Shown here piece by piece: positions 1 to 28,912 of a stretch of DNA of 28,912 nucleotides. The notes under the pieces were generated by a model. It had not been told where the DNA came from. It did no database searches and saw only the letters and a list, made by a program, of their open reading frames with translations. The stretch is from a virus (lineage: Duplodnaviria > Caudoviricetes). The position numbers were made by a program, and so were the translations under genes. The DNA lies in the IMG/VR virus record IMGVR_UViG_3300025167_000046, positions 1 to 28,912 of that record. One strand, 5' to 3'. How positions within the stretch are numbered: the stretch's first letter is position 1; each line of letters begins with the position of its first letter.

Positions 1-204
1 AAGATTAATTGATCTTTCTAGTTTATCAAATCTATCATCATTGGTAGCAGGAGAAGGACTTGCACCTTCTATCTTTTGGGTATGAGCCAAATGAGTATCT
101 ACATTCTCTTTCCTGCTATTCTTATTTTTTGAGCCTGGTGGTCTACCACGCTTCTTTACTACAATTTCTTTTTCAGTAAAATCTAATTCTAATTGGTTGG
201 ACAT
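1..204 (-). CDS. Hypothetical protein with AT-hook motif (3'-truncated by window edge); contains tRNA-Met in frame
   Basis: Manual translation from ATG 204 (AGAGGA RBS upstream): MSNQLELDFTEKEIVVKKRGRPPGSKNKNSRKENVDTHLAHTQKIEGASPSPATNDDRFDKLERSINL..., open to position 1; KKRGRPPGSKNK is a canonical AT-hook. Not in the supplied ORF track. Confidence 0.75.
   Translation of the reverse strand, partial: MSNQLELDFTEKEIVVKKRGRPPGSKNKNSRKENVDTHLAHTQKIEGASPSPATNDDRFDKLERSINL
42..117 (-). tRNA. tRNA-Met (CAT), initiator-like features
   Basis: Acceptor AGCAGGA/TCCTGCT + A + CCA; D stem GAG/CTC (A11-U24); anticodon arm TTTGG-CTCATAC-CCAAA; T arm GAAGG-TGCAAGT-CCTTC; 76 nt. Non-canonical A8 and G55. 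Confidence 0.88.
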
Positions 205-336
205 TTCATCCTCTTTTTTGAGTAATAACCCTCATCCTGCTCCCAGGATCATCCTCGGTCATCGGATATTAGCTAGTTCCTTTTAGACATTGTATTGTCA
301 AGAACCATTTTACCGAATTATACCTACTCCACCCTT

Positions 337-381
337 TTAGCCTATTCTACTACTTAGAACCGTAGATGGTTCATAGGCTAA
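337..381 (-). ncRNA. Candidate structured RNA element (outer stem + hairpin + loop pseudoknot) just after the MCP stop
   Basis: TTAGCCTAT-GAACC-ATCTAC-GGTTC-TAAGTA-GTAGA-ATAGGCTAA. Confidence 0.5.
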
Positions 382-383
382 TT

Positions 384-1808
384 TTAATCAAATGAAGATT
401 CAGCTTCTACTCGATTGAAGAAGTTGTTGTTGTTGATTACGCATTTGAACATAATCTTCCATCCAGCTTTACGTCTTAATGCTAGAGGATTACTATCACT
501 TGCCCCAGGAGGGGTTAGTGTAGACTGTAAGTTTTGTAGATCAACAACGGTGTATGCTTCCTTACCGAATAAGAATCCAAGGTGAGTCTTGGAACTAGCT
601 GATGCCATTTCGTCAAGTAAGCTACCAGCAGTTGTACCGGAGGTAGCGATTGCGAAGATTGTAGTACCATTGGCATTGGCAGTATCTCCAATCTCAATAC
701 TTGCTGATGCAGCAAAATATTGATCTGAACCTTGAACATACTTAGTAATAGCTGCGTTTGCAGCACTAGAAGCGGTAATATCTGATGCGGATGTTGCCCA
801 GTAAATCTTATATCGTAGTGTAGCAGTAGATGGTAACACTACGGTAACAGAGTCATCAGTATCGGCAGCACCAACATCCTCAGTTGAAACTTGGTAGATT
901 ACGCTAGGATAATTGAATGTAGTATCGAAACCTACAACTAGAATCCGGTGATAACGTAGTGCCAAATCTCCCCCACCTTCATTAATATTTGTGGTAGGTG
1001 CAGCAGCAGATGTTAAAGTTGGAAGTGAATTGGATCGTAGAAAACGAACACCTAAGAACTCTCCAATCTCTCCATTCCATAACCTCTTTGCAGCAGCGTA
1101 TTTAACTGAGTCAATAAAATCAGGATCAGATGATACATCAAACTCCATGTAGGAATCAAGAATAGATACATAATGATCTCCTAACTCTGGATCGGCAACC
1201 CCTGGCGCACGTTCCATTCCCATAGCACCATTAGCTCGTAGACTTGCCACCATCCTACGCCATGTATCAGAAGTAACTACATCGGTAGAGGTTAGTGAAA
1301 ATCTATTTGCAATAGTACCAGGATAGAAGATAGATGTTCCAGTCGCAACGACATTAAAACATTCTCGCTCAACTGTTTCACCACTCTGAAACCCTAATAG
1401 TTGTAGAGCCTTTTGTAGAGGCTTGTGTTTAATTGTTAATTCAGCAACGTCAGTAATTGTAACGTATGCTCCCCACTGTTCCGCAGTTGCAGTAACAGTT
1501 GAAATACTCATTGTAGTAGAGCTACCCTCATTACCTTCACTAATTACACTGAAAGGTAATGGTAAACGCTCATATCGAGTATATTGGAATGTCTTGGATG
1601 ATTGAGAAGGCAATACTGCCTTATCACCCATTTCATAGAACCTTAGAATCTTATAAGCAATCCTAAGAGTTTTTTCTGCAATGTACTGGATAGCGTCTGA
1701 TCCAGACTGTACGGTATAATTACCGAGAACAGTGGATGTGGTATCTGCTCCACCAGCCATCTTAGGTTGTAACCAAGAAGATAGCTTATTGGATAACCAC
1801 TTGAACAT
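384..1808 (-). CDS. Major capsid protein, N4-gp56-like family, with internal insertion domain
   Basis: Motifs ISEG..., TATAEQWGAYVTITDVAEL, NGEIGEFLGVRF, FGKEAY, D-SNPLALRRKAGWK; position after portal and scaffold. Confidence 0.9.
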   Translation of the reverse strand: MFKWLSNKLSSWLQPKMAGGADTTSTVLGNYTVQSGSDAIQYIAEKTLRIAYKILRFYEMGDKAVLPSQSSKTFQYTRYERLPLPFSVISEGNEGSSTTMSISTVTATAEQWGAYVTITDVAELTIKHKPLQKALQLLGFQSGETVERECFNVVATGTSIFYPGTIANRFSLTSTDVVTSDTWRRMVASLRANGAMGMERAPGVADPELGDHYVSILDSYMEFDVSSDPDFIDSVKYAAAKRLWNGEIGEFLGVRFLRSNSLPTLTSAAAPTTNINEGGGDLALRYHRILVVGFDTTFNYPSVIYQVSTEDVGAADTDDSVTVVLPSTATLRYKIYWATSASDITASSAANAAITKYVQGSDQYFAASASIEIGDTANANGTTIFAIATSGTTAGSLLDEMASASSKTHLGFLFGKEAYTVVDLQNLQSTLTPPGASDSNPLALRRKAGWKIMFKCVINNNNFFNRVEAESSFD

Positions 1809-1823
1809 TAAAAATCACTCTCC

Positions 1824-2495
1824 TTAAAATTTTACATCAACCATGCTTTCATCTAGTTCTTTGTCATTCATGTCTCGCATGGGCTTCTTTATTTTATCCT
1901 TAGAAGAACTGACATTGTTATTGGTCTTTTCTTTGCTTATTCTGACATCAGACTTTTTAACAATGAGTTTTCCAGTGGAAGTTTTCTTAATCAACCCCCT
2001 AGTAACAGCAATTTCAAATGCCTGTTCCCTAGTTAAATATGCCCCTGAATTAGAATATTCTTTACGAATAGTATCTATCTCCCTGGTATATTTTTTAATT
2101 TGAGGGTTAGCAACAGAAGCCTTTACTTCATCAAGTCTGTCAATAACAGCCCCTAAGATTTCCTCATTGGCTGCATTTTGCTTGCCAGATAATTGTCTGT
2201 AATATTGTTCTACAGCTTTTCTTGTATTAGCATCGACATCTTCGGGCCACTCAAATTCCTTATCCTTTGGTGTCAATCCTCTATTTTGAGTAACTAATTG
2301 AGATAGAGTATCAGTCAAACCTCTAAGTGTATTCTTTTCATCAACAACTTCCTTGAATCGAGAATAAGGCACTTTTTCTTCATGCTCTGATTCTTCTTCC
2401 TCAACGACTTCTTCTTCTTTAACTTCCTCTGTATCTTCTTTCTGTTCATCAGTATCTTTAACGTCAACCTGATCTGACGCTTCTTGATCAGCCAT
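1824..2495 (-). CDS. Capsid scaffolding protein
   Basis: Acidic N-terminus, KVPYSRFKEVVDEKN coiled-coil motif typical of phage scaffolds, immediately upstream of MCP. Confidence 0.75.
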   Translation of the reverse strand: MADQEASDQVDVKDTDEQKEDTEEVKEEEVVEEEESEHEEKVPYSRFKEVVDEKNTLRGLTDTLSQLVTQNRGLTPKDKEFEWPEDVDANTRKAVEQYYRQLSGKQNAANEEILGAVIDRLDEVKASVANPQIKKYTREIDTIRKEYSNSGAYLTREQAFEIAVTRGLIKKTSTGKLIVKKSDVRISKEKTNNNVSSSKDKIKKPMRDMNDKELDESMVDVKF

Positions 2496-2515
2496 TATAT
2501 CCTCCTATTTTACGC

Positions 2516-2866
2516 TTAGCCAGCGATTTTGGCATTTGTTTTTTCCTGTATTTTCAAAAGTGTCTTTAAGAAATTCTCAGGAAAATTTATTAATTCATCT
2601 GTCTGTTTATATATTGTATTAAACTTTGCTAGTGTAATACAATCATCCAAGTTATTTATTGTTTTTCCCTTCAGATTTTGTTCCATACTCCATTTGGTTC
2701 TAACCATGCAGCCCTGAAAAAATCTCCAAAACTCGGATTTCATTCCGTCCAAAAACACTTGTTTTATGTGTTCTGGATTCTCTTTACATAGTTTATCAAA
2801 TTCCTCAGCATCCTTTAAACACTTTGTTAATTTCTCATAATCTGCACTAAGATTTTGAAAGTCCAT
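2516..2866 (-). CDS. Hypothetical head-module protein
   Basis: 116 aa ORF, AGGAG RBS, in operon between portal and scaffold. Confidence 0.7.
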   Translation of the reverse strand: MDFQNLSADYEKLTKCLKDAEEFDKLCKENPEHIKQVFLDGMKSEFWRFFQGCMVRTKWSMEQNLKGKTINNLDDCITLAKFNTIYKQTDELINFPENFLKTLLKIQEKTNAKIAG

Positions 2867-2877
2867 CTATCATCTCC

Positions 2878-3072
2878 TTAAATTGCTCTACCTTTTAATC
2901 GTTTTTCAAGTCGTTGTAATCTTTCTTCTCTTTCTCCTTCTATTTCTTTTTCAAATTCTTTGGGGTATGGAGCAACCCTGGCTTTCCTTTTTCTTGCTCT
3001 AGGTAATAAAAGTGGTTCCCCTCTTGGATATTTTGGTGTCCCAGGAACAGTGGGCATTGCTCTTTTTGCCAT
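2878..3072 (-). CDS. Small basic protein, C-terminus LEKRLKGRAI
   Basis: AAGGAG RBS, 64 aa, Arg/Pro/Lys rich. Confidence 0.7.
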   Translation of the reverse strand: MAKRAMPTVPGTPKYPRGEPLLLPRARKRKARVAPYPKEFEKEIEGEREERLQRLEKRLKGRAI

Positions 3073-3089
3073 TAATATTCTCCTTAATT

Positions 3090-3164
3090 TGGTCAGGGAG
3101 ATTGGATTCGCACCAATGTCCTCTCGGTTCCAAGCCGAGTAGTCTACTACTGACTTACCCCCTG
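3090..3164 (-). tRNA. tRNA-Pro (TGG)
   Basis: Acceptor CAGGGGG/CTCCCTG + A + CCA; anticodon arm CTCGG-CTTGGAA-CCGAG; T arm ATTGG-TGCGAAT-CCAAT. Confidence 0.9.
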
Positions 3165-3232
3165 CTCTTAATTTGTTTTTTACTTGTATAAATAGGTTTC
3201 TTACTTTCAGAATCCTTCCACGTTTTACCCAT
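3155..3232 (-). CDS. 25-aa basic mini-ORF ending inside tRNA-Pro
   Basis: TAATG coupling with upstream gene; MGKTWKDSESKKPIYTSKKQIKSRG*; stop is tRNA positions 8-10. Confidence 0.4.
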   Translation of the reverse strand: MGKTWKDSESKKPIYTSKKQIKSRG

Positions 3233-3429
3233 TAAAATTTCTTCCCTCTTAATCGTTTTTCTGCTGGTGATGGAGAAACTTTCTCTCCTGCTTCCCTAGC
3301 TTCGCTGAGAGCAATCGCCACAGCCTGTTTCCTACTCTTTACTTTTGCACCTTTCCCTGGGCCTTTCTTACCTCTATGCAACGTGCCTCTTTTATACTCT
3401 CCCATTACTTTTTCTACTTTTCCAGCCAT
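3232..3429 (-). CDS. DUF6496-like small basic protein, C-terminus AEKRLRGKKF
   Basis: KVEKVMGEYKRGTLHRG...KVKSRKQAVAIALSEAREAG signature. Confidence 0.8.
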   Translation of the reverse strand: MAGKVEKVMGEYKRGTLHRGKKGPGKGAKVKSRKQAVAIALSEAREAGEKVSPSPAEKRLRGKKF

Positions 3430-3614
3430 TAAAATTTTACTCCTTCCATCTTTTCCTCTATAAAGTTTTCTTTTAATGCTTGGTGTGCATCTTTAATATA
3501 CATCATTAGCTTATTTTGAGATTCTACATCAGCAGTTTTTGGATAATCCATGTGAACTTGATGTAATTTTATAGCCTTTTCTAACAACTCTATGGCTTTA
3601 TAATCCATTTCCAT
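3429..3614 (-). CDS. Small helical protein, C-terminus IEEKMEGVKF
   Basis: 61 aa, TAATG-coupled on both sides. Confidence 0.7.
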   Translation of the reverse strand: MEMDYKAIELLEKAIKLHQVHMDYPKTADVESQNKLMMYIKDAHQALKENFIEEKMEGVKF

Positions 3615-3781
3615 TAAAATGACTTCCCTTCCAATTGTGCTTCCATTTGTTCTAATCGAGTTTTACGTTTATGCAATGCTTCTACTGCTTTTCTTGCCAT
3701 ACCTTTACCGAGCATTTTGGGTGAGGGTTTTTTCATCCTCTTTTTCATTTCTTCTTTGTGTTCTGGTGTTCCATGTTTCAT
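3614..3781 (-). CDS. Small basic protein, C-terminus MEAQLEGKSF
   Basis: Manual translation (55 aa): MKHGTPEHKEEMKKRMKKPSPKMLGKGMARKAVEALHKRKTRLEQMEAQLEGKSF; fills the gap after the portal, TAATG-coupled downstream. Confidence 0.7.
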   Translation of the reverse strand: MKHGTPEHKEEMKKRMKKPSPKMLGKGMARKAVEALHKRKTRLEQMEAQLEGKSF

Positions 3782-3787
3782 TCTTCT

Positions 3788-5899
3788 CTACCCCCTAAAA
3801 TTTCCTATTGGTTGATTTCCTTCCATCATTCTTTCGCCTTCCACTTCCTGTCCTGGCTCTGCTGGTGGTTCTGGTGGTGGAGCAGCAGCTTGTTGCTGCA
3901 TTAATTTCTGCATATTTTCAAAATCTTTCTGATGCTTCTCCATGTGCATTCTGGCTATTTCCACAATTTCAGGCATGTCTGATTGTAGTAATGGTTGGTG
4001 TGCTTGCATGTGTCCTTGGTGGTCATCCCCCATGCTAGTTGGAAGTGGCTTGCCCAATGCCATAATCATATTTTCAATCTCAGGAGGTAATGCTCTTTCA
4101 TCCTGCATACTGATGAATAGTTTATCTTCACCATCCATAGCAAGCCCATCTGACCAGTATTCTTTCAATAGCCATTCAATATTAGGTAATTTCTGTTGCT
4201 GCATCATTAATTGTACCCAAGGAGCCATTGTGTTTAAGAATTGTGCTATTTGTTGTGATTTAATATGTATGTTGGTAGTCTGATTAGCCCCTCTCCAATA
4301 AAAATTATAATCTCCTACGAGATTCTCAGGGTCGATTGTTCTCCAATATTTAGCACCCTTTCTACCAGTTACCCTCACAATCTCTGCTTTATTCAAGAAT
4401 TGTTGTACTCTGCTATAAGCCTTCTTTAACCAAGGAGACATTATAGTATCTTCTAAATTCTCAACGATCTGCTGTACTGGAAGTGAATATTCTTGCTGAA
4501 GTGCTTGTATATGCAACGCAGCCTTTCTTCCCGTCATTGGTATATTCTGTAAACCAGGATATTCTTCGATCAATCCCTTAACTTGTGCCATGATGCTAAA
4601 TCCGATAGAAGCCACTTCTGGTGGTCTGATGATATCAGCAGCAGAAGGGTCGGTTAATGCCCACATAGCCCCAGGTGCGAATGCGATAGAAGCTATATTT
4701 ACTACTCTGCCTGGGTCATACTTGACAATAGGGTTAAGAGAATAATAATTACTATCAAATGTCTGATTAGCTGTATCATTAAAATAATATTGTAATGAAG
4801 CCAAAGGCTCATACATACCAGAAGAATAAATTTCATTCATTAACTCATTAATGCGACCAAGTAGAAATGGCTTCTCATTATCAAAATACTGACACTTCCT
4901 TAATTCAATACAAATCTTCCCACCGATAGTCGTGATTATCGTTTCTTGCTCGTCTGGATCATCTTCTGTTCCCCAGTTATAAAGACCTTGATATTTAATA
5001 AGTGTTGCTCTAAAGAAGGTTTTTTGTGAATCTTCCTGATCGGTCAATCCGTCTTTGGCTAATCTATATTCCTTTGACCAATTCCACTGGTCTGATACAT
5101 CTCCCAGAGATATTTCTGGTATATTGACATTAACATATATCCCTTTTTTCATTTGTGATACTAGATGATTTCGAGTCTGTTTACTTAAAGTGATTACCCC
5201 AACCACTTCATCTATATCATTAGCTGTGTGTGGCCATAAATATGTAGCGAAATTATCTTGTACATCAAATGTTGGATTGCGTTTCTTTACAATTTTCTTT
5301 TCAGCTTCCTCAATAACTGTCTCCATCTCACCAGTTTCTTCATAATAAGTATTTCCAGTGATGGGATCAGTTTGTTTTATTCTTACTGGCGTTTGCCTCT
5401 TTCTTAATCCTATAATTTTCTTAACTTCTTCTTCCCATCCGCATTCAATCACTGCCCATCCGTACATGACAAGCTGTCTAAGAAATCTATCAACTTTTTG
5501 CTTTAGCTTAACTCTTTTTTCTACCTGCCATTTCATGTAATCATAAATAGCATCAGATTCATCATCCATATCATTGTCGGTTGGTTCTACATCAAAAACA
5601 TCATCGGTGGGAAACAATGCTCTTTTAATTCTTGAAACAAACTGCTCACACGCTTTTCTCAAAATAGGAACGTAAACTTGTGCTTCACCATTATAATATC
5701 TGACATCAAATGTACAGCGATAAATATTGTAATACTCTAAATACTTCGCATTCAATAGCCCTCTACGCATCTGCAATTCTGTAGAAACTTTGTCAAGAAA
5801 AGATAACGCCTCGGCAGCTTTCTCTGTATCTTCTGCGTAATTTTTATTGTCGATCAGAAATTCTTGACTAGATTCTTCTTCTAAAATTTCTTCTGGCAT
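3788..5899 (-). CDS. Portal protein
   Basis: 703 aa directly after TerL; podovirus-like portal features (QLVMYGWAVIECGWE, IAFAPGAMW, DDHQGHMQAH, Q/P-rich tail). Confidence 0.88.
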   Translation of the reverse strand: MPEEILEEESSQEFLIDNKNYAEDTEKAAEALSFLDKVSTELQMRRGLLNAKYLEYYNIYRCTFDVRYYNGEAQVYVPILRKACEQFVSRIKRALFPTDDVFDVEPTDNDMDDESDAIYDYMKWQVEKRVKLKQKVDRFLRQLVMYGWAVIECGWEEEVKKIIGLRKRQTPVRIKQTDPITGNTYYEETGEMETVIEEAEKKIVKKRNPTFDVQDNFATYLWPHTANDIDEVVGVITLSKQTRNHLVSQMKKGIYVNVNIPEISLGDVSDQWNWSKEYRLAKDGLTDQEDSQKTFFRATLIKYQGLYNWGTEDDPDEQETIITTIGGKICIELRKCQYFDNEKPFLLGRINELMNEIYSSGMYEPLASLQYYFNDTANQTFDSNYYSLNPIVKYDPGRVVNIASIAFAPGAMWALTDPSAADIIRPPEVASIGFSIMAQVKGLIEEYPGLQNIPMTGRKAALHIQALQQEYSLPVQQIVENLEDTIMSPWLKKAYSRVQQFLNKAEIVRVTGRKGAKYWRTIDPENLVGDYNFYWRGANQTTNIHIKSQQIAQFLNTMAPWVQLMMQQQKLPNIEWLLKEYWSDGLAMDGEDKLFISMQDERALPPEIENMIMALGKPLPTSMGDDHQGHMQAHQPLLQSDMPEIVEIARMHMEKHQKDFENMQKLMQQQAAAPPPEPPAEPGQEVEGERMMEGNQPIGNFRG

Positions 5900-7401
5900 T
5901 ACATTCCCCTTCTCGCATTCATCCTTAACAATGCAGAATTATAAGAATTAGATTGTCTGGCATTAAGTTTTGTTTCAGTATTCATTTTGTCTCCCTTATT
6001 GGTATAAATATTTTGGATTTTATACCTTCGGCAATCTTGAAGATGTTTGTAATAATCTTTTTCATTATTTTCCTTCTCATCTTCATCTCTTAAATCGCCT
6101 GTTGGAGTTTTACCATCTCTAGCATAAATATATCCTGACAAAAATCCATCAATACTATTCACACACGATGGGTGAATTTGATATCCAGGTCTAGGCCCAA
6201 TCCACATAACCATTTTCTTCCTGATTATTTCATGTCCATCTTCAATATCAAGATTAGGACGACAAATAGGATGCTGTTTAATAAAATCTCTCAATATTTC
6301 GATAGATGTTCTTCTGTTTTTATCTGATTTTTGCATTCCAGCATAATCACAATAATCTATAAACGTAGCGTCAGGATATCTTATATTACTTTCTGCAATA
6401 ATTTTTGGAGCAAAATTCTCTAAAATCTCATCTTGTCCTAATATTTCGTACAAATCATTCCATCTATCTTGATCATCTATCTGGCTCCAAGAACATGCAG
6501 GACGATGAAATCCAAAATCCCAACCTCTTAATACTACTTTCTCCTTCTGGTATATCAAACCAGAATTAATATGACGAAGTTCACTGAATGGTTCAAATAT
6601 CCTTCTTCTACCTTCTCCTAATTCAATCATTTCCTGCTCACGATTCCATGCTTCTTCTGTATATCCCTTCCTGGCTTCTCTTTTCCAAATATCATCTTTG
6701 TCTGGTCGTCTACTGTAATGAAGTTTTACTAATTTTCCCTTTGGTTGTTGAAACACTGGATTCTGCATCCAATTCTTTTTAAAATTGGCTCTGCCTTTGG
6801 GCCAAGTTGTTACAGCTATAAATTGTCCTCCCCCATCAACTGCTGGCTTAGAAGCACTAAATGTATCTTGAAGCTGTTCTTGAAATCCAAACTCATCAGA
6901 AAATATCACCGAGAAAGTGTATGATCTAAGCTGGTCAGGGCCTTGTGGGATGCCATACCCATCCGAATACATCTCTGGAACCTTGATTCTGGAATAACTA
7001 AACTCTGCTAGAGGCTTCCACTTAGGAAGATGATCATATATCACCTTCGCCCTTTGTACAAGAGCATCAGCATCATCACCCTTCTTTGATTGAAAGGCTA
7101 CCTTCTTACCTTTATGAAAGAGAATAGTCCAAAGTAAATAAGATACCAACTCCCAAGTTGCCATCATCTGCCTTGATTTAAGAACGAACAGCCACCGATA
7201 TTGAAGGAGGTCATTATCCAATTCATCCAAGTAAGCCCATGCTGGAAATTTCTTAATAGCATTTCCAGTTGTATCATGTTCATCAAGAGTGTAAACTAAA
7301 TTCTTCCTAAATAATTTGAAGTCATTAGCATAAATAGCTCTCAATGCTCCAACTTTACTTTCAGCAGATAATTCTTTTATTCTTTGTTCAGTAATTTCCA
7401 T
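5899..7401 (-). CDS. terL: Terminase large subunit
   Basis: Walker A-like VLKSRQMMATW, Walker B VIFSDEF, RNase H-like nuclease GWDFGFHRP and HLQDCRRY. Confidence 0.92.
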   Translation of the reverse strand: MEITEQRIKELSAESKVGALRAIYANDFKLFRKNLVYTLDEHDTTGNAIKKFPAWAYLDELDNDLLQYRWLFVLKSRQMMATWELVSYLLWTILFHKGKKVAFQSKKGDDADALVQRAKVIYDHLPKWKPLAEFSYSRIKVPEMYSDGYGIPQGPDQLRSYTFSVIFSDEFGFQEQLQDTFSASKPAVDGGGQFIAVTTWPKGRANFKKNWMQNPVFQQPKGKLVKLHYSRRPDKDDIWKREARKGYTEEAWNREQEMIELGEGRRRIFEPFSELRHINSGLIYQKEKVVLRGWDFGFHRPACSWSQIDDQDRWNDLYEILGQDEILENFAPKIIAESNIRYPDATFIDYCDYAGMQKSDKNRRTSIEILRDFIKQHPICRPNLDIEDGHEIIRKKMVMWIGPRPGYQIHPSCVNSIDGFLSGYIYARDGKTPTGDLRDEDEKENNEKDYYKHLQDCRRYKIQNIYTNKGDKMNTETKLNARQSNSYNSALLRMNARRGM

Positions 7402-7477
7402 TGTTCATCTTTCGTGAACTGATATTGTTCAAACAATATCGTTACTTTTTCTACACATGGTAGATAAGCTAAAATTA

Positions 7478-7690
7478 TTATGCTTTTTGAGCAAAACTAT
7501 CTGCATCCGCAGCAGAGGTTGTGGTATCTGTACCGGCTCCACCGTGAGCATGAGCATTAAAATCTGCCTTCAACTCATTGCACAATGTAGTAAGTTTATT
7601 TAATGCTGTTACAAAATCATCCCAATCATTAGGTTGAGCAGATGCTCTTCCTAATCGAAGTGCTTTTCGTTTCAAAGTTACAGTTGCCAT
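7478..7690 (-). CDS. Hypothetical small protein, possibly virion-associated
   Basis: AGAGGGG RBS; coiled coil followed by FNAHAHGG His motif. Confidence 0.6.
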   Translation of the reverse strand: MATVTLKRKALRLGRASAQPNDWDDFVTALNKLTTLCNELKADFNAHAHGGAGTDTTTSAADADSFAQKA

Positions 7691-7937
7691 TCTTATTCCC
7701 CCTCTTTAACTGAAATAATATCTCGATCATTAAATTTATCTCTGAATCACTTGCTTCTCCACCATACTCCTTCATATACAACTTTGCCCACTGGTGGGAC
7801 TCTGCTTGCTTCACCATATCATTATCAGCATAACTGAATGATATATCCTTGGCTGTCTTTGTGATGGAATATTCACATGCTTCTTTTAACTGCTTAGAAC
7901 GCCAAACCCAAAAAAATAATTTTATTAATTTCCACAT
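7629..7937 (-). CDS. Hypothetical protein, weak resemblance to LL-H-type holin C-terminal region
   Basis: Amphipathic N-terminus; ...SDSEINLMIE...; TAATG-coupled; overlaps next gene by 62 nt. Confidence 0.4.
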   Translation of the reverse strand: MWKLIKLFFWVWRSKQLKEACEYSITKTAKDISFSYADNDMVKQAESHQWAKLYMKEYGGEASDSEINLMIEILFQLKRGNKNGNCNFETKSTSIRKSICST

Positions 7938-8617
7938 TATTTTCCAACTCCTGTGAGTGCTAATGTTTTTAATCCACCAACAACAGCTTCCTCTTTAAAT
8001 GTCGCCACACTCGCCCATAGTTGATCTCCACTGTCTGTTGTACTAAATGTGGTTTCTACAGTACCAGCAGAAATTATGTTTTTTTCTGCTATACTCATTC
8101 CTGCGATTACACCATTATCTCCAGGTTGAAATGCTATCTCTGCAAAACCATTACTCCATGCTCTGCCTGTGAATACGTTGTTAGCGGTATCTGCTGCCAT
8201 TACAGCTACTCCTAGTTCTGGTGTTCCAGCGATTGCTGCTGTTGTACCGCTAGTCTGTGAAGTAACCGCACTTGAACCAGAGTTGGCTTCTGCCTTCGCA
8301 TCTTCTGGTATTGAAGAAAGTCCTGTATACACACCAACCCAAGAACATGCTTCATGAGATGTTACCCAACTCCATACCACAGTTGTCTCAGTCCCATCAG
8401 AAACTTTATATGCTAACCCTCCTGATACATCAGTTGCTACATGATTATTAAGAAGTGTAAAACCACTGGGGGTAGTAAGTGTTCCAGAATTCTTGTCGAT
8501 TGCAACCGCAGTTACAATCAAACTACCTGCTGCTGGTGCTGTGATAGTCCTAGATATTGAGGTGCTTGGATTATTACTATTATTCCCTGAAACATTTTGT
8601 GTTCTAACCCATGCCAT
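7937..8617 (-). CDS. Putative virion beta-strand-rich protein
   Basis: S/T/G/A-rich, MAWVRTQ start, AAGSLIVTAV and TTPSGFTL motifs typical of phage surface proteins. Confidence 0.55.
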   Translation of the reverse strand: MAWVRTQNVSGNNSNNPSTSISRTITAPAAGSLIVTAVAIDKNSGTLTTPSGFTLLNNHVATDVSGGLAYKVSDGTETTVVWSWVTSHEACSWVGVYTGLSSIPEDAKAEANSGSSAVTSQTSGTTAAIAGTPELGVAVMAADTANNVFTGRAWSNGFAEIAFQPGDNGVIAGMSIAEKNIISAGTVETTFSTTDSGDQLWASVATFKEEAVVGGLKTLALTGVGK

Positions 8618-8627
8618 GCTGAATCTC

Positions 8628-9629
8628 CTATGGTGCTATATAGTATTCTGTAATATTAATATATCCTGTAGCTGCTCCTATATCTGCAACTAAAGCAGTA
8701 TTAGCTGTTAATTTCCATCCTCTTGAACCAAAATCAAATAATGATCCACCACCATCAGCAGCAGCATTAATAGTCCAGCGAATTGTGCCAGCAGCACCAT
8801 CCCTCAAAGAAATAACACTTTCTGTTGCTGCACTATTATGAACACTTCCTTTACAAATATAAAGACTAAGACTTGCACCTGGAGCAGCAATTACTGATAA
8901 TCCAGCAGCACCGCCATTAGCTGTAACAGGAGCCTCTGGTGAAGGATGTCCTGTTAAAACAACCAATCTTCCAAAAAGATCAGCCCAAAGATGTGTTGCA
9001 TCTGCATCAGCGACAGCAGTTGGTTCATTAGCATTTGCTCTAACTCCTATTAATACTGGATTGCCAGCAGCAGCAGCGTCATGCGCTACATCTCCCTGGA
9101 CTTCAATCTTATTTGCTGTCTCAGCAGCTATCTGAACATTCTGTGTATCTGCTGGTTTTGTACGAGTAGATAATGCTACGTCAAGATTATCGGTTTTAGC
9201 TTTAATAAGAGCTAAAGTAGTTTCTGTACTAGCGTCTGTTGGAAGCGGTAAACTCAAAACATCTACATCACCAATATTATTTGTTCCTGCTGGAAGTGAA
9301 GCATCGAAGGCAGCTATATCAACCTTCCCATTATCACGAAGCGCACGATCAGTAACATCAACACCAGCACTTGCACTTACATGCAGTCTACCAGCAGAAT
9401 CTACTTCTAATTCTGTTCTATCTCCATCAGTATCAACTAAAGAAACAGCAGTATCTTTACGAACAACCCCTGCCATTGTAATTTTTTCAGCAGCAACAGA
9501 AGCAGTATCTTCATCATATTGTACTCCACTACCACCCCCACCCACAATATTCACATCCTGTGTACCGGAAGGAATATTCCTTACAACTTCTCCACTATCA
9601 TTAGCTTGAGGGGCACTTTGTCTACGCAC
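8628..9629 (-). CDS. Putative virion structural protein
   Basis: GTG start with AAGGAG RBS; A/G/D/T-rich, LPAGTNNIGDVDVLS motif. Confidence 0.55.
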   Translation of the reverse strand: MRRQSAPQANDSGEVVRNIPSGTQDVNIVGGGGSGVQYDEDTASVAAEKITMAGVVRKDTAVSLVDTDGDRTELEVDSAGRLHVSASAGVDVTDRALRDNGKVDIAAFDASLPAGTNNIGDVDVLSLPLPTDASTETTLALIKAKTDNLDVALSTRTKPADTQNVQIAAETANKIEVQGDVAHDAAAAGNPVLIGVRANANEPTAVADADATHLWADLFGRLVVLTGHPSPEAPVTANGGAAGLSVIAAPGASLSLYICKGSVHNSAATESVISLRDGAAGTIRWTINAAADGGGSLFDFGSRGWKLTANTALVADIGAATGYINITEYYIAP

Positions 9630-9641
9630 TTATTCCACTCC

Positions 9642-9920
9642 TTATCCACCAAAATAAATTACAAGTCCTGTTGGGAATGTACCAGATTCAAGATTAGCGT
9701 ATATACCACTAGCTGCTACACCTTTATTAAAAAATACAGTAGATTCTCCACCAGCACCAGTAGCTTCTATATGCGCCAGAATACTACCAGAAACACTCCC
9801 GCTTCTAAGAGTAATATAAAAGGCAATATTTTTTCTTACCGAATATCCCCAAAGACTTCCTACCGTAGAAACTTGTGCATCATCAGCAGTTACATTTTTA
9901 GCTAACACCATTATTTTCAA
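9642..9920 (-). CDS. Hypothetical small beta protein
   Basis: In-operon ORF; true start probably ATG 9911 after AAGGAG. Confidence 0.55.
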   Translation of the reverse strand: MKIMVLAKNVTADDAQVSTVGSLWGYSVRKNIAFYITLRSGSVSGSILAHIEATGAGGESTVFFNKGVAASGIYANLESGTFPTGLVIYFGG

Positions 9921-10518
9921 TCTCCTTCGGTATCACTATATCAATAACTTCTCCATCAACTTGTTTCATATTTCTTTCCATATTCACATCTTTAACTAAC
10001 TCTAATAATTCCTTAGTAAGTTGTTCTTCCTCTGGACTTTTATCTTGCTTAACTTTCAACTCTGTGATAAACCCGAATATTTTCTCTCCTACAGCTTTCC
10101 AATAATTGAATCTGTCAGGGTCATTCGAGTTCATCCTACGGAGTCCAATCGCAACCCACTCACCACGATATTGTTCTATCCCCTTATTAAAACTTTTATT
10201 CCACCATGTTGTAAAATCTGGATTCCTAATCCATATATACCAATCATTCCTATTCAGTTCAGCAGCTTTAAACCATCCTCTTATCGAATCACCATGTTCT
10301 AAACTGAGGGCCACAGCAAGTATTTTCAGTTGTGCTAAAGAAGGCTGAAACCCTGGAAGTAACTCCTTGAATGATTCAGCACTCAATTGATCTACAGGAG
10401 TAGGAGGGATATCATCATCAAACAGTTTCATCAACTGAGTATTTTTCTTTGCACGTCTAGTGGCCAAACTTTTTTCTTGGGCCTTCTTATTAGTTTCAGG
10501 ATCGTTAAACCCACCCAT
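9898..10518 (-). CDS. Putative terminase small subunit
   Basis: Basic N-terminus, HTH-like segment (AAELNRNDWYIWIRNPDF), C-terminal VDGEVID; upstream of terL. Confidence 0.55.
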   Translation of the reverse strand: MGGFNDPETNKKAQEKSLATRRAKKNTQLMKLFDDDIPPTPVDQLSAESFKELLPGFQPSLAQLKILAVALSLEHGDSIRGWFKAAELNRNDWYIWIRNPDFTTWWNKSFNKGIEQYRGEWVAIGLRRMNSNDPDRFNYWKAVGEKIFGFITELKVKQDKSPEEEQLTKELLELVKDVNMERNMKQVDGEVIDIVIPKEIENNGVS

Positions 10519-10979
10519 TATTTCCTCTTTAGAATATTTTTTACATGAACCCTTTTAATATAAAACCGAAAATCAAGTTTACAATACTGCACCGAAAGGT
10601 TTACAATCTTATTTATTTGCCATTTCTTAGCTTTTTTCACAAACATAAATTCCAGAGATAATACTTCATTCTCATGAAGTTGAGGGAATAGAGTATGAAA
10701 TAACTCATGTATTAAAACCCCTGGGAGTTCTGCCAAGCGAAGTCTTGGATCAATTTTAATAATATCTTCTCTGTGGGGGCCTTCCTCTTCCCAATTCGTA
10801 CCACAAATCCCCCCCAGTTTTTCAATCAGGATAATAGGTTTGGATTTAATTACTTTAATCAATTCATTAAACAATTGTAATATAGTAAAATCTTTTTTTA
10901 TTTTAGTAATTAATATTCTTGATTCAAAAGATTTAATTATTTCGTATGGGACATCAAATAATATCCTATGCACAACCAA
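10518..10979 (-). CDS. HExxH zinc metallopeptidase-like protein
   Basis: IIKIDPRL...VLIHELFHTLFP...E motif. Confidence 0.6.
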   Translation of the reverse strand: MVVHRILFDVPYEIIKSFESRILITKIKKDFTILQLFNELIKVIKSKPIILIEKLGGICGTNWEEEGPHREDIIKIDPRLRLAELPGVLIHELFHTLFPQLHENEVLSLEFMFVKKAKKWQINKIVNLSVQYCKLDFRFYIKRVHVKNILKRK

Positions 10980-11286
10980 CTCCTGCCAATGAATATTAAT
11001 ATTTATAAATGAATTTAATTAATGTAAGAATTCCTGTAAATAAATATAATACAGGAAAGAATAATATAATCAATACAATATATAATAATAAATCCACCAA
11101 ATCAAAAGTATAAATATTATTATATATATAAGTGAGTTTTTTGTTTATTTTATTATTAAAATAAGTTATAGTCTTTAATATTATATTCATTGTTATTATT
11201 ATAGGAGGTTTTATATATTATATTATTATAATATATAATTCAGATTTAATGAAGATGATGAAGGTATGATTGAAGTGTATACTATA

Positions 11287-11320
11287 ATTATATCATATTG
11301 AAAGTGCCAAAGTCAAGTTT
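11287..11320 (-). promoter_or_regulatory. Sigma70-type promoter for the structural arm (18-bp spacer class)
   Basis: AAAC-TTGACT-TTGGCACTTTCAATATGA-TATAAT. Confidence 0.7.
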
Positions 11321-11466
11321 ATTGACCAAAAAAGGAGGGTTATTGAAAATATATTCTACCACAACCCTGTGGGATAGGGTTCTATGCAAAAGTATGCGAA
11401 AATTCAGTCCCCATCTGACCACCCTTCCCCCTGGCCTGGGGTGGGGTGGCTTGGGTAAGGGCAAAG

Positions 11467-11564
11467 TTATACACAGGTTATCCACAGGATATCAACAGGT
11501 TTATTCACAGGATATCCACAAGATAATCACAGGATAATCACAGCATATCAACAGGATATCAACA
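11467..11564 (+). repeat. Tandem array of nine DnaA-box-like 9-mers, 11-bp period
   Basis: TTATACACA, TTATCCACA, ATATCAACA, TTATTCACA, ATATCCACA, ATAATCACA x2, ATATCAACA x2. Confidence 0.8.
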
Positions 11565-11807
11565 GCTATACTATACTATATATAGTATGTAACATATTAT
11601 AGCAAGCCCTATATATTGTATATAGCATTATGTTATACATTATACTATGCTATAGTAATATGCTATAGTGTACAATAATGTACACTTGTCCTATCAAGTC
11701 TTATTGTGTCAATTATTGTCATGATATTGTGGAATTGGTTACATATTTACATAGTGTGTCATTTATTGTACAGTAATTAAATCATATATTTATGCAAATA
11801 ATAGGCA

Positions 11808-11823
11808 TGGCATAGCTATTGCA
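11808..11823 (+). promoter_or_regulatory. Sigma54 (-24/-12) promoter
   Basis: TGGCATAGCTATTGCA = GG-N10-GC; IHF-like AATCATATATTTA at 11780-11792 and palindromic sites upstream. Confidence 0.65.
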
Positions 11824-11873
11824 TATTAAACCTATTAAATGACACTAACCATAAACAATAGGAGTAAATAAAA

Positions 11874-12005
11874 ATGCACCTAACACAACAAGAATTCGAC
11901 TATATATGTATTCTGAGTCTAAACAAGAATATTACGTTGGATAGTGCATTAGAAATTTACCTAAAAGAAGTACACGATATTGAATGTCCTAAAAATCGGA
12001 ATTGA
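11874..12005 (+). CDS. First early microprotein (43 aa)
   Basis: ATAGGAG RBS; MHLTQQEFDYICILSLNK... Confidence 0.6.
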   Translation: MHLTQQEFDYICILSLNKNITLDSALEIYLKEVHDIECPKNRN

Positions 12006-12011
12006 AATTGC

Positions 12012-12040
12012 TTGACAAATTTAAAACCTTGTGATAGGAT
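12012..12040 (+). promoter_or_regulatory. Sigma70 early promoter
   Basis: TTGACA-17 bp-TAGGAT with TG extension. Confidence 0.65.
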
Positions 12041-12060
12041 AAACTAAATAGGAGAATAAA

Positions 12061-12255
12061 ATGACGAGAAAAGACTACATAAAATTGGCAAACGTAATTG
12101 CTGAAAGTATTCTGGATGTCAAAAATGAAACAGAATTGGATGGAGTCTCATCAGTTTACGATAAATTAATCAATACACTTGCTCAGGATAACACAAGATT
12201 TAGTGAAGATAAGTTTAGAGAGTATGTTAGGAAACAAATAGAAAAAGGTATATAA
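12061..12255 (+). CDS. Hypothetical early protein
   Basis: MTRKDYIKLANVI...DNTRFSEDKF, a pattern common in phage early small proteins; strong RBS. Confidence 0.75.
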   Translation: MTRKDYIKLANVIAESILDVKNETELDGVSSVYDKLINTLAQDNTRFSEDKFREYVRKQIEKGI

Positions 12256-12272
12256 CAAGAGAGTATAAAAAA

Positions 12273-12425
12273 ATGAAAGCCCTAATTTGTGATAGGTGCG
12301 GAAAAGATTTTAAAATAACTAACATAACATATTCTGATAGTGATTTATTTTGCCTAGAATGTATAGATTTAATTGAAAGTTTTGATAGTGAAATTGCAGC
12401 TAACTTACACGAGAGAGGTATATAA
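12273..12425 (+). CDS. Zn-ribbon microprotein (50 aa)
   Basis: CDRC...CLEC; TAATG-coupled to next gene. Confidence 0.65.
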   Translation: MKALICDRCGKDFKITNITYSDSDLFCLECIDLIESFDSEIAANLHERGI

Positions 12426-13102
12426 TGAAGTTATTAAACATTGACAAGAATTATAAAACCGTTAAGGGCCAAAAACAGGGGTATATGACAGCAATCCTGT
12501 ATTTATCGCCAAGTAACACTAGTGGGCATAATGTATGCCCATACGCTAGTCCTGGGTGTGTTTCTACTTGCTTGAATACTGCTGGCAGGGGTCAATTTAA
12601 CAGTATTCAGAATGCTAGAAAAAGAAAAACTGAATACTTCTTTAACGATAGAGAAAGTTTTATATCTCAGTTGAAAAGAGAGATTAAAAACTTTGAGAAG
12701 TATGCTAGAAAAAAAGGTTTTATTCCTGTGGTAAGATTAAATGGAACGTCAGATTTAAATTGGACGATCTTTAACATATTCGAGCAATTCCACAATATCC
12801 AATTCTATGATTATACAAAAAGCCTGAGTATGATGATAAAATTTCTATCAGGCTTGTTACCTAAAAATTACCATCTTACCTTTTCAAGATCAGAATTAAA
12901 TGATATCCAATGTCTTGAAGTATTATCTTGTGGTGGAAGTGTAGCAGTATTGTTTGAAAGTATGCCTAATAAATGGCATGGATATACTGTGGTTAGTGGC
13001 GATGATAACGATTTAAGGTTTTTAGATAGTCCATCTAGTGTGATAGGATTAAAACCCAAAGGTAAAGCTAAAAAAGATATTAGTGGTTTTGTGGTACGAT
13101 AA
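12425..13102 (+). CDS. Gp88-like Cys-cluster protein
   Basis: LYLSPS..GHNVCPYASPGCVSTCLNTAGRG, VVRLNGTSD, QFYDYTK, DDNDLRFLD, GLKPKG. Confidence 0.75.
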   Translation: MKLLNIDKNYKTVKGQKQGYMTAILYLSPSNTSGHNVCPYASPGCVSTCLNTAGRGQFNSIQNARKRKTEYFFNDRESFISQLKREIKNFEKYARKKGFIPVVRLNGTSDLNWTIFNIFEQFHNIQFYDYTKSLSMMIKFLSGLLPKNYHLTFSRSELNDIQCLEVLSCGGSVAVLFESMPNKWHGYTVVSGDDNDLRFLDSPSSVIGLKPKGKAKKDISGFVVR

Positions 13103-13133
13103 GATAACAATATAATGATAGGAGTTAAACATC

Positions 13134-13313
13134 ATGAAATGCAAGTGTATAAACTGCAAAAAATTAAAAGAAATGCAAGATAGTTATATCTTGCTATGTT
13201 TGGATTGCCAAAAAGAGATCGCAGAATTGATCGATGAAGAGAAAAAATACGGGAATGTTTGGGACTATTATCAATATCTAGAAGATACTGGGTACGGTAA
13301 ACTTTCCAAGTAA
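13134..13313 (+). CDS. Zn-ribbon microprotein (59 aa)
   Basis: ATAGGAG RBS; CINC...CLDC. Confidence 0.65.
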   Translation: MKCKCINCKKLKEMQDSYILLCLDCQKEIAELIDEEKKYGNVWDYYQYLEDTGYGKLSK

Positions 13314-13347
13314 GATAACATAACAATATAACATAGGAGTAAATACC

Positions 13348-13551
13348 ATGATGGGAATATACGGTTTTAAAACAAAAAAAGAATTGAAGCAAGCAATCGG
13401 GAAGGAACCTAGTTTTATTGAAACAAGTATGTTTGGAGCGGAATATAAAGGGGATGGAAAGTATTGTGTAGTCGGGCCATGCCCATTTACAAAAAGATCG
13501 TGGTACGCTACAATAACAGTTAAAAACGGTTTAATCGACAAGGTAAGCTAA
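13348..13551 (+). CDS. Hypothetical early protein
   Basis: ATAGGAG RBS, 67 aa. Confidence 0.7.
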   Translation: MMGIYGFKTKKELKQAIGKEPSFIETSMFGAEYKGDGKYCVVGPCPFTKRSWYATITVKNGLIDKVS

Positions 13552-13967
13552 TGAAACATATCAAACAAAAACCTAATCAATGTTGGTTAGCTGCGGTATG
13601 TATGGTGGAAAGTCTTAACTATAAACATTGGTCAAGATACTATCCTACACAACAGAATAAATATAAAACCATAGCCATCAGCAATTGGCAACATCAACTG
13701 ATATCTTCCCTTGCAGTATGGTATGACACTAAGAGATTTATAAATAGGCAGAGTATACTTCCGTCCGATGATAATTGTCCGATTGATCTCTCAGGCAAGG
13801 GAATAATAATAGTGGGTGATATGTACGGGAACCACGCTATAGCATTTGAAGATGGATTGATATACAATCCGAACGCAGACAAGCCTTGTACTTGGGATGA
13901 ATTTATGAAACATTCTAAACAGAATAATCGAAGATGGATTATCAAAGATATCCAGAGAAAACCATAG
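13551..13967 (+). CDS. C39-like cysteine peptidase
   Basis: HIKQKPNQCWLAAVCM (Q...C), GNHAIAF (H), IYNPN. Confidence 0.6.
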   Translation: MKHIKQKPNQCWLAAVCMVESLNYKHWSRYYPTQQNKYKTIAISNWQHQLISSLAVWYDTKRFINRQSILPSDDNCPIDLSGKGIIIVGDMYGNHAIAFEDGLIYNPNADKPCTWDEFMKHSKQNNRRWIIKDIQRKP

Positions 13968-13975
13968 GGGATTGA

Positions 13976-14164
13976 ATGCGATACCGTGATCTTGAAAAAT
14001 TGCTTGTCAATCGTGGTTGTGAAATTAGATATTGCAAAGGTTCGCATGTCATGGTTAAGTATCAATCCTTGACATTCACCTTGACAAGACATAACTCTCA
14101 TGATATAATTCAAGAGAAGGAATTAAACAGACTAGTCAGAGCTAATCTGATAGAAAGAGGATAA
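13976..14164 (+). CDS. HicA-family mRNA interferase toxin
   Basis: RDLEKLLVNRGC..RYCKGSHVMVK...TRHNSHDI; 62 aa, GSH motif. Confidence 0.7.
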   Translation: MRYRDLEKLLVNRGCEIRYCKGSHVMVKYQSLTFTLTRHNSHDIIQEKELNRLVRANLIERG

Positions 14165-14165
14165 A

Positions 14166-14480
14166 ATGTACAAGGAAGTAGGTTTAAAAGTATTTAACAA
14201 AAAAACTGGGGAAGAGTGCAGAGTATTTCAAGGAATAGCAAGGGAAAGATGGAGCAAGCCAGGGGATTTTCTATTAGAACATACTATAAATGATTATAGT
14301 ATGGGCAAAGGGAAAGATAATAGAACATGGTCATTCTTGTGTGATAGCAGTTTTTTCACAAGAGTAATAGACTTTCTCGATTGGGAATTAAAATGTCCCT
14401 ATTGTGGGACGTGGTACACTTTCGAGTATTTTAAACACCTATCACAATTATGTGATATATGCCTGAAAGGAAGGGATTAA
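14166..14480 (+). CDS. Hypothetical protein with C-terminal Zn-ribbon
   Basis: CPYC...CDIC. Confidence 0.7.
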   Translation: MYKEVGLKVFNKKTGEECRVFQGIARERWSKPGDFLLEHTINDYSMGKGKDNRTWSFLCDSSFFTRVIDFLDWELKCPYCGTWYTFEYFKHLSQLCDICLKGRD

Positions 14481-14570
14481 TGAAACTAACAGATTTCCAA
14501 AATCTATCGAGAAAAGAAGCGTTCAAGTTGATCGAAAGTAAGATCAAGTTATCTGATAAGATCACTCCGC

Positions 14571-14599
14571 TTGACAGATTGTCAAGGATAGTGTATAAT
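14571..14599 (+). promoter_or_regulatory. Consensus sigma70 promoter with inverted repeat over -35
   Basis: TTGACA-17 bp-TATAAT; CTTGACA-GAT-TGTCAAG. Confidence 0.75.
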
Positions 14600-14642
14600 A
14601 AGATGGTAACAGAAAGTCAATCTCTAAGGAAAGGATAAAACA

Positions 14643-14831
14643 ATGGCAAAAGTAAATGCAAAATACACAGTCGAATTTAACTACACTGAATTGAAATTTC
14701 TTGTACAGCTATTGGGGAATTTAAGCAAAAAAGAAGCGGATGACTTTGCAGGGGCGGAATTTAATCCAGGTGGTACGTCAAGTGATTTGTACAGAGATTT
14801 GACTGCCTATGTTGAATGGAGTGAGTCTTAA
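14643..14831 (+). CDS. Hypothetical protein
   Basis: AAGGA RBS, 62 aa. Confidence 0.7.
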   Translation: MAKVNAKYTVEFNYTELKFLVQLLGNLSKKEADDFAGAEFNPGGTSSDLYRDLTAYVEWSES

Positions 14832-15007
14832 TGAAATTCACGCACGTTGAGTTATTCAGACTTAAACAGGCACAAGAGATATTGACAAGGGTATTAAAAC
14901 AAGCGTATCTCCCCTCAATTACTGAGAGAGAATTGATCGAGGCACTAAAAAGTTTATCATTATTGCTCGATAGTATCAAAGTAAAACAAGACACAATGAG
15001 GAAATAA

Positions 15008-15145
15008 ATGAAAGAGAAATGTACAGGTTGTCATAACATGGTCAAACCTATAGAATATCATTTCTCAGAACTGACAGTAAGGCTTCAATGCCCAGTTTGT
15101 TTTGTGATATGGTATAAAGAGAGGATAAAACAGAATGAGAAATAA
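15008..15145 (+). CDS. Zn-ribbon microprotein (45 aa)
   Basis: CTGC...CPVC; GAGGA RBS. Confidence 0.6.
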   Translation: MKEKCTGCHNMVKPIEYHFSELTVRLQCPVCFVIWYKERIKQNEK

Positions 15146-15539
15146 AACTTTGCTTTTCGTATGCAAGAAATGTAATGAATCAGTTTTTAGGGCAGGAGTG
15201 AAGGTGAATACTGATTTAAAACTTTGTGGGTATTGTAATTCACTAAAGAAGGGGAAGGTAGTCAGTCAGGATAGTCCCGTAAAGGCCACCAAGTTGCCCT
15301 CAGTTGAGAAGAAAGACTTGAATAAGGATAATATAACGGTGGACGATGTATTTAAGACTCCGAACCCATCAACAGCAATACCAGAAACAGGGAATAAAAC
15401 ACAGGATATAGTAGAAAGGATCAGTCAATACCACAGTCTATTGAGCAGAGTTATTGAGTTACTTCTTGAGTTAAAACCGGATCACGATGAAACCTTCTTG
15501 ACACTGTGGATTAAAGCAAAGCAGGATTTAAATGGGTAA
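15135..15539 (+). CDS. Hypothetical protein with N-terminal Zn-ribbon
   Basis: CKKC...CGYC. Confidence 0.7.
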   Translation: MRNKTLLFVCKKCNESVFRAGVKVNTDLKLCGYCNSLKKGKVVSQDSPVKATKLPSVEKKDLNKDNITVDDVFKTPNPSTAIPETGNKTQDIVERISQYHSLLSRVIELLLELKPDHDETFLTLWIKAKQDLNG

Positions 15540-15686
15540 GAGAAAAAACAACAGACAAAAGATGGAGACCTACAGGGACATCTTGACAAAGATAGTAAAA
15601 GATGCTAACATAAAACCTATGGAGACTTTGAAGCGGATCGGAGAGGATAGGTCTCTTATCAAAACGGAATGGGAAAGGAGGATAGA

Positions 15687-15803
15687 ATGAAACCATGTCG
15701 GTTGTGTAGTGGAGCATTAAATTTTTTAGGGCAACTCGGAAAACTATTATGGTTCAGGTGTGAAAACTGTGGAATGATGTTTTCCAGAAAGGATAAAAAG
15801 TGA
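15687..15803 (+). CDS. Zn-ribbon microprotein (38 aa)
   Basis: AGGAGG RBS; CRLC...CENC. Confidence 0.65.
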   Translation: MKPCRLCSGALNFLGQLGKLLWFRCENCGMMFSRKDKK

Positions 15804-16090
15804 TATACAAAATCTTCATACCACAAAAATTAAACGATGGTGAGCCAGTCAATAAAGAATGGGTAGTGAGTGAGATATTTCATCTATCGGATGGGTTCAC
15901 GGTGTATGATGGAGAAGGATATTTTAGAACAAAGGATAAAGTTTTTATCGAGCCGGTATGGGTTTTTGAAATAGCAAGCGATAGATTATTGTCTCAAGAG
16001 ATTGAGGTATTGTTACTTTATTTCAAATCTGCATTGTGCCAAGAGAGTGTGTTTTATATTAATCAGGATGGGACTGGGATATTAGTATGA
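15800..16090 (+). CDS. DUF3574-like (PII/ferredoxin-like fold) protein
   Basis: DGFTVYDGEGYF...E...QESV pattern. Confidence 0.55.
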   Translation: MIYKIFIPQKLNDGEPVNKEWVVSEIFHLSDGFTVYDGEGYFRTKDKVFIEPVWVFEIASDRLLSQEIEVLLLYFKSALCQESVFYINQDGTGILV

Positions 16091-16140
16091 GACACCACAA
16101 AAGACATTACAAATATTTCTTGTGGGATTTAAAAGTTTTC

Positions 16141-16169
16141 TTGACAGGATTGGCGATAGGTATTATAAT
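16141..16169 (+). promoter_or_regulatory. Consensus sigma70 promoter
   Basis: TTGACA-17 bp-TATAAT, 12 nt before ATG 16182. Confidence 0.7.
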
Positions 16170-16181
16170 AATGGTAATGAC

Positions 16182-16652
16182 ATGAGAAAACCAATCAAAG
16201 GGCTGTATAAAACTCCAAGATATATAGGTGGGGAGTGCGAAGGGTACGTTTACAGAATAGGTAAAAATTTAATCGAGAAAAGATGGTTCGGTAATGTTTT
16301 CGGGGATTATACCGTAGAATCTATAGTTGATAGAATAAGGATAACAGAAAAAATAGCAAAGAAAAAAATACCTGTAAAGCTGAGAAAGTATGTAACCACG
16401 CCTGAGTTTGTTGGGTATGAGAAAAGGAGAAATGACGAGATAGTAACATACCACGAATATATAAAACCGGAGCCTGTACCGGAGACAGATAAAATGGATG
16501 ATATTATGGATGAGATAGAAAAAAAATTAGATGGAATATATTTCAGAGATATGCAGTTTAACAGTTGTACAGGGGGGAGACCTTCTAACACAATTTATTC
16601 TAAGGGGAAATTTTACTTGGTGGATGTCGCACCTGAATGGGGGATAAGATGA
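16182..16652 (+). CDS. Minimal protein-kinase-like fold protein
   Basis: Gly loop YIGGECEGYVY, beta3 Lys (IEK), hinge HEYI, catalytic D...N, FYLVD; start reassigned to ATG 16182 (ATGA overlap with 32-aa ORF 16087-16185). Confidence 0.6.
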   Translation: MRKPIKGLYKTPRYIGGECEGYVYRIGKNLIEKRWFGNVFGDYTVESIVDRIRITEKIAKKKIPVKLRKYVTTPEFVGYEKRRNDEIVTYHEYIKPEPVPETDKMDDIMDEIEKKLDGIYFRDMQFNSCTGGRPSNTIYSKGKFYLVDVAPEWGIR

Positions 16653-16786
16653 AAATTACTTTACCTAATTGTTGTTTTGTGTGTGATTCACCAGAATTTG
16701 ATATCCACTTTGAGGATCAAAAACCTGTATCGTTTACTTGTAGTGGATGTTCGTATGGATATGAATTTAAAAGGAGGATAAAATGA
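16649..16786 (+). CDS. Zn-ribbon microprotein (45 aa)
   Basis: CFVC...CSGC; ATGA-coupled. Confidence 0.6.
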   Translation: MKITLPNCCFVCDSPEFDIHFEDQKPVSFTCSGCSYGYEFKRRIK

Positions 16787-17082
16787 CAAAAAAGGAAGGA
16801 ACAAAATTTTATTTCAGGGAATGGTTGAGTAAAGAGTATGGCATCAGTTATACTGCATACACTAAACTTGATTTACGACAAAAAAAAGATGTACAAGGGA
16901 AATATAAGACATCAAAAGAAAGAAGGCACGGTACAGGAAGATGACAATTAAATTTTGGCAAATAACGGTGAGTAAAAATGTTCTTTTCGCTTTGGATCAA
17001 TATGGTAGAATATGGGAATTAAATTTATGTGATAGAACATGGAGTACAGTTTTATCACCGATAGAAGATAGGGAGAAGCACG

Positions 17083-17346
17083 ATGGAAGATAATTGCCCT
17101 AAGTGCGAAGGTTTTTTAAAGCCTCCGTATTGGCTTAAAACTAGACAAGGAAAGGTTTATACTATCGAGTGCGTTCAGTGTGGGTGGTTTTTATATCATC
17201 CTACTTTGGTAGTGATATACAAAACCACAAGAGAAGAATTACTCGAAGAAGGACTACATAGCTTGCTACATAAAATTGTAGCACCGTTTGTAGCAAAGAT
17301 GAATGCTACAATAAGCACTATAGACATAAATAAATATGAGTTTTAA
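17083..17346 (+). CDS. Zn-ribbon protein
   Basis: CPKC...CVQC; GGGAG RBS. Confidence 0.7.
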   Translation: MEDNCPKCEGFLKPPYWLKTRQGKVYTIECVQCGWFLYHPTLVVIYKTTREELLEEGLHSLLHKIVAPFVAKMNATISTIDINKYEF

Positions 17347-17611
17347 ATGATTATAATATTAATTATTGTATTCTTTATTATATATTATGGTAGTGTATAT
17401 TATTTAACAAGGCCATATAAATAATATGTATAATATAATAAAGGAACAACTCAAGATATATTTATATATTAATACTATAGTGTTTTTAGTATTAGTATAT
17501 ATAATACTATTACAAATATATATGATAGATAGATTTTTTATATTGGTCAAGAGAGAGGTTCGAGAGAGGTGTACAAAAATGTACAAAAATAAATATCTGA
17601 AATAGCCTCAA

Positions 17612-17645
17612 AAACTTGACTTTCAGTGTTTTGATATGGTATAAT
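17612..17645 (+). promoter_or_regulatory. Sigma70-type promoter for replication genes (18-bp spacer class)
   Basis: AAAC-TTGACT-TTCAGTGTTTTGATATGG-TATAAT. Confidence 0.75.
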
Positions 17646-17670
17646 TATAATATAGAAAGAGAGGAATTTT

Positions 17671-17877
17671 ATGTTAAAACCATATGAACCTAGACCTAGA
17701 ATTATTCATTGTGATTCGCCTAATAATAAAGTACATTTCAGGTGGGGAATGAAAGAATTAGAAGTAATCAGAGGAAAGAATGGTGTGATTACGATAAGAG
17801 CTAACACTGGGGGAAGATTATCAGTAAACCCTATTGTGTCCAACGTAGTAGAAGTTAAAATAGTGGGGTTTTTTTAA
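17671..17877 (+). CDS. Hypothetical protein
   Basis: AGAGGA RBS, 68 aa. Confidence 0.65.
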   Translation: MLKPYEPRPRIIHCDSPNNKVHFRWGMKELEVIRGKNGVITIRANTGGRLSVNPIVSNVVEVKIVGFF

Positions 17878-18834
17878 ATGACTTTTAAACCTTATCCAAA
17901 AGTTTATAACATAGGCAGTAAAGGATTTGAGAGAATCTTTGAATTGCCTGTAGAGATATCAGAAAAGATTGATGGGTCTAACGTATCTATCCATCGGACG
18001 GAAGAAGGAATAAAATTAGCGTCCAGATCAAAATGGTTATCACACCAATCTCCAGGTGATGTAGGAATGTTTAGCAAATTTGTTAATTGGGTTAGATGTA
18101 GTGAATTCGATCTATCCTGCCTTCCTTTAGGTTCTGCACTGTGGGGAGAATTTAGCAATAACCATAATGTTTTAAAGTATGAAAAGACTTGTCCATTTAT
18201 TCTGTTTGATGTAAGTTACACAGATGAATTTGGGAATAGAAAATTTTTACCAAGAAACGAATGGAATAGTTTTTTTAGGAACTGGTTTGGATCGGATGAT
18301 TTTATGTATGAACATTTAAATCCGATAAAAGTATTGTTTACACCACAAGAAAATACTTCGCTCAGTAGATTGCCCATGCCAATTAAAGAATGGATGGATA
18401 GTATTTTAAAAACTCCTTCGATGTTAGGTGGTAAAATTGAGGGGATAGCAATAAAAAATTATACAGAATTAACTTCGCATGGTGAATTGTTATTTTGTAA
18501 ATATGTAGCACCGGAATTTAAAGAACAGCACAGAGTAAGCACGAAGGGATTACCTGGAGAACCTATAGAAAAACAGATAGCAGACAGTTATTACAACGAT
18601 GCCAGATTGGTAAAGGCAATAAGTAGATTGAAAGAGGATGGCAGATGGACAGGCGAATTAAAAGACATAGGCCCATTGATAGGGATTGTTAATCAAGATA
18701 TTTATACTGAGTGTGAACAAGATATTAAACAAGACTTGTTCGATCATTTTTGGAAACAAATAACAAGGATGGTAACAAGTAGAATACCACAAAATTATAA
18801 AGATCATTTGGAGAAAAACAATGCTAAGACTTAG
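17878..18834 (+). CDS. RNA ligase, Rnl2-like family
   Basis: YPKV, motif I EKIDGSN, ASRS, WGEF, FILFDV, IEGIAIK, CKYVAPEFKE. Confidence 0.85.
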   Translation: MTFKPYPKVYNIGSKGFERIFELPVEISEKIDGSNVSIHRTEEGIKLASRSKWLSHQSPGDVGMFSKFVNWVRCSEFDLSCLPLGSALWGEFSNNHNVLKYEKTCPFILFDVSYTDEFGNRKFLPRNEWNSFFRNWFGSDDFMYEHLNPIKVLFTPQENTSLSRLPMPIKEWMDSILKTPSMLGGKIEGIAIKNYTELTSHGELLFCKYVAPEFKEQHRVSTKGLPGEPIEKQIADSYYNDARLVKAISRLKEDGRWTGELKDIGPLIGIVNQDIYTECEQDIKQDLFDHFWKQITRMVTSRIPQNYKDHLEKNNAKT

Positions 18835-19024
18835 ATATTTCAAGGCAGCGAAACAGCGACATGATTTTCAATTTGTTGGGCATCAAGTAAAATTGCCAGC
18901 GAACCATGAAATTCAGGCGCAATTATGGTATAAATTTTTCTGGCATTGTGTACCAGGGGTAGTTTATGACACTCTAAGAGAGTTATTTGTGAGGAATGAT
19001 GACCCCATCACGCCAGGAGAGTGA
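18821..19024 (+). CDS. Hypothetical protein
   Basis: GGAG RBS, overlaps both neighbours. Confidence 0.6.
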   Translation: MLRLRYFKAAKQRHDFQFVGHQVKLPANHEIQAQLWYKFFWHCVPGVVYDTLRELFVRNDDPITPGE

Positions 19025-20550
19025 TGATGTTGGAAAACTATATTGAGCAATACAAAAAACTCGGATGGAAATTAATACCACTCAAAGAGAAGATACCATT
19101 TTTAAAAGACTGGCAAAATAGGGTATGGGACACCCCGATTACTTATAACGGGAATATAGGAATTCAAACAGGGGAGGTATCTGGAATAATTGTAGTGGAT
19201 GTTGACCACGAAATTTTTGATGATAGTGTGGTGGAAAAAACAATATTCGAGAGTATAACTCCATTCACAAGAACAGGCAAAGGATGGCACTATTATTTTA
19301 AATACCTAGAAGGAGTTAGAAATTCTGTAGCAAAACTAGGGCCTGGGATTGATATTCGATCAAATAATGGGTATGTAGTTGCTCCCCCATCTATTCATCC
19401 AGACACCCATAAACCTTACGAATGGATTGTACCACCTATGGAATGCCCACTAGCAGAATTTCCAAAAGAATTATATGAAAAGTTGCAGCACAAAGAGTAT
19501 GAAGATTTTCACGGCCACAATATTATAAATTTAGATATGGTAAAAGAAGGCCAAAGAAATAATTATCTTACTTCACTAGCAGGCACTATGCGAAATAGAG
19601 GGTTTGGTTTTGAAGCAATCTATAAAGCAATAGATCAAGAAAATCAAGATAAATGTAATCCACCATTGGAACAATATGAAGTGAGAACAATAGCAGAAAG
19701 TATATCAAAGTATGAACCACAAGATCGAGTGGGGGTAGCTCCAAACGTAGAGCAGTCGTCTCCAAAACGACAGGATGATGGTTCAAATCCATCCCCCCAT
19801 GCCAATATTCATAAATATTCTGAGATTAAAAAGATAGAATTTCCACCAGTGGAAGTTATCCCTACAGGCATAAAAAGTTTAGATCAATACTTCGATGGTG
19901 GATTAGGATTAAAAGAGCTAAGTTTATTCGTAGCAGAACAAGAGACAGGTAAATCAACTATTGCTTGTCAAATCGGAGCTAATGCAGTCAGGAATGGATA
20001 TAATGTATTGCATGTCTTTTATGAAGATGAATTAAAATCGGTGAAAGAAAGATATGATGGACATAACATTAATCCAGAAGAATCTTTAACAGATGTTTTT
20101 TTACTAGATGCTACATCCCATCCGGTTAGCGTAGAGACAATAGAAAAAAAGATCAAAGAAATAAAACCAGGGCTAGTGATTGTGGATTACTTTGCCAGGA
20201 TACCATCATCAAGAGGATTGAATGAAAACAGGTTTGAACTTAGAGACACGATGATGAAGTTAGGTAATCTTGCAAGGCAGAATGATTGTCATGTTATGGT
20301 TTTAGATCATGTTACTATCACCTTCAAAGATTATTCTGATAGTAAGGAACCCTGGTGTTATAAGATGCGAACACACAGAATAGCAGAGGCAAAGATGTTT
20401 AAATTAATGGTGATTAATCTTTGTATCGGGATGGTGAGGGACAAAGATGAAAAAACTGTATGGGTAACTGGGATGAAAAATAAGAGAAGGGCTAGACAAT
20501 TATTCAAACAATTTACTATTGATTGGGAAAAGGGAGTATTCAATGGATAG
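19021..20550 (+). CDS. Bifunctional primase-polymerase + PriCT + SF4-like helicase fusion
   Basis: NIGIQTG, VVDVD, RTGKGWHYYF, DIRSNNGYVVAPPSIH; EGQRNNYL (PriCT); Walker A AEQETGKST, Walker B VIVDY. Confidence 0.9.
   Translation: MMMLENYIEQYKKLGWKLIPLKEKIPFLKDWQNRVWDTPITYNGNIGIQTGEVSGIIVVDVDHEIFDDSVVEKTIFESITPFTRTGKGWHYYFKYLEGVRNSVAKLGPGIDIRSNNGYVVAPPSIHPDTHKPYEWIVPPMECPLAEFPKELYEKLQHKEYEDFHGHNIINLDMVKEGQRNNYLTSLAGTMRNRGFGFEAIYKAIDQENQDKCNPPLEQYEVRTIAESISKYEPQDRVGVAPNVEQSSPKRQDDGSNPSPHANIHKYSEIKKIEFPPVEVIPTGIKSLDQYFDGGLGLKELSLFVAEQETGKSTIACQIGANAVRNGYNVLHVFYEDELKSVKERYDGHNINPEESLTDVFLLDATSHPVSVETIEKKIKEIKPGLVIVDYFARIPSSRGLNENRFELRDTMMKLGNLARQNDCHVMVLDHVTITFKDYSDSKEPWCYKMRTHRIAEAKMFKLMVINLCIGMVRDKDEKTVWVTGMKNKRRARQLFKQFTIDWEKGVFNG
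19729..19804 (+). tRNA. tRNA-Trp (CCA), nested in the primase-helicase CDS
   Basis: Acceptor GTGGGGG/CCCCCAT + G73 + CCA; D stem GCTC/GAGC; anticodon arm GTCGT-CTCCAAA-ACGAC; T arm GATGG-TTCAAAT-CCATC; 76 nt. Confidence 0.93.
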
Positions 20551-20899
20551 TATAAAAGTTTACTTGACAGGGAAAAAAAGAAAGTTTTACACCGTAGATA
20601 GACATGAGCCATATATTGTGGCTTGCAAAGATTTTCCACTTGGCAGATGGTTATATTGTTGGGAATTTGTGAAAGAATCTTGGTTAACGTACAGACGCTT
20701 TGATGTTTATGAAGGATATTATTATAAAACAAATAATAATCTATACAGATTATTTTATAACAACGAATATGGTTTTTGGATAGGGAGATTTTTTCTATAT
20801 AATAATGGTGATGCCGAACGTGGAGGTTGGGGCACAGTCGAAAAAGAATTAGGGGCAGTTTATTGTGAGACATTAAAAGGGAGATTTTATTGGAAATGA
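20543..20899 (+). CDS. Hypothetical aromatic-rich protein
   Basis: ATG 20543 after AGGGAG preferred over TTG 20519. Confidence 0.6.
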   Translation: MDSIKVYLTGKKRKFYTVDRHEPYIVACKDFPLGRWLYCWEFVKESWLTYRRFDVYEGYYYKTNNNLYRLFYNNEYGFWIGRFFLYNNGDAERGGWGTVEKELGAVYCETLKGRFYWK

Positions 20900-21186
20900 G
20901 TAAAATAATTATAGAAATAGAAACACTAAGATCAGGCCAGCCAAGAGCATATGCTGATTCGGTGTATGAATATTTTGTTACAGTAAAAAATTATTGGAAC
21001 AGTACGACAGGAGAACAAGAAGGGACATTCACCCCGAAGGAAGAAGATATTAAGGAATTGGTACAAATGTTTGGGCATAAATTTGTAGAAAAATCTACTT
21101 GTTGGGCTGATCCTGTATTGAAAGAATTTGAAAAGATAGACTTCAGAACATATAGAGTAAGAATTATTGACCCCTTCAAGGATTAA
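20896..21186 (+). CDS. Hypothetical protein
   Basis: ATGA-coupled start, in operon. Confidence 0.65.
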   Translation: MSKIIIEIETLRSGQPRAYADSVYEYFVTVKNYWNSTTGEQEGTFTPKEEDIKELVQMFGHKFVEKSTCWADPVLKEFEKIDFRTYRVRIIDPFKD

Positions 21187-21187
21187 T

Positions 21188-22839
21188 ATGGTGATTACAC
21201 TCGATTGCGAAACCATCGGCGTAGATCATCATCACCCTGATTTTAAAGTATTGTTTAATGGGTTTTATGATCCCGAAGATAATTTTTTGTATCAAGGGCC
21301 TTGTGATGTAACCGTAACGACTGATCACCCAGTAACATTTATAGGACACAATATTAAATTTGATCTTAAATGTTTATTAAAACAAGGTTATAGTTTATCA
21401 GATAATTTTTATGACACCCAGGTAGCGGTACATATTCTCAGGGAAGATTTAGATAGTCATGGTTATAAACTGGAAAATTTGGCAAAGTTATTATATCAGT
21501 ATCCTAATTACAAGAAGATGATAGATTTTGAAAGAGAAGAATATTGGAATGACATCGGATGGTTAAAACTTTATAACAAACACGATTTAATATTCACAAA
21601 ACAGTTAAAGAATTTAACAGAGCCAGCATTAAAAAGAACTGGGAAGTGGGCACTATTTCAAATGATGATGGAGTATGTGAAGCATCTAACCACACTCGAA
21701 ATGAGAGGGATAAAAATAGATGTCGATGAATTAGATAGACAGGGAGCGATATGGACAGCCAAGAGAATAAAAACTCTCGAAGAACTGAGAAATTATTCCA
21801 CCAAGTTAGATTGGGATAGTGATACATCGAAGCCCGTTAAGGAATATTTCCATAAATATTTTAAAGTCCCATTAACAGAAAAAAAGAACATAAAATTAAA
21901 TGAACTTGTATTAAAAGATTTGGCTGAAAATCAAGAATCAAAAGAAGCAGAGTTGGTTTTAATATTGAGAGCATGTACAAAACAAATAGGAACATATAAT
22001 GAAGGGTTCAGATCGAGGCTTTACGAGGGATATTATTACCCTGATTATTCTCTTATCTCTACTCTTACTGGTAGGTTAAGTGAACATTTTATTCAGGTGA
22101 TGCCAAGAAAAGAAACGAGTGAATTTAAAAAGTGCATAGTTTCAAAATTTCCTGACGGATACTTGTTATCAAATGACTGGTCAAGGTTGGAAGCATTACT
22201 TCAAGCAGAGTTAGTCTGGATTGTAACAGGAAAGCACAAGCTGGCAGATGATCTTATGTCAGGGTATGATATTCATGACGCTACATTAAAGAAATTTAAA
22301 TTCTTACCGGATAGAACTAGGGCCAAGAATGCAAATTTTAGTACGATATTTGGTGGCAGAGGCTACACCTTAGTACAGGAGTATGGGTTCACATGGCCCC
22401 AGGCGAAGGAATTTGTACATGATTTAACTGTTATCAGATATCCAGAATTATCAGAACTATTCGGAATAATAGGGGCCAGAATTATAAATGAACATTATGT
22501 AGAGCATCCTTACACCCATAGAGGTAGGCATACTGATAATTATAATGAAGGACTGAATGCTCCAATTCAAGGGATAGGCACAGATATAACAAGATTATGA
22601 CAATCGTGTTATCGGAGAAGTTGCAAGGATATCAGAGCCATGTGTGCTTGGATTGTCATGATGATCTCACTATTGATGTACATCCAGAGGAAAAAGATGA
22701 AGTTATTCAGATAGTTAAGAAGGAGTATGGTAACTTCTCCGAACACTTTCACAGATTTTTTGGAGTAGAATTAAAGGTAAGGTACAATGCTGAACATAAG
22801 ATAGGGAGAAATTTATATGACATGGAAAAAATTACTTAA
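21188..22839 (+). CDS. Family A DNA polymerase with 3'-5' exonuclease, split by a frameshift near 22585-22600
   Basis: Exo DCET, GHNIKFD, YNKHD; TLTGRLS; motif A NDWSRLE; motif B RTRAKNANFSTIFG; NAPIQG; motif C CHDDL lies in the second ORF 22597-22839. Confidence 0.88.
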
Positions 22840-23017
22840 TTTAATTGTTAAATATCGAAAGAAATACCCATGTTTTAATATTGCTTTGGTAATATATCCT
22901 GATGGTTCAGGGAGTTTTAGGGATATGGACACTCTTGTTGGAAGAGTTTACCTCAATGGATTAAGAGAAAGTTTTAATAATCTTTCAGAATTACAAAAAA
23001 TATGTCGAAAAACTTGA
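22817..23017 (+). CDS. Hypothetical protein
   Basis: GGGAG RBS, 66 aa. Confidence 0.55.
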   Translation: MTWKKLLNLIVKYRKKYPCFNIALVIYPDGSGSFRDMDTLVGRVYLNGLRESFNNLSELQKICRKT

Positions 23018-23043
23018 CTTTGGGGGTTTGTGTATGGTATAAT
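23010..23043 (+). promoter_or_regulatory. Sigma70-type promoter (18-bp spacer class)
   Basis: AAAC-TTGACT-TTGGGGGTTTGTGTATGG-TATAAT. Confidence 0.75.
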
Positions 23044-23323
23044 TAATATATAGTCTAAAGGAGGGAACAATGTCGCAAGCGAGTAGGAGTTTCTTAAAAA
23101 AGAGGTTACGTCAATTGGAACGTGAACAGACAAATCTCAGGAACCATTACAATCTATTATTGAAGCGGTATATGTTTGTGCAATCCAGTTTGAAGTTGTT
23201 TTTTAAAGTTGCTGCCAGTTAATGTATGAGAAAGGATTCTATCACGCTAACGGATATTTGTATAACTGGAATGTTTTTATCAATGGGATGCGGTTAATAA
23301 AATCACAAAGAGAGGGGAAATCA

Positions 23324-23857
23324 ATGCAAGGAATAGTAGAGAAAATTAATCAGAAGGTAGTACAATTAGCTAATGGCCCCAGGACAGCTTATTCACTCTT
23401 AATTTCTGGTGCGTGGTATTCACTAGGATTTGATAATAAGTTGCTCGTAGCGTCAGGTGTAGCCGAAAAGGATACGGTAGAATTCACTTCTCACAAGAAT
23501 GAGAAGGGATATAATAACTTAGACTCTTTAACCAAGATTGCTTCTGCTCCTGCTACTTCTCCTGCTCCGGTTGCCACTACTGTAACCAAATCAACTGGTA
23601 GTGCTGATTATAGCTCAGTTGATAGGCGTGAAGCGTTAAAGGTTGCTGGCGATCTTGTTCTAGGGTATTATAATCATCCAGCATCCAAGAAGGTTACAAG
23701 TTTGGATGTTCTTCTATCCAAGACCGTAGCATTAGCAGACCATTTATTTAGATATATTTCTACAGGGAAAGTAGAAGTGGTAAATCAGGAAGATGCTGCA
23801 AAGGTAGAAGAAGTATTAAACCCAAATCCAGAAGCAACGGAAGATATACCGTTCTAA
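23324..23857 (+). CDS. Putative ssDNA-binding protein
   Basis: OB-like N-terminal strands, flexible linker, acidic C-terminal EDIPF tail; start ATG 23324 after GAGGGG. Confidence 0.6.
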   Translation: MQGIVEKINQKVVQLANGPRTAYSLLISGAWYSLGFDNKLLVASGVAEKDTVEFTSHKNEKGYNNLDSLTKIASAPATSPAPVATTVTKSTGSADYSSVDRREALKVAGDLVLGYYNHPASKKVTSLDVLLSKTVALADHLFRYISTGKVEVVNQEDAAKVEEVLNPNPEATEDIPF

Positions 23858-23876
23858 GAATTGGACAAATCCTATC

Positions 23877-23924
23877 TACTGTCATAATGCCTAGTTGAAG
23901 CTAGGAACTTCACATATGATAGTA
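23877..23924 (+). ncRNA. Candidate structured RNA element, same geometry as 337-381
   Basis: TACTGTCAT(A)ATG-CCTAG-TTGAAG-CTAGG-AA-CTTCA-CATATGATAGTA. Confidence 0.5.
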
Positions 23925-24014
23925 AATTAGGGGCCAGGGTTGGTATTGATAGGATACTGAGGGATTGATCTCCCTAAATCTGGCCCAATATTAAAGGAAG
24001 GAAAAGGATGCTTA

Positions 24015-24779
24015 ATGCCTAAATATTGGTCATTATTGGAACAAATATTAGATGAAGCTATTAATTTAAGGTATGAAGCAAGAAAAGCCAGGAGAAAAAA
24101 TAAAGTAAAGTTTGCTGCTTCTAATGCTGGATTTTGTAAAAGAGCTACCATATTAAACAGGATTAATGCTAAGGAAGATGATATTGACCCAAGAACTAAG
24201 CGTGTTTTTTGGATTGGAGAAATTTTCCATGACGCTATAGTAAATCTTCTAAGGACAGTAAGTGGTAGGTTAGTCGCAGCAGAAGAATATGTAGGTAAAT
24301 ATGAAGATGACATTGGAGCAAAGTTTGATTTTATACTGAGAGATGATAATGGTCTTAATGAATTAAATGAACTAAAAACCGTTACAGATGGTGGTATATG
24401 GGCCAAGATATTGAAGGCAAAGAAACCAGATCACCACCATGTATTTCAAGCGTTGACATATTGGATTAAAAATAAAAAGTACAGGGTAGATAAATTAGTG
24501 ATATCATATATCTCTAAAGAATCTGCCATATTGAAAGTATTTAGAGTAAATGTAACAGATGCTTTATTGAAAGAAGTAAATGATTGGTGGGATAATATAA
24601 GAGAAGCATATAACAGGAAATGGTTGCCACCACCATTAGATGAAAAGTCTGTAGAATACAAAAAGTTTTGTAATAGTTGTACTTATAGAAATAAATATTG
24701 TTTTGGTGATCCAATCGAAATGGAAGAAAATATAAGGGAGTTGGTATGGGACAATGCCAAAAAATTGGAGACTAAATAA
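24015..24779 (+). CDS. PD-(D/E)XK (Cas4-like) exonuclease
   Basis: ASNAGFCKR, GEIFH, KFD, ELKT, QALTY, C-terminal CNSC..C. Confidence 0.8.
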   Translation: MPKYWSLLEQILDEAINLRYEARKARRKNKVKFAASNAGFCKRATILNRINAKEDDIDPRTKRVFWIGEIFHDAIVNLLRTVSGRLVAAEEYVGKYEDDIGAKFDFILRDDNGLNELNELKTVTDGGIWAKILKAKKPDHHHVFQALTYWIKNKKYRVDKLVISYISKESAILKVFRVNVTDALLKEVNDWWDNIREAYNRKWLPPPLDEKSVEYKKFCNSCTYRNKYCFGDPIEMEENIRELVWDNAKKLETK

Positions 24780-25206
24780 AGGTAAAGTAATCTATACAAA
24801 CGAACAAAGGCGCAAATGGAGAGAATATAAAAAAAGGGTACATTCGGAAAATAACGAACTTCACGAAAGAAGGAAGGACGTTTTGAAAAATTGGAGTAAG
24901 AGTGATAAAGGATTTAACAATCGTATCGCCAAATTGTATGGAATAGATAGAGTTTTTTTTGATAAATTGCTTAAACTTCAAAATAATAAATGTGCTGTAT
25001 GTAACACATCTTTTGATGAAAGAAAATTAAATATCGACCACGATCATTCTTTAAAAGGAAAAGAATCTGTCAGAGGATTGCTTTGTTGGCGGTGTAACAG
25101 ATTCTATGTAGCTAAAAATGATATACACAATATAGATAATGTCAGAAGGTATTTACACAATCCTCCTGCTAAATTATTAGGAAATAAAAATGGACATACT
25201 AATTGA
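24754..25206 (+). CDS. Endonuclease VII-like (HNH) protein
   Basis: QNNKCAVC, IDHDH, VRGLLCWRCN. Confidence 0.85.
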   Translation: MPKNWRLNKGKVIYTNEQRRKWREYKKRVHSENNELHERRKDVLKNWSKSDKGFNNRIAKLYGIDRVFFDKLLKLQNNKCAVCNTSFDERKLNIDHDHSLKGKESVRGLLCWRCNRFYVAKNDIHNIDNVRRYLHNPPAKLLGNKNGHTN

Positions 25207-25316
25207 TTCTGAATTACTAGAAAAATGGAGAGATACGCTACAGAATTTTATAGATTATGAAGACATTCCGCATCATGATATGGAAGAAATTATAGAAGAT
25301 GTAAATGAGTTGATAG

Positions 25317-25865
25317 GTGAAGTTTAAAATATTAATACTAATCATAGGGGTGTTAATAATAATGAGTTTTGAAAAATGTTTTGCGTTCACTATAGGAGAG
25401 GAAGGTGGGTATGCAAATCACCCTAAAGACAAGGGAGGCGAAACTAAATGGGGTATATCTAAAAATCAATACCCAAATCTTGATATCCCCATTCTCACAA
25501 AAGAAGATGCGAGAACCATTTATCTTAGAGATTACTGGGAACCGTCAGGTGCTAACCTTTTGCCTGATAAACTCTCGTTGGTTCACTTTGATTCAGCAGT
25601 TAATCATGGTGTCCCCAGGGCAATAAAATTACTTCAAGCTGTTGTTTGTGTTTTCCCTGATGGAAAGATTGGGCCTAAAACAAAAGCTGCCATAGAACGT
25701 GATATAAAATATCAGGGAGAAAGAGCATTAGTGATGTTATATTTACAAAAACGATATGAGTTTTATAAAGCTATAGTCAAAACAAATCCAGGTCAGAAAG
25801 TGTTTCTCAAAGGATGGTTAAATAGATTGGATAAACTTAGACAAGAGGTAAGGGATGGAGAATAA
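25317..25865 (+). CDS. Endolysin, glycoside hydrolase family 108 with C-terminal PG-binding domain
   Basis: EGGYANHPKDKGGETKWGI, FDSAVNHG, DGKIGPKT, FLKGWLNR; alternative start ATG 25362. Confidence 0.9.
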   Translation: MKFKILILIIGVLIIMSFEKCFAFTIGEEGGYANHPKDKGGETKWGISKNQYPNLDIPILTKEDARTIYLRDYWEPSGANLLPDKLSLVHFDSAVNHGVPRAIKLLQAVVCVFPDGKIGPKTKAAIERDIKYQGERALVMLYLQKRYEFYKAIVKTNPGQKVFLKGWLNRLDKLRQEVRDGE

Positions 25866-25949
25866 CTTAATCATAATCAAGGATTGGATATTGGAAGGAT
25901 GGGAATTAGTATTATATAATGGTAAGTATAAATTAAGGAAAACATTCTG

Positions 25950-26285
25950 ATGAACTTTAATGAATATCAAAATGAGACAGAAAAAACAGCAAAGTATCCT
26001 GATTTTACTATAATTCAACGATACTTAGAAGAACCTTCTTCTCCGATATATACTTTTTTGTATCCTGCTCTTGGCCTATCAGGAGAAACCGGAGAAGTAT
26101 TGGAGATTATAAAAAAGATAGTTAGAGATAGGAGAATAGTAACAGAAGAAGATAAGAAGAAGATAGAAGGGGAGTTAGGAGATGTTTTGTGGTATCTAGC
26201 ACAATTAGCTGCCAGATTTAATCTAAGTTTGGATGATATAGCCAAGAATAATTTAAAGAAATTAGAAGAAAGGTATGCGGAATGA
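25950..26285 (+). CDS. MazG-like nucleoside triphosphate pyrophosphohydrolase
   Basis: MNFNEYQ, LGLSGETGEV, ELGDVLWY, NLKKL. Confidence 0.88.
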   Translation: MNFNEYQNETEKTAKYPDFTIIQRYLEEPSSPIYTFLYPALGLSGETGEVLEIIKKIVRDRRIVTEEDKKKIEGELGDVLWYLAQLAARFNLSLDDIAKNNLKKLEERYAE

Positions 26286-26758
26286 AAGTTTATCTTAGTG
26301 GGCCAATATATACACAAAATACTCCCGAAGATAGAGAAGCAACTGACGGATGGAGGAATGAAGTAGATTTTTATTTTAGATCATGGAATGAAAGAAGTAT
26401 TGGGTTTGTGGAATCTGTAACTAAATTAGAAAATTATAAATTTATAGAAACAATTGATCCTTGTCGCAAGAAAGCAATTTATGACCCTAAAATATTTACT
26501 CCGAATGAGATCGTACTTCGTGATCTAAAGGACGTAAAAAATGCTGATATTATACTTGTTAATTTCAATCTCATTGGTAACAAATTGCCTATTGGTACTG
26601 TCATGGAAGTCATGTATGCGTGGAATTTGGGTAAGCCAGTTGTTATTGTATCTACAGATAATAGGATTATCAATCACCCTTGGCTTATTGCTATGTCAGT
26701 TCGGATTTTTGATGATCTAAAAACAGCATGTGATTATATTGTGGAGTTTTGGGCATAA
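26282..26758 (+). CDS. Nucleoside 2-deoxyribosyltransferase-like protein
   Basis: KVYLSGPI, RDLKDVKNAD, IGTVMEVMYA, GKPVV. Confidence 0.8.
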   Translation: MKVYLSGPIYTQNTPEDREATDGWRNEVDFYFRSWNERSIGFVESVTKLENYKFIETIDPCRKKAIYDPKIFTPNEIVLRDLKDVKNADIILVNFNLIGNKLPIGTVMEVMYAWNLGKPVVIVSTDNRIINHPWLIAMSVRIFDDLKTACDYIVEFWA

Positions 26759-26767
26759 GAGGTAAAA

Positions 26768-27121
26768 ATGGATAGATACGATCAACTTAAAACTACAAAA
26801 GGGAAACCCCACTTTCATACAGGTATTCACGCAGAAAGGTGTTGTGAACACAAATTTGGTGATGCTGGCAACTGCTGTCATTTGAATGGTGTTCAACACT
26901 CTTGGAATAAAACAGAAGATACAATCACAGAAGTACCAGAAATAATTAAAGTGGAAAAAGAGGAAAACGATGTCATGGTTGAGCCACAATTAAAACAAAT
27001 ACAAGAAATGGAAGAAAAATTAAAGACTAATTTACATATCGTGAAAAGAATTAGGGAGAAGATAGAATTGAATCTAGCAGAAAACCAAAAACTTCTGGAT
27101 GAATTTGCGAGGTTAATATAA
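26768..27121 (+). CDS. Hypothetical Cys/His-rich coiled-coil protein
   Basis: GAGGT RBS; CCEH...CCH. Confidence 0.65.
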   Translation: MDRYDQLKTTKGKPHFHTGIHAERCCEHKFGDAGNCCHLNGVQHSWNKTEDTITEVPEIIKVEKEENDVMVEPQLKQIQEMEEKLKTNLHIVKRIREKIELNLAENQKLLDEFARLI

Positions 27122-27405
27122 TGAGACAGTTAGAATTAATTTTGGAAGATAAAAAGTATGCGTTTATATTTCACAAACCAGATCAGGCTCCTACAGTTTT
27201 TGTTCTTGATTTTGAAGAACTGTCTGCCTTAGATACACTGATTAATATACTTCAAAAGTCCGGTGGACTACAGAAAGACCCTATAATTCATCAGCAAAGG
27301 TTTATGTTGGATATAGATAAACTGTTTGCGAAGATAGATAAACTTTTTCCTGGGGCATTAGATGAAAACAAGCCTTCCAAAGAGCCAGGGGGACATTATG
27401 TCTGA
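27121..27405 (+). CDS. Hypothetical protein
   Basis: TAATG-coupled. Confidence 0.65.
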   Translation: MRQLELILEDKKYAFIFHKPDQAPTVFVLDFEELSALDTLINILQKSGGLQKDPIIHQQRFMLDIDKLFAKIDKLFPGALDENKPSKEPGGHYV

Positions 27406-27787
27406 AAATCCAAAAGATTTATTGGGGGTTAAAAAAGTACCTGTTAATTTAATTCCTCCTGTAGCCATCATTCAAGAAGCTATGGCCATGAAGTTTGGAG
27501 CATACTTGACCAAAAGAAAAGATGGCACTACTGGGTATGGCCCCTATAATTGGAGAGAAGGGCAAATACAATTATCTATCTATCTGGCTGCTATAATGAG
27601 GCATTGGCTTGCTTATCTTGATGGAGAAGATTTAGCATCAGATAGTGGGGTTCATCATTTAGCACATATCAGGGCAGGATGCGGAATTGTATTAGATGCT
27701 ATTGCAAATGGTAATTTGATTGATGATAGACCAATAAAGGGAAAGGCAGCACAATTATTGGAGGCATTCAAAGAAGTAAATGAGTAG
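27398..27787 (+). CDS. dATP/dGTP diphosphohydrolase-like (DUF5664) protein
   Basis: NPKD..G.KK, LIP, FGA, YGPYNWR, AIMRH, GED..DSGVHHLAH. Confidence 0.82.
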   Translation: MSENPKDLLGVKKVPVNLIPPVAIIQEAMAMKFGAYLTKRKDGTTGYGPYNWREGQIQLSIYLAAIMRHWLAYLDGEDLASDSGVHHLAHIRAGCGIVLDAIANGNLIDDRPIKGKAAQLLEAFKEVNE

Positions 27788-28175
27788 AGATAAAAAGAAA
27801 TCAGACCATAGAAAATTGGGGCAGATAATTAAATCTATACATAAACACAGTCCTAAAACGGTGGCAGAGGAACAAAGTGTATCTAAGAAAAATGCGAAAA
27901 CAACTGTACTGCATGTTAGTTGGAATGGTCGCAGTAAGTTTGTTACTAATTAATTGCGCTCACAAACCACACATACTAAATAAAGATTGTGTGAAAGTCA
28001 AATCTAAGGGAGTAATAGTTTATATTTGCTATGAAAAATAGAGAGAAAGTAAAAATGTTTTTCATCAATTTATATTACTTACTTAATCCACATAGCGATA
28101 CTAATATTTGGATTAAAGAAAAAAAATTAAGTTGGTGGAAAGTTTTGTGGCATCAAGATTTGAGGTATAACAAAC

Positions 28176-28598
28176 ATGAACATTAGATTTTTTGAGATTG
28201 CCAAACTAGCTGCAATTAAAAGCGAACATAGGATTAAGATAGGGGCGGTGTTAGTCAAGAATGGCAAACCTGTAGCGATTGGGTTTAATAAGGTAGGTAA
28301 GACACATCCTAAAGCTGAATGGTTTATCCATGCAGAACTAGATTGTGTTTTAGAAACTAAACATACTAATTGGAAAAATACTGCGTTGTATGTTTACAGA
28401 ACGAATAGATTAGATCAAGTGCTGAATTGTAAACCTTGTCATAATTGTCAGGAAGTATTAAAACTGTTTGGAGTTAAAAAAGTGTATTATACTACAGGCG
28501 CAAGTATTGAAAAACAAGAATACCATAAATCTAATGTGCCTTACGGAGATTGGGTATATATATATCATGTTCCTGAATATGGAGAATTAAAACTATGA
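28176..28598 (+). CDS. Zn-dependent CMP/dCMP-type deaminase
   Basis: IGAVLVK, IHAE, KPCHNC, VKKVYY. Confidence 0.85.
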   Translation: MNIRFFEIAKLAAIKSEHRIKIGAVLVKNGKPVAIGFNKVGKTHPKAEWFIHAELDCVLETKHTNWKNTALYVYRTNRLDQVLNCKPCHNCQEVLKLFGVKKVYYTTGASIEKQEYHKSNVPYGDWVYIYHVPEYGELKL

Positions 28599-28600
28599 TT

Positions 28601-28673
28601 GGGGATGTGGCTCGAATGGATAGGCAGCAGTCCGTAAAATTGCGTCATGCAGGTTCAAGTCCTGTCGTCCCCA
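28601..28673 (+). tRNA. Atypical tRNA, GTA anticodon (Tyr-like), no encoded CCA
   Basis: Acceptor GGGGATG/CGTCCCC + A; anticodon arm GCAGT-CCGTAAA-ATTGC; T arm GCAGG-TTCAAGT-CCTGT; short variable loop; C33. Confidence 0.75.
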
Positions 28674-28698
28674 CTGATATTTTTAATAGGAGATAAAA

Positions 28699-28881
28699 AT
28701 GAAAAAATTAACTTCGTTTACTGTCATGGCAGATTTAAAAATAGCGACTACTATTATTATCGAAGCAGAATCTTTAGAGGATGCTATACTTAAATCTAAA
28801 GAACTCAGAGTAGAAGATTTTGTGGATGTTCAGGGAGAGTTGATGGATGGTGAAGTAAAATTGACAGGAGTGTATGAATGA
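28699..28881 (+). CDS. Hypothetical protein
   Basis: AGGAG RBS, 60 aa. Confidence 0.7.
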   Translation: MKKLTSFTVMADLKIATTIIIEAESLEDAILKSKELRVEDFVDVQGELMDGEVKLTGVYE

Positions 28882-28912
28882 AAAATTATTATGTAATACC
28901 GTTGGGAGAATT

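Follow-up and report, generated by a model that had tools for sequence, protein, structure and literature searches.

The window, by which we mean the whole 28,912-nt phage contig analysed here, carries genes for the terminase, the portal and the major capsid protein on its minus strand, and genes for a primase-helicase, DNA polymerase A, nucleases and a GH108 endolysin on its plus strand. Because a GH108 endolysin is encoded, we infer that the host is a bacterium. The genome collection contained no relative of the capsid protein and no exact match to the end of the tRNA described below, and so gave no host match. The DNA polymerase A gene (21167-22839, plus strand) is split into ORFs of 477 and 80 amino acids; in the related phage G006 it is a single ORF of 548 amino acids. 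The features on which our analysis centres are the following.

1..204, minus strand: first 68 codons of the gene for a conserved phage protein of 166 amino acids, directly downstream of the capsid gene and cut by the contig end
1..39, minus strand: start of a long helix predicted by AlphaFold at residues 56-99, beginning immediately after the tRNA-coded segment
42..117, minus strand: tRNA(CAU), 76 nt, with an encoded CCA (44-42) and its anticodon at 84-82; encodes protein residues 30-55
121..156, minus strand: residues 17-28, a basic motif resembling an AT-hook, conserved in four variants whose codons for it differ synonymously; also present in a tRNA-less homologue
209..214, minus strand: Shine-Dalgarno-like AGAGGA, with GAGGA (213-209) four bases before the ATG; kept in all four aligned leaders
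226..256, minus strand: conserved leader motif with an internal stem-loop, the stem of which differs in sequence in G006 yet still pairs
384..1808, minus strand: major capsid protein gene (phrog_1357, E 1e-35), upstream of the nested-tRNA gene on the same strand
19021..20550, plus strand: primase-helicase gene (Prim-Pol, PriCT-1, AAA_25/DnaB-like), a 509-codon ORF and the second nesting site
19729..19804, plus strand: tRNA-Trp(CCA), in frame in the linker between PriCT-1 and the helicase; the relatives G001 and G002 have a tRNA(CAU) instead

The ORF that runs from position 204 to position 1 of the minus strand follows a GAGGA motif, passes through the tRNA without a stop codon and continues into the protein-like sequence NDDRFDKLERSINL, in agreement with the original prediction. 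Five contigs of the viral collection share the tRNA(CAU) stretch and complete the ORF to 166 codons, so the frame does not stop just past the window; the full ORF lies at 7605-8105 of contig L010 and differs from the window at three bases over the shared 204 nt. The product had been described as an AT-hook protein, a label that we take to rest on its RGRP core. This core is present and conserved among the variants of the gene, but the 68-residue piece matched no family in Pfam or PHROGs at E 0.01, including the Pfam AT_hook family (PF02178). The 166-residue protein likewise had no Pfam or PHROGs family, no tblastn match in isolate phages and no usable Atlas match, and its fold had no match at E 0.001 in viral or PDB libraries. 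In the AlphaFold model, residues 1-55 are without secondary structure (pLDDT about 48-57 for the blocks covering residues 1-50), and the tRNA-coded residues 30-55 are predicted to be disordered. The long helix is followed by a beta-hairpin plus helix domain at residues 105-151 (pLDDT 82-90). Judging from its position and its basic N-terminus, the protein is likely a small virion protein or a DNA-binding late protein.

Our search for homologues returned both kinds, with and without the tRNA. The C-terminal domain recurs in tRNA-less proteins at the same position behind the capsid gene in more distant phages, and further homologues of this domain are 75-131 residues long. The L142 protein combines the same basic motif with the same C-terminal domain through a plain linker containing no tRNA. 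A tree of the downstream part of the protein gave no resolved branching. In L140, from a more distant phage, a candidate endonuclease VII-like ORF (1480-1848; cysteine pattern, by eye) lies between the capsid gene and the tRNA-less homologue.

We considered whether the frame is open by chance, in which case the tRNA would be an ordinary intergenic gene and the protein would begin after it. Open frames across tRNAs are frequent: among 60 control tRNAs taken from four regions of isolated phages, 36 have at least one. In addition, distant homologues start at the helix or at the C-terminal domain, and a public gene call, P0024, covers only the last 73 amino acids of the Thr-bearing G001-type gene, a piece consistent with truncation around an annotated tRNA. 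Against this, not one of the 60 controls lies in a frame that is open for at least 25 codons upstream and at least 50 codons downstream, and on this basis the long conserved frame on both sides of the tRNA is not a product of chance. All six pairwise comparisons of the four distinct DNA variants that make up our small sample of this site gave pN below pS on both sides of the tRNA, a mark of purifying selection on the protein, with pN of 0.04-0.35 versus pS of 0.35-0.83 upstream and pN of 0.09-0.29 versus pS of 0.47-0.74 downstream. The 29-54 upstream codons, which are selected at the protein level, are free of stops up to the tRNA in 4/4 variants, and in none of the four is there an in-frame start codon within the first 31 codons past the tRNA; the protein does not, then, start only after it. 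Moreover, this N-terminal motif and this C-terminal domain are found joined in the L142 protein too, whose gene has no tRNA, and at the second site the helicase half continues the primase frame in all 10 aligned homologues. A chance frame is very improbable in the light of these comparisons, which confirm, at the level of sequence, that the 166-codon ORF is a genuine conserved gene running through the tRNA.

The second case of nesting on which the original prediction drew is genuine, with the tRNA-Trp at 19729-19804 lying within the 509-codon primase-helicase ORF. As predicted, base 1 of the tRNA(CAU) is codon position 1 and its CAT anticodon is an in-frame codon (pair table). The use of this common register as independent evidence, however, did not survive comparison with the controls. 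Six of the seven nested variants have stops within the tRNA in each of the two remaining frames, and among controls of 76 nt with a CCA and the anticodon at position 34, frame 1 is open in 3/3. Because stops close the other frames, the shared register and the in-frame anticodon are largely forced. Across the controls, the T-arm register was open in 21 of 59, versus 13 and 11 for the other registers. We consequently dropped the register match as evidence; with inheritance at each site, there are just two independent events. The shared NCC-AAT end, to which meaning had also been attached, amounts to the CCA plus chance, and the Thr tRNAs of relatives end in TCC-ATT.

Turning to the tRNA itself, Rfam RF00005 matches positions 45-117 with 46.6 bits (gathering threshold 29; E 3.9e-7), the CCA then following at 44-42. 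ARAGORN missed the tRNA(CAU) with default settings and found 42-117 with a relaxed threshold. The sequence makes a four-arm cloverleaf in which 20 of 21 canonical pairs form (pair table). This cloverleaf is the minimum-energy fold, and it is also the fold predicted for the Met copy within 60-nt flanks, a setting in which the D and anticodon arms of the G006 Thr and site-2 Met tRNAs were not recovered. Its energy is unremarkable (z -1.58; 15 of 200 shuffles were as good), and it is the covariance score, not the folding energy, that singles out the tRNA(CAU). A 3' CCA, U33, a purine at position 37 and a 7-nt anticodon loop are all in place. The features A1-U72, A8, A11-U24 and G55 are present as had been claimed, and the core departs from the invariant U8, G18, A21 and U55, having A8, A18, U21 and G55 together with an A13-A22 mismatch.

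Bacterial initiator tRNA-fMet has an unpaired C1:A72, three consecutive G-C pairs at 29-41, 30-40 and 31-39, and A11-U24, G2-C71, C3-G70 and A73. The last four are all present in the tRNA(CAU), and from the sequence they would favour Met over a lysidine-modified Ile2 identity. Its earlier description as initiator-like is borne out by A11-U24, G2-C71 and C3-G70, but not by the 1:72 mismatch, which is absent since A1 and U72 are paired, and only in part by the end of the anticodon stem, where U29-A41, G30-C40 and G31-C39 provide two of the three G-C pairs. The nearest match in an isolate phage is a Caulobacter phage tRNA-Met with an identical anticodon stem (79.6% over 49 nt, E 4e-3). G55 is found in none of 59 control tRNAs. 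Within this phage group it occurs together with A18 in the Met, G001 Thr and window Pro tRNAs (A18 of the Pro tRNA being assigned by its position before G19), and G18 accompanies U55 in the G006 Thr and site-2 Met tRNAs. Because positions 18 and 55 of tRNA form a tertiary pair and covary within the group, G55 of the Met copy is likely compensated by A18. Word matching against the literature found no description of the A18/G55 combination.

The main point, which the original prediction overlooked, is that the identity of the tRNA differs between relatives at both sites. At site 1, the four variants comprise the Met type of G003 and the window, a second Met type in G007 with four differences in the tRNA, and the Thr types of G001 and G006. 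G001 and G006 (a complete genome of 40,370 nt), with capsid proteins 93% and 66% identical to that of the window, respectively, hold a tRNA-Thr(UGU) with Rfam scores of 53.4 and 62.4 bits. The Met and Thr tRNAs have only 33-40 of 76 bases in common, and similarity of the flanks resumes within a few codons on either side of the swap. The alignment shows a near-precise substitution of one tRNA for the other. A tree of 10 capsid sequences groups the four tRNA-bearing phages in one clade (100/100), in which G006 branches first and the three closest phages show no resolved order. On this branching, the simplest history would be that the ancestor of the clade gained a nested tRNA once, with Thr ancestral by parsimony and Met introduced later by recombination.

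We next asked how selection acts on the RNA. The covariation evidence comes from one single pair of sequences, the Thr tRNAs of G001 and G006, which differ at 20 positions, 13 of them in stems. Five pairs have changed on both sides, two are kept via a one-sided change and one is broken; pairing was preserved to this extent in only 4 of 100,000 random placements. The two also differ in having G18/U55 (G006) versus A18/G55 (G001). Synonymous changes in this pair number 4.5 of 19.8 in the tRNA versus 69.5 of 101 in the flanks (p 3e-4), and within the tRNA pN is about equal to pS (0.27 versus 0.23). For the Met pair, the corresponding values are 2 of 16.5 versus 42.5 of 89 (Fisher p 0.012). The four differing positions of the Met pair include no compensatory pair, and one change breaks 27-43 in G007. 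Because the gene of G007 has a G001-like N-terminus, recent recombination could be partly responsible for the low divergence of the Met pair. The CCA is kept in all seven nested variants, including C75, which is synonymous and stands where C is used in 8-15% of codons. On these comparisons, RNA-level selection clearly acts on the slot in the Thr lineages; in the Met lineage of the window it probably does so as well, although less surely.

Nested tRNAs can decay or be dispensable, given that the conserved pair 53-61 is missing from one of the Met variants at site 2 and that G006 is without a site-2 tRNA. The Met tRNA of the window may likewise be a decaying relic that was functional when it replaced Thr and now merely supplies linker codons to a real protein. 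Its A8, its A13-A22 mismatch, an Rfam score below those of the Thr, Trp and Pro tRNAs (46.6 versus 53-63 bits) and its omission by default ARAGORN would fit such decay, as would the broken pairs of the G007 variant and of one Met variant at site 2, and the relic-looking residues, recognised by eye, at the ends of distant primase-helicase linkers without a detectable tRNA. Nevertheless, synonymous sites are under more constraint in the Met tRNA than in its flanks (p 0.012), and the acceptor and T stems, U33, the CCA and A18/G55 are intact in both Met variants. We therefore regard a relic as unlikely.

At site 2, the tRNA(CAU) found in G001 and G002 is different from the site-1 Met tRNA, and its 3' junction is identical to that of the window; no tRNA is detectable in the G006 linker. 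At 53-54 of 76 bases the tRNA-Trp of the window is identical to the site-1 Thr tRNAs, which suggests that tRNA genes from a shared pool may move between sites. Among more distant relatives, default ARAGORN detected no linker tRNA at site 2 in 60 loci (of 73 new loci). The linkers of P0006, P0009, P0010 and P0016 look as if translated from tRNAs for Thr, Gly, Gly and Trp, respectively; these are known as protein only and were excluded from the counts. In the linkers of L027 (G006), P0012 and P0023, which have no detectable tRNA, the final residues resemble a translated T-arm by eye and are possibly worn tRNA remnants.

An RNA ligase gene, possibly a tRNA-repair gene, lies just upstream of the primase-helicase gene of the window (17878-18834, plus strand) and was not found in the examined regions of G001, G002 and G006. 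Intron-like excision followed by religation was considered and ruled out, as the removal of 73 or 76 nt would shift the frame; the distribution of the ligase gene counts against it as well.

Rfam recognised four tRNAs in the window, Pro (62.8 bits), Trp (59.2), Met (46.6) and Tyr (40.0), of which just two, Met and Trp, lie wholly within conserved genes. The proposal that placing tRNAs inside coding sequences is a genome strategy thus holds for half of the tRNAs here, but it gains from the relatives, where the Rfam tRNAs nested in frame are 2/2 in G001, 1/1 in G002 and 1/1 in the complete genome of G006; these counts support nesting as the norm in this phage group. The tRNA-Tyr (28601-28673, plus strand; 40 bits) has a short variable arm and no CCA, and sits in frame 1 of a 33-codon ORF (28595-28696, plus strand) whose ATG overlaps the stop codon of a dCMP deaminase gene. 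This ORF had no homologue in the examined regions of relatives. For the tRNA-Pro, in the region 3090-3232 of the minus strand, tRNA bases 8-10 are the stop codon of a 25-codon ORF and the overlap is limited to that stop; the third frame of this tRNA runs on without a stop into the gene that follows, with no upstream start codon.

The acceptance of unrelated isotypes at each site (Met and Thr; Trp and Met) could mean that the cloverleaf is selected as a structure and does not decode. It might work in cis, marking the transcript for RNase P cleavage and so reducing expression past the capsid gene, or it might work in trans and lure host anticodon nucleases or sensors of uncharged tRNA as a decoy. 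The anticodon would then be incidental, which would explain the free swapping. RNase P reads the acceptor and T arms, and these are the arms best kept, the D arms being kept worst. Yet the anticodon loops are canonical (U33, A37, 7 nt) in 7/7 variants, the Thr anticodon has survived deep divergence on a stem whose changes are compensated, and in these genomes the codons read by UGU and UGG rank first or second in use among those for Thr and Pro. A purely structural role seems improbable to us.

As tRNA genes are common targets of integration, we also weighed whether the nested tRNA is an attP site for integration into a host tRNA gene. No integrase was found among the 61 ORFs of the window (PHROGs) or among the 35 ORFs of at least 110 amino acids in G006 (Pfam), the 3' 32 nt of the tRNA had no exact match in the genome collection, and the tRNA is a whole one that varies from one close relative to the next. 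This explanation is largely refuted and very improbable.

Site 1 holds a complete tRNA gene, placed in frame in the predicted disordered linker of a conserved 166-residue late-region protein, and we consider it likely that the stretch is dual-coding, each transcript being either translated or, presumably, cut to release the tRNA. Dual coding is likely because relatives hold a different tRNA at the same site. A late transcript through the capsid gene would be translated through the unfolded tRNA, or else the tRNA would fold and be processed. Cleavage by RNase P and 3' trimming make up the established pathway of tRNA maturation; here, host RNase P would cut at tRNA base 1 and 3' nucleases would trim to the encoded CCA. 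A message cut in this way would yield no full protein, leave a 29-codon non-stop upstream fragment and lower the output of the 166-residue protein, and the downstream genes would keep their own starts. Because the gene sits right behind the capsid gene, an abundant late transcript would be expected to supply the tRNA amply. Insertions would survive only where the frame is open and the protein tolerates any 25 residues, and a disordered linker with such tolerance is where nesting would persist. The benefit would probably be the usual one of phage tRNAs, that is, topping up host tRNAs that are cut, scarce or under strain.

Two conserved non-coding motifs lie in the leader, between the capsid stop codon and the nested-tRNA gene: the stem-loop motif at 226-256 and an 11-nt purine-rich box at 324-334 (minus strand), which is also present in L138 and L142 (compare L107 1220-1310). 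Neither matched Rfam; they could be a translational operator or a processing signal. No sense-strand sigma-70-like promoter was found near the gene.

Beyond dual coding at this one site, disordered linkers in this phage group might serve as interchangeable slots for tRNA cassettes, with end-to-end exchange of whole functional tRNA genes in essential or highly expressed genes changing the tRNA set without intergenic space and excision acting as punctuation of the mRNA. Excision would then lower expression past the capsid gene and also inside the primase-helicase message, and the tRNA set could be changed, for example, against host anticodon nucleases. We offer this wider proposal tentatively and think it rather less likely than not to hold in full.

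A comparable layout has been described by bioinformatic prediction in Alphaproteobacteria, where selC, encoding tRNA-Sec, is nested in the selB ORF (Mukai 2021; PMC8124441); the accessible part of that article hypothesises that a transcript is either translated or processed, the latter leaving an upstream fragment that lacks a stop codon, and describes remnants in some lineages. The two cases have in common a whole sense-strand tRNA, in frame, inside a protein ORF. As far as that part of the article goes, selC forms a C-terminal extension, the tRNA is always tRNA-Sec and SelB binds it, giving a functional link, whereas the phage tRNA lies between conserved parts of a protein to which it has no evident link, occurs in two genes of one genome and gives way to unrelated tRNAs in close relatives. 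The phage arrangement thus operates in a similar manner yet falls outside the selC-in-selB type. The same source cites a mitochondrial tRNA-Lys inside cox1 of Armadillidium vulgare. As cited there, this case resembles the phage one in its full nesting, direct orientation and proposed alternative processing, and differs in being a truncated 60-nt organellar tRNA of a fixed gene set, for which the cited text reports no exchange of isotypes.

Ordinary phage tRNAs, such as those of the T5 cluster, are like the nested ones in their encoded CCA and canonical anticodon loops, but they are intergenic or overlap a gene end only, with 0/60 inside a long open frame. Evasion of anticodon nucleases and replacement of cut host tRNAs are put forward as hypotheses for phage tRNAs in the accessible part of PMC10264068. 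Word matching on titles and the starts of abstracts, with incomplete journal coverage, found no description of nested tRNAs in phage genes. Within that literature, the layout is known for one bacterial gene and for animal mitochondria, and the phage version with exchanged isotypes appears to be new.

Taken together, as far as sequence comparison can carry it, the dual-coding arrangement is real and supported by unusually clean comparative evidence, and it is of a kind that is known but barely documented. To gene callers and tRNA finders, a stretch is either tRNA or coding sequence and never both, and nested cases are hidden in both directions, because a public call cut the Thr-bearing gene to 73 amino acids and default ARAGORN dropped the Met tRNA. 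Counts of phage tRNAs and lengths of phage proteins may be wrong as a result. The natural series at the two sites (none, Thr, diverged Thr, Met; none, Trp, Met) separates RNA-level from protein-level selection on the same bases, and the either/or model proposed for selC in selB becomes testable with a 500-nt gene in a laboratory host. That isotypes are exchanged while the site stays fixed is also relevant to the question of why a phage carries the tRNAs it does.

Follow-up and report, generated by a model that had tools for sequence, protein, structure and literature searches.

The window that we analysed, a virus record taken over its whole length of 28,912 bases, carries genes for a portal protein, the major capsid protein, a DNA polymerase A, an RNA ligase and a primase-helicase, together with the features listed in Table 1. 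In the primase-helicase gene a Prim-Pol domain, a PriCT_1 domain and a RecA-fold ATPase with a Walker A motif all lie in one frame; its start may be ATG 19027, as in the database protein P0001 (507 aa), in which case the residue numbering used here shifts by two. Fold searches matched the ATPase module to DnaB, T4 gp41, T7 gp4 and RadA, and because such a search cannot part DnaB from RadA or KaiC, we assign the helicase activity from the context of the module. No relative of the primase-helicase protein was found in the genome contig collection, and no cultured phage covers 80% of it. The nearby DNA polymerase A gene (window 21167-22839) is present as two overlapping ORFs (477 and 80 aa), which may reflect a frameshift or an assembly error; it forms one ORF of approximately 550 aa in the related loci L009 and L010 and is split elsewhere in L016.

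Table 1. Features of the window, with strand and supporting details.
Feature	Position	Strand	Details
Second host gene, 5' part	1..204	-	directly after the major capsid gene; runs off the window
Nested tRNA-Met(CAT), slot 2	42..117	-	76 nt, encoded CCA; same register as slot 1; Rfam 46.6 bits
Free-standing tRNA-Pro(TGG)	3090..3164	-	intergenic; only frame 3 free of stops; internal comparison
Best sigma-70-like promoter match	17616..17645	+	11/12, extended TG; upstream of RNA ligase and primase-helicase; consensus only
RNA ligase gene (PF09414)	17878..18834	+	upstream of primase-helicase; not required for nesting
Primase-helicase ORF	19021..20550	+	Prim-Pol 11-148, PriCT_1 174-234, linker, DnaB/RecA-like ATPase (AAA_25) 280-431
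Nested tRNA-Trp(CCA), slot 1	19729..19804	+	76 nt, G73, encoded CCA; ARAGORN, Rfam, fold
Conserved coding start of helicase module, NIHKYSEIKKIEFPPV	19805..19851	+	ahead of first downstream in-frame start, GTG 19849
Free-standing tRNA-Tyr(GTA)	28601..28674	+	intergenic, no encoded CCA; internal comparison

The linker between the PriCT_1 domain and the ATPase holds a tRNA gene in frame. An earlier note on this DNA had described it as a complete tRNA-Trp with four paired stems, G73 and CCA, and had proposed a check with a tRNA caller. ARAGORN indeed calls the gene at 19729-19804, Rfam model RF00005 matches it at 59.2 bits (E 1.3e-10), and in its minimum-energy structure, a cloverleaf, all 21 stem pairs form (one of them G-U); the 7-nt anticodon and T loops and the CCA end are likewise present. 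The z-score of the fold was -3.57, with 1 of 200 shuffled sequences equally stable. The D loop has C14 and C18 at positions where A14 and G18 are usual in tRNAs. The best BLAST matches were annotated phage tRNA-Trp genes (72-77%), and the G+C content was 54%, compared with 35% for the remainder of the gene. From the tRNA-Trp identity set as listed in Table 1 of PMC9976931, G73, CCA, G3-C70, G4-C69, G5-C68 and A9 are present, while G1-U72 and U2-A71 stand in place of the listed A1-U72 and G2-C71. The placement of the tRNA on the sense strand, in frame and between PriCT and helicase, also claimed before, is borne out by the ORF and the domain matches: its first nucleotide is the first codon position of residue 237, and the ORF stays open through the tRNA, which encodes residues 237-261 as the peptide VGVAPNVEQSSPKRQDDGSNPSPHA. 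In the AlphaFold2 model pLDDT falls below 50 at residues 235-259, flanked by confidently modelled domains, and the tRNA-encoded linker is thus predicted to be disordered. Misassembly, which could have undone the finding, is not indicated, as contigs from four of the eight runs (X8, X1, X4 and X9) span the tRNA unbroken and with zero differences; these contigs may come from the record's own source samples, and no conflicting joint was found among them.

Conserved coding sequence lies on both sides of the tRNA, which argues that the fused frame is real. The 16 codons between the end of the tRNA and GTG 19849 differ from those of the related locus L015 by six silent and three replacement changes, and from those of L016 by three and one, and they include a YS motif that family members share whether or not they carry a tRNA. 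Translation must therefore enter upstream of the tRNA 3' end. All 14 related genes lack a stop between the modules, and the frame is fused even in L024 and L025, which have a short linker and no tRNA. A two-gene structure in which the helicase has its own start at GTG 19849, which is how one public pipeline annotates it and which is of the kind that the earlier note had named as a way for its proposal to fail, is consequently very improbable. This reading could draw on the 233-aa JGI/IMG proteins P0121, P0133 and P0134, the first of which begins at the valine of GTG 19849, and on the presence of this GTG in the three closest relatives; against it stand the conserved codons and YS motif ahead of the GTG, the missing stop in all 14 genes, and the ENA and Logan gene calls, both of which read through the tRNA. 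The pipeline's split likely arose from masking of the tRNA during gene calling, an interpretation of ours. Since one public pipeline lists the 233-aa helicase apart, genes of this kind are probably split and the arrangement missed, and genes with nested tRNAs thus expose a blind spot of annotation. The N-terminal module varies in the helicase family (L011:3133-4948; L024:122-1747; P0019, P0129): in some members it combines Prim-Pol and PriCT, in others it is a different primase-like domain, and in others again a short domain accompanied by a separate gene upstream.

To place the nested tRNA in its family we compared the same position, here called slot 1, in 14 distinct related genes with DNA, from which duplicates and core-only matches had been removed. 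This set leaves out 51 of 66 loci (L028-L078; ATPase core only, at most 31% identity), as well as L004-L006 (no tRNA), L083-L084 and duplicate records, and it under-samples distant family members. An intact 76-nt tRNA occupies one place and one register in 4 of the 14 genes and comprises three isotypes: Trp in the window (59.2 bits), Gly(TCC) in L015 (60.4 bits), and Met(CAT) in L016 (51.6 bits) and L009 (44.2 bits). A further three, all of one lineage (L011, L021, L022), hold a remnant in the same frame, in which the acceptor stem, the T arm and ACCA survive (E 0.009 when searched with a model made from the tRNAs of this family), and seven (L010, L012, L019, L020, L024, L025, L026) show no trace of a tRNA. 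For two more proteins, available as amino-acid sequence only, a tRNA could encode the linker; the tRNAs of P0002, P0009 and P0141 are predictions from the peptide. When 80,406 windows of 146 proteins were tested for such codability, the 13 best windows all fell within slot 1 or the second slot described below; P0009, which is only 43% identical, scored perfectly. In the helicase tree P0009 groups with P0124 (100/98), outside the clade of the window (100/99), and the distribution of tRNAs on this tree is patchy. Where relatives carry a tRNA in the linker, the tRNA fold is kept with paired changes in the stems, the comparison that the earlier note had proposed.

Among the three closest proteins, identity was 91-96% for the helicase, 56-63% for the primase and 32-36% for the tRNA peptide. 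The tRNA peptide being the least conserved part, slot 1 marks a module boundary at which the peptide sequence appears unconstrained. Free CAT tRNAs of relatives are more similar to the Met tRNA of slot 1 (70-71%) than are the other tRNAs of that slot (53-60%), a pattern suggesting that whole tRNA genes have been exchanged. The Trp and Gly tRNAs have the acceptor stem and 5' flank in common (70%) and may be one refitted scaffold. L016 and L009 differ at a single position in 1515 nt, G53C in L009, which breaks the G53-C61 pair. The Met tRNA has C8 and two D-stem mismatches, and the Gly tRNA lacks three of the four bacterial acceptor determinants listed in Table 1 of PMC9976931. A pattern scan for the slot-1 flanks returned no records beyond three already in the set, and a scan for the acceptor stem returned four stretches, the only new tRNA among them being a free tRNA-Pro.

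Several further observations concern these linkers and their surroundings. In L011 (4118-4222) the remnant is closed by a predicted stem of approximately 22 pairs that buries the CCA, and the T arm of this remnant matches the one in the window's slot-2 tRNA-Met exactly. At L020:645-719, L021:2159-2232 and L019:6664-6734, free tRNAs with CAT anticodons immediately precede or follow the primase-helicase gene or are found further downstream; none of these loci has an intact linker tRNA. The linker of the distant relative L026 (195-280) forms a long hairpin (z -5.1 with hand-picked ends, the best of 30 windows), and the linker peptides of P0012, P0013 and P0015 are somewhat similar to its own; neither this linker nor that of L012 gave an Rfam match or a tRNA. 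Long linkers with a common SVESGAQVESP-like motif are found in a separate clade (P0123, P0125, P0126, P0127; L012:4530-4675). Phage variants with the Trp tRNA and variants with the Met tRNA co-occur in runs X4, X8, X9, X12 and X13, which makes exchange between them ecologically possible.

The same arrangement recurs in an unrelated second gene of the window, laid out as KKRGRPPGSKNK, the nested tRNA and a conserved domain; its complete form in L091 (1414-1914) encodes 166 aa. The KKRGRPPGSKNK stretch is presumably AT-hook-like. The gene product belongs to no PHROGs family, and its sole Atlas match scored 0.78. Slot 2 bears a tRNA in three of the four orthologues with DNA: the tRNA-Met of the window, with non-canonical A8 and C38, and, at the corresponding position in G003 and G004, tRNA-Thr(TGT) genes that differ in sequence. 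A distant homologue in G005 has neither the N-terminal part nor a tRNA. Conserved protein flanks the slot on both sides in the window, G003, G004, P0139 and P0141, and it is on this conservation that slot 2 rests, rather than on frame length, because the part upstream is only 29 codons long. The two Thr copies differ by five two-sided changes, with one position unpaired in either copy, and are, judged by their sequences, the best hint of selection in place. The nested tRNAs are moreover all the tRNAs found in these two genomes, two of two in G003 (98% complete) and one of one in G004 (complete). In the window, roughly 180 non-coding bases (205-383, minus strand) separate the capsid gene from the second host gene, with an inverted repeat, seen by eye, at their start; a similar gap (L100:1850-2057) follows an ORF that we take to be HNH-like.

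Stem cells are 96.8% paired across the six distinct nested tRNAs, and 16 of 21 pairs are changed on both sides, values that none of 500 shuffles reached. Because these are several tRNAs of separate origin, the covariation shows that they are real tRNAs and does not show selection after insertion. The acceptor-end identity fits the anticodon in five of the six, and both Thr and both Met copies have most of the bacterial determinants, in each case as listed in PMC9976931 (Table 1). We then set the nested tRNAs against 113 other viral tRNAs (distinct, ARAGORN-confirmed and flanked by 300 nt, taken from 240 retrieved loci). All six nested tRNAs are free of stops in frame 1, compared with 57 of the 113 and with 6 of 23 in phage CcrSC; a frame open on both sides for at least 40 codons occurred in 2 of the 113, and one of 80 codons in none. 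C14 is also found in free viral tRNAs (approximately 190 versus 4000 stretches) and hence need not mean decay. As a mark of nesting it was rejected, since 40 open codons on both sides occurred in 1 of 63 C14-type and 1 of 50 A14-type tRNAs (p = 1); frame 1 was open more often in the C14 type (40/63 versus 17/50, p = 0.002).

RNase P cuts tRNAs at their 5' ends, and 3' nucleases trim the trailer. Taking the two slots together, we lean modestly towards the view that they hold exchangeable tRNA cassettes, placed in linkers that tolerate them, and that host RNase P likely releases these from a fraction of the mRNA with some loss of protein. In intact messages the nested tRNA would be translated as a spacer indifferent to sequence; in a share of messages host RNase P and 3' nucleases would likely excise it, supplying the tRNA and leaving behind a primase message without a stop and a helicase piece without a start. 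Isotypes may have been exchanged by recombination between phage tRNA genes at the module boundary, with survival in the slot probably limited to tRNAs that are stop-free in this register, and the selected benefit would mainly be the tRNA, as with other phage tRNAs. Every cut message would forfeit a full-length primase-helicase, which would make cutting a cost or mild damper and not a purpose-built switch. As to the source of the precursor, a consensus scan found fewer sigma-70-like sites than in shuffles and no promoter-like site within 500 nt upstream of the tRNA-Trp; with no promoter close by, the tRNA would have to come from mRNA, and the promoter match ahead of the RNA ligase gene is a candidate for the start of that transcript. 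We counted in favour of cassettes the three isotypes of slot 1, the existence of slot 2, the stem pairing, the low peptide conservation, the likeness to free CAT tRNAs and the 0 of 113 above, and against them G53C, the odd core bases, the missing Gly determinants and the slot-1 genes that are traceless (7/14) or hold a remnant (3/14).

Two other accounts have to be weighed against this one. The cut itself may be what is selected, any tRNA offering RNase P a place to cut, so that the amount of full-length protein is limited or the primase and a separately started helicase are set free. Freely varying anticodons would fit this idea, as would acceptor and T stems that are 100% paired compared with 87.5% for the D stem, and the L011 lineage, whose remnant at this position and in this frame consists of just the acceptor, T arm and ACCA; the predicted pairing of its CCA inside a long stem speaks against it, as do anticodon arms and listed identity bases that are kept in the nested tRNAs and that a bare cut site does not need. 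In the window, L015 and P0002 the first codon of the tRNA is an in-frame GTG or ATG, at which cleavage would create a leaderless start; the tRNA of L016, however, begins with AGC, the three slot-2 tRNAs begin with AGC or GCC, and in G003 neither the tRNA nor the 30 codons that follow contain a start in frame. The linker is the most structured window of the gene in L011 (31 windows) and L026 (30 windows) and unremarkable in five of the eight genes tested, by which a general rule that every linker is structured was ruled out. On balance, selection for the cut appears rather unlikely to us. A wider form of it, in which interchangeable RNase P cut sites at domain boundaries yield either the fused protein or a tRNA plus separate modules, and in which the tRNA also serves as a crossover point between primase and helicase, is similarly doubtful; if true, it would amount to a general layer of phage gene control hidden from annotation.

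The nested tRNAs could also be passengers, linkers being the only tolerant landing sites, where stop-free tRNAs persist and then decay without benefit. The series from intact copies through G53C in L009 and the remnant in L011 to no trace could be read as such decay, in keeping with the non-canonical core bases, the patchy spread on the helicase tree and the fact that about half of viral tRNAs open in frame anyway. Yet stems and CCA are intact in six distinct copies, G003 and G004 both keep a slot-2 Thr tRNA while differing by compensated changes, and the closest clade shows repeated replacement and not loss, so we give this explanation a low probability as well. Still far less credible are an integration attachment site and an intron removed and re-ligated with the help of the neighbouring RNA ligase. 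Temperate phages integrate at tRNA genes, and an attP can sit inside a repressor ORF, a precedent described in PMC10865867; but neither the tyrosine integrase domain PF00589 nor the resolvase domain PF00239 occurred in any of five records (three of them at least 90% complete), and a 25-nt 3' piece of the tRNA had no exact match in the genome contig collection, from which the host may be absent. Integration is unsupported and was rejected. Splicing, suggested by the ligase gene upstream, was rejected because excision at the mature ends breaks the frame (removal of 73, 74 or 76 nt shifts it and only 75 keeps it) and because the ligase family is missing from G003 and G004, both of which have nested tRNAs.

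The preferred cassette reading retains part of what the earlier note had proposed, namely that each transcript yields either the fusion protein or a tRNA and a cut message: the fused frame and the kept fold agree with it, and cutting would break the message, but a regulatory switch is only one of three live readings. A switch setting the primase:helicase ratio was dropped as the lead, with seven of the 14 genes traceless and the same arrangement present in an unrelated second gene. Should the nested copies prove to be processed, the same bases inside a replication gene would specify both a protein linker and a tRNA, phages would be able to house and swap tRNAs with no space between genes given up to them, and natural variants (intact, damaged, remnant and empty) would allow a direct test of how ribosome and RNase P compete for one message.

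Phage-encoded tRNAs are known to include ones that counter tRNA-cleaving defences (PMC12409363). The nested copies resemble ordinary phage tRNAs in their full cloverleaf and encoded CCA, and differ from them in that ordinary ones are intergenic. With an attP inside a phage gene and tRNA-dependent lysogeny (PMC10865867) they share a tRNA-related sequence tied to a coding region, although neither an integrase nor a host-identical core was found here in the records and contigs searched. A full-text literature search, with subscription papers mostly outside it, returned no account of tRNAs nested in phage replication genes, so that the lack of precedent claimed earlier stands for such genes in the literature searched; it does not extend to the model as a whole, as the same either-or outcome, with a non-stop mRNA, has been proposed for selC/selB by Mukai 2021 (PMC8124441). 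There, selC (tRNA-Sec) is nested in the selB ORF of Alphaproteobacteria, called the first bacterial case, and the text cites a tRNA-Lys inside cox1 of the Armadillidium vulgare mitochondrion. The latter is likewise a tRNA wholly inside a coding region in direct orientation, but belongs to a compact animal mitochondrial genome, is 60 nt long, and comes with no mention of isotype exchange in that text. Closer is selC/selB itself, also described by bioinformatics only, in which a whole sense-strand tRNA is translated in frame and remnants persist in some lineages (PMC8124441). According to the same source, selC forms a C-terminal extension, is always a tRNA-Sec, in most cases 93 or 96 nt long, and has its host protein as partner. 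The phage tRNAs, in contrast, lie between domains, are 76 nt long, change isotype among close relatives, occupy two unrelated genes and have no evident link to the host protein. What is new compared with selC/selB is thus the position between domains, the exchange of isotypes and the occurrence in two genes.
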